From: a virus
Virus record (IMG/VR): IMGVR_UViG_3300009506_000019
Coordinates: 102,062 to 166,061 of that record
DNA length: 64,000 nucleotides
Direction: 5' to 3' (one strand)
The notes under the pieces are model-generated. The model saw nothing but the letters and a program-made list of their open reading frames with translations. It made no database searches and had not been told where the DNA came from. Numbering within the stretch: the first letter of the stretch is position 1; each line of letters starts with the position of its first letter. Of the stretch, positions 1 through 64,000 are shown piece by piece. The position numbers and the translations under genes were made by a program.

Positions 1-1
1 G

Positions 2-2644
2 AGTTGTGTCATCGATAAGTATGGCTCCCTTTGCAAATTTTGCTTCAGGAGTCATCACAAATTCTCGAGGAGCGGAAGACTTGTCAATCCATCCAGATGG
101 GAGTTTTGGTTCTCCAATCACAATGTTTGCTTGGCTGGACACCAACGCCGGTTCTTCTGAAACAACTGTGTCTATGGTCAAGTCGCCAAATGTGTCTTCA
201 CTCCCAGACTCAATTGGTGGCACGCGTGTCTTTGGTATTACTTCATATGTTCCATTCAGAATATCATAGTTGCCCTTTATCGGGTCTTTGAGAGCCCAAA
301 TTTCATTACCACCACTTGGTGTTACACTTATTACTGTTGCAACTTCTCCAGAACTCCATGGAGTAACACGAATACTTGTAGTAACAGAATTTACAATAGA
401 AAATTGATGTAGTATCGCCGCTTTAACTCCAGACACATTTGGAAGTGTACCAATATTTAGCGGATCAACATAAATATCAATCCATTTATAACCATCAATA
501 GGAGCGCTGTAAAGACGAATATACCCACCACCACCGATTGAAACAAATGAACTCCATGTAGAAGAATACGGGGGTTTCCAACGAAGAAATGTTCCAGCCT
601 GCTGCCAATCAAATTCCATCTGATTAGTAAAATTTATTTCATCAGGAATGCTGGGATCTGTTGCTAATATATAGACATACCATAAGCTTGCAAATGGAAC
701 ATTTTTATGTGCTCGTTCCTGCACACCAGCTGAATTAGTACGATCGTATCGTATAAGTAATTGTTGAGACGACTCATTAACATCCAATACGGGATGTACA
801 CCTCTCATGCAACTCACATATTTATCACCTGATCCTGACAACACATTTAGCAATATGTGTGTGATCCCTCTTTTTAAAGTAAATGAACCGCTGAAATTTT
901 CAATGTATGCTTCATGTCCATATGATCCACCAATAGGATTTAACTCAAAATCAACTAATGTTCCAGTACCTAAATCATTACCTTGTCCTCTGCCGATAAT
1001 CACATCGAATGGAACATCAACAACACCATTTACGCTGTTGAAGCTTTCCATCGTACCATTCGTAACCACAACTTCTGTGTCATTTTCAGACACAGATGCC
1101 TGCAATAAGGCATATTTTTGGTCAAGGCCAAAGACATCCCTATGATGACTGAATGGGCCATCTAGCACTTGAACAGTTGATGGTCCATCTGCAATAAAAT
1201 CATTTTCAGAGTTGATTCTGAGCTTGGTGGTAGACAAGACAGTTTCAATTGGGCTTTGATACCTATTTTCTATGACGAATGTGTCGGTTGCTGTAGGTGG
1301 GGTGTCAAAGCCAACAAACACATCAATGTGGTCTGTCCCATTATCTGAATATAATCTGGAGACTCCACCTGGAGTGAAAGTAACTGGTGCTCCCAAAGCA
1401 CCATCGGTTGGAGACTGATACGATAGATTTCCAAAACCATCTGAGTTGATAGTGCCTGTTCCAGTGAGTATTGCTGGGTTTACATTTAATTCTGTATGAT
1501 CGCTTACGGATATTACTTCAAGATATCCGTCCAACGAACCACCGGGTTGACTCTGTACTCGCCTAAATTGTTCATAATGCAGACTATTTTTCATATATAG
1601 GTTCATAGAACCAGCAACCAAACCTACATCAAAATCAAACCATAACCTTGGGATGAAGATACCACGATTGTCTACATTGAGGTAGAGTCTGACCCCGGTA
1701 GCTGGAGTAAAACCTGTTGGAGCAAACAATGAATCGAAAAACGCCTTGGATCTTCCGGTAGGAATTACATACCTACCATCAACAGAAACTACCGGGCTAT
1801 CATAGAATCTTGGTGTATTAAGAAGTGGGACAAATTTAAGTATGTCCGGTGGAACCCAAACAAACCGTTTGAAGCGTTTGCTGTATGTGAGTGTTCCGGT
1901 TCCCGTGTTTGCATAGGCATCTGCTTCAACCAGCGTAACAAAATCACCAACGGAATTGATCTCTGTCACTAGGTCACTGCCATCCAAAGGACGGACAGCT
2001 TCTTGAAAATCGTTGTTTGGCAACCTATTGCGTCCGAGAATCCAACGTGGGGCGTTTATAGAACGCGAAAAGATAAGAGGGTTTACTTGTGTGATAGCCG
2101 CGACCACAGCACGTTTCCCAGACAATCTGCCACCGAATTGTCTGAACGCCTGACGCATGAATTGAAGAATCTCTCTATATGTCTCGAGATCAGCACCAAA
2201 TTCGTTAGGGGTAAGAAGCCGTACACCATGCGCCAAATCAATATCTGTAGAGCCAGCCTCAGCAAGCCTGAACGCCTTGAGTGTTGACTCAATGTAGTCA
2301 TCGATTACTTCTGCTTGTTCAGCAATGGCGGCATGCCACACGCTGAAATCTTTGGTTGTGACATACGCGGTGACTTTGTTTTCACTAGCTTCTTGATGTA
2401 ATTCTACTACCACATCTCCAAGAGGAAGATGTAGCTCGAAAATGGCGTTTCCATTCACATCGGTCGTAACAAACCCACTCTCAATGTCATTGACGAATAT
2501 TTGATAGGTTGTATTTGGATTATTGGTCAATAATCTGAGCTGGGTATTGCCACTTCTATAAGGTATTACGTTCCCAATTGCATCGTAAAATTGACCAGCT
2601 GGAACGTAAGAACCTAGGTCAGTATATCTGGTCTCAGTTGTCAT
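2..2644 (-). CDS. Large baseplate wedge/tail protein (P2 gpI-like N-terminal region); 3' end runs off the window; absent from the ORF track
   Basis: ATG at 2644 overlaps the upstream TGA (ATGA); reads MTTETRYTDLGSYVPAGQFYDAIG... and I found no stop before position 1; contains GADLETYREILQFMRQAFRQFGGRLSGKRAVVAAIT, resembling the wedge 'E-x-YR...G...' motif. Confidence 0.7.
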   Translation of the reverse strand, partial: MTTETRYTDLGSYVPAGQFYDAIGNVIPYRSGNTQLRLLTNNPNTTYQIFVNDIESGFVTTDVNGNAIFELHLPLGDVVVELHQEASENKVTAYVTTKDFSVWHAAIAEQAEVIDDYIESTLKAFRLAEAGSTDIDLAHGVRLLTPNEFGADLETYREILQFMRQAFRQFGGRLSGKRAVVAAITQVNPLIFSRSINAPRWILGRNRLPNNDFQEAVRPLDGSDLVTEINSVGDFVTLVEADAYANTGTGTLTYSKRFKRFVWVPPDILKFVPLLNTPRFYDSPVVSVDGRYVIPTGRSKAFFDSLFAPTGFTPATGVRLYLNVDNRGIFIPRLWFDFDVGLVAGSMNLYMKNSLHYEQFRRVQSQPGGSLDGYLEVISVSDHTELNVNPAILTGTGTINSDGFGNLSYQSPTDGALGAPVTFTPGGVSRLYSDNGTDHIDVFVGFDTPPTATDTFVIENRYQSPIETVLSTTKLRINSENDFIADGPSTVQVLDGPFSHHRDVFGLDQKYALLQASVSENDTEVVVTNGTMESFNSVNGVVDVPFDVIIGRGQGNDLGTGTLVDFELNPIGGSYGHEAYIENFSGSFTLKRGITHILLNVLSGSGDKYVSCMRGVHPVLDVNESSQQLLIRYDRTNSAGVQERAHKNVPFASLWYVYILATDPSIPDEINFTNQMEFDWQQAGTFLRWKPPYSSTWSSFVSIGGGGYIRLYSAPIDGYKWIDIYVDPLNIGTLPNVSGVKAAILHQFSIVNSVTTSIRVTPWSSGEVATVISVTPSGGNEIWALKDPIKGNYDILNGTYEVIPKTRVPPIESGSEDTFGDLTIDTVVSEEPALVSSQANIVIGEPKLPSGWIDKSSAPREFVMTPEAKFAKGAILIDDTT

Positions 2645-3309
2645 GACTTATATATCTCTACTCTGTCAACGAAGGTGCTTTCTCCGGGAGTAATCAAACC
2701 GCCAATCCCAATTTTATCAGTTTGAGGGATACCACTTCTATTCTCTAGAATATTTGGGCTTACCTTCAACCAATCTGGAGTGGTTATCTGATGATAGTTT
2801 AGATCGTTGGTAAATACCTGTACAACAGCCCTTCCATCGGACTGCAAAAGAAAATCGAGTCTAATGTGAAACCATTTATATTGTCCATTGGTTCCACCAA
2901 GAAGCGGCTGCTCATATAACTTGGTAGATGTCCCATTTAGCAACCGATACAAATTCAATGTGTGATCGTCCAGAATGAGCAGTTGATATCCGTTGGGCGT
3001 GAATTGATCTATAATGTCACCAGAAACTGGTGTCACTGTAACATCATCATCCATGCGCAAGCCAATACCTGCCATATGCACCAGTGCATCTGTCTTTTTG
3101 ATAGAAAAGGCAGCTCGAATACTCAAATCCTGAATCAATGTGTATTGTTCACTGATGTACTTGAAAAACCAATGGCCACGATCACCACTAAAACTTCTGC
3201 AATACAAATCGTGAGCTAGCTGGTCATCAGGCACCGTAACGTTCTCTTGGCGACCATCAACGATGGTACCAGCACCAGATGTTAATTTTTCCCAATCAAG
3301 CTGTCCCAT
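2641..3309 (-). CDS. Beta-sandwich (concanavalin/lectin-like) baseplate-associated protein
   Basis: 222 aa, beta-rich; MGQLDW start and 'FVDRVEI' end shared with the two upstream ORFs. Confidence 0.5.
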   Translation of the reverse strand: MGQLDWEKLTSGAGTIVDGRQENVTVPDDQLAHDLYCRSFSGDRGHWFFKYISEQYTLIQDLSIRAAFSIKKTDALVHMAGIGLRMDDDVTVTPVSGDIIDQFTPNGYQLLILDDHTLNLYRLLNGTSTKLYEQPLLGGTNGQYKWFHIRLDFLLQSDGRAVVQVFTNDLNYHQITTPDWLKVSPNILENRSGIPQTDKIGIGGLITPGESTFVDRVEIYKS

Positions 3310-3316
3310 ATCAATC

Positions 3317-4138
3317 TCACGGAGGAATAACTTCGTAGTTGGTTATAATTACGTCTTCAACTTCCATCTCCAAGAAATATGGTGATCCTCCATACCAGTT
3401 GGTAGATGTGCTGTCTGTTTGAAACCCAAAACCAGGATAGAACCCACTAGACAAATCAATGCCAACACCAAGTATTTCGGTATTGTAATCGTATGAACCA
3501 ATTTGCTCCCAATCAGACCAGCCAACACTACCAGGCGGTGTCATCTCTGTACCACCATTGTAGCGGATCATCATTCTAAAATCTTCGCTGCCTAGCACAA
3601 GATCATTGAGTAGGAAAACTACTTCAAATTGTCTCCACTGTGTGCCGCCTATTTTTGGAACACTCTCAAGAGAAGCAGATGGAGCATTGGCTTCACCACC
3701 AGCCACCGTAACTCCATTTGCAATCCTTCTTGTCCAAAGATCAAGACCAGTTGTGCCAAGATTGTTGTTGAACCCAACCATAATAAGATCGATGTCTGCG
3801 TCTGGTGTTGGTGTTCCTTGATAATATCCATCATCACCTATCAAAGCTGGACTAATAATTGCCCCAAACCTGAAGTTGTTTGGGTTAACCACACCACCAG
3901 CCATTGCCATTGAGATAGCACAATACTTTGTTGGTAGAACCGCGCTGCCTGGTCCCTTATAGAGTTGCCCCCAAATCTTTGGCACTGTTCCACCAGACGA
4001 CAACTCTGTATGTAGAATAGGATTACCACTGGCACCAGGCGGGAAAGATGACTGAGATGTTTCTTTGGCTACAAGTCGCAACCCATAGCCGCCGAAATCG
4101 GCACCATTTCTAAATTCTGTCCAGTTTGCCTGTGCCAT
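3317..4138 (-). CDS. Beta-sandwich (lectin-like) virion protein
   Basis: 273 aa; MAQANW start, Gly/aromatic-rich strands, PGFGF motif near the C-terminus. Confidence 0.5.
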   Translation of the reverse strand: MAQANWTEFRNGADFGGYGLRLVAKETSQSSFPPGASGNPILHTELSSGGTVPKIWGQLYKGPGSAVLPTKYCAISMAMAGGVVNPNNFRFGAIISPALIGDDGYYQGTPTPDADIDLIMVGFNNNLGTTGLDLWTRRIANGVTVAGGEANAPSASLESVPKIGGTQWRQFEVVFLLNDLVLGSEDFRMMIRYNGGTEMTPPGSVGWSDWEQIGSYDYNTEILGVGIDLSSGFYPGFGFQTDSTSTNWYGGSPYFLEMEVEDVIITNYEVIPP

Positions 4139-4854
4139 TAGTCAATCAACTCCTGCGTGATTGACACGCGATCCCAATAGTGCCCATTACTGATATACGC
4201 ACCAGAAGTTCTGGCCATAATGCCAAAACCCCAATACCCAGCATTGTACAAGACACCTGGGGAAGAATCTATATCTGTGAGCCCAAAATTTGTCCAACCA
4301 GGACTTCCTGGCAATGTGAGCTGAGTTCCATTGTTTCTTCGTGTGTATGTTTCTACATTTCCACCATTGTTGATCAAACGCATCTCGAATTGAGTATAGT
4401 AAGTTGAATAATCAACCACGTTGTAGATAAATGTTCCAGCAATCTTACTTGCAACACCATTTACTATTTTATACATCGCCCAATAGGCGTTGTTGTCTGT
4501 GGTGGCGTCCATTTCGACACCAGCCATATAGAAATTAAGATCATTTGGATCAGAAATTACACCATTCAGATTTATTTGTGATCGTAGGATAACTCCAGTC
4601 AAAAGTGGACCAGAGTAGTTGGAACGAATAGCTGCAGAGATTTGCCCTTCCAAAAGTGGAAATTCACCAATGTCAGGACCGTTATACATATATCCCATTA
4701 CTGGATTGGGAGAGCCTCCAGTCCAGGCTCCATAGGTGAGTTTCAATGCTGTAGTGTCTCCACCAGGGGACACTTCTGTTGCAGTCTGTACACCATTAAA
4801 AACCTGGTCTCCAGGAGCATTGTATTCGAAAAAATTCCAGTCAGCTTTTGCCAT
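4138..4854 (-). CDS. Beta-sandwich (lectin-like) virion protein
   Basis: 238 aa; MAKADW start, GYWGFG and WDRVSI motifs. Confidence 0.5.
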   Translation of the reverse strand: MAKADWNFFEYNAPGDQVFNGVQTATEVSPGGDTTALKLTYGAWTGGSPNPVMGYMYNGPDIGEFPLLEGQISAAIRSNYSGPLLTGVILRSQINLNGVISDPNDLNFYMAGVEMDATTDNNAYWAMYKIVNGVASKIAGTFIYNVVDYSTYYTQFEMRLINNGGNVETYTRRNNGTQLTLPGSPGWTNFGLTDIDSSPGVLYNAGYWGFGIMARTSGAYISNGHYWDRVSITQELID

Positions 4855-4856
4855 AA

Positions 4857-6944
4857 TTACTCCGTATTGAACGTTCTCAATCTGCAGTCGCCAGCACTAG
4901 TTGGACTCATCTGTCCAAAGAACGAGGTCGCGTCCAATCCATTATGGAATCTATGCCAAAGCTGTACCTTGGTTCCATTTGAACTATCACCAGGATTACC
5001 TACTTGCTCTCCAGCCAATGACCAACCATTAGACCAACCAAGAAGAATGGTATCATTGCGATAATATGCAGAAACTGTAGCCCATAGCTGTTGTTGTTGT
5101 CCATTTATTCCACTAGAAAGTACAACCACATCGCTGCCACTAAAGTATCCACCTCTGTTTACATCAAGCACGTTAACATCAGACAACAACCCGGTGTATT
5201 CCGCAACAAAGAACGCTGCATTGTAGTCACCAGCAGCCAAGTTTACCGTCAACGATGGTGTCACAGTACCATCTACATCATATCCAACCCAATACTCCAT
5301 GGAGCCGTCACGATTTCCAACCCAAGTTACGCCAGTTTGAACTATAGACGTAATAGCACGAATGATGGAAGATCCAGCCAGTATCAGAATGTTTCCTGGG
5401 GTTGGTGTAACACCGAAAGTTATGGGAATGGACGATGATCCACCAGCAATGTGAGAAGCTCCAACCGATTGAACCAACGACACTGGATGTGGTGGATACC
5501 AATCTGAGAAATCTTCAACATCTTTCACTGGAGTTGTTGGGTTGTCTCCAGTTCCGTATTCAAGATAGCTTGGGTCCAAATTCTCTTCGGGATAGATTCT
5601 GTTCTTGGTCCAACCATCTCCTGTAAGATCGTTCCAATAGACAGGTGGTTCTTCAAAGCCTTCCTCTACTGGATCATCTGACATCTTAGCGTAGTCTTTC
5701 CAACCACTCACAAATTCTTCATACGGAAAGACCGATGGTTCAAAATAAGATGGAAAGCCACTGAATTCCAAATTGTCCAATGGAATTTCGGCTACTGGCT
5801 CGAGTTCTTCTTCCAAGGCTGTAGACTCATACTTCTTTTTAACAATTGAGTCTACAATATCTAACTGTGCTGTGAGACTCTTACCAATTATGAACTCCTG
5901 TGGTGGCAGCACATAGGTAAATCTTTTTATGGCTTCTGCGTTTCCATGAATGCCAAGAATTTTCACTGGATACTGACCAACATTCGCTCCACCAGGAACA
6001 TTTTGAATTAACAAGTCCCTCAAAATTGGTGGACGTGATGGTGGCTTAATGAACATATCAGCAGAGTGCTGAGCTTCCGATGTTTTCTTTAGATATGTAT
6101 CTACTGATTGAAATACAGAACTAGCCCCAACCAGCAACGAGTCTGCTGTATGCTGCTTTGTACTGGTTTTTCGAAGCAAAGTGTCTGTGTCATGATCAAT
6201 CTCTGATACGAGCCGCACGAACGAATCAGTTGTGTGATTGTCTTCATATTGAAGAGAACCAGCAAAGGCAGCCATTACGGCCGTGTAATCAGCTGGATTT
6301 CCGACACCAGTTATACAATTCAGACCTTGTTCGTCTGTAATTTTATATGCTAAGTATCCATAGGCATTGCTCTCTATTGGATTTGCGCCAGTATCTTCTT
6401 GTCCCAGCCAGATAAACCCATTGGTTGGAGCAATTATTGGATCATTGTCTCTTTCATTCCATACGAAAAATGCAACCAACAACGAGGGTGGAATAGGCGT
6501 TGCGCCAATAGCAGTTGTGTCGAACGCATTATTAGTATCGCTCTTGGTTGCGGATGTTACAAATACATTAAGGTCATCCGTATTAAGACCACCAACGCTC
6601 ATACCCAGAGACACTATTCTGCTGTTTGCAGTGCCTGGATAGATGTCGATATCAAAATTTTGATTTCCACCAAAACCAGTGTTTTTGCTTGATACCCAAA
6701 CTTGCGTGTGTAATATACCACCACCAGCAACAGACCGAGAATGTTGAAACACTCTCGTCATGGTCATTTGATTGATTAAGGTGTCATGATGTACATCGAT
6801 ACTGGTAATTCCATACGGGACATAATCTTGAATGCCAACACAGATGATTGCTCTTTCACCAGTAGATACACTGAGACCATCCAAATTACTGTGAACAGCA
6901 CTATTATCATGCCTTTTGGCAAAATCGTGATAGGTTATGGTCAT
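4857..6944 (-). CDS. Multi-domain tail/baseplate appendage protein with N- and C-terminal jelly-roll-like domains
   Basis: 695 aa; short H-T-x-D-S/T repeats in the middle; C-terminal domain similar to 27277..27957. Confidence 0.5.
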   Translation of the reverse strand: MTITYHDFAKRHDNSAVHSNLDGLSVSTGERAIICVGIQDYVPYGITSIDVHHDTLINQMTMTRVFQHSRSVAGGGILHTQVWVSSKNTGFGGNQNFDIDIYPGTANSRIVSLGMSVGGLNTDDLNVFVTSATKSDTNNAFDTTAIGATPIPPSLLVAFFVWNERDNDPIIAPTNGFIWLGQEDTGANPIESNAYGYLAYKITDEQGLNCITGVGNPADYTAVMAAFAGSLQYEDNHTTDSFVRLVSEIDHDTDTLLRKTSTKQHTADSLLVGASSVFQSVDTYLKKTSEAQHSADMFIKPPSRPPILRDLLIQNVPGGANVGQYPVKILGIHGNAEAIKRFTYVLPPQEFIIGKSLTAQLDIVDSIVKKKYESTALEEELEPVAEIPLDNLEFSGFPSYFEPSVFPYEEFVSGWKDYAKMSDDPVEEGFEEPPVYWNDLTGDGWTKNRIYPEENLDPSYLEYGTGDNPTTPVKDVEDFSDWYPPHPVSLVQSVGASHIAGGSSSIPITFGVTPTPGNILILAGSSIIRAITSIVQTGVTWVGNRDGSMEYWVGYDVDGTVTPSLTVNLAAGDYNAAFFVAEYTGLLSDVNVLDVNRGGYFSGSDVVVLSSGINGQQQQLWATVSAYYRNDTILLGWSNGWSLAGEQVGNPGDSSNGTKVQLWHRFHNGLDATSFFGQMSPTSAGDCRLRTFNTE

Positions 6945-7315
6945 GGCAATTCAAAATCCCTGAGCTTTGGAGGATAGAACCATGGATGATCTTCTTTGAA
7001 ATCGCCAGCCGCCTCTATAAATCCATCCTCAAATACATATGACATGGATTGAACGATTTCATCACCAACTTTCATTCTCCATCCAACAATATGACAGGCT
7101 TTTTCTGGTCCTCCTACAGTCTTTTCCACTCTTCTCCTATACACTAATTTGCGTCTTTCGTCTAAGAACAACTTTAAGACGCAATCGCTATCTTTCATCA
7201 ACAAAAAGACTCGCACACGGTCTCTGTCAATGATGTCAGCAGACACAGGGGATCCATCTTCGTTGTATTTTCTCACAACAGTGCCGTCGTCGTATTCAGC
7301 AAGCCACCAGTACAT
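6941..7315 (-). CDS. Hypothetical phage protein
   Basis: 124 aa, coupled to neighbours; WLAEYDDG start. Confidence 0.55.
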   Translation of the reverse strand: MYWWLAEYDDGTVVRKYNEDGSPVSADIIDRDRVRVFLLMKDSDCVLKLFLDERRKLVYRRRVEKTVGGPEKACHIVGWRMKVGDEIVQSMSYVFEDGFIEAAGDFKEDHPWFYPPKLRDFELP

Positions 7316-7316
7316 A

Positions 7317-7847
7317 TCAAGTCTCGTCGTATCTCCAGGTCATGGTGATAGGCGTAACTGCGCCCGGACTTGCCGATGCCCCAACACCAAATTGGTAAAC
7401 CATGAAATCGCCAACAGGCCCGGTGCTGGTGGTTGAACCAGAAATGGAGAATGGACTACCAGACGTGTAGGGTGTCAAGTCAACTGGTGTTGCCCCGAGC
7501 GATGGATAGTTCGTGGTGTTCAACACGTCTCCGGTGTCCCCAACACTGCCAGTAGCTTCAACATAACTGCTAGCAGAGTAGCCTTTCAAAGTAAGGCCAG
7601 GGTCCAAAGCTCCACTCATGAACCAACGAATATTGTCCAGAGTGCCGCCCAATCCAGAAACCACCTCGAGTTGAGTAGATACCCAAAATGAGTATTTAGT
7701 TCCTGTGGTTGGAATGGCCACTGGATTGTTGGTCCCTGCGGTGGTGTGCGTATCCTCCGCGTTGGCACGGGTATTTATGCCCGTAATGTTCGATGCCGCG
7801 CCAGGCGACACCCCATTGAATCTATTTATGATTACGACAGCTGCCAT
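7317..7847 (-). CDS. Small beta-rich virion structural protein
   Basis: 176 aa, Thr/Gly/Ser-rich, GGAG RBS, ends WRYDET. Confidence 0.55.
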   Translation of the reverse strand: MAAVVIINRFNGVSPGAASNITGINTRANAEDTHTTAGTNNPVAIPTTGTKYSFWVSTQLEVVSGLGGTLDNIRWFMSGALDPGLTLKGYSASSYVEATGSVGDTGDVLNTTNYPSLGATPVDLTPYTSGSPFSISGSTTSTGPVGDFMVYQFGVGASASPGAVTPITMTWRYDET

Positions 7848-7855
7848 GTTAGCTC

Positions 7856-10690
7856 CTACACGTTCACAATTGAATCCCCAATGACTACGACTGGCCTAAC
7901 TGTGAAGTTAGATATTTTGGTGTTAATGCTTCTGTCTGTAATGGTCTTGTTGTAGAATCGAAGGATTCCAGGACCATCTTTCAAAGATGTGTTGATTAGG
8001 TTCACACCATCAATGTAGATTTTTATTTGCTTGCCAGCTCTCAGCATTCTGATGGAGAATTGGCTTTTCTGGGTATTGATGAGCTTTTTGTTGATGGTAG
8101 GAATCCCACTGTTGGTGAGCAAGGCCCTAAAATAGGCCCTGTTCACAATGTCTGCTACCATTTCTATGGCGAGCACAACACCATTTGCTCGCATTTCCAT
8201 AGCAGCAAGAATTACTTCACTTTGTGGTGGGCTAGATACTATATTGGCATCCACCTCAAAATCAATTGATATGTCAGCGCCACTTGGCAGATCTCCACTA
8301 TAACTTCTGAGCATCCTGGCCATAGCAGACCCAATGCCAGTTGTTGATAGAGTAAGAATTCCACTTTTAACATTGATTCCAGCAGCGCCTGTTGATTCGT
8401 CATTTACACCATCATCAACAAACAACAATTCACTACCAGCACCGATATCGATATCGCTGGCAAATTCCACCTTAAATGTTTCACCACCAGACAACTCATC
8501 AGAGGTTGGTAGAATATTAGAAATCTGTGGAAATGGATAATATGCGTCTGGGTTCTCGTCCAGCAGCATCTTGCAACTTTTTATTACAATGGCTTTGTCA
8601 CCAGACACAATACTTCCTAATTCAATACTATCGACCGCAGCTGGAACAACAGAGGATGGGCCACCTGTTTGTTTTAATAGATATGGGTCCACAAAGTCTT
8701 CTTTGCCAGAATATAATCTGGCTACTAGATTGTCTTGTGTTCCCTTTATGGATAACCTGAAGAACAGGCTGTCTCCTTTAATGCTGGGTCTGAAGTCATA
8801 TGGTGGAGAATTCACAATGTCATCTAACCACACTTCATGTGTGGAAAAATCAACAGATACTGATGCCACTCCTTGTTCCCCACGTAATAATCTTAATACT
8901 TTTGTCTTCCCAACAACCGCTCCAGCAGACACCACAACATCGAAAAGAACACCAGTTTCGAAATCAAGACCGGCAGCATTCTTTCTGATAAAGCTAGTAC
9001 CAGCAGCGTTTGGAACGGTAGTCATTCCACCAACGCCAAACGTTGGTGTAGAACCTGTACCTGATGTCTGAATGGTAAAATCAGACGGCAAACTTGAAAG
9101 ATCAACTTCTTCCGTATACACTGCCGGGAAGATAAATTGGAAAGTTTGTGGTACGAAAGAATAGATGAATGCGTATGGTGTAGTTTCAAAGGTGTAATTC
9201 ACCTGAGGCATCGTTGTGCCTTGCAGGTCATTGTCGGCATCTATTCGAACAGCGATTACTTGACTAGTTTGAAGAGGATCTTCTGGTACAATGGTAACAT
9301 CATAACCACTGCCATCACCAATCGGCGCGACCACTGAACCAGGACCACTATATCCAGCCTGGAAAATACCACCAATAATAGCTGCCTCGTACCCACTTCC
9401 TTGATCGATGCTTACATCGATAGTTGCAACATCAACACCACCAATGGGATTCGACGCAACCCTAAACTTTATCTGTGTTCCTATGCCAACGTCTGTTTCC
9501 CCCGGCGCAGGATCTTGATTAGATACTGCTGGTTCTTCATATTCAAGATATGATTCATTATTGAACTCAAGCAAACAACATTCGCGAACAGTTGCCGCTT
9601 GTGCTAGAGATTGTGACCAAAGATTAGATAAAGTGCTAGAACTGGAACCTTGTCTTGCACCATGCATGATGGCGTCTGGAACACTAGAGATTCCAGGATT
9701 TTGTGTGGCTGGAGCAAACTTATTTCCAGGACCAAAACTGATAATAGTACCAGTGCCGCTTCTATATGTTTGAAGGTTCCACTGCTGAGCGTCATCCAAC
9801 GCATCACATGCAACACGAGCAAATATGGCATTCCAACCATACAAGTAAGGAGTTGTAATTTCGTTTACGGTATGAGTCGATGTGTCTGAATATACTGTGT
9901 TCAACACAGCCTGGTCATACTTATGGCCACCAAACGTATTCAAACGAACAATGAAAATGTTCGAATATCTATGATCCCACGCATTAGCACCAATAAACTC
10001 TGTTCTGATAGTGAGTGGGGTAGCTGCTGGTGCTGGTAGCACCCACAAACCGTTCATTGTGTAAGACAGATTCGGGTTAGCAGCACCATTATATACATCT
10101 CTCTGCATTTCACAGAGCTGTTGTGCGTTGGTCACATCATAGACACGCATTCCACCGTACGTGCCCTTTGTGCTTCCAGATGGGTTGTCAATTGCCCCAA
10201 AAGCAAAGACTGCATAGTCGCTCGTACCATCAGGCGTAAAGGTTATCGAAGCACCAGGATTATCTGTATATGTGTTGTTGAGATCAGCCTTTGGTGTGGA
10301 GTTTTCATTGAAGAAGTAATCGTAACCTTCAGCTAGATACTCCAGATCAATTGCAATGGCTCTAACGAAATTTGTTTGAGCATTGGTACCAGAATGCTCT
10401 CTTCCTACAATGCCAATATATGTATCTGAAACAGGAGTGAATATGCCCTGGCCATAGAAGTTGTGAGCGCTATCGTCATGTTGCCATCGTCCCTTAAATC
10501 TTGGATCTATGGCACCATCAACTTTCCAATCAATACTAAAATCAGTACCACCAAATCCGTAGGCGTGAGCATTCCATACGATGAAATATTTCTGACCCAA
10601 TACCAGTGTAGTGATGTTGATAGTTTGGTCGGAACTAGTCCAACCAATACTAGAAAGCGAACTGTATCTAAAATCGATTATGCCAGCCAT
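7856..10690 (-). CDS. Large baseplate-associated protein with Ig-like and lectin-like domains
   Basis: 944 aa; PAVSNQDPAPGETDV Ig-like (Big_5-type) motif at ~aa 390. Confidence 0.55.
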   Translation of the reverse strand: MAGIIDFRYSSLSSIGWTSSDQTINITTLVLGQKYFIVWNAHAYGFGGTDFSIDWKVDGAIDPRFKGRWQHDDSAHNFYGQGIFTPVSDTYIGIVGREHSGTNAQTNFVRAIAIDLEYLAEGYDYFFNENSTPKADLNNTYTDNPGASITFTPDGTSDYAVFAFGAIDNPSGSTKGTYGGMRVYDVTNAQQLCEMQRDVYNGAANPNLSYTMNGLWVLPAPAATPLTIRTEFIGANAWDHRYSNIFIVRLNTFGGHKYDQAVLNTVYSDTSTHTVNEITTPYLYGWNAIFARVACDALDDAQQWNLQTYRSGTGTIISFGPGNKFAPATQNPGISSVPDAIMHGARQGSSSSTLSNLWSQSLAQAATVRECCLLEFNNESYLEYEEPAVSNQDPAPGETDVGIGTQIKFRVASNPIGGVDVATIDVSIDQGSGYEAAIIGGIFQAGYSGPGSVVAPIGDGSGYDVTIVPEDPLQTSQVIAVRIDADNDLQGTTMPQVNYTFETTPYAFIYSFVPQTFQFIFPAVYTEEVDLSSLPSDFTIQTSGTGSTPTFGVGGMTTVPNAAGTSFIRKNAAGLDFETGVLFDVVVSAGAVVGKTKVLRLLRGEQGVASVSVDFSTHEVWLDDIVNSPPYDFRPSIKGDSLFFRLSIKGTQDNLVARLYSGKEDFVDPYLLKQTGGPSSVVPAAVDSIELGSIVSGDKAIVIKSCKMLLDENPDAYYPFPQISNILPTSDELSGGETFKVEFASDIDIGAGSELLFVDDGVNDESTGAAGINVKSGILTLSTTGIGSAMARMLRSYSGDLPSGADISIDFEVDANIVSSPPQSEVILAAMEMRANGVVLAIEMVADIVNRAYFRALLTNSGIPTINKKLINTQKSQFSIRMLRAGKQIKIYIDGVNLINTSLKDGPGILRFYNKTITDRSINTKISNFTVRPVVVIGDSIVNV

Positions 10691-11010
10691 TATACCAAGT
10701 CCACGTTTACACCCACTGTGATTCTTTGCCCTTGTGGGTATTCAGGTTCATCGGATGGCCTAATGATCACAACAGTGACATCTGATAAATCTTGAGCACC
10801 AGAATTGTCAATATACTCACCATCGAAACCATTCGAAAACACACCACCAATAATTGGCTCCTCTACCAAGACACCATTGTCAAGAATGACATTCAGGCTG
10901 CTCAAATCAAGAGAGCCCACAGTCTTGATCATTCTAAACACAACTTCTGCGTTCAGAGGAACGTTTATGTCTCCATCTCCGGGAGACACTGCTGAGAACA
11001 ATACAGACAT
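10690..11010 (-). CDS. Stand-alone Ig-like domain protein
   Basis: 106 aa, SPGDGDINVPLNAEV motif; similar to the Ig domain in 7856..10690. Confidence 0.55.
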   Translation of the reverse strand: MSVLFSAVSPGDGDINVPLNAEVVFRMIKTVGSLDLSSLNVILDNGVLVEEPIIGGVFSNGFDGEYIDNSGAQDLSDVTVVIIRPSDEPEYPQGQRITVGVNVDLV

Positions 11011-12416
11011 TACGCCACCAACGTTATATCACCAGAGGCGATTCTTGCAAATTCGTTTTTGTCAATTTCAATGTCGGCGTTTGCTGTTCCCCCAACCCTG
11101 TCAAGTACCTGGAAGACAAAGTTGTCAACACCAGATATATTTCGCACTACAGCTTGAATGTCGCTCTTTTCAACGGCTTCACCCAATCCAAGGCTGTTGA
11201 TGTAGTCAATGACAGCATCCACAACTGTTGACTGGATAGTAGTAAAGGAGAACCCAGGTAGAACTACCAACCTTGCTGTCAAGGTTGTATCTACCTGTGT
11301 GCCTGTTCTAATAAGCGGGTCTTGCCCACCAACATTTGTGTCCGCACTGTCCAATGCTGCTTGGATGTTTGCTACCAGAACATCTTGTTGATAGTCGATA
11401 TTGATTGAGCTTCCGATGGCAGGTGTGGTACCAGACGGCAAAAAGCGAATGCCGTCCTCTGCACGAACACTGTTGGCTACACCGGTTGTATCCTTCACGA
11501 ATTCATAATCTACCCCAAGGGTATATCCAGGAACATTTACTATATTCTGTACAGGTTGATTATCTAGCACAATAAGCTGACCAATACCTAGGAATTCAGC
11601 TTCATCAGATCTGGTCAGGTTCTGTGATCCAGTAATAAACACATCGATTGCGCCAGAGTCTTCACCAGATCTGGTAATCAAAGGATCACCAGCAAACACA
11701 ACCAACACATCACCAGCGTCTTGAAAACGACTCTTAATGAATAAACGCAAGCCATTTTGTACACCAAGCTGAGATCCCACAATAGAGATGGAATATCTCT
11801 CCAACAAGTCTGCGTTGGTCTCTCTATCAGTGACGATTGAAGATCTGCTTTTATTTTCCACCGAATCGAAGCCAGACAACGGACGAAGTGGTCTATTAAT
11901 CTTTCCAGGACCAACCTCACCAATCTTCCCGGAAGTGGTGGCTTGTACAGCCACTTCAAGCTCATACCGTTCTGTTTCGAGGTTGTAGTAAGAGGCAGCC
12001 GATGCCACAGGCATCGTTTTTGATTCTGTGGTTACAAACACAACAGTCTCACCAGTCTCTTCGTCTGGCGTGGTTGCGATCGGAAAGTTCTTCTGAACAG
12101 TAGTATCAATTTGAGGAGCAGTTGCTCTAGAAAATATAACTGTAGTGCTGGAACGACCGCCCTCGTTTCGAGTCAAAAACTCATTGTACACAAATGCTTC
12201 GACATCGATATCATCAAATTCTTCTTGTCCTTCTAATAGAATCAGCTGCGATACATTTCTGATTCTGTCATTCTGATTTTCAAGCACCAATGCGGTGGGT
12301 TGAACAACGATGTCCGGAATTGGGCCAATTTCAGTGTCATGACCCTCGTTTCGGTCTTGTATGCCAACATTCAGATCGTTAGCAAACTGATCCGCTGTAA
12401 TTTTTGGTACAGGCAT
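11010..12416 (-). CDS. Baseplate J-like wedge protein
   Basis: VFVTTE, VQATTSGKIG, TDRETNADLLER and YINSLGLGEAV...ISGVD motifs typical of baseplate J. Confidence 0.88.
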   Translation of the reverse strand: MPVPKITADQFANDLNVGIQDRNEGHDTEIGPIPDIVVQPTALVLENQNDRIRNVSQLILLEGQEEFDDIDVEAFVYNEFLTRNEGGRSSTTVIFSRATAPQIDTTVQKNFPIATTPDEETGETVVFVTTESKTMPVASAASYYNLETERYELEVAVQATTSGKIGEVGPGKINRPLRPLSGFDSVENKSRSSIVTDRETNADLLERYSISIVGSQLGVQNGLRLFIKSRFQDAGDVLVVFAGDPLITRSGEDSGAIDVFITGSQNLTRSDEAEFLGIGQLIVLDNQPVQNIVNVPGYTLGVDYEFVKDTTGVANSVRAEDGIRFLPSGTTPAIGSSINIDYQQDVLVANIQAALDSADTNVGGQDPLIRTGTQVDTTLTARLVVLPGFSFTTIQSTVVDAVIDYINSLGLGEAVEKSDIQAVVRNISGVDNFVFQVLDRVGGTANADIEIDKNEFARIASGDITLVA

Positions 12417-12419
12417 CGC

Positions 12420-12860
12420 TTACCCCACTACTCCCGATATTTCAGTGTTCCCTTTATCGGCAGTTCTAACACCAAGCCTAAAACGAAAATCGGTCTTATT
12501 ACCTTCTGGTATGATTTGCAATCTAGATATAGAATAAAATCGTTCGCTTCTTGGCCTGATGGCTGGTCTTTTGTTCTGCTGTTTCAGCATGAAAGAAAAC
12601 ATACCTCTTATTTGTCTGTTAATCAATATAGAAATAGTTGCACTGCCGAATTGAGGCACAGTGCCAACCAAGTTCTGAAGTGCAGCTGTGGTGCCATTAC
12701 GTACACGCTCGAGAGACAACCCACGTCTCAAATCTTGTAGTGTCTTCTCCCTCGATTTTGCCTTGTCCTCTTCGTTGACAGGATTCCCAATCAACTTTGG
12801 TCTACCATTGCTGGCATTCACGACCACATCACCATTTGATATTTTCAGTGTAGTGGCCAT
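12420..12860 (-). CDS. gp25/gpW-like baseplate wedge (sheath initiator) protein
   Basis: MATTLKISNGDVVV start (ATG 12860 after GGAGG); size and position next to baseplate J. Confidence 0.6.
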   Translation of the reverse strand: MATTLKISNGDVVVNASNGRPKLIGNPVNEEDKAKSREKTLQDLRRGLSLERVRNGTTAALQNLVGTVPQFGSATISILINRQIRGMFSFMLKQQNKRPAIRPRSERFYSISRLQIIPEGNKTDFRFRLGVRTADKGNTEISGVVG

Positions 12861-12862
12861 GA

Positions 12863-13315
12863 TCAACCTCCGGACAAACAAGCATCTATAATTGTAGAGA
12901 TGTTTGTAAACTGGTCAATTGCCGCGTTCAATTCGTTCACGATTGCATTCAATTCATCCCTATAACTGAGAAGTCGAGTCAACTCAAATAATAAATCATT
13001 GGTTGTGCTCAACGCAACATCAATCGATTGCTGTAGATTTAGATTAAAAAAGCCAAGATCAACACATTGACTGATTTGATTCAACGGGATCAGATATGCG
13101 GATTGTTTTACTTCTTCAACCACAGCATTCGCTGCTTGTTGGACCGCTTGAACCGGCAGAGCCAGAATATCATACTGAAGAAGCTGCGTCTGGAACACAA
13201 CAATTTGAGCTTCCAGAATAGCAACTTGACCATCTATCAGAGCTTGGATACTTCGCAGCGCAGAATCCGATAAGGAGCAAAGTATCTGTTTAACACATGG
13301 ATTCAGTTCTGCCAT
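12863..13315 (-). CDS. Helical baseplate-region hypothetical protein
   Basis: 150 aa, coiled-coil-like, in operon. Confidence 0.5.
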   Translation of the reverse strand: MAELNPCVKQILCSLSDSALRSIQALIDGQVAILEAQIVVFQTQLLQYDILALPVQAVQQAANAVVEEVKQSAYLIPLNQISQCVDLGFFNLNLQQSIDVALSTTNDLLFELTRLLSYRDELNAIVNELNAAIDQFTNISTIIDACLSGG

Positions 13316-13322
13316 AAGTCAC

Positions 13323-13823
13323 TCACGTGATTGGTACTGTGCCACCAACAGAAAGCACCCACAATCCACCTGTTGCGTTAGCTCCACCAAGAGCCGCTGC
13401 TGTTGCGGTAGCAGCCTGTGCTCTTGTTGTAGTGGGGAGTATGTTTGTTGGAAATACAGAAGGCAGAACCACAGCCGCAATAGTTGCTACGGCTGGTGGT
13501 GGTGTTGCAGAAGCTGCTCCAGCATACAAAGAAGCAGCTGCTGCTGAAATTCCCACCCACGCCTGCACAAAACCTGCTTGTAACTTTAACGGTCCTTGAG
13601 GGGGAGGAGGTGGCGGATCTCCACCAGGATCTGATAATCCAACCATTGCTGTCTTGATGGCCCCTTCAAGACCCTGAATAATACTATCTGTTCCAGGTAA
13701 TCGATCCATTCCAAGGAAAAAGGCAATCATCGCAGCAGCCCATGCATCAATGGCTTCTTGCTCAGTGCCATATTCACCGAGTAGAGGATCTTCAAGTTCT
13801 GTTATGGTACTAGCCATTGGCAT
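13323..13823 (-). CDS. Ala/Pro/Gly-rich protein next to the central spike (possible spike tip)
   Basis: Likely start MPMAST at 13823 just after the spike stop; position where PAAR-like tips usually sit. Confidence 0.45.
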   Translation of the reverse strand: MPMASTITELEDPLLGEYGTEQEAIDAWAAAMIAFFLGMDRLPGTDSIIQGLEGAIKTAMVGLSDPGGDPPPPPPQGPLKLQAGFVQAWVGISAAAASLYAGAASATPPPAVATIAAVVLPSVFPTNILPTTTRAQAATATAAALGGANATGGLWVLSVGGTVPIT

Positions 13824-13827
13824 TTTA

Positions 13828-14979
13828 CTATCCGTCCGGGATGTTGAGTTTTGTAGAATTAATAGCCGAATCCCAATCCGGCATCTGCACCAACACCGAT
13901 GGTGTTCCACTAGGACCAACACCAGTAGGATGAACATGTGTATCAAACGTATTCATCTTTGTTTGAAGTTGTCCCCACAAAGCCTGCAGATGATCCGCGA
14001 TGGCAACCGCAACCTCCGGTGCTCCTGTTAGAGAAATGTAGAATTGCCCAGACGCGCCATCGATATCAACACTTGTCTGGTCTGTCTTCCATTGAACATA
14101 GGTTGCTGGCTGAGACTGCTCTATGTTTACATTCCCAAGATTATCAATCAATAAACTGAATACTTCGAGAGCATCTGCGCCATCACCCAAGCTAATCTTG
14201 CCCCTGAGCGGAAAACCAGAAGGCCCAAGTTCTGGTATATTTGTGCTATCCAAGATGTCGCCAAAATGAATCTTGGCTCGAGATTGTACGCTTGGCGTAC
14301 CGGTCGGCAATGGGAAGTTAACATCAACTAAAAATTCTTTGTATATGCCACTGCTTGCGGGGGTTTCATCTTGATCCGTTGGTACTTTCTTTCGAAATAC
14401 GGTGCCAAACCGCATTTCAGCTGTCTCGGACGAATAGTGATACTCAGAAGCTTTGGATTCTAACCGATATGCTTGCTTATTGAGCTTAATAAACGCTTGG
14501 CCTCCGGAGAGATAGAGAGTTCCTTGATTTGATCCATGGATATATGCGTCACCACTCGATTTGAAGTCAAATTCACCAGGACGCAATTCCCTGAACACGG
14601 CAAACCCAGCAATCCCATCATCGGCAAATTTCTTGAGTTGCTGCCACCCCTCTTGCGGTAATTCTTCCCCACTGGCATTTATGTCGTATCCCATGATAAT
14701 GGGAGAGTCATCATTTCTGTAAGCAACATGCACGTTCTCCCCGCCAAAGGGCATATACCTGCCCCATGCAGATTGCCTTCCCTTACCAGAAAACCACAAT
14801 GGTGGCACGGTTATATTTCTAGTGCCATGCACCTCTAATGTGTTTACCTGGCCTTTTCCATTTGGTGGATCAATAGAGGCCAACTTCCCACGCACAATGC
14901 GTGACAAGTAGCGAGCGCCATCTCTGGTACCCATGTAACCAGTAGAATCTTCGCCTGGATATGAGTCTCTTCCTGCCAT
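13828..14979 (-). CDS. Baseplate central spike (gpV/gp45-like)
   Basis: N-terminal OB-fold-like region (YMPFGGENVHVAY); C-terminal HVHPTGVGPSG HxH apex motif. Confidence 0.8.
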   Translation of the reverse strand: MAGRDSYPGEDSTGYMGTRDGARYLSRIVRGKLASIDPPNGKGQVNTLEVHGTRNITVPPLWFSGKGRQSAWGRYMPFGGENVHVAYRNDDSPIIMGYDINASGEELPQEGWQQLKKFADDGIAGFAVFRELRPGEFDFKSSGDAYIHGSNQGTLYLSGGQAFIKLNKQAYRLESKASEYHYSSETAEMRFGTVFRKKVPTDQDETPASSGIYKEFLVDVNFPLPTGTPSVQSRAKIHFGDILDSTNIPELGPSGFPLRGKISLGDGADALEVFSLLIDNLGNVNIEQSQPATYVQWKTDQTSVDIDGASGQFYISLTGAPEVAVAIADHLQALWGQLQTKMNTFDTHVHPTGVGPSGTPSVLVQMPDWDSAINSTKLNIPDG

Positions 14980-17054
14980 TATCCCGCACTCGGAGTAGCT
15001 GTGTTGTTTCCAGAATCAGCATCCACCAGCTTAAACAACAACTTGTAGTTCAATGGTCTGCTTGGTAGTCCTCCAATCGTTGCGTACACAGGATTACCGC
15101 TTTTATCTAGTAATCCATCCCAACCACGAAGATAGCCTATATTAATGCGTGTGTCCACGCTGCCACCCATTCCCCACTTAATTGAATGTCTTAGTGAGGA
15201 TGTGGTTCCTATGCAATTGCGTTGAGTGATAAATATTGGTCTGTTCAACCACAAACCAAAATTTGGAAGTGCGTTGATACCCATATTTCTGGAATCTGCG
15301 TTCATCTTGTTCAGGGTTATATGAGCATATGCATGCGCTGCCTCTTTGGTGATAATGATACCTTTAGGATCTGTTTGCTCCAGCCTCAGGCCATACAATG
15401 GCACAAGATGTTTCAATGTTATGACAGCCCCAGACTGAAATTCTTTAGCTAGACCCAATTCAGCATAACCTTGTGCAATGTTGAAATGGCCAACTATTTG
15501 CGTTCTGACTTTTTCGTCAGTGATTTGCTTGCTAAAGTTTATTGTGTCGCGTTTGGTGATGACATACCTACTACCAAATGGCCCACGTGTGTCTGTTTCA
15601 TTCACCAAAGTGAATAGACGGCCATTGTCTATAGTTACAAGCTTGGCGCTTTCTTCCAGCGACCAGTCGTCTGGATCAAAATCATACAGAGGAAATTCAC
15701 AAATCAAATCTCCCTTGGGTGATTCATAAAATACAAATTCTATCCTCTCAATAGAGTCAAAGATTATACGAAGCCTACTTGAAAATTCTGTCTGCATCGC
15801 AGGATTTTTGAGTATATCCCTTAATGTCGCTTCTCTATTCACAGAAGGATGAAATGACGCTGGCAACAAAAGTAAAAGACGACCACCATCAACAGGAAAG
15901 TCTTGTGGATTTTCACCGATAATGGTTATTACTGAGGTTGGATCTGGTGTACCATCACCATACCTGACAACATCATTCATGTATGGAGTGCTGTCACCAT
16001 TTTCAATAATCATCTCCTCTATGTCTGTTATTTTGACTTCATGATCTATGAGCGATTGCCATTGAGATAGATCCTCAATTGGTGTTATGTTTATACCCTT
16101 GAGCGCGTCCTCAACTCCACCACTAGAGGTTGGACCGTATTCCAAAACAGCTGAACGTTTATAGCTGAAGTTCCCGACACCACCTATTGTGGCCTGCGCC
16201 ACAGCAGCACCAACGGGGCTATCCCTACGTAGGGAAAACTTGTCGTCATTTTCAGGATCGTTACCAAACACTATGAAGAACAGAAGTTCAGGCAACGTTA
16301 GATTTGCAAGACCAGAACTCCAGAATGTTCTGACCACAACGTCAAGTTCTTCTTGCTTGATAGCGTTGATGTCAATAATACCTGGGTTGAATGTAACACG
16401 AGCGTATCTAAATTGCTTGAGGGGGCCTTCTCCGCCAATAGTCAAGATTCTTTGATTGTTTTCATCGACATTATCATCGAAATTGCTAACAAAACCAGCA
16501 AACATATGATACCAGCGAGTTGGTACATATGGATCTCTGAAAAAGACACGTATCGGATCGTTTGGGTGAAATATTGGATCTTCAGCTTGGAATGGATACC
16601 TAAACGCATCTCCTATCAACGGATTGAGAGATGATTCCTGACCATCTACTTCTGGAGCTGCGACGTTTGGTACTCTTACTGTTATCTTTCTGCCAACAAC
16701 TGTTCGTTTTATTTCTGGTGTTATATATTGAACATTGTATAAAATCGCATCTTCGATATCTTGTTCATCAACATAGATTTCCGTTAGTTTGTCTGGGTCT
16801 TGTCCTGCCTCAACTAACTTACTTATCTTTCTTTGAAAGGCCAATTGAGTTACATCTGTGAATATAGTAGTAAGATCAGTTGTGGTGTAGACATATTTAT
16901 CGTCTGGATTTGCGAGTGTGATAGTGCATGTGTTTGGAGCACGACCTTTGTTCCAATCAACATCTACATCCAACACGTCTTCGGTAACATCAACACCGAA
17001 AATAAAAACCCGAAACGCCGGGAAGGCGTGTCTGACTTGTCCACGTGTTGTCAT
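14979..17054 (-). CDS. Baseplate hub protein (gp27/gpD-like)
   Basis: VFIFGVDVT...PNTCTITLANP start, FAGFVSNF, FYESPKGDLICEFP; position between tube initiator and spike. Confidence 0.75.
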   Translation of the reverse strand: MTTRGQVRHAFPAFRVFIFGVDVTEDVLDVDVDWNKGRAPNTCTITLANPDDKYVYTTTDLTTIFTDVTQLAFQRKISKLVEAGQDPDKLTEIYVDEQDIEDAILYNVQYITPEIKRTVVGRKITVRVPNVAAPEVDGQESSLNPLIGDAFRYPFQAEDPIFHPNDPIRVFFRDPYVPTRWYHMFAGFVSNFDDNVDENNQRILTIGGEGPLKQFRYARVTFNPGIIDINAIKQEELDVVVRTFWSSGLANLTLPELLFFIVFGNDPENDDKFSLRRDSPVGAAVAQATIGGVGNFSYKRSAVLEYGPTSSGGVEDALKGINITPIEDLSQWQSLIDHEVKITDIEEMIIENGDSTPYMNDVVRYGDGTPDPTSVITIIGENPQDFPVDGGRLLLLLPASFHPSVNREATLRDILKNPAMQTEFSSRLRIIFDSIERIEFVFYESPKGDLICEFPLYDFDPDDWSLEESAKLVTIDNGRLFTLVNETDTRGPFGSRYVITKRDTINFSKQITDEKVRTQIVGHFNIAQGYAELGLAKEFQSGAVITLKHLVPLYGLRLEQTDPKGIIITKEAAHAYAHITLNKMNADSRNMGINALPNFGLWLNRPIFITQRNCIGTTSSLRHSIKWGMGGSVDTRINIGYLRGWDGLLDKSGNPVYATIGGLPSRPLNYKLLFKLVDADSGNNTATPSAG

Positions 17055-17815
17055 GTCTGCCCAGCTGTACGCCTTGTGTCAATGGTTAATTCTTGAATCT
17101 GTGTTGGGAGTTCTGACAGCGGCGGTACAACCTCCTGCACTGTGAACGACATCGAATAGTCGCGTGTGAACGGCTTGTCTGCATTCTCAGAAAATTCAAG
17201 TACATTACTGTAATGACCAATCAGATAGATTTGAACTGGTATACCAACAGACGCATACATAATCAAAAACTCATTGCGTGTGTTATCATCCAACAACATC
17301 GCTTCCCTGGTAAGCGCCCAAAGATTGTGCCAAATGAGTAACTTTCTGTTGGCTCCGGTGTTATATCCTCCCTGAGTAGAAAACAAACCACGATCGGTGG
17401 TTACGTCGCCTCTGATATCGAGATTTCCAGTGTTTCCTCTGAAGTCCAGAGTGAGGATATCGTTGTTCTCACCCTTTGAATTTGTAAAATGAAAGAATAC
17501 ACTACCTTCTTGTGTGTCTCGCTTGGTAATGCGTTTTGGCTGACGAAAGTTAATACTGTTGGGATTTACAGCCATCTCTATTGAGATGAGTTCTCCACCA
17601 GGAGCTGACAACGGATTGGTAGTAGACAAAAATTCAAGTGCACTGGCTGTATTTTCGGTTCCGGAAATTCTTGCAGATGGATCAATGCCTCCAGTACGCA
17701 ATCTCTTCAAAGAAGTAAATGTCATTGGAACACGGTTTGGGTCCGTGAACGATTTTCCGCCCTCACCAAATATTGTTTGACCGAGGGCAGATGTAAAATC
17801 AGGTATAAGCGTCAT
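17051..17815 (-). CDS. Baseplate tube-initiator-like protein
   Basis: MAVNPNSI...ITKRDTQEG...LDFRGNTG...FSENADKPFTRDYSMSFTV motifs; TAATG-coupled to TMP. Confidence 0.65.
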   Translation of the reverse strand: MTLIPDFTSALGQTIFGEGGKSFTDPNRVPMTFTSLKRLRTGGIDPSARISGTENTASALEFLSTTNPLSAPGGELISIEMAVNPNSINFRQPKRITKRDTQEGSVFFHFTNSKGENNDILTLDFRGNTGNLDIRGDVTTDRGLFSTQGGYNTGANRKLLIWHNLWALTREAMLLDDNTRNEFLIMYASVGIPVQIYLIGHYSNVLEFSENADKPFTRDYSMSFTVQEVVPPLSELPTQIQELTIDTRRTAGQT

Positions 17816-20025
17816 TACGGTGCCTCTGGTAAGCCCTTCTGGCCTTCCCAACCTAATATCTGGAAGACAACTTTGGCTTTGATTTTGCCCTTGCCAGGCA
17901 CATTCACCTCAGTCATCTGTTCTTCTCGTTGTTCAACATTTAACATCTGAGAACGCAACTTGTCGCCAACCATTCCCCCAATAACTTTATCTTGTTGTAG
18001 ACGTTGATATACAGCCTCTTCTCCCCTGCCGGTTTTTCCTTCTTCTTTCTTGTAAAGCTGCATGAGTTCTGTATATAAACCTTCTTGACGAAGAATCATG
18101 CTGTCATTATAGTTGCGTAATAGCACACCAATGGCGCTGGTCTTTCTTTCTCCAATGCGTGCCTTGCCTCTTCGCCCTATGTCTTCTAACTCACTTCTGG
18201 TTACTGTCTCTGTAATATCAGATCCAAATACACCAGTGTCCTCACCAGAAGAGAATTCATATGCTTCTCCACGCTTGATTTGATCTTCTCTTTGCTTGAT
18301 TCTTTTTAGTTTTTCGTCATATGATTCATACTTACCACCAGCACCTGTCATAAGGGTGCTGAGAATTCCCATTCTAGCGCCGCCCATAACTTCTTTGGCA
18401 CCGCCCATCATCATCTTGATAGCTCGAGTGCTCATTTCTGCTGATTGAGCTATCATCTCGCCTGAAGCTTTTTTGGCAGCCTCATCGCCAAACAAGCCCA
18501 TAGACAAATATTTTATGCCATATACGATCGATTGCAGTCCAGCGATGGTTGCGCCGAGAAGACCAGCACCAATCTTGGCTAGTCCATTTTGAATTTTTAA
18601 CAACGAGCGTTGGAACGATGATGTTTCAGCAGCTCGATCAACAAATGCCCTGTTGAATTCTTTTTGATGATTTTTTATTGCGCCTTGTATATCGTTGGTT
18701 TTAGCTGCTTCTTTGCCAACTTCCACAATGGCTTTAGATCCCTCAAAACCAAAGCCCATTTTTTCAAGGAAGAATCGTTGCTCCTCTACTGTTCTTCCAT
18801 TCTCTTGTGCAAGTTTGAGAAGCTCACGTACAGACTCCACAAACATACCGCCTTCTTCAGTGGTCTGTCCTCTACCACCAAATCCTTCGCGTAGAGCATA
18901 ATATGCCTCAAGGCCAGTTTTTGGCCCCCCACCACCAACACCACGAGCTGTCATCCTTTCGCCCAGAACAGCAGAAAGGCCGACACTCATACCCGCCAGA
19001 CCTTGAGTTACTTGACCAATAGCACGTTCTGCATATCCAGCCGCAAACTGCTGAGTAACACCAGGCATATTACGTTCGAGTAATTTTTGGAATCTGAGTT
19101 GAGCTTCTGCTACTTCTTCGATATCTACACGTTGTGTGCGTAGAGCCTGAGCAGATCTCATAATGGAACCAGTAAATGCAGCAACACTGGTACCAGAATC
19201 TCTTGCAGCCAAACCAATAGAAGCTATGATCCTAGTTGATTCTTGAGCATTTTGATTGAAATCTTTGACCAATTCCCCCATCTGACGAGCAGCTGTACCA
19301 GACGCCTGTTTGAACAAAGAATCAATTGCCATCGAGGCTTCTAAAATAGATCCTCGAGACCCTTTGATTGGTTCGGAAAACTTACCTTTTACTACACTTT
19401 CTATATCTATTCCGGCCTGCGCGAAAGCTGCCGCCGCACTTGCTGCTTCACCAGCAAGTCCTGTTGGCCCCTTGCCAAGCATTACGCCAAGACGACGAAC
19501 GTCCCGTGAAATGAGGGACATCTCTGCGCGGCCAGCCTGACCAGCTTGTTGAAAAACACGGCCAACAGTAGTACCCATGGCCCGGACTTCTTCTTCGCGC
19601 TTACCGCCCAGAACCATGAGCCCAATCAACCCACCAAATGGAAGCTCAGATAGGATAGAGCCCTTGAGCTTAGCCATGCTATTTTGGATGCCCATAAATT
19701 GTGCTTGTTGAGGGAGCATCTCTCCGATGATTCCCTTAACACCACGTTCGCGACGCATCTTTGCAACAGCTTCCTCATATGCCTGACCGATAGATTTGAC
19801 TTTCTTTGCAGTCTCTTCTGATGCTGTTGCTTGCTCTTTATTGATATCCTTGATGCCTTCGACCATACCAGCATACGCCTGCTTCATATAGTCTGATTTC
19901 TCAATGGTAGTGTCGTGCCACTGATCCATGAGGTCTACGGCATCTTCTAGGCTGGATGTGAATTCATCCAACCTATCTTTGAGATCACCAAGATCCAGAT
20001 CTACTTTGGCTTTTACATCAGGCAT
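17815..20025 (-). CDS. Tail tape measure protein
   Basis: ~736 aa, helical, Ala/Gly-rich, directly after the G/GT chaperone pair. Confidence 0.85.
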   Translation of the reverse strand: MPDVKAKVDLDLGDLKDRLDEFTSSLEDAVDLMDQWHDTTIEKSDYMKQAYAGMVEGIKDINKEQATASEETAKKVKSIGQAYEEAVAKMRRERGVKGIIGEMLPQQAQFMGIQNSMAKLKGSILSELPFGGLIGLMVLGGKREEEVRAMGTTVGRVFQQAGQAGRAEMSLISRDVRRLGVMLGKGPTGLAGEAASAAAAFAQAGIDIESVVKGKFSEPIKGSRGSILEASMAIDSLFKQASGTAARQMGELVKDFNQNAQESTRIIASIGLAARDSGTSVAAFTGSIMRSAQALRTQRVDIEEVAEAQLRFQKLLERNMPGVTQQFAAGYAERAIGQVTQGLAGMSVGLSAVLGERMTARGVGGGGPKTGLEAYYALREGFGGRGQTTEEGGMFVESVRELLKLAQENGRTVEEQRFFLEKMGFGFEGSKAIVEVGKEAAKTNDIQGAIKNHQKEFNRAFVDRAAETSSFQRSLLKIQNGLAKIGAGLLGATIAGLQSIVYGIKYLSMGLFGDEAAKKASGEMIAQSAEMSTRAIKMMMGGAKEVMGGARMGILSTLMTGAGGKYESYDEKLKRIKQREDQIKRGEAYEFSSGEDTGVFGSDITETVTRSELEDIGRRGKARIGERKTSAIGVLLRNYNDSMILRQEGLYTELMQLYKKEEGKTGRGEEAVYQRLQQDKVIGGMVGDKLRSQMLNVEQREEQMTEVNVPGKGKIKAKVVFQILGWEGQKGLPEAP

Positions 20026-20728
20026 CGTCGGTATCAAACGTCACTTTCACGTCCCGTCGTGACTTGTGACGCTTTTTCTCCTCTTCAATTTGTTGCTCTA
20101 CCTCTTGCTTTGCTACTTGCCTTTCAAGTGCAGCCTGACGCTTTTTCTGCTGAATTTCTGCGCCATCAACACTATGATGAGCCGTTTCCTTCAACGGCTC
20201 CTCAATAATTTTAACTCCCAATCTACGAAGCTCTTGCTCTCTGCCAGGTGTAAACCATTCGTTCAGTTGCTGATCTAACTCCTCATCTACTTCAAACAGA
20301 GGAGCCATATCACCTAAATCTTCCCCCTTTGCGATGGCTTGAGACATTGCCTCAAATTCATCGTCATCCATAGCAGCCTGAACCTGCTGATCTGCATCCA
20401 TCTGCTCGAACATATAGCCAAGCACTTCCCTTCTTGCTGTCATGAGAGACAGTGGGACAATTCGTTCTTCTGTCTCACCGTCCTTTTTCGGTAGCATGTT
20501 CAAACCAAGTAAATTAACAAGGATGTTTTTGAGAGCCTTTAATACTTGGTTCGCTATCTCTGCTACCTCTTTCTCCTTTTCTTGTTCGCTCTCCCGCAGC
20601 AGCATGTATTCAAACAGCCACTGAGCGTTGGTCATCTTTCCTACATCTGGGTTGTTGACGAGGATTCCTTTTCGGGAGAGGACGTATCCTTTGATTCGCC
20701 ACCAGGAATCCCCGTCGAGGAATTTTTT
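20018..20728 (-). CDS. Tail assembly chaperone T portion (reached by -1 frameshift)
   Basis: The -1 frame is open from the slippery site (KKFLDGDSWWRIKGYVLSRKGILVNNPDVGK) into MTNAQWLFEY of ORF 20018..20635. Confidence 0.8.
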   Translation of the reverse strand, partial: KKFLDGDSWWRIKGYVLSRKGILVNNPDVGKMTNAQWLFEYMLLRESEQEKEKEVAEIANQVLKALKNILVNLLGLNMLPKKDGETEERIVPLSLMTARREVLGYMFEQMDADQQVQAAMDDDEFEAMSQAIAKGEDLGDMAPLFEVDEELDQQLNEWFTPGREQELRRLGVKIIEEPLKETAHHSVDGAEIQQKKRQAALERQVAKQEVEQQIEEEKKRHKSRRDVKVTFDTDDA

Positions 20729-21213
20729 AGGCCATCAATCGACTCCTTCCTCTGCCTACTGATTTTTTGATATTCAGCAGCCAGATCGTCGATGACCGGC
20801 ATTCCCAATTCACCCAACCACACATAAAGCTGGTTCATCTGCCAGGTACGTTGACCATACCGAGACATGGTGAATTGTTTCTTTGTGTCCTCGTCCATGC
20901 CATCCGGAAAATCAAATAACTCCTCAACTGGCACGCCATCAATGCTTTTGATAGCCGCAGCCAATCTTGATTTCCTATATGAGGAGATTGCCTGTGGGGT
21001 GGAATCGGTTTGCATGAAACCATCAGCCCACATTTCCTCATCGGAATTGATGGTGGTCATATGAAACTTGTGACCAGCAACCTCAGCAGTTGCCTCAAGC
21101 TCATGACCAGCAAGTTGTTTTTGAATGTCCAACAGCGCCGCATGTCGCTTTGCTATCGGTAGACTGGTAAGAACGATACCCTCGTCCTTCTCTTTCTTCT
21201 CTTCGTTAGCCAT
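20641..21213 (-). CDS. Tail assembly chaperone G
   Basis: AAGGAGG RBS before ATG 21213; AIKSIDGVP motif; lies between tubes and TMP. Confidence 0.8.
   Translation of the reverse strand: MANEEKKEKDEGIVLTSLPIAKRHAALLDIQKQLAGHELEATAEVAGHKFHMTTINSDEEMWADGFMQTDSTPQAISSYRKSRLAAAIKSIDGVPVEELFDFPDGMDEDTKKQFTMSRYGQRTWQMNQLYVWLGELGMPVIDDLAAEYQKISRQRKESIDGLKNSSTGIPGGESKDTSSPEKESSSTTQM
20722..20728 (-). other. Programmed -1 ribosomal frameshift heptamer A AAA AAT
   Basis: CTA AAA AAT in the chaperone G frame fits X XXY YYZ; the -1 frame matches the downstream ORF. Confidence 0.8.
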
Positions 21214-21245
21214 TATGGCCTCCTTCAAGTGAAGGGTAAAGTTAC

Positions 21246-21274
21246 ATCATACTACAGGCTCATGCCAGCCTCAA
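21246..21274 (-). promoter_or_regulatory. Possible sigma70-like promoter upstream of the tail chaperone
   Basis: TTGAGG-N17-TATGAT. Confidence 0.3.
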
Positions 21275-21832
21275 CCTCCTCGTGAATTGTAGAGATGCTC
21301 TGGCTTTAATGATACGATCATCGTTGGCGGCAATGGTGATTCCCCAATCGGTAAACCAGACACCAACATAAATGTAGGCTCTGATTACGCCGAACGGATC
21401 TCTCCAAACCTCCCTTACATTGAATGGTCTGGTTTGACGTACTAAACTGACCAAATCATTCCCATCCACACTACCAGTTTCTTCTGGCGATGTACTACTA
21501 CCAATCACTGGCACACCAAAAGCTTCTCCCATGTGTGCCGTGTACATCTCATACCTGTCCACAGAAATTCTGTTGGTATTTTGAATTTGAGGAACCTGCT
21601 CAATAGGCTCACCAGTGCTGTTGGCCTGAACTTCAAAAAGTTGTTCGACGACTCTTGCCATGGATGGGGACCATGATTGAATTCGAGCAACTTTTATTCC
21701 CTGATCTGTTCTTATTGTGATGGAATGAGATGACGCTGTTTGCGTCATCGGCGGATTCGGAGCATAGCCACCAGTGTCTTGACTAGTTAGCCAATCACTT
21801 GCGTCCTTTATGAAAGTCTCAAATCCACCCAT
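21260..21832 (-). CDS. Tail tube paralogue 3
   Basis: SSHSITIR...IQSWSP...ISVDRYEMY...NDDRII; homologous to the two upstream tube genes. Confidence 0.75.
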   Translation of the reverse strand: MGGFETFIKDASDWLTSQDTGGYAPNPPMTQTASSHSITIRTDQGIKVARIQSWSPSMARVVEQLFEVQANSTGEPIEQVPQIQNTNRISVDRYEMYTAHMGEAFGVPVIGSSTSPEETGSVDGNDLVSLVRQTRPFNVREVWRDPFGVIRAYIYVGVWFTDWGITIAANDDRIIKARASLQFTRRLRLA

Positions 21833-21834
21833 AA

Positions 21835-22419
21835 CTAAGTCAGTCTCAAACTAAAATCTAAGTTGACAGTATCACCAGCCAGACCAGTAACTTTCACCTT
21901 TTTGGTGTAGATGAGTGTGGCATTGACATTGACAATACGATTATCGTCGGCTCGTAATGTCCGGCCAAGATTAGAAAACCAACACCCACTATAAAGGAAT
22001 CGTTCTTCCTCAGTGAATGGGCTGTTGGTCCTGACAAACATTGGCCCTTCACGACCAGTAAGATTCTGAAAAATTCCAGGACCAGGAATGAATGTTGACT
22101 CCCCAGGAAGCTTCCAAACCTCCATCACATCAAAAGGCTGATTCTGCCTTGTGAGCATGGTAAGATCTGGTGTGTTGAAGGCTTGTTCCATCCTTCTGCT
22201 ATATGTATCAAAACGACTGATTGCTATTTGCAATCCAGTCATGTTCCCAGGCATATTTTCAACTGGATTGCCGGAATCATCAACACTAACTTCAAATATG
22301 GGTGTGACTGTCCTAGCTTGCGCAGGATTCCAACCGTTGATGAGCCCTACTGTGATTCCGTTAGCTTTTATGGTAAGGGCGTGGGAGGTGCGTACTCTCG
22401 TGATGGGTATACTGGCCAT
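21835..22419 (-). CDS. Tail tube paralogue 2
   Basis: RTSHALTIKANG...GLINGWNP...YSGCWFSNLGRTLRADDNRIVNVNATL. Confidence 0.8.
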   Translation of the reverse strand: MASIPITRVRTSHALTIKANGITVGLINGWNPAQARTVTPIFEVSVDDSGNPVENMPGNMTGLQIAISRFDTYSRRMEQAFNTPDLTMLTRQNQPFDVMEVWKLPGESTFIPGPGIFQNLTGREGPMFVRTNSPFTEEERFLYSGCWFSNLGRTLRADDNRIVNVNATLIYTKKVKVTGLAGDTVNLDFSLRLT

Positions 22420-22440
22420 GCACCATCCCTCAAACCCTTG

Positions 22441-22914
22441 TTAGGAAGCTTGCACCAATACGCGTTTCACGTACTCCAGTGTGGCATTGACGTTGACAAT
22501 TCGGTCACCATCAGACCGATAGTTGCGGCCGATGTTCGAGAACCAGCAGCCTTCGTACCGGATGACCTCTGTTCCTCCCCCAACAGCAGCACTGTCTGGG
22601 AAGATCCATCGTTCGATGACATCGAATGGTGCGTCTTGCAAAGACAACATCATGAGATCTGGTGTTCCAAACGCTGTCTCCATACGACCCTTGTACAGGT
22701 CGTACCGCTGGATAGCGATGGTTTGTCCCGTAACGTTGCCTGGCACCTTCTCGAGCGGATCGCCACTGGTCCGTGTCTTGATTTCATAGATTGGAGTGAT
22801 TGTCCGACTGATGGTCGGGTTCCATCCATTGATCAAGCCAATTGACTGCGAATTCGCCCTAATAGTCAGCGAATGTGAGGTGCGGACTAATGTTTGCGGC
22901 GGGTTTGTTGGCAT
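22441..22914 (-). CDS. Major tail tube protein
   Basis: Directly after the sheath, GGAGGAGG RBS, YEGCWFSNIGRNY motif, GC3-biased codons. Confidence 0.85.
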   Translation of the reverse strand: MPTNPPQTLVRTSHSLTIRANSQSIGLINGWNPTISRTITPIYEIKTRTSGDPLEKVPGNVTGQTIAIQRYDLYKGRMETAFGTPDLMMLSLQDAPFDVIERWIFPDSAAVGGGTEVIRYEGCWFSNIGRNYRSDGDRIVNVNATLEYVKRVLVQAS

Positions 22915-22943
22915 TTATCGCCTCCTCCAACTCACATCCAATC

Positions 22944-25403
22944 CTAGAAGAACGGGTTATCCACAGAGAACTCACCAAAGAATCGCAGCGCTGGGTAGCG
23001 CAGGAAGAAGAAGTACCGGAAGAAGAACTTGGTCGGATCGACCTTGCTCTGTTCTGCCTGGATGTCCTTCGACAGATCGATGTCTCGTGAGACCCCGTTG
23101 GCATCTCTGAATGGACCAATAGCACCGCTCTCAATCAAAGATGTGAGAACCGATGCAACAATCACCTTGATATCGAAAATGAAATCCGCGAGGTCGTCTG
23201 GAACGATACCGCGCAGATTCCGATCGATGGCCTTGTCCACTGCTCTCGTCACATTGTCTTTCTGTGACGACAGCGAGCGGTACATGAATTGCGGAAGCTT
23301 CCCGCCACCGTTCTCGGTGGAAACCGGGTCCAGAAGCTCGAGCCGACCACCCTTGTTGGTAACGACGCAGGTTCCATTGGACGCGAGCTGCGCACGTTCT
23401 GCCTTCAGGTAAGTCGGAAAGGTATCAACATCGAAACCGATGATCGTTTTTCCAGCCAACGAAATGGCTGGCGATGTGAAACTGGTATGCTTGGCTGCGA
23501 TGGCCACCCCCAACGCGTTGGAATCCAACGTGAGGGTTGTGGTTGTACCGTCTTCGTTGGTGATTTGACGTTGCACACCAGTTGGAGCCACCAAGAACAA
23601 ACGACCACGAGCTGGGCTGTCTGGACTCACCTGTAGAGTAACCGCAGCACGGTACACGAAAGTGTCAGGTGTGTCCTTATCGCCAACTTCTGTTCCGACT
23701 GGCATTCCAAACCAACCAGACCGGTAGTTCTTCTCCGTAACAGAGCTTTGATTCTCAACGTGAGTAAGAAGGTTGACCTGACTATTCAGTCGGGTATCAT
23801 CCATCACTACGTCTGTGATCAACGATGATTGCTCCAGACCATCGATGCCGTCTTTCATCTCGTTGACGGTCGGGAATCCGGGAGTGTTCAGATCGTTCAC
23901 CTGACATGTGATGAGTGAAGGAGCATCGTTGTCGAACGCAATCTGACCGAGCATCGACAAACGATTCTCTGCTGAAACTGGAGTCAGATCCTGAATCATC
24001 GAATCTTCTGAGAAGAATCGCTTCGGGACATCGTACTCATCAGACGGCCGGTCGTACTCATAGGTGGCAAAATAGTACGTGCCAACCATTGGTCTTTGAC
24101 CAGTGCCCATCAACACATATGTCAATTGAGTTGTGGCCAAACCAAAGATGATCGTGGTTGCATCATTCGCTGCCGGTTCAGCGATTTCCACAGAAGAAAT
24201 CCGGCCCTGTGATGGACTGGTCAACGCCACCTTTCCACCAACATCAGTGGCCACAGCCCGATATCTCGGACCATAGCCAGCCATAGTAGAAAGAACGGCA
24301 TTGATGTTGTTTGCAATTTCTGCAGCCGTAGCTGCAGCTGGCACGGCTGGATCAGCATAGCCTGGAGGCGGAGAGGCAAGACCATTCAGGTCGATATTCA
24401 CCGCTGCCTTGCCATCGAATGCCAGTCTCAAACTGTCATTGGTTGACAGATCAAAGGTCTCTGTGATCGCGCCAGTGAATGTTGCGGCAGAGTCAGGAGA
24501 CCAATCGATGTTTCCTGATGCCAACAAATAATCCACTGGCTCTGTGAAGCTTCGGACACCGGCAAAATAGCCAACACGTACGATGGATGTTGCTGTATTT
24601 TCAAAACTGTCGATGTCAGTGTCCAAAGCCACGTAGTCCACTTCGTACGAAGCATTGCTATCGTAGAAGGCGTCATCGACTTCGAGGATGGTTACCGCAC
24701 GTGCGGGAATGGTGAAACCAAGAGCAGCTGTTGCATCATTTGCAAATGGCTCGAGGATTTGAATATCAGACACTGGAGTTGAAAGCGGACTATCGAGTTG
24801 GATTCCAGTGGTTCCGTTGGAAGCAACCGTCGCATAGGCAGCACCATACCCAAGGGAAGACGCCGCAGCGAGACCAGCATTGATGCCAGCCGCAACTTCA
24901 TCAATCGTAGCTGCAGCACCAGCAGTGGTCAATGGTGTGGTGACTTCGATCAAAGACCCGGTGATTGTGACGGCAGTAGCGCCATCGGTGAAGGTCATGG
25001 TGACTTCTTGACCACCATCAAGCTTCAATCCGATTGCGTTGTTGGTTGTGAGATCGAATGGCCCAGCATCAGAACCGAGAAGGCTTGCTGCAAGATAGCT
25101 GACAGCACTATCTGGAAGATTGATGACCTGACCGTTCAGGGTTCTGCGAACGGTGGTGTTCGAGATTCTGCGATCACCAAAATTCACAAGCGTTGCTTCG
25201 TGGGGAATCGTTCCTGCCAGGGTGAGAGCTTCTTCGCTCACCTTGCCACGCTGCACGCTCTCATTGATGGATCGCTTCTTTCGATTTCCAGTCGCCACGA
25301 TGGAAAGAATGTCTGGTACGGTGGCAACTGAGATACCGGCAGGTACAATCACTTCACCAATGAGAACGCCGGGATCTGTATAACCTGAGACATTAAGGGC
25401 CAT
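22944..25403 (-). CDS. Tail sheath protein
   Basis: YTDPGVLIGEV N-terminus; IAFDNDAP; C-terminal DPTKFFFRYFFFLRYPALR; 819 aa. Confidence 0.9.
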   Translation of the reverse strand: MALNVSGYTDPGVLIGEVIVPAGISVATVPDILSIVATGNRKKRSINESVQRGKVSEEALTLAGTIPHEATLVNFGDRRISNTTVRRTLNGQVINLPDSAVSYLAASLLGSDAGPFDLTTNNAIGLKLDGGQEVTMTFTDGATAVTITGSLIEVTTPLTTAGAAATIDEVAAGINAGLAAASSLGYGAAYATVASNGTTGIQLDSPLSTPVSDIQILEPFANDATAALGFTIPARAVTILEVDDAFYDSNASYEVDYVALDTDIDSFENTATSIVRVGYFAGVRSFTEPVDYLLASGNIDWSPDSAATFTGAITETFDLSTNDSLRLAFDGKAAVNIDLNGLASPPPGYADPAVPAAATAAEIANNINAVLSTMAGYGPRYRAVATDVGGKVALTSPSQGRISSVEIAEPAANDATTIIFGLATTQLTYVLMGTGQRPMVGTYYFATYEYDRPSDEYDVPKRFFSEDSMIQDLTPVSAENRLSMLGQIAFDNDAPSLITCQVNDLNTPGFPTVNEMKDGIDGLEQSSLITDVVMDDTRLNSQVNLLTHVENQSSVTEKNYRSGWFGMPVGTEVGDKDTPDTFVYRAAVTLQVSPDSPARGRLFLVAPTGVQRQITNEDGTTTTLTLDSNALGVAIAAKHTSFTSPAISLAGKTIIGFDVDTFPTYLKAERAQLASNGTCVVTNKGGRLELLDPVSTENGGGKLPQFMYRSLSSQKDNVTRAVDKAIDRNLRGIVPDDLADFIFDIKVIVASVLTSLIESGAIGPFRDANGVSRDIDLSKDIQAEQSKVDPTKFFFRYFFFLRYPALRFFGEFSVDNPFF

Positions 25404-25418
25404 TTTAGCTGCCTCCGA

Positions 25419-26900
25419 CTAATTCTTCTCTGGTATGGTACCGTCGTACTGAACACCGTCTGCGTCAAGATAGAATGGAGTACCCCCGCTGGACACAACG
25501 GCTCTGTCGGTGTACCAAAGAGTTGTTACTGGAACGTTCAAGCGGTTCACGTAGAGCTTATCCCTTTCATCTCCACCTGGCCGAGGTACTTCACTTTCTC
25601 CTGCCATAGACGGATCCGGTTTAATAATCACCTGATACGTCTCGTTGGGAATACTAGGGTCGAAAATAGTTCTACCCAAGAACATATAATCTCTTTCATC
25701 CATATAGAACGTGAAAAATGACCAGACGAGATCCGCCAACTCTGTTCTTATGTTTTCATCCTCGGACACTACCTCTATAGCTATGTCCAAAGACATAGCT
25801 TGATGATATCTATTGAACGGGGTAGTAGCTGAATATTCTGATTTTTGTCCGGGGGAGAATCCTAGGGCAGCTGCGGCTGTACCAGGATCGCTCTCTTCAT
25901 CACCTATTTCAATGTCACCGCTCACACTGTTGCCCTGAGGTCCGGATACCGGACCACCATATGCAAGATTAATTCTGCCACCCTCACCAACAGACGCCCT
26001 TGCATACAGAGCCTGGAAATTGATCTCATCTACTACTTCTTGAGCAGTAGCTGCAGCGATATTTGAGAAGCGATGATCTCTGAAGAGCACTACAGAAGTG
26101 AGCCTCTCTTTTTGAGGTGTAATGGTTTGATAGATAAGTGTCTGGTTATCTTCCAAATTGAATGGCTCAATTTGAGAACCTTGTACAAAGGTTCTTGCGG
26201 AAACAGGTGCGACAAACTGACCACCGATGCCCATAGGCAGATTTCTACCTGTGGCGGCGAGCACTGCCACCAACGGCAAATTTTCATTTATGTCAGGCAT
26301 CTTTCGAATGATTTTTACTGCTGTCTCATATGAGCTTTCACTTCTCTTGAAAGAGAAATCGAATTTTTTGATGGTTGGTATTTCACGCAATCTACTATTG
26401 GTGATGCGATTTCTATCAAAGAACTTCTTCAGCTCTGTTACAAACGCATCCTTGGTGGTTTCGATGATTTGGCCAAAACGAGGAGGATCGGTACCGTCAT
26501 CTGGAATTGTGGGTTCTGGTCGTTTCTCCAGGTTGTCCACAATGAGTGAAGTAGATGCCACAGATGCAGGCGGCGAGACCAACGAAAAACTGTATCGTTG
26601 GGTCCTCGTACCAGCAGTCATACCAGCTATTGCGGTCCATGTCCACTCATCGTAGTAAGTACCTTGTGTCAGAGATAGAGGAGGCGTCCATTCAGCTTCA
26701 TATACGCCAGTGGAAACCTGAGTTGGTATAAGCACAGCCACAGGAGTGCCACCAGTCGGCACCGAATAAACGATAACACTCAGAATCTGATATGGATTAA
26801 ATAATTGAATGGAAGATGGGTTGATTCCACTTTCCGTAAACTCAATCCGAAGACGGACTGTCTGTCCTATGGTTCCGCCTCTAGACACTTCTTGGCTCAC
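25419..26900 (-). CDS. Tail completion/terminator protein with N-terminal Ig-like domain and an inserted sheath-type domain
   Basis: LPLVAV...SLDIAIEVVSEDENIRTELADLV motif; directly upstream of the sheath. Confidence 0.65.
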   Translation of the reverse strand: MSQEVSRGGTIGQTVRLRIEFTESGINPSSIQLFNPYQILSVIVYSVPTGGTPVAVLIPTQVSTGVYEAEWTPPLSLTQGTYYDEWTWTAIAGMTAGTRTQRYSFSLVSPPASVASTSLIVDNLEKRPEPTIPDDGTDPPRFGQIIETTKDAFVTELKKFFDRNRITNSRLREIPTIKKFDFSFKRSESSYETAVKIIRKMPDINENLPLVAVLAATGRNLPMGIGGQFVAPVSARTFVQGSQIEPFNLEDNQTLIYQTITPQKERLTSVVLFRDHRFSNIAAATAQEVVDEINFQALYARASVGEGGRINLAYGGPVSGPQGNSVSGDIEIGDEESDPGTAAAALGFSPGQKSEYSATTPFNRYHQAMSLDIAIEVVSEDENIRTELADLVWSFFTFYMDERDYMFLGRTIFDPSIPNETYQVIIKPDPSMAGESEVPRPGGDERDKLYVNRLNVPVTTLWYTDRAVVSSGGTPFYLDADGVQYDGTIPEKN

Positions 26901-27273
26901 TTTCGTAAATCTTCACATCGGACACAGCAGCAGGAACATCATTTACGATTGGATGTTCACCACCCCCATTTACTGCAATATCATTTCCAGCATCGGTCAA
27001 ATCCGAAGTAAAGAAGTAATGAATAAACCCACCTATTTTACCTGCTGTCGCAGCTGCGACAAGAATATATCCCCACAATCCACCAGCCAAGTGGGTTGAA
27101 GATATGGCGGTAGCGGTGCTAACCCATGCCGACCCGTTCCAATATTTGCCATTGTCTGTGTCTTGAGACTCCAAACGAATGACGATATTGAGAGATCCAC
27201 TGTCAACAGGATTGCCTGTAGTCTTATGATGAACTCTTGCTGATAAAAGTTTTGGTTGATTTGCATAAATCAT
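26881..27273 (-). CDS. Small Ig-like virion protein
   Basis: TTGNPV...KYWNGSAW...GLWGY; paralogous to 34358..34774. Confidence 0.5.
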   Translation of the reverse strand: MIYANQPKLLSARVHHKTTGNPVDSGSLNIVIRLESQDTDNGKYWNGSAWVSTATAISSTHLAGGLWGYILVAAATAGKIGGFIHYFFTSDLTDAGNDIAVNGGGEHPIVNDVPAAVSDVKIYESEPRSV

Positions 27274-27276
27274 AGC

Positions 27277-27957
27277 TTACCCCATCTTCTTCGGCAGAGC
27301 CGCTGCTAAAAATGCCTTGGACGATGGTGGTGCACCACCTTCGGCAAAGAATGTGGTCATGAAACCCAATGAGATATTTGCAGGACTTATCTGAAGTGTG
27401 GTATCATAATATGCAACCGCAGAAGCCACACGATTATAAAACCCCAATCTTCTAAATCCAGCTTGTAAAATTTGATTTACTTCAGTAAATCCATTGGTTG
27501 GATTTTCTTGTAATGAGCCACCAGTACAAGCTATAGTAGCTATGAGTAACTCACTTGGTTGAGAAATAGGAGAATCTGTGCTTACATGTACACTTGACGT
27601 GCCTGCCTGTGGACTACCAACCTGATCGATAATTGCTCCTGTTTGAACTAGGCCAGAATACTCAACCAAGATACCAGCCACATGTGCACTTCCATCCAAC
27701 ACTATGGTAGCAGTAATATCGGCACCTACCACATTTTGTGCCACCCACAAATCCAAAGAACTACCAAAAATAGTAACACCGTTAGCTTTTACCCATGTAG
27801 CGCCCGTTTGATTGATAGTTGTTACTTCAGCTCCCTCAGATCCAACAGCCATAAACAAGGCACTGCCATCTGTTGGGGCACTACCAAACGTCACATCCAA
27901 GCTGGTGTATGAATTGTCTGGTGACGCAGCCCAAGCGTCTTGTAGTCTAGTTACCAA
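27277..27957 (-). CDS. Jelly-roll-like virion protein
   Basis: VTFGSAPTDG...INQTGATW...VEYSGL, similar to the C-terminal domain of 4857..6944. Confidence 0.5.
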   Translation of the reverse strand: MVTRLQDAWAASPDNSYTSLDVTFGSAPTDGSALFMAVGSEGAEVTTINQTGATWVKANGVTIFGSSLDLWVAQNVVGADITATIVLDGSAHVAGILVEYSGLVQTGAIIDQVGSPQAGTSSVHVSTDSPISQPSELLIATIACTGGSLQENPTNGFTEVNQILQAGFRRLGFYNRVASAVAYYDTTLQISPANISLGFMTTFFAEGGAPPSSKAFLAAALPKKMG

Positions 27958-28354
27958 GTAGAACCTCCTCTACTACTTTACCAGCTTCTGGAGATCCTAA
28001 CCAGTCTTGAATTGCTGTATCGATTATCTTCTGCAAGGTTTCTGCAACATCGTCAGGAAGATCCTGTCCCCCATACCAATGTGCATAGTCGTCTTGAAAC
28101 TTGGCCTCGAGCCTAAGTGGATCCACATTTAGGACCTCCACTTTAAGACCACGAGTGATAGCTTTGATAGCTTCAGCATCTGAACGCTCTCCAACCATCG
28201 CAGCCAATTCAACAGATCTATTGAAACCTCGAAGTATGAATTCTTGTGCTGATTGAGCTAACTTCTTTGACAACTCTTCATAGATCAATCTTTTCTGATC
28301 TTGGCTGAATGCCGTTAGCGCTTTTCCGCTTATTGTTAGCTGCATACCAGGCAT
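27947..28354 (-). CDS. Neck-region hypothetical protein (possibly HK97 gp10-like)
   Basis: 135 aa, helical, between head closure and tail terminator. Confidence 0.4.
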   Translation of the reverse strand: MPGMQLTISGKALTAFSQDQKRLIYEELSKKLAQSAQEFILRGFNRSVELAAMVGERSDAEAIKAITRGLKVEVLNVDPLRLEAKFQDDYAHWYGGQDLPDDVAETLQKIIDTAIQDWLGSPEAGKVVEEVLLGN

Positions 28355-29277
28355 TAAAATACCAACGCATTGTATACTTCTTCGGGCTGTGTTCTTCTTG
28401 GCTCGAATGATTGTTGTGTGAAATACCCACTTTCTCCACCAAATTCTTCATTAAACATCAATTTTGTAGTTACAAATCTAATGCCAGCATTCAAGCCGGT
28501 CACACGTTCGTAGAAAGAGTTTTCTCGAATTCTTGCCAACTGTGTATTCGCTGGAATGTTTGAGCAAAAATAATTGAGTGGCAGCGTCCAGAAACGTTCA
28601 CCAACATTCTCAACACGACCACCATATTGCATCAAAGCTGGAATTTCAGTCACATTCGGCCTAAGAATCAAGATATATGGCTTTTCTTTGTTTGCGTGTC
28701 TAATACGAATAATCTCGAATGATGGACTACGATCTGCAATAGTTGCTCTACTCAAGGACACACGCAGATAAATACCACCCAAACCTATTGGTTTCTTTCC
28801 AGCATCGTTGATTTCTTCGATAGGATAGAAATCAATACCGTTCACAGAGAATGACACGGTGACCAAATTGGTCTCAAAGATGTTTGGTGCAACAACATCG
28901 AATTCCCAATCCAAACCAAGAGGATTTGAAAATTGAAGGCGAGCTGATGTAACTGAACCTGATAGTTGGTTGTCAGCTAGCTCGACTCGATGTGGTTTGA
29001 TGTCTGTTGTAAGAACAACATTTACCAGTGTGTTTCCTGGAGAGATGGAAGCAAAATATAATGTCTCATGAAGGAATTTGATGTATCCAGGAATTAGCTT
29101 GGTACCATAACAACTGCTGCACGTGATATCTGGTCTTTCTGTGGTGTCTTTGACACACGAGCATTCTAATGAGTTGGGTGTGTCTTCTGTAACTTGAGTC
29201 CACAGATATGCACTCTTCCCACGACTTCGCAGCTTGTCTGCAAGCAATGCCTCGATCTTCTCAGGTATTTGCCCCAA
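28354..29277 (-). CDS. Head closure/neck protein with Zn-finger
   Basis: CSC...CSSCYGT...GY motif typical of large-myovirus head-closure proteins; start uncertain (see findings). Confidence 0.65.
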   Translation of the reverse strand: MGQIPEKIEALLADKLRSRGKSAYLWTQVTEDTPNSLECSCVKDTTERPDITCSSCYGTKLIPGYIKFLHETLYFASISPGNTLVNVVLTTDIKPHRVELADNQLSGSVTSARLQFSNPLGLDWEFDVVAPNIFETNLVTVSFSVNGIDFYPIEEINDAGKKPIGLGGIYLRVSLSRATIADRSPSFEIIRIRHANKEKPYILILRPNVTEIPALMQYGGRVENVGERFWTLPLNYFCSNIPANTQLARIRENSFYERVTGLNAGIRFVTTKLMFNEEFGGESGYFTQQSFEPRRTQPEEVYNALVF

Positions 29278-29317
29278 TAACCAACAGCACTTGGGGCACC
29301 TGGGACCTTACAACTCA

Positions 29318-29539
29318 TCAGTTCAGTACCTTTGACCCACCACGCATGCTAACAGTCAAATAGCCAGCACCCAGAGCTGTGGCCACATCAGGAATCTTTC
29401 TGAACTCGAGAAGTGGCAATGTTGTTTCCACCATCTGTGATTTTCCTGGCAACACAGAGGTCGCAAGAGGGACCACATCGTAGCCAGTAAAATCAAGAGG
29501 CAGAGGGGTCGTATTCAAATTTCTCAGTAGTACCTTCAT
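29318..29539 (-). CDS. Small stand-alone putative capsid-attachment domain protein
   Basis: 73 aa, MKVLLRNL...VLPG...ALGAGYLTV; ATGA-coupled. Confidence 0.5.
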   Translation of the reverse strand: MKVLLRNLNTTPLPLDFTGYDVVPLATSVLPGKSQMVETTLPLLEFRKIPDVATALGAGYLTVSMRGGSKVLN

Positions 29540-32421
29540 ACCTCAGTTATCCTTGAAATAGAATGAGTGTTGTTTCTGAAGATAATGATGAGGCGATATT
29601 CATCATTGTTGAATGCTGTCGAATCTGTGCCGAAACTCCAGCCAACCGTAGATCCAGTGGAAGTGCTATCGTTTCTCGCTCCCTTTGAGTTTGCTCTGCT
29701 GTCACCAAACCCGGTTCCGTTATCATCACCAATAGAACGCCCAAGGTCAAAGAACTTGCCTTCTACAGCAAGCTCGAGCAGAACATTCAAATCGCCTGTC
29801 CCATAGGGATCGATATCCGTATACGAGATTCCAGCTAAGGTCAACAGACCTACGGACGCTCCAACTTTGTCAATGAATCTTTGATATTCTTGGTCACCCG
29901 TAAATCCAGGATAGTCTGTCGAATCTGGGTACTGCAGTATTCCATTATGCCTTTGCTGGGCGTTTCCGTTGACAAGCGAGATAGCTGAATCAAAAGGCGT
30001 TGCCGTTCCTGAAGTAGTTCCTGAATCGAGGACAATACGTCTAGCTTCGTCGAGCAACTGGTCATCTTTACCTGTAGATACTGTACCATAAGTATTGATT
30101 GGAGCACCAAGAGCCGAAGCCGTTGATGTCGAAGACGTGTCAGGTTTTTGTAATGTGACTCCTAACGTTGGTGCCAAAGAATATTGGTTAGAAACATCCA
30201 ACGTGATGGTTCTGGACACCACAAATTGATCGGTTACGGCCGGAACAGTTGCTGGATTGTCGTACGATGTCGTATGTCCAGGAACAATCACCCTGCCGAC
30301 TTGGGTTGGATGATATGCCTTTTCGAAAATACCAGCAGCTGCGGTATATGCAATATCAATGGTGGTTCCAATTCCCCACGCTTCAATACCAGACAGCCAT
30401 TTTGATACCTTGGCGTTTACCACACCAGTTGGTGCTGAAGCAAATGATGGAGCTGGATGTGTGTCATCATAAAACAGCTCTGTCTCTGCTGACACACCAG
30501 ACTCTGAATGCTGCATCGCGATGTGACTTCTACCTTCAGCAGTAAGAGCAATACTGAATTGAGCGTTGGCTCTTTGAAATACCGCGTTGTGAGCTACCAG
30601 AGCTGTAATTGAGATTCTGCCAATTGTGCCAACACCATTCACACCGATGTCGTAAGACTCAGCTACAATACCGCCTTCTATCAAGCTGAGAATCCCAGCC
30701 GATGCTTGACCACCAACCACCGTGCCAGCTACAAATCTATCTGCTGGATCTGGAGAGGTCAGTGTGTAAGTTGGATCAATGATGTAGTTCAATATTGTTG
30801 TACCAGGAACCAGGGTACTCCACGCAGCCGATAACCCAGACGGGATTTTTGCGCTGTATTGAGTTGTTCCTGCCAAGACCAATAATTGACTGGACAATAG
30901 GCCAGGCGGTTGTGGAGGAGTGAAATGCTCAAACCAAGTCAGGAAAGATCGTAGCCAATAGCTGCCTTCCAGCTCAGCAAATGCAATTGTCCCGTCATCT
31001 TCTGATGCAGCGAGAAGAGTGGCTTCATCGGGAAAGATTTTTACACCACCACCACCAGTACCACCACCACCTGAATCAACAGCAACGCTACCGGTGTCCA
31101 AGAAGATATTGTCATCTATTGAACTAAATACATTACCACCAGCATCGTTGTATGTGCTATTGAGATATCCTTCAACAATATGGTCTGGAAGTGGGACGAT
31201 CAGCCCAGCAATAGTCTGACCAATCCACCCATGAGAACTTACCAAGGCGACAAGCGATGCCACACAATCATCAGCATCACATTCCCACAAGTTCACCTGT
31301 GACGCATGCCTGCCAAGAATACAGTAGCCATACCTATAATCTTGCGTTCCTATGAAAGTACCAGCAACACCACATTGGCGAAGCTTTACATCAAGTAATG
31401 AATATATCGAGAAAAATTCTACTTCTTGTCGCTCAACGCCGACGATGTAGCTACCAAAACCAATGTCACACAGAGATGAATAAAGATTCACCTCATCCAA
31501 TTGATTCATGAAGTGATAGACAGCATTGATCTGACTATTTCTTCCTTTGATTGGGCCTTTGCAATTCGTCAGCCCAACTTTTTTCGATTCAGTAATGACC
31601 AGATCAGTGAGATCACATCGATCCACTAATACTAAACCATCACAATGATTTACTTCTAGGTCCACGCTTGACACGCGGCTCATAATTTCGTATTCATCAC
31701 CGGGCTCTGGGACATTAAAGAAGAAGTCCAATTCAAGTGTGTCGCCAGTATTTCCCTTAATGAGTACGATCTCGCCCTCTGCTGGACCGTTCAACATGCG
31801 AAGAGCTTTGCCCAAGTGCTCGTCTGGAACAAAACTCTTGGATGTGTCTTGCAAAGAATTGAAAGTAGCTGCTGTTACAGCACCCTCATCATCGCCTTCT
31901 GTGGAGCCTATGATTCTAACCACACCATTTCGTGTGGCATCAAATAAGAACGAATATGCTTCGCTCAAAGGATCTACAATTGGAAACACATCGTTATTTG
32001 CAGTGGTGATTCCCTTGATCACACCAGAATAATTGCCTGGACCAAGGAAGATGTATACGACGAAATCGTTGATGTTTTTCGGTAGTTTGTCGAAAGCTGC
32101 CTGAAGCGTCTTGAATGGTGCGTTTCCTGTTGTCCCGAGATTTCTGTCTGTTCCTTGAATTTCATCAACAAAATACAGAATGTCATCAACAGCAGTTGGA
32201 AAACCAATAGCGCCTTGCTCTACATCGTCACGAATATCGGGATCTTGCAAAACATTATAGTCAATATGACGTTTGGAACAAAACGCTTCCAACTCCGTTA
32301 CGATTTTCTTTGTTACCAAGTCAACAGGAACACGAATAAATCTGCCCCTTCCAGCTCGCACAGAGCCAATTGTGGTTGACACTGGAAAATCGGTCCTATT
32401 TATGATCTCAATAACTGGCAT
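29536..32421 (-). CDS. Large fibre/spike protein with beta-helix (pectin lyase-like) start
   Basis: YFVDEIQGTDRNLGTTGNAPFKTLQAAFDKLP...IFLGPGNY motif typical of beta-helix N-caps; 961 aa. Confidence 0.65.
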   Translation of the reverse strand: MPVIEIINRTDFPVSTTIGSVRAGRGRFIRVPVDLVTKKIVTELEAFCSKRHIDYNVLQDPDIRDDVEQGAIGFPTAVDDILYFVDEIQGTDRNLGTTGNAPFKTLQAAFDKLPKNINDFVVYIFLGPGNYSGVIKGITTANNDVFPIVDPLSEAYSFLFDATRNGVVRIIGSTEGDDEGAVTAATFNSLQDTSKSFVPDEHLGKALRMLNGPAEGEIVLIKGNTGDTLELDFFFNVPEPGDEYEIMSRVSSVDLEVNHCDGLVLVDRCDLTDLVITESKKVGLTNCKGPIKGRNSQINAVYHFMNQLDEVNLYSSLCDIGFGSYIVGVERQEVEFFSIYSLLDVKLRQCGVAGTFIGTQDYRYGYCILGRHASQVNLWECDADDCVASLVALVSSHGWIGQTIAGLIVPLPDHIVEGYLNSTYNDAGGNVFSSIDDNIFLDTGSVAVDSGGGGTGGGGVKIFPDEATLLAASEDDGTIAFAELEGSYWLRSFLTWFEHFTPPQPPGLLSSQLLVLAGTTQYSAKIPSGLSAAWSTLVPGTTILNYIIDPTYTLTSPDPADRFVAGTVVGGQASAGILSLIEGGIVAESYDIGVNGVGTIGRISITALVAHNAVFQRANAQFSIALTAEGRSHIAMQHSESGVSAETELFYDDTHPAPSFASAPTGVVNAKVSKWLSGIEAWGIGTTIDIAYTAAAGIFEKAYHPTQVGRVIVPGHTTSYDNPATVPAVTDQFVVSRTITLDVSNQYSLAPTLGVTLQKPDTSSTSTASALGAPINTYGTVSTGKDDQLLDEARRIVLDSGTTSGTATPFDSAISLVNGNAQQRHNGILQYPDSTDYPGFTGDQEYQRFIDKVGASVGLLTLAGISYTDIDPYGTGDLNVLLELAVEGKFFDLGRSIGDDNGTGFGDSRANSKGARNDSTSTGSTVGWSFGTDSTAFNNDEYRLIIIFRNNTHSISRITEV

Positions 32422-32423
32422 CT

Positions 32424-34358
32424 TTACGCCTTGAAGAATACGTTACGGAACAATGACCCAGACGGAGCAGCGTCAATAAGTGCTGCCAGCCTGAAGTTCG
32501 GCCCTGCTTCGATGTGTAAACTACCAGAACTAACAAAGTTGAGTTTCAACATCGGGATCATCTTATCCAAACGTTGACTCAACCAATTCAAGTATTGTGC
32601 GAGTTGTGGCTGATGTTGAATAACAAAAGCATTGCCCTGGTCGCTCCAATTTGGAACATCAGTGTCCACCGCAAATAGCTCTTGACTCATAACACCCGCC
32701 ATGAGCGAAGCTTCTATAAGGGTGAACTCATAGGCACTAAATGGATAATTATCTAATGTGAATACGCCGGATGGTTGATACGCATTGATGATGTGAAGCC
32801 CATGTTCAAGATAGGTAGCCAATTGTCCATTGGTATACCCAAGAAAACATGGACTCTCCGGATCGTCTTTCACCAGTTTGAGAGCTTTGTCAATCTGAAG
32901 CCGCAGCTTCTGTAACAAAGCACAGATGCGATGCGTTATGACTTTGATGTTTTGACAAACAATCAACTCATCAGACGCATCAATGCCGCCACTAAGATTA
33001 GTAGCAGCAATGGGATCAACCACACCAAGTCCAGTATCTCCTGTCGGGATTTCTGCCGTGATGATTTCCGAGACATCCTCTTCATCCGTCGCAGCATCAA
33101 CGATATCTTGCGCCGTAGTAATAATCGTTGCGGCAGCATTGGTCCTCAAAGAGACAACGATTGCAGCGCCATCTCTTGTGATAGACAAAGGAGAATTTGG
33201 TGTGCCTGGATCAACGTATTCTACGGTTATGAAATCGCCTGGAGTTCCTTCAACCACAGCAGTCCACAAGACACTGCTGTTTGGATTCACTCCAGGACCT
33301 ATGGTAAGAGATGATTTCACACCAGCAACAGCGCTTGCACGCCATGTGAGGAGGTAATCAGCTCTTGTCTTGGTTTTGTTTTTCTTGGTTGCGTCTGTGC
33401 TGAGGTTATCCAATCCAAGAGGGAATTCAAATCGTCCAGCAGATGGGTTAATAATACGCGGCGGATTTGGATCTCTATCAACGATTGGCAGATAGGTGTC
33501 TGCCAAAAGCAATGAGCCGTTGAGGCAAGTTAATTCCATTGAAACTTTGGATGGATTTACTGCTTGTCCATTCTCATCTTTGAAGGTAATTCCAACCTTC
33601 TCTATGGAATTCAGCAGCACCAACTCTGCATCGGTTGGAGCGACATCGCTGTACAACATCTCGGACACACTGGCCGAGGCATTGTCACATGAAATTGATG
33701 ATTCACCAAGAGCTGATTGATCATAAACCTGCGTATCTTGGATGTGGTACTCTTCTGGATTTCCTGTTTGATTGGTAAAATACCACTTATCCAAGATGGT
33801 ACGCGGTGTAGAGATTGCGCTGGCTTGAACTCGATATTTACCTACACCAATTCTTGTGATTGATGTAATACTCTCAATGAGAGTTGAACCATTGTCCTCG
33901 AGGATATCAACTTGACGAACTTCTGCTGGATCAAACAAATCCCCTGTCTGATCGTCACGGAACTCAATGGTAAGCAGAATAGGACGAAGAATGACAGCAC
34001 TGTGGCGTGGAAGCGCATCAGAGCTTTCAGTTGCGGTGGATGCAGTTGGAGAAGGAGATACATTCGTGACTTCGGTAGATGTCTTAATAGCACCGCCGTC
34101 TTGAAGACGATATAGCCATCTATCCTGAATCATGCCGGATTCGGCAATGACTTGTGTGGTGACTTGATACTGACCTAGACCAATTCTGACGATAGACGTG
34201 CTTTGAATGGTCTCAATGATGGTTTGCCCATCAGCATACAGAATATCCACCTGTTCGAACGAATACGGATCAAACAGCTGGCCTGTATTGTCCTCTCGGA
34301 ATGTGATGGTAAGCTCTAATTGCTCACCAGCAACAGCGTTTGCTCTTGTAACCGCCAT
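32424..34358 (-). CDS. Head-tail adaptor/neck protein with N-terminal Ig-like repeats
   Basis: Two repeated 'TI-x-FR-x-D-x-TG-x-LFDP' domains; C-terminal LRLQID...YTNGQLATYL...WSDQG adaptor-like region. Confidence 0.65.
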   Translation of the reverse strand: MAVTRANAVAGEQLELTITFREDNTGQLFDPYSFEQVDILYADGQTIIETIQSTSIVRIGLGQYQVTTQVIAESGMIQDRWLYRLQDGGAIKTSTEVTNVSPSPTASTATESSDALPRHSAVILRPILLTIEFRDDQTGDLFDPAEVRQVDILEDNGSTLIESITSITRIGVGKYRVQASAISTPRTILDKWYFTNQTGNPEEYHIQDTQVYDQSALGESSISCDNASASVSEMLYSDVAPTDAELVLLNSIEKVGITFKDENGQAVNPSKVSMELTCLNGSLLLADTYLPIVDRDPNPPRIINPSAGRFEFPLGLDNLSTDATKKNKTKTRADYLLTWRASAVAGVKSSLTIGPGVNPNSSVLWTAVVEGTPGDFITVEYVDPGTPNSPLSITRDGAAIVVSLRTNAAATIITTAQDIVDAATDEEDVSEIITAEIPTGDTGLGVVDPIAATNLSGGIDASDELIVCQNIKVITHRICALLQKLRLQIDKALKLVKDDPESPCFLGYTNGQLATYLEHGLHIINAYQPSGVFTLDNYPFSAYEFTLIEASLMAGVMSQELFAVDTDVPNWSDQGNAFVIQHQPQLAQYLNWLSQRLDKMIPMLKLNFVSSGSLHIEAGPNFRLAALIDAAPSGSLFRNVFFKA

Positions 34359-34774
34359 TACGAACCCTGCGTGTTAAAATCGCGAAGCTCTTTGGCAAAT
34401 TCTCTCACATCCCAGAGTGATCCACCGATTGGTGGTGCCCCAGCATTTGCAAACCGAAGTTGATATTTATCTCTCACAGGCTGTGGGGAAGCTGTTGGTT
34501 CTGGTCCCGGATCAACCAACGAATAACCATAAAGACCAGGAGCGGCAACTGCGCCAATTTCAGACATCGCGAGTGGTGTGGGAACTCCCAAGGTATCAAT
34601 AAAGGCAGCCCCATCGAAAAAGTAACCATCAGACACACGACGTATTTCTACAGTCGGAGACTGAGCGGTCACAGGAGCCCCTGTAGTCTCATTGATGATA
34701 GACAGCAGAATCTCAACAGTTGATTCGTATAGGTGCTTCTTTGTGTCAGCCACTACTTGGAGCATCTTGTTCAC
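34358..34774 (-). CDS. Small Ig-like virion protein
   Basis: TTGAPV...DGYFFDGAAF...PGLYGY; paralogue of 26881..27273. Confidence 0.5.
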   Translation of the reverse strand: MNKMLQVVADTKKHLYESTVEILLSIINETTGAPVTAQSPTVEIRRVSDGYFFDGAAFIDTLGVPTPLAMSEIGAVAAPGLYGYSLVDPGPEPTASPQPVRDKYQLRFANAGAPPIGGSLWDVREFAKELRDFNTQGS

Positions 34775-35111
34775 CTGCCATCTCTGGAGCGCCTAAAATA
34801 GACACGCTTCCAGTCTCAGCGTCAATATCCACCTGCTCTATGGTAACGCCGCATTGTCTCAACTTCGCGTCGAATCTTCCCTTCCAGATCTTCAGGTGAC
34901 CTTCTTGTTTCAACATCTCTCCCTTAGCCACCTTAATCTCGTTCTCGAAATTCTTGATCTTCTCTCCCTCCAGTGCCAACCGAAGCATGATGTTCTGCAA
35001 CTCTATGCGCTCTTGCTGATCGAGTTGCGGAATTTTCACCAGCTTTTTCTCCGGTTTCACTGGTTTTTTGCGGTTTCCCCTTCTTGCTTTCTTCTTGATA
35101 GCTGAGGCCAT
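34746..35111 (-). CDS. Basic coiled-coil hypothetical protein
   Basis: 121 aa, GGAG RBS, ends VDIDAETGSV. Confidence 0.5.
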   Translation of the reverse strand: MASAIKKKARRGNRKKPVKPEKKLVKIPQLDQQERIELQNIMLRLALEGEKIKNFENEIKVAKGEMLKQEGHLKIWKGRFDAKLRQCGVTIEQVDIDAETGSVSILGAPEMAGEQDAPSSG

Positions 35112-35467
35112 AGCAAAGCTCCTGTGGCTAGCCCTCCTGGTATTGTTACATACCAGGGTAAATACAACACTTCCGTTGAAATAGTCACATTCAGGACTAT
35201 TGTTAGCACCCCTATACCAACCAAGACAAGATGCCTATACGGTACCCATTCTATCCACCGATTGGTACTCTTCCAAAAATGTATCCACCAGTGTCCGAGA
35301 ATGGTAGCTCCAACATATGGAGCAAACCACAATCCATCCAGGGATTCCCAATCACGCATGGCCGCACTGATGCTGTATCCCAAAAGTTCAATCACAACAT
35401 CAAACAAAACAATAGCCACAATGATCGCAATAATGGACCATTTGACTATCTTAATCAGCTTGTCCAT
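35057..35467 (-). CDS. Membrane protein with ~4 TM helices (holin candidate)
   Basis: Four hydrophobic segments and a basic C-terminus; likely start MDKLIK at 35467. Confidence 0.5.
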   Translation of the reverse strand: MDKLIKIVKWSIIAIIVAIVLFDVVIELLGYSISAAMRDWESLDGLWFAPYVGATILGHWWIHFWKSTNRWIEWVPYRHLVLVGIGVLTIVLNVTISTEVLYLPWYVTIPGGLATGALLWPQLSRRKQEGETAKNQ

Positions 35468-35612
35468 TTTTGCCCTCATTTATCTTTTCAATGGTAAGAT
35501 CTATGAGTTCTGACAGGTGTTTCTTGTCAGCATCAGAAATGTCTGGGTTGCTTCTGATATTTATGCCGATTCTTTCGACTAGCTTTTTTGCGTCTTCTAA
35601 TGAATTTGCCAT
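35451..35612 (-). CDS. Small 53 aa hypothetical protein (below the track cutoff)
   Basis: MANSLEDAKKLVERIGINIRSNPDISDADKKHLSELIDLTIEKINEGKNGQAD fills the gap and overlaps the next gene. Confidence 0.55.
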   Translation of the reverse strand: MANSLEDAKKLVERIGINIRSNPDISDADKKHLSELIDLTIEKINEGKNGQAD

Positions 35613-35613
35613 C

Positions 35614-36087
35614 TTACTTCTCCAGAGCTTGTGTTGCTAAATAAGTAGTGCCGAATACTACAGCCCCACCCACCATTAAACCATAAATGAAAGTCGCTTT
35701 GGGACTCTCATACCATGACAGCTCTGGCGGATTGAGATCCGGAAGATGCTTCATCGCTGTGTCAAACATGCTCCTATTGAGATTGGAAAGATCGAGATAT
35801 GATTGATTCGAAAGTTTATATGCATCAACCGCAGACTGCAGAGCTTTAATCTGCACGTCCTGATTGTCGATAATATCGAGAGATAACTTCAACTTGGTAG
35901 ACACCAAGTCAAGCAGAAGCTCGGCGTCTTCTTTTGGAAACCAAACGCCTTCCTGACCTTGATGTTTGAGTGGAACGGACTGAATGCCCTGAAGTTGCTT
36001 GCGGATTTCTTCTCGATTCAGCTTCTGTCCAAGGGCAGGAACACTAAATGTCGAGATGATTAAAACGATCAGAAATTTCATCGGCAT
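35614..36087 (-). CDS. Signal-peptide, coiled-coil, C-terminal TM protein (spanin-like position)
   Basis: MKFLIVLIISTFSVPALG/Q signal; C-terminal FIYGLMVGGAVVFGTTYL. Confidence 0.5.
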   Translation of the reverse strand: MPMKFLIVLIISTFSVPALGQKLNREEIRKQLQGIQSVPLKHQGQEGVWFPKEDAELLLDLVSTKLKLSLDIIDNQDVQIKALQSAVDAYKLSNQSYLDLSNLNRSMFDTAMKHLPDLNPPELSWYESPKATFIYGLMVGGAVVFGTTYLATQALEK

Positions 36088-36382
36088 CCATCCCTTGGCT
36101 CTCGTATTTCTTTTGGAGATCGCCCTTTTGCTTCGAGATCGCCTCGCCAGTTTCCTTGGCAATCTTCTCAGCCTCCTCGGCCTTTATCTTACCGGCCTCA
36201 GCTTGAGCCTTGGCAGTGGCTGCCTTATCCTGCAAATCCTTGACTTTGTTCTGTACGAGTCTCTCCAAAAGTAGGGCCGTCACCCTTTTACGAAGCTTTT
36301 CGTTGGCTCCGACCAGCACCAATAGGACAATGAGCCCTACTGCTATCAAGCCGAAGACTACCCATCTGACGTACTTCTTCAC
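36044..36382 (-). CDS. N-terminal TM plus coiled-coil protein (i-spanin-like)
   Basis: GTG start at 36382 overlapping the upstream stop; VRWVVFGLIAVGLIVLLVLVG TM, then Ala/Lys/Glu coil. Confidence 0.5.
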   Translation of the reverse strand: MKKYVRWVVFGLIAVGLIVLLVLVGANEKLRKRVTALLLERLVQNKVKDLQDKAATAKAQAEAGKIKAEEAEKIAKETGEAISKQKGDLQKKYESQGMDADEISDRFNHLDI

Positions 36383-36747
36383 TGACCCTCTTCTTCTTTT
36401 TGACCCCTGCCGTAGTAGGCACCTGCAGCCATATTCACACCCTGAAGACCCAATAGGCCCCACAGAGTATAAAGCATGGAATTTGGAATTGGGTCTGTGA
36501 CCGTAGCCGTTTCTGCCACTGCCTCAGGCTTGACTACCCACAGAATGATCATCACCACGAATAGTACCACACCCATGATGATTGATACCAACTTCTGTAG
36601 CTTCGTCAGCGATACGGCGAGATGCTTTTCGCCTTCAGCGTTGGTCTTGGTCGTCATGATCAAAGCGCCAAGCCACTTCCAAGCCTGGTGTTTGGTGGCA
36701 TCAGCAACTGCTGTCAACTTGCTTTCGGTCTTCTCTTCTGGCATCAC
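36379..36747 (-). CDS. Two-TM membrane protein (holin-like)
   Basis: 122 aa, two hydrophobic helices, charged C-terminus. Confidence 0.5.
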   Translation of the reverse strand: MMPEEKTESKLTAVADATKHQAWKWLGALIMTTKTNAEGEKHLAVSLTKLQKLVSIIMGVVLFVVMIILWVVKPEAVAETATVTDPIPNSMLYTLWGLLGLQGVNMAAGAYYGRGQKEEEGQ

Positions 36748-37136
36748 GCACCTCCTGGATCGGCTGCAGCCATCTGATACACCGTGACATTCACCGGGTT
36801 TGCGCCATTATTGGTGATCAAGACATCTGATTTTGCAGCAAATGGCTCAAATACTGCCCCTTTTTCTTTGTGCATGCCACGAGTCGGTGGCCTAAACTCT
36901 TCTTGAGGAACTTGAAACACCTTGGTCATACCAGGAGCAGCAATGGCAGCAGCGCCACCATCATTTACTCCGGCAAAACGTGGCTGAGCGCTGACATTGA
37001 TGGTGCCAGCGCCCGCCACGTGTGCCCAGACTTGGTAGTGCCGGTATGGTGTACCGGACTCGAGCGTGGCCGTGGCTGATTCTCCATTGGCAAGTCGAAA
37101 CGTCTTGATGTTGCATAGATACTCAGTCAGGGCCAT
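36744..37136 (-). CDS. Small beta-rich virion protein
   Basis: 130 aa, GAGGTG RBS. Confidence 0.5.
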   Translation of the reverse strand: MALTEYLCNIKTFRLANGESATATLESGTPYRHYQVWAHVAGAGTINVSAQPRFAGVNDGGAAAIAAPGMTKVFQVPQEEFRPPTRGMHKEKGAVFEPFAAKSDVLITNNGANPVNVTVYQMAAADPGGA

Positions 37137-37144
37137 AGCTCACC

Positions 37145-38086
37145 TCATCCTGCTGCTTCAGCAGCTTGTTCTTCGGCCTCTTCCTGCTCTTGGACGAGGC
37201 GTCCCATTTCCATCTTTGCCCACTTCTTCACGGTCTTGTAGTACCCGTGGGCTCGGATGTGCTCGTAGTCATCAATCTTGAGATTCGGAATTTCCTGCAG
37301 AGCTTCGAGAAGATCAGTCGCAGGCATGCGCTGGTTCTCTTCCAACTCCGCCTTCACCTGATTGCAGAGATGGAGTACACGAGGACTGATGACCTCATCC
37401 TCTGACACCAACTCGCTCGGAGCAACGCGCTGACGCTCGCCAAAGCGAGCGGCACCACCAGGGCCTGTTCCCTTTTCGATGACCTCGTGAATGGGCGCTG
37501 GTTTTTCATCGGTGACGTTTTCTCTCAACGTCTTGTCCGATGTGCGACGACGCTTTTCTTCAGCCATGTCGATCGCAGCGTCCACATCAGGATCTCCGTC
37601 TGCCGTCACCATGCCACGAGCCTTTGCTCGTTTGGCGTAGTACGCCTCATACTCCTCTTGAGAGAGAAGGTTGAGAACCGGAGGTCTGCGACTCAGCAAC
37701 TTCCGAAAGTCCATCGAATTCTTGATTGCGATGAACGGAATGTGCTGTGTCAGGTTGATGGGATCCCTGATGGATGGAATGGTGAACCCCTCGACGCGAC
37801 CCTCGCCCATGTTGAACTCGAGCGAAAGTTGAGCATTCGAGATGTTCTGCACGTAAACGTCCCGCTCCTCTCTGAAATACTCTGTGAAGTTTCTGACTGC
37901 CATGTTCTTTCTCCTGATCGAGGCTGCGGACTTTGGATGGAGAAGCTGGATGGCAAACGGGTCTTTGGAGAAGACTCGGGCTTTGCCTTCCTTGATATAC
38001 TTCCGCGCCAGTGCTGGCCTGGCATACTCCAAGAATCGCTTCTCGGAGTCTAACACCATTACTTCTGCGGAAGGCCGCTTCGCCAT
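37145..38086 (-). CDS. PLMP/RRXRR-like N-terminal domain fused to a phage head-region protein; internal in-frame start at 37903
   Basis: VMVLDSEKRFLEYARPALARKYIKEGKARVFSKDPFAIQL matches the IscB N-terminal pattern; AGGAG-N7-ATG at 37903. Confidence 0.75.
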   Translation of the reverse strand: MAKRPSAEVMVLDSEKRFLEYARPALARKYIKEGKARVFSKDPFAIQLLHPKSAASIRRKNMAVRNFTEYFREERDVYVQNISNAQLSLEFNMGEGRVEGFTIPSIRDPINLTQHIPFIAIKNSMDFRKLLSRRPPVLNLLSQEEYEAYYAKRAKARGMVTADGDPDVDAAIDMAEEKRRRTSDKTLRENVTDEKPAPIHEVIEKGTGPGGAARFGERQRVAPSELVSEDEVISPRVLHLCNQVKAELEENQRMPATDLLEALQEIPNLKIDDYEHIRAHGYYKTVKKWAKMEMGRLVQEQEEAEEQAAEAAG

Positions 38087-38282
38087 ACACAGGCCGTTCC
38101 TCTTTGTTTGTGTCGCCGAAGCAACACGGGTCTTTCACCCACCTTGTCCTGCTCGCCCGGCTTATTCCGGACGAGGAGACAGTTTGTACCACCCCGAAGG
38201 GCAGCCTCTCTGCCGAAGCAGAGGTAAAACCCGGCAGAGCAGCGGTGGAACCACTCTGCCGGGTGTGAACTACCTCAGGCCG
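38087..38282 (-). ncRNA. Structured intergenic RNA element (six hairpins, three UUCG loops) between MCP and the PLMP-domain gene
   Basis: Stems at 38110-38127, 38128-38140, 38145-38181, 38188-38205, 38208-38223 and 38221-38276; G-U pairs and C(UUCG)G loops favour the minus strand. Confidence 0.65.
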
Positions 38283-38284
38283 TA

Positions 38285-39586
38285 CTACTTGTGGCCCTTC
38301 GCAACCGCACGGGCGTTCGGGATACCGAAGCCGATGATCTGACCGAAAGCCCAGCCCTTGACCAGGCGACGGTGCGAGAACATGTTGAACGGCTCGGAGA
38401 ACAGCTCGACGCGGACGCCCATCTCACCGAGGTACTCAGAACCGGTGACCGCATAGAACGTACCCGCAGGCACGACCTCTTCGACACCGGTACCAGCTGC
38501 CGTGATGATCTGAGCATTGAGGATGTTGCCGATGTACCCCGCGAGGATCAACTCACGCTCGGTGACCGGATCCACGTTGGTGGACATCGTTTTGACAACA
38601 TCGGAAAGCTCGGCACGGTTGATGAGGAATTTCTCCACCATCAAGCGGTGACGCTCAACCTGGTAGCGAACGTCCTCGAAAGCCGAGATACCGAGAGTCG
38701 CGAAGATCGTCTCGGCGTTCACGGTGACGGCTGCGCGGTCAAGCAGCGAGAGACCACGCTTGTCCTCTTCCAGCTCGATCTCCTGACGGGCAGTGTCCTG
38801 AGCACGATCGAGGACATCGTAGTTCATCTGGTAGATGTCCTCGATATCCACGGTCGGGAAGGCCGTGACCTTGAACTCGGAAGGCTGGATGAAACGACCA
38901 TAGAGCCGAGACTCGATGGACTGACCATCCTGACCAACCACCCACGCGGTGGAACGAACGTCCTTCGCGATACGGAACAGCTCGCCCTGGGCGAGTGGCC
39001 GTACGCGGTAGACCTTGCGAGCCCACCCCTCGTAGTCGATGATGTCCTTGATCGGGAGCAACAGCTCCTGGCCGACGATGGCGAAGCCTTCACCGGTCGG
39101 ATCTTGCATCGCGGATGCGAGAACCTTGCGGCGATCCTCGGCGGGCATCTGGTTGGACGCCTCACGATAGAAGGTGCCTGGGGACGCCTTCTTCGTGACG
39201 GTGTTCAACAAGTAGGCGATCTGTTGCAACGCGTCCTTGTCATCGTACGCGTTGACCTGACCGGTCTTGTCGAACATGCGCTCCGACAGCTTGGTGTTGC
39301 CGACTGCCTGACGAATGCCGTCGCGGGTCACGTCGCCAGCGTAGGCGGTCGGGTTGAACTGACCGTCTTGGTCCCAGACCTGCTCTTGCTGACGATCAGT
39401 GAAATGTTGGCGGCTGTGTGCGGCCACACGTTCCTGGTCCACCTGATGCTGCTGGACGGCCTGCGGTGTGACCGAGTTGGCCATCATACGCCGCTGCTCT
39501 GGCGTTGGTTGAGCCGGAACCGGGACCTGCGGACGCGCCGCCGCTCCGGCTGCAGCAATACGTCGGTATGGATTCTGCACCTTCAT
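38285..39586 (-). CDS. Major capsid protein (HK97 fold) with N-terminal propeptide
   Basis: PIKDIIDYEGWARKVYRVRPLAQGE...DVLDRAQDTARQEIELEED...GFGIPNARAVAKG; strongest codon bias in the window; AAGGAG RBS. Confidence 0.9.
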   Translation of the reverse strand: MKVQNPYRRIAAAGAAARPQVPVPAQPTPEQRRMMANSVTPQAVQQHQVDQERVAAHSRQHFTDRQQEQVWDQDGQFNPTAYAGDVTRDGIRQAVGNTKLSERMFDKTGQVNAYDDKDALQQIAYLLNTVTKKASPGTFYREASNQMPAEDRRKVLASAMQDPTGEGFAIVGQELLLPIKDIIDYEGWARKVYRVRPLAQGELFRIAKDVRSTAWVVGQDGQSIESRLYGRFIQPSEFKVTAFPTVDIEDIYQMNYDVLDRAQDTARQEIELEEDKRGLSLLDRAAVTVNAETIFATLGISAFEDVRYQVERHRLMVEKFLINRAELSDVVKTMSTNVDPVTERELILAGYIGNILNAQIITAAGTGVEEVVPAGTFYAVTGSEYLGEMGVRVELFSEPFNMFSHRRLVKGWAFGQIIGFGIPNARAVAKGHK

Positions 39587-39624
39587 TGTTGGAATCTCCT
39601 TGTGAAAAGTCTCAAAGCTCTCAA

Positions 39625-39674
39625 AGGCAACGAGCGGCGAACCCGGTTAAGGGCTCGCCGCTGCCGGATTGCCT
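39625..39674 (-). promoter_or_regulatory. Strong hairpin in the MCP leader
   Basis: AGCGGCGAGCCC-TTAACC-GGGTTCGCCGCT, extended by AGGCAA/TTGCCT. Confidence 0.55.
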
Positions 39675-39675
39675 A

Positions 39676-40461
39676 TCAGGTCACAACGACAGGATCGCCA
39701 CCCATCCGGACACCGAGGAACGGATCGTCGGCAGACGGAACTTGGATGACATGACCCACGAAATCACCCTCACCAGCGTCGTTGGTGAAGAGACCTGCCA
39801 AAGCGGGAGTTGCCCCACCGCAGTACAGGTTCTTTCCAACGCCAGTCATCGTGTACGCACGCGAGGTGTCGTATTGCGATGTGAAGAGGATGGTCGCATC
39901 CGTGATGACTGTGATGCGGCTATCCGCGATGGTCACGTCATCGTTGCGGTTGAAGAAGTTTTGTCCCTGGAACTCGAGGTCCCTGGAACTCAACTCCCAG
40001 GTGTAGGTGACCCACACCGTGGTCGCAACCGGGATGCCGCCAGTGCCCACTTGTGTGACGGTACCGTTCACGGCCGAAACCGTGTAGTCCGTCGTCACCG
40101 TGTAGGCGGTGCCTGCCAGATTCGGCATGTCACGGATCTGGAGGTTGCTGACGTTGGCATGCTTCAGGTTGAACGTTGCATCGGCGGCTGGGAACGAGAT
40201 TGCCTCATCGACCTGAGCGGCCTTCAGAGACAGCGCCTTGTTCCACTTGGCCACGCCAAGAACGGGCTTGCTGACGCACGTGATGATTTCACCAGCATCG
40301 TCTTGTGAAACCAACATCCCTTGTTCAAAACTTGCGGCTTCTGCAGCCTTCCAGATGCCTGTGTCCTGCAGAATGACGCACCGACCGAGGTCCAGCCCAC
40401 GTGGGAAAATGTCCGACTGGAATGATCCCAGACGAGGGCTATCAAGTCCCACTGCACCCAT
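39676..40461 (-). CDS. Capsid decoration/cement protein
   Basis: Between scaffold and MCP; ITVITDATILFTSQYDT...GHVIQVPSADDPFLGV; AGGAGG RBS; high GC3. Confidence 0.7.
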   Translation of the reverse strand: MGAVGLDSPRLGSFQSDIFPRGLDLGRCVILQDTGIWKAAEAASFEQGMLVSQDDAGEIITCVSKPVLGVAKWNKALSLKAAQVDEAISFPAADATFNLKHANVSNLQIRDMPNLAGTAYTVTTDYTVSAVNGTVTQVGTGGIPVATTVWVTYTWELSSRDLEFQGQNFFNRNDDVTIADSRITVITDATILFTSQYDTSRAYTMTGVGKNLYCGGATPALAGLFTNDAGEGDFVGHVIQVPSADDPFLGVRMGGDPVVVT

Positions 40462-40485
40462 TGTTTTTACCTCCTAGTTGCAGTT

Positions 40486-40508
40486 AAAAATGGGGCGGCA
40501 TAGCCCCC
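40486..40508 (-). terminator. Weak intrinsic terminator-like hairpin after the protease/scaffold gene
   Basis: GGGGC-TATGCC-GCCCC-ATTTTT. Confidence 0.35.
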
Positions 40509-40516
40509 GTTAAAGT

Positions 40517-41839
40517 TCACGCTCCCAAGCTACTGCGGCTTGAAGCAACCTTTGTTGTCCCAACAGCCTTTCGAATCGCATCGCGCTTGTTGTCTCGCGG
40601 CGAGCCGTGGACCGAGGGCTCTGAGTCGCTTGATGTCAGCTGCAGATTGCCTGCCGCAGCTCGTTGACGAAGCTCATCGTTTTCACGAGAAGCAATGCGT
40701 GCAGACGGAACTGGTTGAGTCGGCGGTACGATCGCAATCATGTTCTTGAGGTCTGCTTCGATCTGCATGAGCGACTCATCGCTCATCTTCATCACCTCGC
40801 CGGTTCTCTCAATGAGACCGTCGATGTATGCTTCCCATGCTGGTTTGTCTGTGCCTTCAACCAACGGCTCGTTGATCGAAGCTTCGACCAGATTGACCGC
40901 CAAGGCATCGTCCATCGGCTCGTACTCATATCCACCACCAAGTGGACGTGGATTGAGCAAAGCTTCAGTCATCGCCTCTTTGATCGGAGAATGCTCGAGA
41001 TTCAAAGATTGACGACGAGCGACAATCTTCATGGCCCGCACAAAGCGATCGGTGAAGGTATCGAAGAATTGCTTCTTCTCCTTCTCAATCTCAGCGATCT
41101 TGGCCTCCAACCGCTTGTTATACAGAGCCTCGAGTCGAATAGCATGCTTGCGAGCATCGGCCGTATCGATCTCGGCCTTCTTGTCGTCCTTGTCGTCCTT
41201 CTTCTTGTCCTTCAGGTTCTCTGGGAACTTGCCCTTCGCAGCATGCTTCTCTTTGTGATCGAGCGTGACATCATCGAGCGTGCTCTTGTTCATGTTGAAT
41301 TCCTCACGCTCGTCACGTTGGTCCGTGTCGTGCATCTCGGTGACAGACAGATCGCTCGGATTGCGATCATGCTGCTCGTCTTCGAGATCGGTCTCTCGAC
41401 CTTCGAGAACATCAACACCCTTGTAGTCCTTGGTTTCGTGTCTCTCCTGTGCATCGGTCTCTTCACCGGCACCCGTGGCACTGGCTGGAGCACCAGGACG
41501 TGCCTCTTGAGTGTCTTGATCTGCTTGTTCCACCACGGAATTGGTGTTGATGCGGTCCTTGTTCAACATGTCGTCCATGTAATACTCGAGGACCTGAGCG
41601 AGGCGAGGACCAACGATGGCATTAGTGCGGCGAATGGTCCCACCCATACCGTGCTCGGCAATCATGGTGAGCACATCCTTGGCCAGCTCTTGCTTTTCCT
41701 TGCCAGCAACCTTGCTGTCGTTCGGAACCCTGGAGGGTTTTACGACAAACAACGTACCTTCTTTGTCGAAGATACGAACATTGCCAGCTTCCGTGATTTC
41801 TGCCTGCAGATGCTTGTATGAACCAGCAAAGCGAAGCAT
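40517..41839 (-). CDS. Nested in-frame scaffolding protein
   Basis: AGGAGGT at 41846-41852, 6 nt before in-frame ATG 41839 (MLRFAGSY), right after a Pro-rich linker. Confidence 0.65.
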   Translation of the reverse strand: MLRFAGSYKHLQAEITEAGNVRIFDKEGTLFVVKPSRVPNDSKVAGKEKQELAKDVLTMIAEHGMGGTIRRTNAIVGPRLAQVLEYYMDDMLNKDRINTNSVVEQADQDTQEARPGAPASATGAGEETDAQERHETKDYKGVDVLEGRETDLEDEQHDRNPSDLSVTEMHDTDQRDEREEFNMNKSTLDDVTLDHKEKHAAKGKFPENLKDKKKDDKDDKKAEIDTADARKHAIRLEALYNKRLEAKIAEIEKEKKQFFDTFTDRFVRAMKIVARRQSLNLEHSPIKEAMTEALLNPRPLGGGYEYEPMDDALAVNLVEASINEPLVEGTDKPAWEAYIDGLIERTGEVMKMSDESLMQIEADLKNMIAIVPPTQPVPSARIASRENDELRQRAAAGNLQLTSSDSEPSVHGSPRDNKRDAIRKAVGTTKVASSRSSLGA

Positions 41840-43207
41840 CGATGGACCTCCTGAATCTTTGGTTTTTCCGTTATTCGAGCCACGCTTCGGCGGAGGAGCA
41901 ACTCCCATAGCTTCAGGAGTAAGTTGCTGCCCCGGACCTGCAGGCGTGAGGCCCATTTCTTCCGGAGTAAGTTCTTCGATGGGGGTACCAAGAGCTGGAG
42001 CCTCTTCCAAAGGTTCTCCAGACTCGATCTCTACCCCACCACCTTCACCAACATTAATATTGACCGTAACACCAGGTTCCTCTTCACCTGGCATCTCAGG
42101 CGCTCGTGGAGGAACTGCTGGGGCTGCGGGTTCTTCGCCTGGTGCAGCTGGAGGAGGCGGTGCCACCTGCGCAGTCTTCTGGAGGCTGGCAAATTTCTCC
42201 TCGATAGACTGCTCCAGCTGCCTAACCTTCGCCTGAAGCATCAGAATCTCAGACTCATTGCGAAGCTGATCGTCCTTCTCTAGCTGCGCAACCTTGGCAG
42301 AAAGCTGGAGAATCTCATACTGCTCAGCTTTGACATCGGCCGGATCATGCACTCGACTATATTCGTCGAATACCACACCCTCACACCACTCAAATGCCTT
42401 CGCAACTCTTCGTGGTTTTGCGGCCGTTTTGTCTTTGCTGTCGTGACTGATAATAAATGCGATCGGATTGAAATCCGGCTCGCTGTCATCGTATTCTTTA
42501 CCCTTGTTGCGTGCGATGTGGTTGCAGAACTCGCTACGCGTGTAGGCTACCTTGCCGCACACATTGCATCTGGTGCGAATACAGGAGCAACCCATTGATC
42601 CATTCTTGAGAATAGCATTTTTGACGCCATTGGCAAATGCTGGATCTTTTTGAGTATCAATGGCGATGAGCAACTCAACGAATTCGTCTTTGACGACCTC
42701 ACCGCACTTGCGGCAATGAATACCTGTCTCCGGATCGCGGCCGTCTTCTGATGCTGTCTTATTGTGACAATTTGGGCACTCATCAAGAGGCGCTGAAGAA
42801 TCGTTGTAGTGTGCGTCAACGATAAAGCCTCTTGCGTTTTTCGGATTGTCAGCACGATGATTGATGTGATGAGGCTTGTTTTCGTAGGTACGATATACCT
42901 GCTTGCCGAGACGATGATCAAATCTCAACAACTCGTGCTTGTGAAATGCGTCTTTGTTCTCGTTCGGAACATTGGATGTGTTACCACGAATGGCTTCGAA
43001 GATGTAATCGCCTGGATTGGGAGAGATATCATACTCATCAGCCAACATTGCGAGCTTCTCTGCCAAGTCGATGGACTTACGACCACTGAGAAACTCACTT
43101 CGGCTCTCTCCTTCATAGGCGGCTGTGCGTGTGAAAGATTCACCCTCAGTCACCGCAACAGCAAGAGTCTCCACCGAGGCGATTTTCACAAAGCCCTTTT
43201 TCTTCAT
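40517..43207 (-). CDS. Prohead maturation protease (HK97/assemblin-type) fused to scaffold
   Basis: NENKDAF, KPHHINH, GFIVDA, GSMGC and FDEYSRVHDPAD motifs; CxxC insertions; long acidic/coiled C-terminus. Confidence 0.82.
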   Translation of the reverse strand: MKKKGFVKIASVETLAVAVTEGESFTRTAAYEGESRSEFLSGRKSIDLAEKLAMLADEYDISPNPGDYIFEAIRGNTSNVPNENKDAFHKHELLRFDHRLGKQVYRTYENKPHHINHRADNPKNARGFIVDAHYNDSSAPLDECPNCHNKTASEDGRDPETGIHCRKCGEVVKDEFVELLIAIDTQKDPAFANGVKNAILKNGSMGCSCIRTRCNVCGKVAYTRSEFCNHIARNKGKEYDDSEPDFNPIAFIISHDSKDKTAAKPRRVAKAFEWCEGVVFDEYSRVHDPADVKAEQYEILQLSAKVAQLEKDDQLRNESEILMLQAKVRQLEQSIEEKFASLQKTAQVAPPPPAAPGEEPAAPAVPPRAPEMPGEEEPGVTVNINVGEGGGVEIESGEPLEEAPALGTPIEELTPEEMGLTPAGPGQQLTPEAMGVAPPPKRGSNNGKTKDSGGPSMLRFAGSYKHLQAEITEAGNVRIFDKEGTLFVVKPSRVPNDSKVAGKEKQELAKDVLTMIAEHGMGGTIRRTNAIVGPRLAQVLEYYMDDMLNKDRINTNSVVEQADQDTQEARPGAPASATGAGEETDAQERHETKDYKGVDVLEGRETDLEDEQHDRNPSDLSVTEMHDTDQRDEREEFNMNKSTLDDVTLDHKEKHAAKGKFPENLKDKKKDDKDDKKAEIDTADARKHAIRLEALYNKRLEAKIAEIEKEKKQFFDTFTDRFVRAMKIVARRQSLNLEHSPIKEAMTEALLNPRPLGGGYEYEPMDDALAVNLVEASINEPLVEGTDKPAWEAYIDGLIERTGEVMKMSDESLMQIEADLKNMIAIVPPTQPVPSARIASRENDELRQRAAAGNLQLTSSDSEPSVHGSPRDNKRDAIRKAVGTTKVASSRSSLGA

Positions 43208-43335
43208 TTCGATTTGTCGTCCTGTTGTGTTTTCGGAGGAGGATTATCTTTGGGCTTTGATTCAGCCTTCTTCCCTTTTTCCTTGGTGGGTTCTACCACA
43301 CCCAAAGTTGTTGTTCTGCCTGTCTTTTTAAACAT
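43204..43335 (-). CDS. 43 aa basic peptide coupled to the protease start (below the track cutoff)
   Basis: MFKKTGRTTTLGVVEPTKEKGKKAESKPKDNPPPKTQQDDKSK; its TGA overlaps the protease ATG (ATGA). Confidence 0.5.
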   Translation of the reverse strand: MFKKTGRTTTLGVVEPTKEKGKKAESKPKDNPPPKTQQDDKSK

Positions 43336-43340
43336 ATTCG

Positions 43341-43424
43341 AGCCCTTACCGGACAATATTCCGATGTAAGGCTTTGCTAGTAATATTTAAGGTTTGTCAG
43401 AAGAAATGTACGAACGTACAATTT
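43341..43424 (-). promoter_or_regulatory. AT-rich intergenic region with two inverted repeats
   Basis: TGTACG-TT-CGTACA palindrome (43407-43420) and AGCCTTACATCGGA-ATATTG-TCCGGTAAGGGCT hairpin (43341-43373). Confidence 0.45.
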
Positions 43425-43425
43425 A

Positions 43426-43980
43426 CTATCGAGGATCTACTATTGCGTCTACTTCGGCCTTTGAAGTAGCATTTCTTACCTGATCCTTTAAAGCTGTGCC
43501 GCTATCCACATGACCTTTATATGTTCCAACAGCAGTCATATAAAATAAATGTAAGTCATTTAAATCGGTAATATCATAATAGTCATTATCATCTTTAGTG
43601 TTCCATCTTACAGGATACGTAAGCATCGGATCGTCACGTACTTGGTGAATACCCATCATTTTTGCTTGTGCATGTTGACTAAGGCTGAATATCTTATTAG
43701 CATACTGGAAGCCGTTCTCGATAAGCTCATATGTCCGTGCATCAATGATCTTAAATTTCTGTTCCTTATGCGCTTCCAAGCTATCCGGACCAACGTGTGC
43801 GGCCACAATAGTATCAATGGTAGGCTTATCGTCTTTGTCCACGATGACAGTGCAGGTTTGATTATTGTCAGAACATCCAGCGCTAAGAACAATAAAATCG
43901 GCAGCTTTCAATTCTTCTGTGAACTTCACAATATCGACGCCACCATTGAAGGTGCCAACATCATAAGTGAATTCTGGCAT
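43426..43980 (-). CDS. DUF4376-like fibre assembly chaperone
   Basis: GFQYANKIFS...WNTKDD...LKDQVRNATSKAEVDAI motif; follows a fibre gene. Confidence 0.7.
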   Translation of the reverse strand: MPEFTYDVGTFNGGVDIVKFTEELKAADFIVLSAGCSDNNQTCTVIVDKDDKPTIDTIVAAHVGPDSLEAHKEQKFKIIDARTYELIENGFQYANKIFSLSQHAQAKMMGIHQVRDDPMLTYPVRWNTKDDNDYYDITDLNDLHLFYMTAVGTYKGHVDSGTALKDQVRNATSKAEVDAIVDPR

Positions 43981-45911
43981 TATCCTACCCTCGTAAGATT
44001 AAGGGTTCTTTGGGTAGCAGACCCTGTACCACCAGTTACGCGCCAACGAATTTCAATAGCTTGACCATCAGCAACGGTGACACGACAATTAGTGCTTGTT
44101 GGAATATATACATCAAGATTAATTCTGTTGAAGAATCTTTCAGTATGAGCTACTTGTACCCCAGCAACATAAACAGACAAGTACGTTGTGGTACCATTTG
44201 TATTGTTTTCTAACGTGGTGCTGAACTCTACTTCATATTCACCAGCACCAGGTGTGATACTCATACCAGCCATAAGAGTATCAGTCGTTGATGTAGTTGT
44301 GGTAGTGGCTGTAGCTGATGCCTCATTACCAGGAACATTCACTTCATGGGAGTGATCAGAACGAGCCAGAGTCGTTGCCGTACCTTCGGCATTTACTGTG
44401 TTTGTACCAACGGTAGATGCTACCGCAGTTGAGATGTCGTGTTTGTGATCCTCTCGAGCTGGTGTTGTTGATGTGCCAGCAGCTGCAGCTGCCTTTGTTA
44501 CATTAACGGGAGCAGCTGGTGTACCCATCGCATGAATATGATCTGATCTTGCAAGGGTAGTGGCCGTACCCTCGGCTGCTACTGCAGCTATCTGAGTGGT
44601 CCCTGGAGTACCAGTAGATACATCATGCTTGTGATCGGATCTAGAAAATGTTGTTGCTGTACCAGGAGCATTGGCTGCTTTGGTTACATTTACTGGTGTA
44701 GCAACTGGTACACCATGTACGTGATCTGATCTAGCCATGCCAGCGGCTGTGCCCTCAGCAGCAGTCGCACCAGCACTCAAATCAAGCGGTGTGCCTTTGG
44801 TGATTGCATGAGTATGATCAGAACGAGCGAGAGAAGCGGCTGTTCCTTCTTGATTAGTCGTATTAGCAGATAATGTTGATGCAACTGCTGTGGTTACATC
44901 ATGCTTGTGATCGGAACGAGCAAGAGAGGTGGCTATACCTTCAGAATTTGCTGATTTAGTAACATTTACAGGAACAGCGGTATCAACATCATGTTTGTGG
45001 TCTGCTCTTGCTGGTGTCGTCGATGTTCCAGCAGAAGCTGGACTCTTATTTACATTTAACGGAGCCCCAGGTGTTGGAAGGGCAAATTCATGCCTGTGAT
45101 CAGAACGAGCAAGAGAGGTAGATGTCCCCTCAGCAGCGGTATCGCCTATTGATATGGCACCAGGTATACCAGTATCTACATCATGCTTGTGATCACCACG
45201 AGATGCCTGTGCGAATGTTCCAGCAGATGCTACACTTTTATTAACATTCAAAGGTGGATCATCTTCAAATGGTCCAACCACATTGGTGCCGACTAAATTA
45301 GTGCCAGCACGTATTAACACCTGTCCATCGTTCACGGAACCAATAGGTAGTCTTTGTCCCCCACTTTCATGAACGGCAACAACATTTGGATTTGGATATG
45401 TGCCCCCAAGATCTCCACCAGCAGCTCCAGTAGGAACACGAGCATTTGTATTTCTTGGATCAGCATTGGTTACATATCGATTGGTGTCAGATGGTACACC
45501 ACTGGTACCAGCCAATGCATCTTTTTGATCTGGTGATGGAACACTTGATGTAGCAGCGCCGCTATCCTTGATGATGAGACCACTAGGTCCATCAAATGCT
45601 GCCAGGTTATCTGCCGTGGCACCACCACCAGGACCAATAACACTGCCAGCTCCAGGAGCGATAGATGTTCCACGATATCGAATCTTGCCCTCTGCCTGAT
45701 CCAAGGTGTAATCACCTGGCAGAGAACCAACTAAACTAACAAATTCTTCATCAATGACTTTGCTATTAACAAGATCCTGAATCTCTTCACGATATATGTC
45801 GTATTGTTCTGGTGTGATGTCTACTGTCACATCACCATTGATGCCCAGACGTGGAAGTGGACCAGGAAGAGAAACTGGAGCGGCTTGTAGATTTCTATAT
45901 CTTACCTTCAT
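43980..45911 (-). CDS. Fibre protein with ten ARSDHxH repeats
   Basis: Likely start MKVRYRNL at 45911 (ATGA overlap, GGAGAG RBS); GGDLGGTYPNP motif; C-terminal beta-sandwich. Confidence 0.75.
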   Translation of the reverse strand: MKVRYRNLQAAPVSLPGPLPRLGINGDVTVDITPEQYDIYREEIQDLVNSKVIDEEFVSLVGSLPGDYTLDQAEGKIRYRGTSIAPGAGSVIGPGGGATADNLAAFDGPSGLIIKDSGAATSSVPSPDQKDALAGTSGVPSDTNRYVTNADPRNTNARVPTGAAGGDLGGTYPNPNVVAVHESGGQRLPIGSVNDGQVLIRAGTNLVGTNVVGPFEDDPPLNVNKSVASAGTFAQASRGDHKHDVDTGIPGAISIGDTAAEGTSTSLARSDHRHEFALPTPGAPLNVNKSPASAGTSTTPARADHKHDVDTAVPVNVTKSANSEGIATSLARSDHKHDVTTAVASTLSANTTNQEGTAASLARSDHTHAITKGTPLDLSAGATAAEGTAAGMARSDHVHGVPVATPVNVTKAANAPGTATTFSRSDHKHDVSTGTPGTTQIAAVAAEGTATTLARSDHIHAMGTPAAPVNVTKAAAAAGTSTTPAREDHKHDISTAVASTVGTNTVNAEGTATTLARSDHSHEVNVPGNEASATATTTTTSTTDTLMAGMSITPGAGEYEVEFSTTLENNTNGTTTYLSVYVAGVQVAHTERFFNRINLDVYIPTSTNCRVTVADGQAIEIRWRVTGGTGSATQRTLNLTRVG

Positions 45912-48259
45912 GACTGCTCTCCTGGCATTATACCACTGACATCGCCGCTCCAAGCTCTGTCATCATTACCATGTCCAACGACGAGTGATCTTGGGTCGCC
46001 AGTCCTTACCACCTCTGGCTCTTGACCATCCAACATATGGGATAATCTATCCATTGCTTCTTCATCATTGATGGACCCCATACCATCGCTGAGATTGTTT
46101 TCTACCTCCTTCAATCTCACTATCTCACCACTCGCCATGTCTCTGAGAATTCCCTCAGAGTCCAAGATTTTACGTAATTGTCTTGCATCAGCTGATGGAT
46201 AGCCTTCTGCTTCCAAATGCTCTTCAATAATCTCGAGGAGCTGCCAAGGATCTCCAGAATTTACTGCCCTTCTGAATTCTGGGCCATCCATATCTGCCCA
46301 AAGCGGAGAATCAGTGTGTCCTTCTCTAATGAGGTTGCAAAGCTCGGTAATTTCAGAGGCACCCCAATTTCCGAATCGTCCTTTGTGATCCCACAACACG
46401 GAACCTGTATCTTTTGTGGCTGGATCTCTCTTCCCAGATGGTCCAGTGCCACCACCGTCGCCTTCTTTATCTGCAGCAGCTGCACCACCACCCATAGGAG
46501 CATTGGGTGTTGTACCACCACCGCCAGGAGTAGGAAGCCCACCTGGAGGCGCACCACCAGGAGCACCAGTAGGCTTAGGCCCACCCGGCATTGGCGGTAA
46601 TTTTCCGCCACCAGCTGGAGCACCTGGGCCACCAGCCAGCTGGTCTGGTGAAATATACTGATTGAGTTCCTGCTCGTAATGTTGCTCTTCCTTGATCTTG
46701 TTGACTTCTTCTTCGAATTTTCTCCCAACAGCCGCATACTTTGTCGTCTTGGAGAAACGAATTCCCATCTGCTCCAAGGTACTCATAGCTGTAACAAGCT
46801 CGCTGTCGATATTGTGATCGAGCCGTTTTTCCCATTCCAGCTTCGGAACAATCCATCGATTTTCCAGCTCTAATTCCCGATTGGAACGTTTTACACGATA
46901 ACGGAAATTGAGTTCTTTCTTGTCCCGTTTGATCCAACCATTGATCTTGGCAATTGGCAGAAAGAATTTTGGTATCAACCATGTGTTCACAAAGAAATTG
47001 CGGATTGACTTCATTCTTTGCAAGAACACAGACAATCCGGTGATAGACGACGCGTATGTTACTTCACCATGAAGGAAGCTTTTGCTGATGCCCATTGCGA
47101 TGAGCTTGATGCGCTCAATCACTTCATGATGTTGGCTGATATTCATAATACGATCGGTAGTACCGACCATTTCGAATTGAATACCATAGTGATAGACGAG
47201 CCATGCGTTGACGTCCAACTCAGCTTGAGCCAATAATTGCAAAAGCCGTTTTTCGTGCTCTTGAGAGGGAATCCAACCAGTCTGTGGATTACCAAGTTTG
47301 GCAACCTTAATAGGACCCGCATGGCGTCGAGCTGTTGCAATACTTGCATTGTAAATCGCGTCTTCATACATCAAAATCCGCCACATGCGACTAATAATGG
47401 ATGTTCCACGCGTGTCATATGGATGCATACGACGTGGAATAAAGGTCATGTTGATTGGACTGAGTGGAATATTTTGACGAGCAATGAGTCTTGAAATCAA
47501 CTCTGGCGGCATCTGCTCGCGCACCTGACGCAACAAATGATTACTCGAAGTCAGAACAGCACGCAATCTATCGTCAGGAATGAATTCAACGATAGGCTCC
47601 ATCTTGATGAATGGAGCGTCAATAACTTCTAGCTGATCTGGATTATGAAGAGCAATATATGTCCAGATTCCCTTCACATCATCAAAGAAACAATGGGGTA
47701 CACACTCACCGATAACCATGAATTCTTTGACCATGTACTCAAGAATTCTGAGTACCTGTGTCTCACGACACATGGTTTCGAAGGCTTCTTTGATTTCGCC
47801 AGTTACGCCTTCACCAGATAACTGAAAATCCGACCATGGCATGGTCGAATACATATCGAGACAGTTACCGATGACTGGATCAAGCTTATAGAAAAGCCGC
47901 CAATAACGATTAGCAAGAATACGATGAACCGGATACTGCTGACGATCTGGAGACTCGAATTCTGGTTGATAAGGACGCTGCGGCGTAATCATCGTGCCGC
48001 CACCGCCACCACGAAATCCAGGGAACGTCACACCAGTAGGGCAATTGGCTTGTTTTTGCATTGGGGACAACTCTGCCCCCTCTGGCAACAATCCAGCAAA
48101 GAATTGCCTTGAAGCTGTTCCATGCGTGCCTGACATACCAGGAACAAATTGCTCAAACCGATCACGAAGTTGTTCTATGGTATTCGGTGTAAGCCCATGA
48201 GGCATTTCTTGGGCGGCTTGTTTTCTGGCATCGCCATATGTACTTCCTTTGATTATCAT
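45908..48259 (-). CDS. Portal protein with C-terminal extension
   Basis: IGNCLDMYSTMP, EFMVIGEC, RGTSIISR, PIKVAKLG and MGISKSFLHGEVTYAS motifs; position near TerL. Confidence 0.85.
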   Translation of the reverse strand: MIIKGSTYGDARKQAAQEMPHGLTPNTIEQLRDRFEQFVPGMSGTHGTASRQFFAGLLPEGAELSPMQKQANCPTGVTFPGFRGGGGGTMITPQRPYQPEFESPDRQQYPVHRILANRYWRLFYKLDPVIGNCLDMYSTMPWSDFQLSGEGVTGEIKEAFETMCRETQVLRILEYMVKEFMVIGECVPHCFFDDVKGIWTYIALHNPDQLEVIDAPFIKMEPIVEFIPDDRLRAVLTSSNHLLRQVREQMPPELISRLIARQNIPLSPINMTFIPRRMHPYDTRGTSIISRMWRILMYEDAIYNASIATARRHAGPIKVAKLGNPQTGWIPSQEHEKRLLQLLAQAELDVNAWLVYHYGIQFEMVGTTDRIMNISQHHEVIERIKLIAMGISKSFLHGEVTYASSITGLSVFLQRMKSIRNFFVNTWLIPKFFLPIAKINGWIKRDKKELNFRYRVKRSNRELELENRWIVPKLEWEKRLDHNIDSELVTAMSTLEQMGIRFSKTTKYAAVGRKFEEEVNKIKEEQHYEQELNQYISPDQLAGGPGAPAGGGKLPPMPGGPKPTGAPGGAPPGGLPTPGGGGTTPNAPMGGGAAAADKEGDGGGTGPSGKRDPATKDTGSVLWDHKGRFGNWGASEITELCNLIREGHTDSPLWADMDGPEFRRAVNSGDPWQLLEIIEEHLEAEGYPSADARQLRKILDSEGILRDMASGEIVRLKEVENNLSDGMGSINDEEAMDRLSHMLDGQEPEVVRTGDPRSLVVGHGNDDRAWSGDVSGIMPGEQS

Positions 48260-48281
48260 CTCAAGTCCGCCTTTTATTTAG

Positions 48282-50075
48282 TCAATCACAACGATCTTTT
48301 TCGTTCAATGCATTTCGGTATGTGGCTTCTTCCTTTTCTTCTGGTCTGGGAATATCTCTGTTTTCTCGATCTTCTGTGCCATCTGTGTACTCGTTTTCAA
48401 AAATGTCATCTTCAGGAAACCACGTCTTGGTAGCTACCTTATAGGAGATAGCTTTGATGGTTTCATCACCTAAAGTTTCTTCAACTTCTTCTGGGTTGTA
48501 ATCTGGATAACCAAGCTCCGGTCGTCTTCCAAGAAGCTGTTCAATTTGTTCTTTGAGTTTTTTGTCTCTCAACATTGCTCGAACAAGTTGATCTATCATA
48601 TCAACGTATTCTGCATTTGGCTCCACATGTTGTAGAATAAGCTTTGCAAGTGGTGTGATATTCGCCTTTTCGATGGCTTCCATCGCAATTTCTGAATATC
48701 CAGCTACTTTCAAGATCATAGCCTTCTTTTCTTCAGAAGGCGTCTGATCTTCTTGTCCGCGTCGATCTTCTGGTTCACCATACAATGCATTGCGAAGTCG
48801 TTCTACGGGCACCTCACGAATATCGCCAAGCATATAGCTAGGCATATGCTTAAGATAAATATCGGCAGCTTCTCCCGCAGACTCAACTCCGAGGACGATT
48901 TTGTCCTCGTCGTACTCCCCTTCTTCGGTGAGCTGCTCAATAATGAATGCCACAGGCGAAGCACTTTCTCTATCAGCCAAGTAGATGTCGAGTTCTTCGC
49001 CATCGTTACCCTCCACTCCTCGGGCATAACCGTAGTCGGCCTTCATGTGGGTAACGTATGTATCAGCTCCTTCATACGAACGGATGGAGCCATTAGGCCA
49101 CTCGACATCGATGTCGATACCTTGGAAGTTTACGGTGTCCTTTACTGGATCATTTGCCTTTTTCTCGAGTTTGTCACGTACGGTGTCGAGTACAGCATCC
49201 CAATCGTCATCGAACACGATATTACGATCATCGATGTACATGTGGGCTGGTGGTTTCTTCCCAACATACACGTCTGTGAATGGGATGTCATTTTCTACAA
49301 GAATGTTCTCTATGTCAAAGAGAAGAGAATCCTCTTGTTCTTTGGTTTTGGCAAAATACATCCTAGCTGTATACACAGATACTCGTGCACCGCCATCAAT
49401 CATCTCATACATAGCTTCGCGAACACCAGGTTTTGGTGCTCCGAATAGATTCTTACCATCTTCCTCGTACACATCGCCTGGTGGAGTGTCGAGAATGGTA
49501 CCATCCAGATCTACAGCTATCCAGATTTGTTTCGGTCCTTTATTGGGATCGATTTCTTCTTCCGCAACCCTGGAACTATGTAGAACGATGTCGTATTTCT
49601 CTCCGGCATCTTCGTATCTTGGGTTGAGCGGCCCGGTTCCTTGGGCGTATGGCTCGTAGGTTGGCTGCTCAAGTGGGTCAACATCATCATCATTTTGATT
49701 TTCGCCTAACTTCAGATCGGCGTCTTCGAAACTGTTCTCATCAGAGTAAGACTCGTCCCATCGGCCGTGCTGAGTGTCTTTTTGCTGTACTTTACCTTTT
49801 TCTCTTTCGGTTGTTAATTGTGTAAGTTCCTCCCCAATCTCAGCTTGTCTTGGCCTTTTGAATTGATCGAACTCTGGACCAGTATTGGTTTCGTCTTGAA
49901 TTTCTCCAGCAGGAAATTCTCTGGTATAATGTTCTTGAACACCCTCCTGCCCGCCGACATCACCTTCAGTTTCTTTGTCTACTACATTAACAGCAGCAAG
50001 CTTGTCAAGACTGCGACGAAGTTCACAAAGTTCCAATCGATTTGGATACAGTCTCTTCAGTTTACCTGCTACCAT
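48282..50075 (-). CDS. Modular head protein: HAD phosphatase domain plus inorganic pyrophosphatase-like (InPase) domain
   Basis: IAVDLDGTI...VYTAR...KKPPAHMYIDDR (HAD); FQGIDIDVEWPNGSIR...DYGYARGVEGNDGEELDIYL...DEDKIVLG (InPase). Confidence 0.78.
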   Translation of the reverse strand: MVAGKLKRLYPNRLELCELRRSLDKLAAVNVVDKETEGDVGGQEGVQEHYTREFPAGEIQDETNTGPEFDQFKRPRQAEIGEELTQLTTEREKGKVQQKDTQHGRWDESYSDENSFEDADLKLGENQNDDDVDPLEQPTYEPYAQGTGPLNPRYEDAGEKYDIVLHSSRVAEEEIDPNKGPKQIWIAVDLDGTILDTPPGDVYEEDGKNLFGAPKPGVREAMYEMIDGGARVSVYTARMYFAKTKEQEDSLLFDIENILVENDIPFTDVYVGKKPPAHMYIDDRNIVFDDDWDAVLDTVRDKLEKKANDPVKDTVNFQGIDIDVEWPNGSIRSYEGADTYVTHMKADYGYARGVEGNDGEELDIYLADRESASPVAFIIEQLTEEGEYDEDKIVLGVESAGEAADIYLKHMPSYMLGDIREVPVERLRNALYGEPEDRRGQEDQTPSEEKKAMILKVAGYSEIAMEAIEKANITPLAKLILQHVEPNAEYVDMIDQLVRAMLRDKKLKEQIEQLLGRRPELGYPDYNPEEVEETLGDETIKAISYKVATKTWFPEDDIFENEYTDGTEDRENRDIPRPEEKEEATYRNALNEKDRCD

Positions 50076-52102
50076 CTTCTCATGCCCCCTATACCAGCTT
50101 TAGTAGGGCTGAATAATCTACCCATCTGTCCCATTTGAAATTGCTGGCCACCAATTTCTTCACGCTTCAGACGAGCTTCGCGAGATCGCAATTTAGCACC
50201 AGTAGGCATGATTTGGGAATCCTGACACAAATGGTGAAGATGTACTAATACGACCGCAACGTCGTCAGAATTCCAGCCTCTGCGCTTACCTTTTTGTGGG
50301 TTGTATACTTTTTTGTCGTCAATAGAACGCTCAAGACGTTCCAACTCATAGATACCAACGGCAGCAGGCGATTTGAATGGTGGATCAAGCTCGTCATCTT
50401 CTTGTTCTTTCGGAAGAAGACGAACTCTACCCATCATGCTGTCTGCTACAAAGTTTACAAAATGTTCCGGCTTGATAGACTTCTGTTCAGCCATCACGCC
50501 CGTGTTGCGAATTTGCTGAATAAGTGTAACACTGTTCCAACGGTCAAACTCTACCTTTGCGATCTTTTGACGCTGTTTTTGAGTTTTTATGATATCTACA
50601 CATGCATCAAACCATACTTCCATATCCTCGCTTGGAAGAATACGCATCACCCAATCTACTACGGTGATGTATTCCATTGACAAGTCTTCTAGCTGCTTAA
50701 TCTCAAGATGACCACACGCTCCAGCAAAAGAGTCAAAATTTTGCCCAGCATCAAATACTACAAATCGTGATGCGTCCCTACGTAGGGCACAGTCTGTCAT
50801 CATGGCCTTATGATATCTTTGACCAGTCTTATCAATAAAGGGCATTACCTCTATAACGGCTGTAGGAGCAAGCTCTATATCAATCACTCGCTCTTCAAAT
50901 TTTTCAGGATCAGTGACCAATGGATTTGCAGCTAGAGGAGGCCGTGCGCCAAAATCACGTTCCGTGCCCACAGGATCTTTTTCATACGCCTCGTCGTAAT
51001 ATTCACGCTTCTCTTCAGGATTGAATTCCCAAGTAGCGTAATGAAATGAATACATCTTTTTGATGTTGGTGGACTTATATAAAAGGTCCATACCTTTATC
51101 TTCTACCGAAATTGGAGAAGAGATAGAGGCAATCAAACCTAACCAATTAACGAGCCCATGGTTGTTCACAGCAGATCGTACAGTACGAAGAGAGTTCTCC
51201 ATAACGCGGTAAGCTTCATCAGCACCAAGAGAAGATTCTGTCTGTTTGAAACGACAAAGCTCATCTACGAATGACGCAATACGAGTACGACCGGCGAGAC
51301 CACCAGAGTTAGAGTTCTTTGAATTGAACTTTACATACATATGACCATTTTCAATTTCACGAATGGTCTCTTTATATACCCACTTCTCCATCCCCTCTGG
51401 AGTATCTTGATTTCGTTGTTCTCGTTTCACCCATTTGACATACCTTCTAAACCAGGGTGATTCAATACGAAAGCTCTTATAATAAGCCCAAATCGTATCG
51501 TTTGACTGTACTTCCGTGGACGCAATAAAAGTTACTTCGAATGGCTGCTTCGGCAAAACACCAAAATAATTAGCAAGTTTACATCCTGGTTGATTCAACG
51601 CGATATTAATAAGGCGATGTTCTACGTACGCTCCAATCATGCCAACAGTCGCGGTCTTTCCTGACCGCATGCCAACAATACCATGCAACTGATTGTAGCG
51701 TGCTAGCAAACCATCTTGTAAAAATTCTGTTCTGGTTGTTCCACACTTTGGGCAAATATCATCATTGTACTTTGGCGACCATACAAGAAGATTTTCTGAT
51801 TCTAGATATTCTCTGCCTTTATCCCAACAGTCGATAGCATCTGGACTTATTGGGTTACAGATCGGACAGCGATACTGAAACAAATCCCTCAGCACCTGAT
51901 ACTGCCGCTTGTGTTTGAAAACAGACGGAATATTCAGGTACTGAGGGGAGTGAACAAATTCAATAATGTTTGGGGCAGGAATAGCCAGATAATCTTTTTC
52001 GGGGTCGTGTTTCTCCTGCTGTTGATCAATAAGTACAGAAGATACTATGGCCCCTATAGAAGATTTGATGTCCGCTGATCCGCCTCCGTCAAACACACTC
52101 AA
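50069..52102 (-). CDS. terL: Terminase large subunit
   Basis: Walker A GMRSGKT, Walker B SFVDE, coupling motif ISSP, nuclease acidic motifs FDAG, FDRWNS and SDD. Confidence 0.92.
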   Translation of the reverse strand: MSVFDGGGSADIKSSIGAIVSSVLIDQQQEKHDPEKDYLAIPAPNIIEFVHSPQYLNIPSVFKHKRQYQVLRDLFQYRCPICNPISPDAIDCWDKGREYLESENLLVWSPKYNDDICPKCGTTRTEFLQDGLLARYNQLHGIVGMRSGKTATVGMIGAYVEHRLINIALNQPGCKLANYFGVLPKQPFEVTFIASTEVQSNDTIWAYYKSFRIESPWFRRYVKWVKREQRNQDTPEGMEKWVYKETIREIENGHMYVKFNSKNSNSGGLAGRTRIASFVDELCRFKQTESSLGADEAYRVMENSLRTVRSAVNNHGLVNWLGLIASISSPISVEDKGMDLLYKSTNIKKMYSFHYATWEFNPEEKREYYDEAYEKDPVGTERDFGARPPLAANPLVTDPEKFEERVIDIELAPTAVIEVMPFIDKTGQRYHKAMMTDCALRRDASRFVVFDAGQNFDSFAGACGHLEIKQLEDLSMEYITVVDWVMRILPSEDMEVWFDACVDIIKTQKQRQKIAKVEFDRWNSVTLIQQIRNTGVMAEQKSIKPEHFVNFVADSMMGRVRLLPKEQEDDELDPPFKSPAAVGIYELERLERSIDDKKVYNPQKGKRRGWNSDDVAVVLVHLHHLCQDSQIMPTGAKLRSREARLKREEIGGQQFQMGQMGRLFSPTKAGIGGMRRW

Positions 52103-52488
52103 CCTTGTACTGCCCTTGCTACTCCAGGTGCCATTGCGTTCGCCAACCCAGGAGGCACCGAAGAAGCTGCAGAAATGCCAGAACGAGCGGCTCTGATTTG
52201 AGTCCAGAACTTCTCGTGCGTGTTCACCAATTGAGGATCGACAACCCTATGTCTGCCAATCCATTGAAACTCCCATGTGTCTATGGTAAACGTGTGCATG
52301 ATTGGAGCAAGATTCAGCATGATTTGTTGTTGCTCTTGGGTTTGAGTGGGCAGCACACGCTCTTGAATGGTCAATACCTTTTTCAATACGACAGTGCGAT
52401 TTTCGACTGACTCCTCTTGTACAATACCAAGATAGAAGCGTCCACCTCTGTCCTGGTACATGTACAAATCCTTCTTCTCCTCTGACAT
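52099..52488 (-). CDS. Small Sm-like/SH3-barrel protein
   Basis: GRFYLG...VVLKKVL...LAP...SGI pattern resembling phage Sm-like proteins. Confidence 0.4.
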   Translation of the reverse strand: MSEEKKDLYMYQDRGGRFYLGIVQEESVENRTVVLKKVLTIQERVLPTQTQEQQQIMLNLAPIMHTFTIDTWEFQWIGRHRVVDPQLVNTHEKFWTQIRAARSGISAASSVPPGLANAMAPGVARAVQG

Positions 52489-52540
52489 TTTTCTCTCCTA
52501 TACCCGCGAAATGCGGGACTCCCCAAATGGGGGTAAGTTA

Positions 52541-53992
52541 CTACTTGAGGGTAACCAAAGCCTCGGCAGCATGCTCTGGGTATCGACGGCTGATAGCTTC
52601 TTTGATATCAACGTCTTGATAACCCTCACGCAACATGGCCTTCACTTCGTTTTGAACTTGCTCAACGGTAGCTGCACGTTTGGACCATGAGACGTATTCC
52701 ACGTCATCAACGGGAAGAGCATCGGTCTTCAAAAAAGCTGACCACCCCTCTTCATTCAGCTTCTGAGCTACTGCTTCGCTACCGGCGTCCTTGCTCCACG
52801 GATGCCACCCACCATCCATATACATGTAGGCCATGCCATCAAGATAGTTGGTTTCACCCTCTTCATATGGATCTGGAACCTCCAAACTACCGCTTGCTCC
52901 AATCATGAATTCACCACCAACGTTGACAAGGTATGTCTCATCAACGAACTGTGGATTGTTCATCTGAGCTGCTTTGATGAGCTTTGCGCCGCTACGCAAG
53001 AATCGTTTCGGCACCATGGTAGAAAGACACATCGCAGGGAAATTCACCTGCAGCATCTTGCCTTCACCACACGAGTCCTTGAGAACCTTGCCACGCTCTC
53101 CACTCGGCACGATCAAATGACCGCCACCACGTTCTCGAGCTTGAATGTCCTCTATGAGAACAACATCAGCACCGATTCCAAAGAGCTTGTCACGGCAACG
53201 TTCTGCTGGGTCTAGAATCTCATCCTGGACATCATGATCCCAAAGCTCAGGGCGTTCAGCCGGAACATCAATGTTGGTGCGCTTGCGTGGCTCTCCTGCC
53301 TTCTTGTCCATGGCGATCCATGCATTAAATTTCGGATCATCCGTGTTATCCTTTGATGCGTGATTCTCGGCTGTTTTCTCATATTGACGGCGGAAGTTGT
53401 AGGGATTTCGAGCACCAGGACTGAACATGTGTTCGTGGTTGGTGATGGGCTCACGCGCACCTTCGCCCTGAGATGGCACACCTTCCAAAGGTGGAGAAAA
53501 CATCGGACGAATGCTGGTCTCTTTCTGTAAAGAACCACGTTTCACCAGGTCATCGAGAGCCGGTCCACACATGACATAGGGAGCATTGTCATAAAAGAAC
53601 ACGGCTGGCTCAACAAGCTGCTTGTTTCTCACGATGACCGGCACATCAATGTGAGCCCTATGACCCATCAACGTGCCCAATGTCACCCCTACCTTGATCA
53701 CGCCATCTTCAATCACACCATGCTGATCAACAGAATCACGGACCATTCCTTGATACTGAAGCTTTGGTCTGACTGGTAAAGCAAAACTGCCGAGTAGGGA
53801 TGATACCAACTCGATAGCCTTCACATGTGCACGACGTGTAGAATCGAGTTTTGTGCCCTTCTCTCCTCGACTCAGATCAAACATCAGGTCTGCCGTGCGA
53901 GGCGAAGTACCGTGCAATGCACCACGGATCTGGGCTTTGGTTGCTTCTCTTTTGGCTCGAAGCCCCTTCTTTGCATCTTCAAACAGACCCAT
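52541..53992 (-). CDS. Modular head/internal protein
   Basis: Likely start MGLFED at 53992 after GGGAGA; IDVPVIVRNKQLVEP motif; several K-x-A sites. Confidence 0.55.
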   Translation of the reverse strand: MGLFEDAKKGLRAKREATKAQIRGALHGTSPRTADLMFDLSRGEKGTKLDSTRRAHVKAIELVSSLLGSFALPVRPKLQYQGMVRDSVDQHGVIEDGVIKVGVTLGTLMGHRAHIDVPVIVRNKQLVEPAVFFYDNAPYVMCGPALDDLVKRGSLQKETSIRPMFSPPLEGVPSQGEGAREPITNHEHMFSPGARNPYNFRRQYEKTAENHASKDNTDDPKFNAWIAMDKKAGEPRKRTNIDVPAERPELWDHDVQDEILDPAERCRDKLFGIGADVVLIEDIQARERGGGHLIVPSGERGKVLKDSCGEGKMLQVNFPAMCLSTMVPKRFLRSGAKLIKAAQMNNPQFVDETYLVNVGGEFMIGASGSLEVPDPYEEGETNYLDGMAYMYMDGGWHPWSKDAGSEAVAQKLNEEGWSAFLKTDALPVDDVEYVSWSKRAATVEQVQNEVKAMLREGYQDVDIKEAISRRYPEHAAEALVTLK

Positions 53993-54002
53993 TTTCTTCT
54001 CC

Positions 54003-55808
54003 CTACTTATACAGCAATAAATCGCTGTCAAAGATCTCGTAATCCGTAATCCTGCCAGCAGTCACCAATGTGTCTCCCAGCATAGTTTTGTACTCGTCTG
54101 TGAACATCGTCTTTCGCAACTTGGATTCATCCTTGGGATCAAATCCAAGAGAGTCAATCCACTTCGAGATAGTTTCATCATTCACAATTGCTATTTTAGC
54201 ATAGCCGGGATCACCTTCATATTCCTCACCACTATCGTACTCATTCCACTCGGGACTATAGTTGTCATACAGCGTCAATGACCCATTTGCAAGCTTCACC
54301 AAATCTACCCCAGCCAACTCATTATCTGGGCTAGGGGACTTGATTGTTACTTGGGCTATCGATGCAGATGGTCGTACAGCAACCGGCCAGTCTTCATTGA
54401 TATACTTTGGATCATAACCAATCTGACGTTTCCAATGTTTTCCGTAATTTCCACCACCATCAGCAGAACCTCCAGGTCCTGGAGCATTTGCTGTGTCAAA
54501 TGGATCTACGTGTCCTGGGTCGCCATCACCAAACGGGTTCTCAGTGTCAGGCAAGGTGTTATGACGAAACCTGGACTCTGGATTACGATTGTCAATTTCC
54601 CCAGGTTGTCTCTTGTCTGTGCTATCTGGTTGACGATGTTCCTGTGCAGACTTCAAAAATGGGAAAGTAGCGAGCATTCGCTGTTCCCATTCATTTGGTT
54701 GTTCTTCCTCGGCTGTAGTTATAGTTCGAAGAGTGTCATATGAAGTGGCAACACCCTCTTTTTCAGAATTGATTCTAGCCTTTTGTGGCGCAGACCACGA
54801 TCTGTTAATATCTCTTTCGATTTCGCTCAGCGCTCGTTTTTTACCTGTCAGCGGTGTAGATAAACAGCTGCCCACAGTCACCTTGTTATCTTCACACCAC
54901 CCTGCATTTACCTCGATAACATCAGTGCAGATTGCAGACCAGGATCCCATTTGTCGTGGCTGAACATTAGCAATTATTTTTACAACCTTGCTGTTGTCAA
55001 CAAACAGGATATCAATGGGAAATCTCACATCTCCCATATGAAAGGTTGCAGATCTTTTAGCCGTAAATGGAAACCACAACCCCCTGTCGTCAGGCAGATA
55101 GTCATATGCTTGAAGACCACTGGCTTGTTGCTGTGGAGTGGCTGCTACGTCACAATAAAGCTCTGTCTTCCCAAAAGCCACTTTTGCGTTTGCACGTTCT
55201 GGACGTACCCAACGAGATGCAGATAATCCTTTCATAGGCTGCATGTTCATCATCATTTGTTGCTGGGTACGCATCTGCTGATCTTGGAGTGAGCGGGTTT
55301 GCTCCATTTCCTGTTGAGCAAGATTTTTGTCTGTCTGTTCCTGCAGATTTTCTTCATCAGCTTGATCTATACGCTCCAATTCTTCAAACTGATCGCCAGC
55401 AGGTTCATTTGGATTCTTTTGAGCCACCAATGTTTGAAGATCATTGATCTTTTGTTGTAGGGTCTGCACTTGTTTTCTGGTAAAATCTAATTCCTTTTTA
55501 CGCATTTCGTTCTGTTTGGCCTCGTCATCTGATGGAGATACATCTTCCACGGGAGGTGTAACAGCTGGATTGTTTTGTGGATTTTCTGATTGAACGGGTA
55601 CAGGAACCGGCACCATTTGTGATACTTTTTGCATATTTTGGGATGTAGCGGCCACGGTCTGCCCCACTTGATTTTCGTCAATGGATGAGGTAATTTCTAC
55701 AATATATCCGTGAAAGCCAGCACGTTCTTTTCTGCCTACAACCTTCCCTTCTCGTCCATCGCCCAGGCGAACTTTATCGCCTTTTGAAAAAGTAGGTTGC
55801 TCGTTCAT
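54003..55808 (-). CDS. Modular head protein with SH3-like N-terminus and DUF192 domain
   Basis: FSKGDKVRL; CDVAATPQQQASGL...GLWFPF...FHMGDVRFPIDILFVD...VIEVNAGW is the DUF192 pattern. Confidence 0.72.
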   Translation of the reverse strand: MNEQPTFSKGDKVRLGDGREGKVVGRKERAGFHGYIVEITSSIDENQVGQTVAATSQNMQKVSQMVPVPVPVQSENPQNNPAVTPPVEDVSPSDDEAKQNEMRKKELDFTRKQVQTLQQKINDLQTLVAQKNPNEPAGDQFEELERIDQADEENLQEQTDKNLAQQEMEQTRSLQDQQMRTQQQMMMNMQPMKGLSASRWVRPERANAKVAFGKTELYCDVAATPQQQASGLQAYDYLPDDRGLWFPFTAKRSATFHMGDVRFPIDILFVDNSKVVKIIANVQPRQMGSWSAICTDVIEVNAGWCEDNKVTVGSCLSTPLTGKKRALSEIERDINRSWSAPQKARINSEKEGVATSYDTLRTITTAEEEQPNEWEQRMLATFPFLKSAQEHRQPDSTDKRQPGEIDNRNPESRFRHNTLPDTENPFGDGDPGHVDPFDTANAPGPGGSADGGGNYGKHWKRQIGYDPKYINEDWPVAVRPSASIAQVTIKSPSPDNELAGVDLVKLANGSLTLYDNYSPEWNEYDSGEEYEGDPGYAKIAIVNDETISKWIDSLGFDPKDESKLRKTMFTDEYKTMLGDTLVTAGRITDYEIFDSDLLLYK

Positions 55809-55819
55809 GACTCATGTTA

Positions 55820-56617
55820 CTAGTTGGGCAGTTTGAACTCTTTCTTGGTGAGGTCCATTGCCGCACCAGCCTCTTCCACGAATAGCATCGCAACTCTTTG
55901 GGTAGCGATGCCCTCGAATGCTTCTACAACTTCATCGCTCACGTTTTGCCTTCTCATGATTGATGCAAATGCATCAAACTCACTCTTGAGTTTACCGATA
56001 AGGTTTTTCGTGAACGCTTCAATAATGAATTTTGCAGCTACAGCAATCAACTTGTCGCCTTGCCGCATCTTGGATATTTCAGCCAAGATAGACTTCTGCG
56101 TGTTGATCATCGATACGTAAGTCTGAATCTTGTTTTGAGACCACGCCTCGCCTCCGTTGGGGACACCAACTTTCAGCGAAGAATCATATTCGTAAATTTT
56201 GTTGCGAATCTCGCTGAAATGAGCATAGAGCTTACAAAGCTCGTCATACTCATCAAAATTTTCTTTGTTGATTCCAGCGAGAATCCTCTCGTCTACAAGA
56301 GGATTTCCAATTTTTGGAACCCATTCTTCTCTGGCCGCATGGATCTCGGCCAAAGTTTGCAGTGGGGCATGGCTTTCAAAGTGTCGCCATACAGACTTCT
56401 TCATAGGAGGCTTAAATTGGTCTGATAGCCCCAACTTCGCAATGTACTCTTTAGTATTGCTGGAGATAGTACCGTATGGTGTCCCCTGCATAGCCTGGTC
56501 ACGCACAAACTTGTACAAGTCGTATTCACGACTATCGGCTACTCCCTTCGACCACTGACACAATTTGCATTGTGGTTCGAAACGAGGAGCCTGAACGCTA
56601 TCAGGGTCCTTCGCCAT
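55820..56617 (-). CDS. Zn-finger/HTH protein, putative terminase small subunit
   Basis: CKLC...VWRHFESH followed by helical region; upstream of TerL. Confidence 0.5.
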   Translation of the reverse strand: MAKDPDSVQAPRFEPQCKLCQWSKGVADSREYDLYKFVRDQAMQGTPYGTISSNTKEYIAKLGLSDQFKPPMKKSVWRHFESHAPLQTLAEIHAAREEWVPKIGNPLVDERILAGINKENFDEYDELCKLYAHFSEIRNKIYEYDSSLKVGVPNGGEAWSQNKIQTYVSMINTQKSILAEISKMRQGDKLIAVAAKFIIEAFTKNLIGKLKSEFDAFASIMRRQNVSDEVVEAFEGIATQRVAMLFVEEAGAAMDLTKKEFKLPN

Positions 56618-56618
56618 G

Positions 56619-57344
56619 TTACTTCACCAGCTTTTTGGCCTGCTTCTGAATGTCTTTTGCCTTCGACCCAACGACCTCAGACAGCTTGTCCAGATCCGCC
56701 TCTGCAATGCTGGCATAGGTAGTGAAACCAGACTCATAGAGCTTCTGCTCCACGGCTTCACCAACACCTTTGATCTCGGTGAGATTATCTGGCGTTGCTT
56801 CCTTACCTTCATCGTTGAGAAGGCCAGTGTCGGTCTCTTCAACTGGCTCTTCAGCCGGTGGCTCTTCAGCCGGTGGCTCTTCAGCCGGTGGCTCTTCAGC
56901 CGGTGATGGATTGGCTTCGCCAGCTGCCTCTGCCTCATGCTGGTCCACTGCTGCCAACACTGCGCCCTGGCCCATGTCCGGGCTGGTTACATCCTCACGT
57001 GGCTTCGGAACAGGAGGAGACTTCTTGTCCTCCTCTGTAACAGCCCTTTCGATACCGAAGAGCTTCTCCATGTCCACTGGCTTGCCGTCGTCATCGCACA
57101 CATAGGTATGCAACAAATTGGGCTTGAGCAACCGGAGAGAATCACGACTGAACTTCACAGACTCGTGAGCCTTTTCGACGGAGCCGCCAAAATGAGGAAG
57201 AATGTCCACAGACTGACCACGTGGAATGCTCAGAGCAACCACAGGACCAGGACGATGAAGATTCTTCCTGTTGTACGACGGATTTGGAGAATGCAGATTA
57301 ACCTGCAAACCCCCAGGCCCGACATTGACCAACATGTACTTCAT
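56619..57344 (-). CDS. Protein with C-terminal helix-hairpin-helix domain
   Basis: DNLTEIKGVGEAVEQKLYESGFTTYASIA; PAEEP linker. Confidence 0.7.
   Translation of the reverse strand: MKYMLVNVGPGGLQVNLHSPNPSYNRKNLHRPGPVVALSIPRGQSVDILPHFGGSVEKAHESVKFSRDSLRLLKPNLLHTYVCDDDGKPVDMEKLFGIERAVTEEDKKSPPVPKPREDVTSPDMGQGAVLAAVDQHEAEAAGEANPSPAEEPPAEEPPAEEPPAEEPVEETDTGLLNDEGKEATPDNLTEIKGVGEAVEQKLYESGFTTYASIAEADLDKLSEVVGSKAKDIQKQAKKLVK
56844..56903. repeat. Four perfect 15-bp tandem repeats (TGGCTCTTCAGCCGG) encoding PAEEP
   Basis: Read directly from the sequence. Confidence 0.95.
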
Positions 57345-57355
57345 TTGATGCCTCC

Positions 57356-60300
57356 TTAGCGGATTCCAGACAGTGGAATGGGTTCATCCACATCGCCGTT
57401 ATAGCCAAGTGTCGGCACGCCACGGGTCTCACTGCAGCGCACCTTGATCTGAGCCACACCGGCATCTTTGTCAAATTCCATGATTCGGACGCGACCCATT
57501 ACACCAAAGTCATGGAATTCCTTGGTGCTCTCGAGTCCCTTCACGTACGAAATCAATGATTGTTGAATGTTTTGATCACTCATGTCAACCATGACATCCG
57601 GATCCCAAGACACATCCATGTAGATGTATCCGTTGTCCGACGACGAAGTAGTCGAATACATACGCGTGATCTTGAAACGTGTTCTCAACCGCGATGGCTG
57701 CGTACGATGATCCTTGTGATCGTAATCCTTCTTGTCGTCTTTGCCCGGAGCGTTGTGAGTAACTGGTCCTGGCGCTGCATCAGATTGTCTTCTCATGGAT
57801 GCATACTCCATCTGAAAGCCCTGTGGCAAAGTCGAAGTCCCAATTGGGACTTGTGATGTATCTACCTGCTGCTGAGGCTTCTTCTTTTGTTGTAGTTGAC
57901 GGATATCAATCGGTTGCTTCTTCTGTTGTTGTGGTGGAAGCTCAACCTGCAGTTGCTCCTGCATTTCCTCTGCTGGTGGCGGAGGAGGAGTAGCCTTTGG
58001 CTTTGCCTTCGGCTTGGGTTGTGGCTTTGTCTTCGGCTTGGACTTCGCAGGTGCTGGTGGCGGCGGAGCTTGTACCACTGGCGGCGCAGCAGGTGCTTTT
58101 GGTGGAGTAGGCTCTTCGCTTACAACCTCGAAATCACCCTGCTGAAGCTCTATCTCTTCTGGCCCACCTTCAGTAGGACCCTCACCACGCTCTGGTTTTG
58201 GCTTTCCTTTGTTGCGAAGCTCTTTTTGCTTCTTGCGCCAATCCTTTGTCTCTTGCTCGAGTCCCTTGAATTTTTGACTTTGCCACCGCTTTTGATATTG
58301 GTTTATGATTTTCTTCATCTGCTTGAGAGCCCTTGGTGACTCTCTAAGAGCATAAACCAAAGCGTAACCCTGACCACGTGGTGTAAGTGTCTTTTCCTTG
58401 ACCTTATCTACCAAGAAGTTGGGATTCTTTCGCAAAAAGTCAAATATCAATGAATGCACAGCCGAATAGACCTGTGGATCTTCCTCGGCCGCAGACAAGG
58501 CCCATTGTGCCACATTCAGGATGTTCTTGAGTTCTGCTGGGCTGGCCTTCGCTGGTTGCTGCTTTCCAAAACCAAACAACGCTTCAACGTCGCCATCTGC
58601 TTCGATACCAGCATCGGCGCGTTTGTGGACAATATCATCCAGAATGACACCAGCGATTGTCATATCATCGATGAAATCAATGTCGGCAGGAATTCCTCTA
58701 TCTATACATGTCTTGATAGACATGTGTTTGAACATCTCAACCTGACCAAGACGTTCTTTTGCCTTCTCTTTGCTATCATAGCAACCACCGGACCACTTCG
58801 GGTTGCCTTTGCTTTTGACGCAATATTTGCCACCCTCTTCTTTGATATAGCCAGCGTAATCAGACGCGATTTTCTTGTATCGCTCAGCTTCTTTGTTGGA
58901 AGCTTCCTTCTTTTCTGGCTCCTCTGCTGGCTCCTCCTTTTTAGGAGCTGATTCTTGTGGTGATGGGCCTGTGCCATCATGTGTACGACGTGGAATATCG
59001 CGCACAAGGGCCTCACCATACCACTTGTCATTGTAAACACCGCTACCAAAGTAGTTAGTCCAGTAGTCCTTGGTCATCTGGTCTACTTGAGCGGTCTTTT
59101 TCTTGTGTGTCTTGCGTGGGATATCCCGCGTGAACATCTTGCCGTAGTCTTTGAAATAACCAGACCAATATTCTTTGGCCTTTGGATCAACGGCAAGCTT
59201 CACCAAACGAGCATCGTATGCTGCTTGTGCTTCAGCACTGTAACCACCAAATTCACTGAGAACATCATCGGCTGCCATCAAACAGGCATCGTAGTCAGCA
59301 AGCTTCGCGATTTCACGATCAGCTGAGAAATTGAATCCGTACTCTTGCACAGACTCAGGACCAATCGGTGTGTTCAACATGACCATAGGCAGATTGCCCT
59401 GGTCATCGACCTGCACAAATCCATGTACAGGTTGCATGTCTGGTCCCTTATTGGACTCGTTGAACAACTGACCGCTTCTTGAGATATACATGTGGCTCAA
59501 GTCATCATTCTCATCCTTTGCCTGAAGGATGAAAGGAACTCGAACCACTCGATTCTCTGGATCGCCAGCCATCTCCACACTCTTCTGTGGGACAGCGTAA
59601 AAATCAGGATTGCTATCATTGAAACGAGCAAGGACCCACCGCGCTGCACGCACGAGATCTCTATACTCATCACCGCTACCAGGATCGCCAACTTGTGCCT
59701 CGTATGGCATGCCAAAGACAGTAGGGCCAATATCATCAAAAGTGACTATGCTGGCCTCCATCTTCTTCAATTTCTGATAGTATTTTTGGTCTTCGGTGAG
59801 ATGGTCCATCGCGATCTCACGCGCAAGCGATGGATCATCGGTATGCTCCATTTCGACATTTATTCCCTCTTCTAATGCAAAGGGACAAAAATCGTCTGGA
59901 GTTTTGTCGTCAGCGAGACCACCAGGAAGTTGATCCTTGTATTCTTCACCAGATTTGTCAGGTGTTTTTACAATATGATGAGTGCCTTCTGGCAAAGCAT
60001 CTGGATTGTCCAGATACTCACCAGGATCGGTACCTACCTCAGATTCACCGCCAGACATATTCTGAATAAATTGGTGTTCTGCAAAATCACGATAATCTTT
60101 AGGTACCTCATCTTGAACAGCAACAACACCAGTGCCTTCTACTGGTTCACCAGAAAGAGGCCGACCACGATTCAATTGGTCGCCACCCTGTGGCTTGTCG
60201 TCTTCCATGGCTACGATTTCGAAGATGAGACCGATTTCTCTATTCTCACCATCTACTGCATCAACCAGACGCCAATCTGGATAATGATCCGCAGCCCATT

Positions 60301-60781
60301 TGATCAGATCATCGTCTGTTGGACGACGTTCTTTGTATGCAACGCGAGCACAGCAACGATTCATCATCTCGATTGCTGGTTTGCTCACCAATTCGATTGT
60401 CGGCATTGTGTGCCGACGCATTGCTTCCTTGATCTTGTCTGACTCAGGAGTTACCGCAGCTAGTTTTCCCTCAGGAACAAGATACGATTCTCCAGCAGAG
60501 ATCTCAACGATGTAATCGCGACCGCTCTTTGAAGCCACACGACCACGATATTCAGTTCCATCAGGTGCGCGAAACTCCACCAACGTACCAGACGGATACT
60601 TGTCATCTTCTGACGAAGGGTTGTCAACCAGACTACCAAGAGTCCTTTTGATACTCCAGGAGTCCTTGTTGGCGATGCCAGTCAGGTCAGCCGGGTTGAA
60701 CTTCTTCTGATTGAATACATTTCCGGCGTCCTGATTCCCCAGGGTTTGCCGGATAAATCTGTCATCATTGATGACCGGCAT
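57356..60781 (-). CDS. Large modular head polyprotein with DUF5661-like module
   Basis: GGLAD...GINVEMEHTDDPSLAREIAMDHLTEDQKYYQKL; two YWxxYF modules; Pro/Lys linker. Confidence 0.68.
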   Translation of the reverse strand: MPVINDDRFIRQTLGNQDAGNVFNQKKFNPADLTGIANKDSWSIKRTLGSLVDNPSSEDDKYPSGTLVEFRAPDGTEYRGRVASKSGRDYIVEISAGESYLVPEGKLAAVTPESDKIKEAMRRHTMPTIELVSKPAIEMMNRCCARVAYKERRPTDDDLIKWAADHYPDWRLVDAVDGENREIGLIFEIVAMEDDKPQGGDQLNRGRPLSGEPVEGTGVVAVQDEVPKDYRDFAEHQFIQNMSGGESEVGTDPGEYLDNPDALPEGTHHIVKTPDKSGEEYKDQLPGGLADDKTPDDFCPFALEEGINVEMEHTDDPSLAREIAMDHLTEDQKYYQKLKKMEASIVTFDDIGPTVFGMPYEAQVGDPGSGDEYRDLVRAARWVLARFNDSNPDFYAVPQKSVEMAGDPENRVVRVPFILQAKDENDDLSHMYISRSGQLFNESNKGPDMQPVHGFVQVDDQGNLPMVMLNTPIGPESVQEYGFNFSADREIAKLADYDACLMAADDVLSEFGGYSAEAQAAYDARLVKLAVDPKAKEYWSGYFKDYGKMFTRDIPRKTHKKKTAQVDQMTKDYWTNYFGSGVYNDKWYGEALVRDIPRRTHDGTGPSPQESAPKKEEPAEEPEKKEASNKEAERYKKIASDYAGYIKEEGGKYCVKSKGNPKWSGGCYDSKEKAKERLGQVEMFKHMSIKTCIDRGIPADIDFIDDMTIAGVILDDIVHKRADAGIEADGDVEALFGFGKQQPAKASPAELKNILNVAQWALSAAEEDPQVYSAVHSLIFDFLRKNPNFLVDKVKEKTLTPRGQGYALVYALRESPRALKQMKKIINQYQKRWQSQKFKGLEQETKDWRKKQKELRNKGKPKPERGEGPTEGGPEEIELQQGDFEVVSEEPTPPKAPAAPPVVQAPPPPAPAKSKPKTKPQPKPKAKPKATPPPPPAEEMQEQLQVELPPQQQKKQPIDIRQLQQKKKPQQQVDTSQVPIGTSTLPQGFQMEYASMRRQSDAAPGPVTHNAPGKDDKKDYDHKDHRTQPSRLRTRFKITRMYSTTSSSDNGYIYMDVSWDPDVMVDMSDQNIQQSLISYVKGLESTKEFHDFGVMGRVRIMEFDKDAGVAQIKVRCSETRGVPTLGYNGDVDEPIPLSGIR

Positions 60782-60792
60782 GTGGCAACCCC

Positions 60793-63700
60793 TTATTTCG
60801 ATTGCATGGACTGTGGAGCAGCCTTGCTTCTCGAGTCAAAATCCTTCATCAACTTACCCATCTCGGTTTCAGAATCGGAACCGAGACCTGTCTCTGGGAG
60901 AGAAACACCCTGTTGATCCGTGGCTGGATGTTGAGCCTTCGGCTTCCCAGCACCGAAATCACCAGGATCTTTGTTGTCAGAGTCTGCTTCAGTGCTGGTG
61001 TCAGCAAATGTTCCTTGCGGCTTCACCTGTGTCTTCGGCTTGCCAGGGGTCTTGATGTCTCCCTTGGTCTCGGAATCGGGACCAAGAACGCCGCTGCCTG
61101 TTCCAACAGAAACCGCATCAGGCTGCTGCATGTTGACATTGGTGCTTGGAAGATCTCCAGCACCCTTGACCATACCGATCTTGATTTGATCGAGGCCAAT
61201 ACCGAAAACCGTAGCAGCTACCTGCATCACGGTTTCTGGATCATAGCCATCACCGTAATCTTTCATGAACTGAGTGACAGCCTCGGTTACGCTGTTGCCT
61301 TGCGCTTGGTAGTGCATCATGGCAGCTTGGATCATCTGATGATCCGCGTATCCGATTTCTTCACCTGGCTCACCAATGTCAGGCACATCAGCAGCGGGAG
61401 GCATCGGGCCTTCTTCTGCTGGTGGCATCTCACCAGGTAGCTCTGCCAAATCCAACGGAGGCTCGCCCTGTCCCATCATGTCTCCGCTGGGAGCTGCTGG
61501 AGGTGCACCCATATCCTGAGCGATGGGTTGGAATCCAGCCTCAACCATGAAGTCCCAGATACCAGCCATCTTCTCATCGTCTGGTGAGATGGCATAGGCT
61601 TCAGCTCTGCAGCCTTCTGCCCCCATCGAGTCAGCACCCAGCATTTCTGCTGCCTTGGCGAATTTCTCACCAAACTCTTCTTGCAGTGGAAGTGGTGTGA
61701 ACGCAACGAGAGTTGTTTCTTCTCGTGCAGCACCGGATTTAAATGCAGCCTCGATCACACTGGCTGGCAGGACACACTGACAGTCATTGCAGCCAAGGTC
61801 CGTTGCGACTTTGGGCATCTCGAAGCTGTTGATGTTCCCGCAACCAGGACACGGAAGCCGCACACCTTCACGAACGTAGAACATCGGAGCTGGCGTTCCA
61901 GCAACCTTTTCTGTGCCGATGAGGTACATGAACTCGGAAATGGCAGAGTCCATATCAAACAGTTGATACTGCTTGTACCCCTGCTTGGTATCGAGTTGAA
62001 TGATGTTGCCCTGTTCTGTGCTGGCAATGTGCAACGAGAAATCTCTGAATTTCACAGGTTGCCCATCAACAAGCTTCTGTTCTACTGTTTCCGCTGAAAA
62101 ACCACGCTCAGCGGCACGCTCGAATGGATCGGTTGAAGCTTCCTTCTCTTCCTTCTTCTCGCCACCTTCTTCCTTCTTTTTCTTGATGTTCTCCAAGAAC
62201 TCAGGCGGCATATCACCAGCTTGCTTGATAGCAGCTTCGACAGTGTGCTTCAGCTCGTCCAAAGATCCGAGCCACCATGGTGGAGTCTGAGTTTGTTCGG
62301 CCAGCTTCTCGAGCGTGATCTTCGCTGCCATCTCAGAAAAGACAGGGTAATGATCCTGTCCATCATCGACCAACGGATGATCGGCCTTGAGCACAAATGC
62401 CTTCAGAACCTTTAAGCCGTCACCTGGCTTGTGATTCACAGCTGCAGGCTGCTGTTGATTGATCTCTGGCTCGAACTCAGGTTGGGATTTGCCCTTCCCC
62501 TTGCCCTTGCTTTTGGCAGCGGTTCTGCTGGCTGTTGCAGGAACCAACGACGGTTCTTGCTGTGCCATCTCTGGAACAGGAGAGGGAGCTTGTTGAGGAG
62601 ACTGCATCATCTCTTCGTCCGTTTCCTGCATCATGCTCTTGTACATGATCTTCTTGAGCTTGTTTGCGGCTCCTGGATCGGCCTGCAGACCATAGGCAAG
62701 AAGCTCACCATACTGCTTGGAGCCAGCCTGTGGCATCTGCATTTGTTGTGAATTGGCAAAGCTCTGCACGACCTTGTTTGCCAACTGCATGACCTGAGGA
62801 TTGTTCATCTCAGACATGACATCATTGGCAAGCTCGAGCATGTTTTCCGCAGACCATGGCTGACCATACGGTGTTTGGGCTGTCTTCTCGGACGGACACT
62901 CGCTGGCGGCACATTCTTCAGCAGATTCCTTGTCACCACCAGGCTTATATCCCTTGCCCTTCATCCACCACGCAAGAGCCCATGGATTGTCGATGTCCTT
63001 TTCCTTCTTCAGCTCTTTGACGGTGGGTTCCCATCCTGGAGGAGCGACGGCTTCCTTGGGAATGCCGTTTCCGGTTTCTGCTGCCCATCTGAACATTGCT
63101 TCTTGCTCTTGCAAGCAAGCCTGCATTGGCAGCACGCCAGTCCCATCGATTCCCAGCCCTGCCTTCTCTGAATCGCTGGCGGATTCAACATCCGCGTCAG
63201 CTTCCACATCAGGAGGAGCTTCTTGTGCTTCTCGTTGCAGACGATTCATAACACGCTCAGCTGCAACACCAACGTGTGCTCGACGAGCAGTACCAATGCT
63301 GGTATCGTCCTGAATCATCTGTTGTCCTGCATCAGAGGCAGCGGTCTTGCGAGCAACCAGCTCACGAATGAACGTACGTGCCCTGATACAATGGATGTCA
63401 TCACGATGGAGACCATGACGAATGATGGCGGTGTCGTAGTCCTCCTGAGAATCGATCTCGGCGGCGATTCTCGCAAGCTTTGCGACTGGCAGATTGTTGA
63501 ATGCCACCTTCGGCACCACTGCATCCACTACCTTGCCAACAAATGATCGCGGGCTTTGTGACTGATAGTGATCGCGGAGTCTGGTCAGGGCTCCGGCAGA
63601 GATAGTGCCCAGAGGTTCTTCATGCCAGAGACGTTCGAGATGGGTCGCGAAGCGCCTCAGACCGATATCCTGTTGATCTTTCTTTGCTGCCTGTTTGACA

Positions 63701-63972
63701 GCATTGAACACATCAAAGCGCATAGCAATAGGTGTGTCGTCTGGAAGCACGCGCTCACCGATGATTTGCAACAACTTCTGCTTTGCTGCTTCGAGAATCG
63801 GAAGCGAAGAAGCGAGCTGATGTCGCTCTTGAGCAGTAGCGGTTTCCCGCTCCTGAGCTGCATGGCGTTCCAGCAGCCAAGATGCGTTTTGGGCCAAAGG
63901 CCCATTCGGAGCGACGCGATCGTACTGAATCTGGCCGTTGCTCAAGCTCTTCAGTGCTTTACGAGTTTGCAT
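60793..63972 (-). CDS. Large modular head polyprotein with Zn-ribbon
   Basis: 1059 aa; APPGWE...NPWALAWWM module, DHYPV...PPWW module, CPGC...CNDC; many K-x-A sites. Confidence 0.62.
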   Translation of the reverse strand: MQTRKALKSLSNGQIQYDRVAPNGPLAQNASWLLERHAAQERETATAQERHQLASSLPILEAAKQKLLQIIGERVLPDDTPIAMRFDVFNAVKQAAKKDQQDIGLRRFATHLERLWHEEPLGTISAGALTRLRDHYQSQSPRSFVGKVVDAVVPKVAFNNLPVAKLARIAAEIDSQEDYDTAIIRHGLHRDDIHCIRARTFIRELVARKTAASDAGQQMIQDDTSIGTARRAHVGVAAERVMNRLQREAQEAPPDVEADADVESASDSEKAGLGIDGTGVLPMQACLQEQEAMFRWAAETGNGIPKEAVAPPGWEPTVKELKKEKDIDNPWALAWWMKGKGYKPGGDKESAEECAASECPSEKTAQTPYGQPWSAENMLELANDVMSEMNNPQVMQLANKVVQSFANSQQMQMPQAGSKQYGELLAYGLQADPGAANKLKKIMYKSMMQETDEEMMQSPQQAPSPVPEMAQQEPSLVPATASRTAAKSKGKGKGKSQPEFEPEINQQQPAAVNHKPGDGLKVLKAFVLKADHPLVDDGQDHYPVFSEMAAKITLEKLAEQTQTPPWWLGSLDELKHTVEAAIKQAGDMPPEFLENIKKKKEEGGEKKEEKEASTDPFERAAERGFSAETVEQKLVDGQPVKFRDFSLHIASTEQGNIIQLDTKQGYKQYQLFDMDSAISEFMYLIGTEKVAGTPAPMFYVREGVRLPCPGCGNINSFEMPKVATDLGCNDCQCVLPASVIEAAFKSGAAREETTLVAFTPLPLQEEFGEKFAKAAEMLGADSMGAEGCRAEAYAISPDDEKMAGIWDFMVEAGFQPIAQDMGAPPAAPSGDMMGQGEPPLDLAELPGEMPPAEEGPMPPAADVPDIGEPGEEIGYADHQMIQAAMMHYQAQGNSVTEAVTQFMKDYGDGYDPETVMQVAATVFGIGLDQIKIGMVKGAGDLPSTNVNMQQPDAVSVGTGSGVLGPDSETKGDIKTPGKPKTQVKPQGTFADTSTEADSDNKDPGDFGAGKPKAQHPATDQQGVSLPETGLGSDSETEMGKLMKDFDSRSKAAPQSMQSK

Positions 63973-64000
63973 GACCCATCTCCATCATTGCCGAGAATTT

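Follow-up and report, generated by a model that had tools for sequence, protein, structure and literature searches.

Why should a viral gene lying directly behind the major capsid gene begin with the PLMP domain of IscB and IsrB, when no nuclease follows this domain and a densely structured RNA precedes it? The question is raised by a stretch of 64,000 nucleotides (positions 102,062 to 166,061 of the virus record IMGVR_UViG_3300009506_000019), referred to here as the window. Every gene in the window of this 166-kb virus record is located on the minus strand. The features considered below are compiled in Table 1.

Table 1. Coding and RNA features of the PLMP locus and of the related hairpin sites (positions in the window)
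Feature	Position	Strand	Remark
Major head protein gene, 5' neighbour of the PLMP ORF	38285..39586	-	phrog_2522, E 4e-57
H1, long GC-rich hairpin immediately 3' of the capsid stop codon, with UUUU behind it (38226-38229)	38230..38263	-	From the predicted fold
H2, ACC-UCUGC-UUCG-GCAGA-GAG followed by G, operator-like	38206..38225	-	Conserved and covarying
Lineage-specific insert, two hairpins between H2 and H3	38141..38205	-	WIN, L002, L003, L008
H3, GGGU-GAAAG-ACCC, second conserved hairpin	38128..38140	-	GGGN-loop-NCCC
H4, GUGUUGC-UUCG-GCGACAC	38110..38127	-	Close relatives only
Weak, distant Shine-Dalgarno (SD) sequence AGAGGA for the long form	38098..38103	-	11 nt before ATG
Long ORF, 313 aa: PLMP domain, linker and core	37145..38086	-	M1 kept in close relatives
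PLMP domain, IscB/IsrB type, aa 9-56	37919..38062	-	Pfam, PDB profile and fold; median dN/dS 0.12
Internal SD sequence AGGAG	37911..37915	-	7 nt before in-frame ATG 37903 (M62)
Core protein, 252 aa from M62, likely short isoform	37148..37903	-	About half of the database gene calls begin here
Second H2 site, UUUACC-CUUC-ACUU-GAAG-GAGG	21218..21242	-	6 nt before ATG 21213
Third H2-like site, with second hairpin CCCGC-AUUU-CGCGGG	52517..52539	-	Before the 129-aa ORF 52102-52488
Possible fourth H2-like hairpin, long ACC...GGAG	35134..35159	-	Compensatory changes in L004, L007, L008

The PLMP domain and the protein that carries it

The location next to the major capsid gene, which the initial annotation had pointed out, was borne out, since the PLMP ORF directly follows the head protein gene of family phrog_2522. 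Relatives of this head protein were found by tblastn in phage G, Dickeya AD1 and Bxz1, and the genes for a protease-scaffold fusion, the portal and the terminase are all upstream of it. An 896-aa fusion encoded at 40517-43207 (minus strand) has the N-terminus of a head-maturation protease (phrog_18299), weak Cys-rich matches within aa 137-220 to HNHc_6 and IBR, and an extended acidic middle part of low complexity.

Residues 9-56 of the long ORF match the Pfam family RRXRR (PF14239) with 32.5 bits (E 9.7e-8), above the gathering cut-off of 25 bits, the match covering positions 1-48 of the 174 in the profile only. When a profile built from 51 family members was compared with the PDB, the PLMP domains of IscB proteins were matched at E-values from 5e-9 to 1e-4, among them those of TbaIscB (9k30, 5e-9) and OgeuIscB (7xht and 7utn, about 6e-5). 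The AlphaFold model of the 313-aa ORF (pLDDT 82) had IscB or IsrB proteins as its top Foldseek matches throughout. Superposition of aa 7-60 of the model on the PLMP domain of TbaIscB gave a VIA Z of 9.4 and an rmsd of 1.2 Å over 52 aa with 33% identity; values of Z 8.7 and 8.2 were obtained for HfmIscB and DtIsrB, and with OrufIscB included the matches ranged over Z 8.1-9.4 and 1.2-2.0 Å for 51-52 aa. By profile and predicted fold, aa 9-56 are thus confirmed as a true IscB/IsrB PLMP domain, and the two comparisons suggested beforehand, against Pfam RRXRR and against IscB structures, both agree with the domain first recognised from the sequence alone. The tetrapeptide PLMP reads FLEY in this ORF, as had been noticed, and ILSY or FLDY elsewhere in the family, and the Arg/Lys-rich helix HPARARKLLK-GKA is retained. 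In IscB, the tetrapeptide contacts RuvC as well as RNA.

The absence of a nuclease behind the domain, as noticed initially, also held: neither RuvC nor HNH was matched in the 313-aa ORF by Pfam or by fold, the Pfam matches up to E 1 being free of HNH families. A PHROG match named HNH endonuclease covers the PLMP part alone (aa 9-49). In IscB relatives the sequence continues after PLMP with the motif DPGSKTTG, which the phage family does not have, and an RNase H-like fold was not matched in the core by a fold search that mainly covered residues 164-252. No TnpA gene or IS200/IS605 transposon ends were noticed among the neighbouring annotated genes, and the 166-kb genome contains this single PLMP gene, no further copy having been found. 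A gene of Bxz1 annotated as an HNH endonuclease, which follows the related capsid gene (L101 4133-5071), was considered as a possible RRXRR/PLMP protein and rejected by Pfam.

The core resembles, by fold, only uncharacterised proteins of jumbo phages (PaBG, Motura, BcepSaruman). For the whole model as for the core alone, the PDB offered no informative match (generic helical ones only, Z 6.8 or less), and the BFVD, the ESM Atlas and a language-model atlas returned uncharacterised viral proteins only for the core. Bxz1 gp99 and Dickeya AD1 gp136 were also considered as relatives of the core, and profile comparison revealed no relation. The description of this part as a head protein in the initial annotation reflects its position, and nothing was found that shows it to be a virion protein.

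A search of a set of 5.8 billion proteins retrieved 113 relatives of the 313-aa protein. About half have gene calls of roughly 310 aa that include RRXRR, and the calls for the other half or so are roughly 250 aa long and lack it. In the underlying DNA, which was read for 35 viral and 63 metagenomic loci, the short calls proved to be due to the choice of an internal ATG by the gene caller. Wherever a locus extends far enough upstream, the PLMP domain lies in the same open frame, the exceptions being L097, a distant relative that has the core only, and L049, in which PLMP is broken. The median dN/dS of the PLMP segment is 0.12 (25 pairs; 57 distinct sequences), and the segment is therefore translated and selected. 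It could be argued that the domain is a decaying scar of an IscB (IS200/IS605) insertion without present function, which would be a plausible origin of such a fusion and would agree with the broken domain of L049. However, this dN/dS, the 57 distinct intact sequences of 34-78% protein identity, the lack of any remnant of a HEARO scaffold, the integrity of the duplicated and split variants and the operator-like hairpin copies elsewhere in the genome make this highly improbable. The initial annotation had reserved the scar for the case that the domain be absent or decaying in relatives, and it is intact nearly throughout.

These variants concern the domain itself. In L064 and L087 (1990-2260 in each), PLMP forms a separate ORF of about 60-70 aa before the core's own ATG, split off through a stop codon or a frame change, and in L081-L084 a tandem of two PLMP domains, at about 1800-2150 of each locus, precedes the conserved internal Met and the core. 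Split and duplicated variants together show that PLMP works as a separate unit. The proteins P0116, P0119, P0125 and P0165 are standalone PLMP proteins like the small ORFs of L064 and L087. A search with a profile of PLMP only gave 2806 matches at E up to 1e-3 among 1.84 billion representatives, comprising the phage family, IscB, standalone proteins of 60-70 aa of the FLDY type, tandem-PLMP proteins and other fusions, so that nuclease-free PLMP is not unique to the phage gene. Triple and double PLMP proteins, as well as a 366-aa fusion of PLMP to an unrelated region, were seen among P0121, P0148, P0131 and P0252.

Of about 55 non-redundant loci, 53 have the internal ATG, at a distance of 2-14 codons ahead of the conserved core motif NFTEYF. 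Its SD has a mean duplex energy of -7.9 kcal/mol, with 43 of the 53 at or below -6, and the upstream starts have a mean of -5.1 kcal/mol and use GTG or TTG in 20 of 58 cases. The linker residues encoded over the internal SD vary by clade (IRRK, DPRE, SLEG, PKEA); that the SD is kept in spite of this suggests that the RNA signal itself is under selection. Given a strong internal SD and ATG and a weak upstream start, it is likely that a scarce PLMP-core form is made along with an abundant core form.

The leader hairpins and the terminal hairpin of omega-RNA

The 198-nt gap between the two genes (38087-38284) has a folding energy of -103 kcal/mol (z -4.95), and none of 200 shuffled sequences was as stable. 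The claim of about 190 nt of dense RNA structure upstream of the ORF is supported by this z-score, but only two of the hairpins are conserved and most are lineage-specific. Searches of 36000-40000 detected neither HEARO (RF02033) nor any other Rfam family at E up to 1, and a promoter and terminator scan of 37800-38500 called nothing. H1 is terminator-like and was not called by the consensus scan because its U-run comprises 4 U only. Its sequence is variable, and a hairpin occurs at the same place in all relatives. The common plan of the leaders is H1, H2, H3 and the start codon, to which close relatives add further hairpins, some between H2 and H3 and others behind H3. The insert between H2 and H3 is absent from a distant group, where the two are adjacent.

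H2 has the form (U)UU-ACC, a stem of 3-10 bp, a loop that is often GNRA or UUCG, the return stem and G-A-G(G). A finder for ACC-stem-GAG, applied to leaders of 190 nt, located it in 42 of 57 non-redundant phage leaders (40 distinct sequences), against 0.016 predicted from the remaining sequence of these loci. In an alignment fitted to the model, 91.5% of the cells pair, both partners have changed in 7 of 10 pairs, and none of 500 shuffles was as good. In the H2 helix, pairing reaches 99% and both partners have changed in 4 of 6 pairs, and in the H3 helix, for which the relatives have compensatory changes such as GAGC/GCUC and GGAU/AUCC, in 3 of 4. These values have to be read with the fitting of the alignment to the model in mind and with the fact that the seeds were picked with the motif finder; ACC and GAG are invariant in the seeds by construction, and the real test is the enrichment. 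H2 accompanies the PLMP gene: in L004 (3210-3800) and L007 (3220-3810), an ORF of about 195 aa lies between the capsid gene and the PLMP gene, with H2 beside PLMP, and H2 is missing from the PLMP-less L097. The co-occurrence of domain and RNA, which the initial annotation had proposed to check, is thereby observed, as nuclease-free PLMP is kept with the RNA element in relatives with sufficient upstream DNA except L097 and L049.

The protein partner of such a hairpin is known from IscB and IsrB. The PLMP domain of IsrB binds the tandem terminal hairpins of omega-RNA (Hirano et al., PMC9581776), and those of IscB are recognised by PLMP as well (Kato et al., PMC9640706). At the true IscB loci L102 and L103, HEARO matches of 85 and 105 bits end just 5' of an ACC-stem-GAG hairpin; the two hairpins are ACC-GCC-GUAA-GGC-GAGG and ACC-UGC-...-GCA-GAG, and in L103 the terminal hairpin is followed by AAGGGUAACCUUU and AUG. 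Among 80 bacterial IscB loci, 64 were non-redundant, and 49 of these carry the motif no more than 110 nt from the start (0.013 expected), most of the remaining ones having short-stem variants of the hairpin. Models trained on one side were also searched on the other. R1, a model trained only on phage PLMP leaders with H2 and H3 adjacent, placed 6 of its 13 matches at the IscB terminal hairpin, weakly but in the right place. The leader in the window itself escapes R1, as H2 and H3 are separated there by an insertion of about 65 nt. R2, a 23-nt model trained on IscB and searched in 385 kb, had about 10 phage H2 sites among its 22 matches, with weak E-values (0.01-9) that are not significant in 385 kb because a model of this length carries too little information.

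What is conserved in the phage leader is thus most readily interpreted as the PLMP-binding end of omega-RNA, without scaffold and guide. An omega/HEARO RNA as a whole, as suggested initially, it is not, as there is no guide, no scaffold and no Rfam match. The suggestion of a PLMP-RNA module kept without its nuclease stands in so far as H2 has the architecture of the omega-RNA terminal hairpin and the domain is under selection, but what is kept is not the whole omega-RNA. Alternatively, the hairpins may be generic elements of initiation regions or of message stability that have nothing to do with PLMP, which would serve as a protein-protein interface, as it does on RuvC and TI in IsrB. The extensive protein contacts of the IsrB PLMP domain (PMC9581776), the frequency of SD-containing hairpins in general and the roughly 10 PLMP loci without H2 speak for this possibility. 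We nevertheless regard it as quite unlikely, given that the identical ACC...GAG architecture is found at the very hairpin of IscB omega-RNAs that PLMP contacts and that the strand of PLMP which touches RuvC is the one changed (FLEY), whereas the Arg/Lys-rich helix is retained.

Hairpin copies at other late genes and the proposed translational control

Hairpins of the same type precede other late genes. The GGAGG of the second H2 site serves as the SD of a 190-aa ORF (20644-21213), and the site is conserved in 9 of 9 distinct relatives. In the distant group, H3 (GGAGCGAAAGC) abuts the start codon of this gene. R1 finds the site in other complete genomes (G005, E 1e-9; G004, E 2.8e-5). The 190-aa gene is two genes upstream of a 740-aa ORF (17815-20037), which is possibly, judging from size and position, the tape-measure gene. 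The third site precedes a 129-aa ORF immediately before the large terminase gene; its covarying stems are conserved in L184 and L185, and it scores 17.5 bits with R2. The fourth candidate is located inside an ORF with 4 TM segments (35057-35479), where coding constraint is possible, 25 nt before the SD of the gene 34746-35111. Pfam, PHROG and the PDB provided no annotation of the 190-aa and 129-aa proteins, and no close relatives were found with the 129-aa ORF in viral contigs.

The occurrence of the hairpins before the PLMP gene and at least two other late genes points to a translational switch that has not been described so far. Autoregulation, one of the roles suggested in the initial annotation, has to be widened accordingly, as the module is not confined to its own gene; the presence of the same hairpins before at least two others indicates more than simple autoregulation. 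One RNA-binding protein facing several operator-like initiation sites fits a translational regulator better than pure autoregulation. We therefore lean towards the view that the domesticated PLMP-hairpin pair is a translational regulator of its own gene and of other late genes, which we consider somewhat more probable than its negation. In such a scheme, a PLMP domain would have been domesticated without the nuclease and joined in frame to a phage protein of about 250 aa, and the phage would have retained the RNA partner, namely, the terminal hairpin of omega-RNA (H2), usually followed by H3. PLMP would bind the hairpins both in its own 5' mRNA leader and in the initiation regions of the 190-aa gene (start at 21213) and of the small ORF before the terminase. 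At these other sites the GGAG of the hairpin is the SD or lies beside it, and binding would determine the protein output, as at a translational operator. The scarce long form with PLMP would be produced from the weak upstream start and the abundant short core from the strong internal SD and ATG. From these arrangements we infer binding of the hairpins by PLMP and a control of translation through it. The roughly 10 PLMP loci without recognisable H2 count against this translational control, as does the fact that hairpins ending in GGAG are favoured near gene starts anyway.

The position of H2 in its own leader deserves attention in this context. In most lineages, H2 is usually 45-150 nt upstream of the PLMP start and cannot simply occlude that SD. 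In one clade (L062, L080 and L087), the SD and start codon of the PLMP ORF itself are covered in part by an ACC...GAG hairpin, as in IscB, about 23 nt before the start of the PLMP profile. The distance in the remaining lineages, and the fact that H2 starts directly after H1 and its U-run, would agree with an action on the fate of the mRNA: PLMP on H2 and H3 may protect the downstream 5' end after processing or termination at H1, or modulate read-through, thereby setting the ratio of capsid protein to downstream products. Yet the other two sites are without an H1-type hairpin and have their hairpins on the SD or start codon, and in L004 and L007 H2 tracks the PLMP gene and not the capsid gene, so that we judge an effect of this kind to be unlikely. 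A structural ribonucleoprotein is the further candidate. Core subunits would form an assembly to which the long isoform anchors the leader RNA or a piece processed from it, and this RNA would be a cofactor of head assembly or a passenger, loosely like phi29 pRNA. The location of the PLMP gene within the head module is compatible with such a particle, and two isoforms would permit few RNA-bearing subunits among many plain ones. But the split variants make a covalent link to the core unnecessary, regulation accounts better for hairpin copies at the beginning of unrelated genes, and nothing found marks the core as a virion protein; we accord a ribonucleoprotein a low probability.

Translational control by PLMP may extend beyond this locus. 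It is conceivable, though we hold it to be doubtful, that PLMP and hairpin constitute an autonomous, portable RNA-protein module that governs a small post-transcriptional regulon over virion-assembly genes in an entire clade of phages of 170-210 kb, with its own gene, the gene two upstream of the 740-aa ORF and the ORF before the terminase as targets, and that translational control is a general and perhaps the original job of PLMP. The standalone, tandem and otherwise fused PLMP proteins would then mean that translational control, rather than the anchoring of a guide RNA, is general to PLMP, and a remnant of it would persist in the contact that IscB makes with its own SD hairpin. The idea that the phage protein is a relative of the ancestral source of the PLMP domain found no support.

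Significance and known systems

PLMP is the one domain of IscB and IsrB that was lost in Cas9, and we know of no role described for it so far other than that of a structural anchor for the 3' end of omega-RNA. A literature search found no publication describing a nuclease-free PLMP-hairpin pair in a phage. Here, domain and hairpin are kept without the nuclease and selected in dozens of phage lineages, and the hairpin is copied to other genes, which amounts to a natural experiment on the PLMP-hairpin contact as a self-sufficient unit. A domain of 60 aa and an RNA of 20-50 nt are candidates for a new class of phage translational operator and repressor and possibly offer a compact orthogonal RNA-protein pair for engineering. 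The pair is also of relevance to the control that OMEGA elements exert over their own expression.

The closest known systems are those of IscB and IsrB (HEARO, RF02033; 9K30, 7XHT, 7UTN and 8DMB). Their PLMP domain is homologous to that of the phage in sequence and fold, and a hairpin of the same UU-ACC-stem-tetraloop-stem-GAG-G architecture is found just upstream, often followed by a second small hairpin; in IsrB, this terminal hairpin is the contact site of PLMP and carries the SD. The phage protein differs in that it is without RuvC, bridge helix, HNH and TI, and neither a guide or scaffold RNA nor a transposon context was noticed. Moreover, its PLMP tetrapeptide is replaced, the domain is fused to an unrelated protein, and copies of the hairpin stand at other genes. 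IshB, which consists of PLMP and HNH in about 180 aa in the summary of Altae-Tran 2021 given in PMC11610941, is on that description likewise a minimal bearer of PLMP without RuvC, but it keeps the HNH nuclease, whereas no nuclease was detected in the phage protein.

As to the mode of action, phages are known to use translational repressors that act on operator hairpins at initiation sites, such as the MS2 coat protein on the replicase operator and T4 RegA. They resemble the mode proposed here in that a small protein and a hairpin at the SD or start codon of one gene or of several are involved, the protein's own message included. However, they have no sequence or fold relation to PLMP, whose function in the phage is deduced from arrangement and conservation. 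Finally, the TldR proteins are nuclease-dead derivatives of TnpB, domesticated transposon nucleases that are used as regulators. As may be the case for the phage PLMP, a component of an OMEGA system has been exapted for gene regulation in TldR, but TldR keeps the whole inactivated effector and the guide RNA and acts on DNA, whereas only the RNA-anchoring domain and its hairpin survive in the phage, where the target would be mRNA.

Follow-up and report, generated by a model that had tools for sequence, protein, structure and literature searches.

The best-described counterpart of the RNA analysed here is omega RNA (HEARO, RF02033), the partner of IscB and IsrB (PDB 9K30, 7UTN, 7XHT and 8DMB). 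The tandem terminal hairpins of omega RNA are the binding site for the PLMP domain of these proteins, a domain that also touches the Shine-Dalgarno (SD) sequence just 5' of its own open reading frame (ORF) (PMC9581776, PMC9640706). A 'nexus' pseudoknot connects a hairpin loop with the strand beside those terminal hairpins (PMC9581776, PMC9640706), and a role in controlling IsrB expression was proposed by the authors of the IsrB work (PMC9581776).

What might such a grip on the start of its own message do for a protein that has no nuclease? Autogenous translational operators are known from several systems: the pseudoknot in the leader of T4 gp32, the sites bound by T4 RegA, and the leaders of the ribosomal proteins S15 and L20.

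Here we analyse the gap between two genes in a 64,000-nucleotide stretch of viral DNA, referred to below as the window. A first-pass annotation, made from the letters alone, had marked this gap as a candidate non-coding RNA or switch with competing pairings and had linked it to a neighbouring PLMP protein. We find a conserved and pseudoknotted RNA leader that accompanies the gene for that protein across a range of upstream contexts. RNA and protein look like a borrowed pair of IscB/IsrB ancestry, reused for controlling the PLMP gene.

Results

A structured RNA between a capsid gene and a PLMP-domain gene

Upstream of the gap lies the gene for an HK97-fold major capsid protein of 433 amino acids (38285-39586, minus strand; NCBIfam capsid_Caudo_2, 3e-44; PHROG 2522, major head protein, 4e-57). 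Downstream lies the gene for a protein of 313 amino acids (37145-38086, minus strand), which consists of a PLMP domain, a linker and a phage core domain of ~250 amino acids. The minus strand is the sense strand for both genes and for the structured RNA, and all features of the leader given below are on that strand. The conserved element runs from ~38264 to ~38073; it is an RNA leader of ~195 nt that starts in the gap and ends inside the downstream gene. The first ~20 nt 3' of the capsid stop codon are not conserved among relatives. G+C content is 52-59% in the capsid region (window 36000-42000), compared with ~45% in the rest of the window.

When folded as RNA, positions 38264-38073 form seven hairpins (H1 to H7), three of which carry C(UUCG)G loops. 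The minimum free energy (MFE) of the sense RNA is -99 kcal/mol (z = -5.67), a value equalled by none of 200 shuffled sequences; the antisense (plus) strand gives z = -2.0. Because G-U pairs are frequent, we assign the structure to the sense RNA. The three C(UUCG)G hairpins that had first drawn attention to the gap are real, at 38223-38208, 38205-38188 and 38127-38110. CTTCGG occurs 36 times in the 64-kb window, and only these three copies close a stem of at least 5 bp. Of 300 Markov-1 simulations, 3 produced a same-strand cluster of at least three within 110 nt. The other sequence elements noted on first reading, GAGGUA with UACCUC, two copies of GGCAGAG, and ACGGCCUG at both ends, are likewise all found on the minus strand.

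Architecture of the leader

The leader opens with H1 (38229-38264), a 15-bp hairpin of the form ACCCGGCAGAGUGGU-UCCACC-GCUGCUCUGCCGGGU, followed by UUUUACC. In the alignment of relatives 93% of its cells pair, and both sides have changed in 14 of the 15 pairs; the loop, UCCACC (38249-38244), is nearly invariant. Within this loop CCACC (38244-38248) forms the 5' strand of a pseudoknot whose partner, GGUGG (38143-38139), lies just 5' of H5. RNAalifold chose this helix unprompted on a structure-blind alignment, and 99% of its cells pair. There is one compensatory change, CAACC/GGUUG in the relative L105, and two more changes stay paired as G-U. Two G residues are common to the pseudoknot and H5; the change in L105 speaks for the pseudoknot rather than for the outermost pair of H5.

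H1 had been read as terminator-like. A 15-bp hairpin followed by U4 (UUUUACCU) is indeed present. Our scan, which defined an intrinsic terminator as a GC-rich hairpin with at least five U in eight, did not list it, and H1 is kept in relatives in which no gene precedes it. It may be a weak or leaky terminator. The outer stem that had been drawn around it, GAGGUA/UACCUC, is kept in some relatives with another gene before the leader and is not general; where a promoter-like site abuts H1 it is impossible.

The linker UUUACC leads into H2, the first C(UUCG)G hairpin, which is followed by AG (38206-38228). This module has the motif UUUAC[C-stem-loop-G]AG and reads UUUAC[C UCUGC UUCG GCAGA G]AGG over 38228-38206. 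Five of the six pairs of H2 covary, and the closing C-G pair is invariant. In one relative the UUUACC-H2 module is duplicated in tandem (L008:4285-4330; UUUACCUCUGUUUAACAGA twice). The similarity between H1 and H2, which had suggested a switch in which CUCUGCC chooses between two partners, is confined to this genome and missing from the aligned relatives, and we abandon the switch. The direct repeat ACGGCCUG is also a property of this genome: it is present at both ends here and is not conserved.

H3, the second C(UUCG)G hairpin (38188-38205), folds in every full-length relative from sequences that differ; it is misaligned in both of our alignments, and the 57% of cells that pair there in the model alignment should be read with this in mind. 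Next come ACAAACUGU, a conserved stretch of single strand, and H4, a hairpin whose two tiers are an outer stem of 5 bp and an inner stem of 9 bp (together 38146-38187). The single strand reads A(C/U)AAACUGU across relatives. Eight of the nine shared pairs of H4 covary, 96% of cells pair, and the two-tier shape folds in all 22 of 22 sequences.

The 3' part of the leader begins with AAGGUGG (CAAGGUGG), which contains the 3' strand of the pseudoknot and overlaps H5, GGGU-GAAAG-ACCC (38128-38143); this sequence is nearly invariant. H6, the third C(UUCG)G hairpin (38110-38127), shows changes on both sides in seven of seven pairs, with 97% of cells paired, and is followed by a conserved CACAAAC. The leader ends (38073-38102) with the SD sequence GAGG (38102-38099) and H7, a weak hairpin that encloses the AUG (38086-38084). 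Most relatives have a hairpin around the AUG (-6 to -13 kcal/mol), which in L163 and L004 is broken up in the MFE fold. Three of the five pairs of H7 covary with codons 2-3.

An overlapping ORF of 181 amino acids with a GTG start (38192-37647) was considered and rejected: the loops of relatives differ in length by numbers not divisible by three, and sequence variation tracks the pairing.

The structure is supported by covariation

We assembled ~100 loci from relatives of the capsid gene (IMG/VR), relatives of the 313-amino-acid protein (metagenomes) and contigs retrieved through protein identity. Scanning IMG/VR with a pattern yielded 65 loci; the five kept after a profile search were all in the locus set already. 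Among GenBank phages there is a single relative, Rctr197k. A first alignment, of five gaps, showed conserved single-stranded blocks together with stems that change on both sides.

The covariance model R1 (195 positions, 49 pairs) matches the window at 38072-38270 with 174 bits, and it matches 21 other loci with E-values from 1e-23 to 1e-56 (to 1e-57 for all 22, the window included). Four more loci match at 1e-51 to 1e-55, and two of the 25 loci outside the window are identical copies of one contig. In the 166-kb genome R1 has one match.

How much of this agreement could come from fitting the alignment to the model? The proportion of cells paired is 88.8% in the model-fitted alignment and 82.9% in a structure-blind MAFFT alignment. 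Sliding the 3' partners by 1-3 columns reduces these values to 40-46% and 42-49%, respectively. Pairs changed on both sides number 46 of 57 in the model-fitted alignment and 45 of 53 in the MAFFT alignment. The covariation score is 0.573 in the former (0.10-0.13 when slid) and 0.468 in the latter (0.11-0.15 when slid); in each alignment none of 500 shuffles attained it. A search for covariation had been suggested as a check on the RNA: six further helices covary beyond H1, so the element is more than one terminator.

This RNA is absent from Rfam. A search of the region at E-values up to 10 gave chance-level matches only: the best reached 22.5 bits where the gathering score is 84, and RAGATH-10 scored 15.9 bits on the wrong strand. 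The RNA family is new in the sense that Rfam does not contain it.

The leader belongs to the downstream gene

To which of its two neighbours does the element belong? The proposed tie to the PLMP protein is borne out by the relatives: the leader always stands directly 5' of the orthologous PLMP gene and ends in its start, whatever precedes it. The capsid gene precedes the leader in the window and in L004, L005, L006 and L008. In L007, L011, L163 and L170 an ORF of ~191 amino acids lies between the capsid gene and the leader, and in L165 an ORF of 312 amino acids does so. (The ~191-amino-acid ORF, MKVLLGNPGSNPLSLD..., is found at L007:4326-4901, L011:4198-4779, L163:742-1317 and L170:1554-2129 and is missing from the window.) In other relatives a promoter-like sequence, TTGCCA-N17-TATTAT, sits in AT-rich DNA and ends 0-30 nt 5' of the leader (L106:420-448, L122:1278-1306). 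In L168 and L169 the genes upstream of the leader are divergently transcribed. Because the linkage holds across these upstream contexts, we regard the element as the 5' leader of the downstream gene and not as an appendage of the capsid gene; in this genome it doubles as the 3' UTR of the capsid mRNA.

Two side observations concern the upstream DNA. TTGCCA-N17-TATTAT was also spotted by eye in L136 and L144 and is possibly the promoter consensus of this phage group. In L031 (3396-3653) the capsid match is split because a group I intron (RF00028, 75.6 bits, gathering score 50) interrupts the major capsid gene of that relative.

The leader was found in every close relative with enough upstream DNA. 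The three truly PLMP-less relatives (L016, L160 and L159), which make up the whole negative side of this co-occurrence test (n = 3), have only a plain SD, alone or accompanied by a terminator hairpin, and lack the leader.

In distant clades the start codon is preceded by a reduced leader made up of H1, UU(A)ACC, H2, GAG(G) and an H5-like hairpin. The PLMP ORF there uses the GAG(G) of the H2 hairpin as its SD, and the H5-like hairpin, GGG..CCC or AGC..GCU, lies just before the start codon. The clade of the window has gained H3/H4 and H6 by insertion, as well as a new SD. A model of H5 and H6 (R2) found no second copy of this pair in the genome and none in the distant PLMP loci.

The downstream protein carries a PLMP domain without a nuclease

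The PLMP domain occupies residues 7-56 (nt 38068-37919, minus strand) and is recognized by PF14239, by NF040563 and by its fold. Residues 9-56 match positions 1-48 of PF14239 (RRXRR) with 32.5 bits (cut-off 25), and the match to NF040563 (NCBIfam guided_IscB) covers positions 1-48 only. No profile match to RuvC or HNH was found in the 313-amino-acid protein. An AlphaFold (AF2) model of the protein has a pLDDT of 82, and its nine best PDB matches are IscB/IsrB-omegaRNA complexes; the alignment to IscB/IsrB in the structure searches is confined to residues 7-60. VIA-align places residues 7-56 on TbaIscB with a Z of 8.4 and 1.8 Å over 50 amino acids, and on DtIsrB with a Z of 8.0. The family profile matches TbaIscB at 9e-9, and the phage PLMP-domain profile retrieves genuine IscB proteins, with full RRXRR and HNH, at ~1e-11. 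The eponymous P-L-M-P motif is missing: all members of the close phage family have F-L-E-Y at the corresponding positions. We conclude that the PLMP domain of the phage protein, the only one in the phage genome, is homologous to that of IscB/IsrB in sequence and fold.

For the core domain (~250 amino acids) we found no convincing known fold; the Z values, 6.7 at most on helical repeats, are within the noise of the tool. Its BFVD matches are uncharacterised proteins of PaBG-like large phages only, and it is a member of a head-module protein family. Word-based searches with the PLMP region alone returned family members and no longer proteins. The PLMP profile matched 2454 representative clusters, many of them of 52-150 amino acids (proteins P0119-P0263). 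These short matches are stand-alone mini-proteins or fragments at contig ends; one protein of 846 amino acids has 16 partial repeats.

A conserved internal start

Just behind the PLMP domain the gene contains a second initiation signal: an internal SD, AGGAG (37915-37911, minus strand), and an in-frame ATG (37903-37901, M62). An SD-like site 7-12 nt 5' of the internal ATG is present in 23 of 23 relatives, as AGGAG in 20 and as AGGA or GAGG in three. It is nearly always supplied by an AGG AGA codon pair and is kept despite a change from R to S in L103, although several of these genes use AGR for only a minority of their Arg codons. From this pattern in the sequences, the gene probably gives two isoforms, a long one with PLMP and core and a PLMP-less short one with the core.

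Gene callers often choose the internal start; in L170, for example, the PLMP frame is intact 5' of the called start. Because the internal start is conserved, we take many of the truncated ~250-amino-acid 'PLMP-less' versions of the protein in databases to be artefacts of gene calling.

Relation to omega RNA and distribution of the H2 motif

The first-pass annotation had seen none of the usual HEARO motifs and had concluded that this is not a canonical omega RNA. We agree: RF02033 (gathering score 83 bits) has no match at E-values up to 10 in the region and none in the 166-kb genome, and the same model scored 105 bits on a genuine IscB locus (L178) and 85 bits on an IsrB-like one (L179). Run with filters off against the two genuine IscB/IsrB loci, R1 and R2 gave nothing above 8 bits. 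Those loci do contain a short motif, AC[C-hairpin-G]AG(G), of the same form as the H2 module of the phage; it ends 18 nt (L178) and 10 nt (L179) 5' of the AUG.

Counted by script, the H2 motif is present in 44 of the 63 distinct PLMP leaders, with several of the others falling just short of it; unrelated viral DNA has ~1 copy per 10 kb on each strand. It was not found in the three truly PLMP-less relatives. The proposed link to omega RNA rests on this short motif and on topology. The motif, with its SD-like GAG and anti-SD-like ACC, would also fit generic SD-sequestering hairpins.

Five further copies of the H2 motif lie on the coding strand of the genome, three of them just before starts in the window. 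In its strict form, T[TA]ACC-hairpin-GAG, the motif occurs nine times in the genome, eight times on the coding strand, against 2.7 +/- 1.5 expected. Strict copies lie 6, 22 and 30 nt before the starts at window 21239, 35161 and 52536 (minus strand). Another UU(U/A)ACC-hairpin-GAGG site is at G000 94749 (minus strand); these four sites are 3-30 nt before start codons of other genes. They could be additional PLMP operators, or hairpins of a general kind that sequester the SD.

The Rctr197k-like leaders (L001, L024, L026, L028, L031 and L032) share ACCGGC..GCCGAGGC(A/G)..AAC. This resembles the HEARO 3' tail (..GGCGAGGCGAAC..), with CGAGGC(G/A)..AAC in common, a likeness that is unproven; the HEARO model gave no significant or partial match in these leaders.

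Discussion

A proposed operator role for the leader

We favour, at somewhat better than even confidence, the reading that the leader is a PLMP-bound translational operator, with the long isoform binding its own leader in autogenous repression and the internal start constitutive. Both the binding of this RNA by the PLMP domain and its effect on translation are things that we infer. The PLMP domain and its hairpin site would have been taken over together. The oldest part of the leader would be the hairpin UUUAC[C...G]AG(G) and the small GGG..CCC hairpin after it, which we liken to the SD-bearing terminal hairpin before the start codon of genuine IscB/IsrB genes, where PLMP sits on omega RNA in the solved structures. 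The long isoform would bind its own leader through the PLMP domain, and this binding would limit initiation at the upstream AUG. The internal AGGAG-ATG, being constitutive, would escape control and yield the PLMP-less core protein; the leader would in this way set the ratio of long to short isoform.

One feature of this clade complicates the model. The H2 module lies ~120 nt 5' of the AUG, and the gene is served by the second SD, GAGG, next to H7. Blocking of the SD by PLMP bound at H2 thus cannot by itself account for control here. Repression in this clade would act through the folded whole: the pseudoknot, H5/H6 and H7.

Alternatives

Could the leader regulate its gene without any protein? 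It might be riboswitch-like, thermosensing, a ribosome-standby site, or an attenuator with H1 and U4 as a leaky terminator. A riboswitch aptamer with its expression platform typically has conserved unpaired stretches, a pseudoknot and a hairpin at the start codon, the GC-rich H1 with its U4 comes right after a very highly expressed gene, and ACC-hairpin-GAG sites stand before other phage genes too. A protein-independent RNA leaves unexplained why the leader is present in close relatives with enough upstream DNA and absent from the three PLMP-less ones, and why the same hairpin motif precedes genuine IscB/IsrB genes. It has no Rfam riboswitch match to call on, and the one known job of PLMP is to hold hairpins just 5' of its own ORF (PMC9581776, PMC9640706). 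We regard this explanation as rather unlikely.

A second alternative is that the RNA is more than a control site: the leader, or a processed piece of it, might stay on the long isoform in a functional ribonucleoprotein (RNP) and act in trans as an assembly cofactor, a virion component or part of a regulator of several late genes with UUACC-hairpin-GAGG sites. Seven helices and a pseudoknot far exceed the needs of a simple operator, the strict motif is in excess in the genome with three copies just before starts in the window, and the core domain is of a head-module family. Against this, the whole RNA and its H5-H6 module each occur just once in the genome, the extra sites are not seen within 2.5 kb downstream of the gene in relatives, no terminator separates the RNA from the ORF, and there is no sign of processing. 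We consider such an RNP unlikely. A related reading makes the locus a domesticated OMEGA piece, in which the 3' module of omega RNA (nexus-type pseudoknot and SD-bearing terminal hairpins) and the PLMP grip were captured together and now form a nuclease-free, trans-acting RNP; this RNP would regulate several late genes with UUACC-hairpin-GAGG sites or be an RNA-containing head-assembly factor. It seems to us just as doubtful.

Very improbable, finally, is a plain cluster of stability or terminator hairpins of the T4-intergenic CUUCGG type, or a self-cleaving ribozyme separating the capsid mRNA from the downstream message. In its favour, three very stable C(UUCG)G hairpins and the U-tailed H1 come after the late gene that is most abundant, and in distant relatives one long hairpin stands behind the capsid stop. 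Against it, relatives keep the helices, the pseudoknot and the single-stranded motifs but not the UUCG loops, the RNA tracks the downstream gene even behind a promoter-like site with no gene before it, no other stemmed CUUCGG hairpin exists in the window, a plain cluster already fails on the covariation beyond H1, and no ribozyme family matches at E-values up to 10.

Implications

If the operator model is true, the locus is a natural case in which only the RNA-binding module of a Cas9 ancestor (PLMP and the hairpin that it grips) has been retained and reused, without the nuclease, and the PLMP-hairpin contact is workable as a self-standing RNA-protein switch. The pair is small, ~60 amino acids and a short hairpin, and could be a compact orthogonal part for translational control. 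PLMP reuse may be far wider than IscB/IsrB. Our literature search gave no paper describing phage PLMP proteins that lack a nuclease, nor one on an RNA-PLMP module. If our reading holds, a well-supported structured RNA family with seven covarying helices and a pseudoknot is also added to a large group of uncultured phages of ~160-200 kb, and the conserved internal start accounts for many of the short database versions of the protein.

Comparison with known systems

Three kinds of known RNA resemble the leader, each in part. Like T4-type leaky terminators and C(UUCG)G hairpins, it has a GC-rich 15-bp H1 with U4, 21 nt after the capsid stop, and three UUCG tetraloops. Unlike T4-type terminators, its U-tract is below threshold, H1 with its invariant loop is kept where no gene precedes it, and six more helices covary.

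Autogenous operators offer a closer parallel. There, as here, a structured or pseudoknotted 5' leader lies beside the SD and AUG of the gene for the proposed binder, and the setting is that of phage late or structural genes. The phage locus differs from them in that its putative binding domain is borrowed from a transposon nuclease and that a second, internal start escapes the leader.

The closest known system is omega RNA with IscB/IsrB. The phage RNA, like omega RNA, stands directly 5' of an ORF that begins with PLMP and runs into it. Its hairpins H5 and H6 lie beside the SD (H5, H6, SD and H7 at 38140-38073, with the ORF start at 38086), and in its pseudoknot a hairpin loop pairs with the strand that immediately precedes tandem small hairpins. 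There are differences as well. The phage protein, unlike IscB/IsrB, is without RuvC, bridge helix, HNH and TI domain, and its PLMP reads FLEY; the partner of the RNA here is a phage head-module protein. Helices H3, H4 and H6 have no detected counterpart in omega RNA. The sequence 5' of H1 varies with its context (capsid 3' end, another ORF or promoter-like DNA), and neither a conserved or guide-like single strand nor a transposon context was seen. The phage RNA shares with omega RNA its place before a PLMP-initial ORF, the arrangement of pseudoknot and hairpins beside the SD, and the hairpin form AC[C...G]AG(G).
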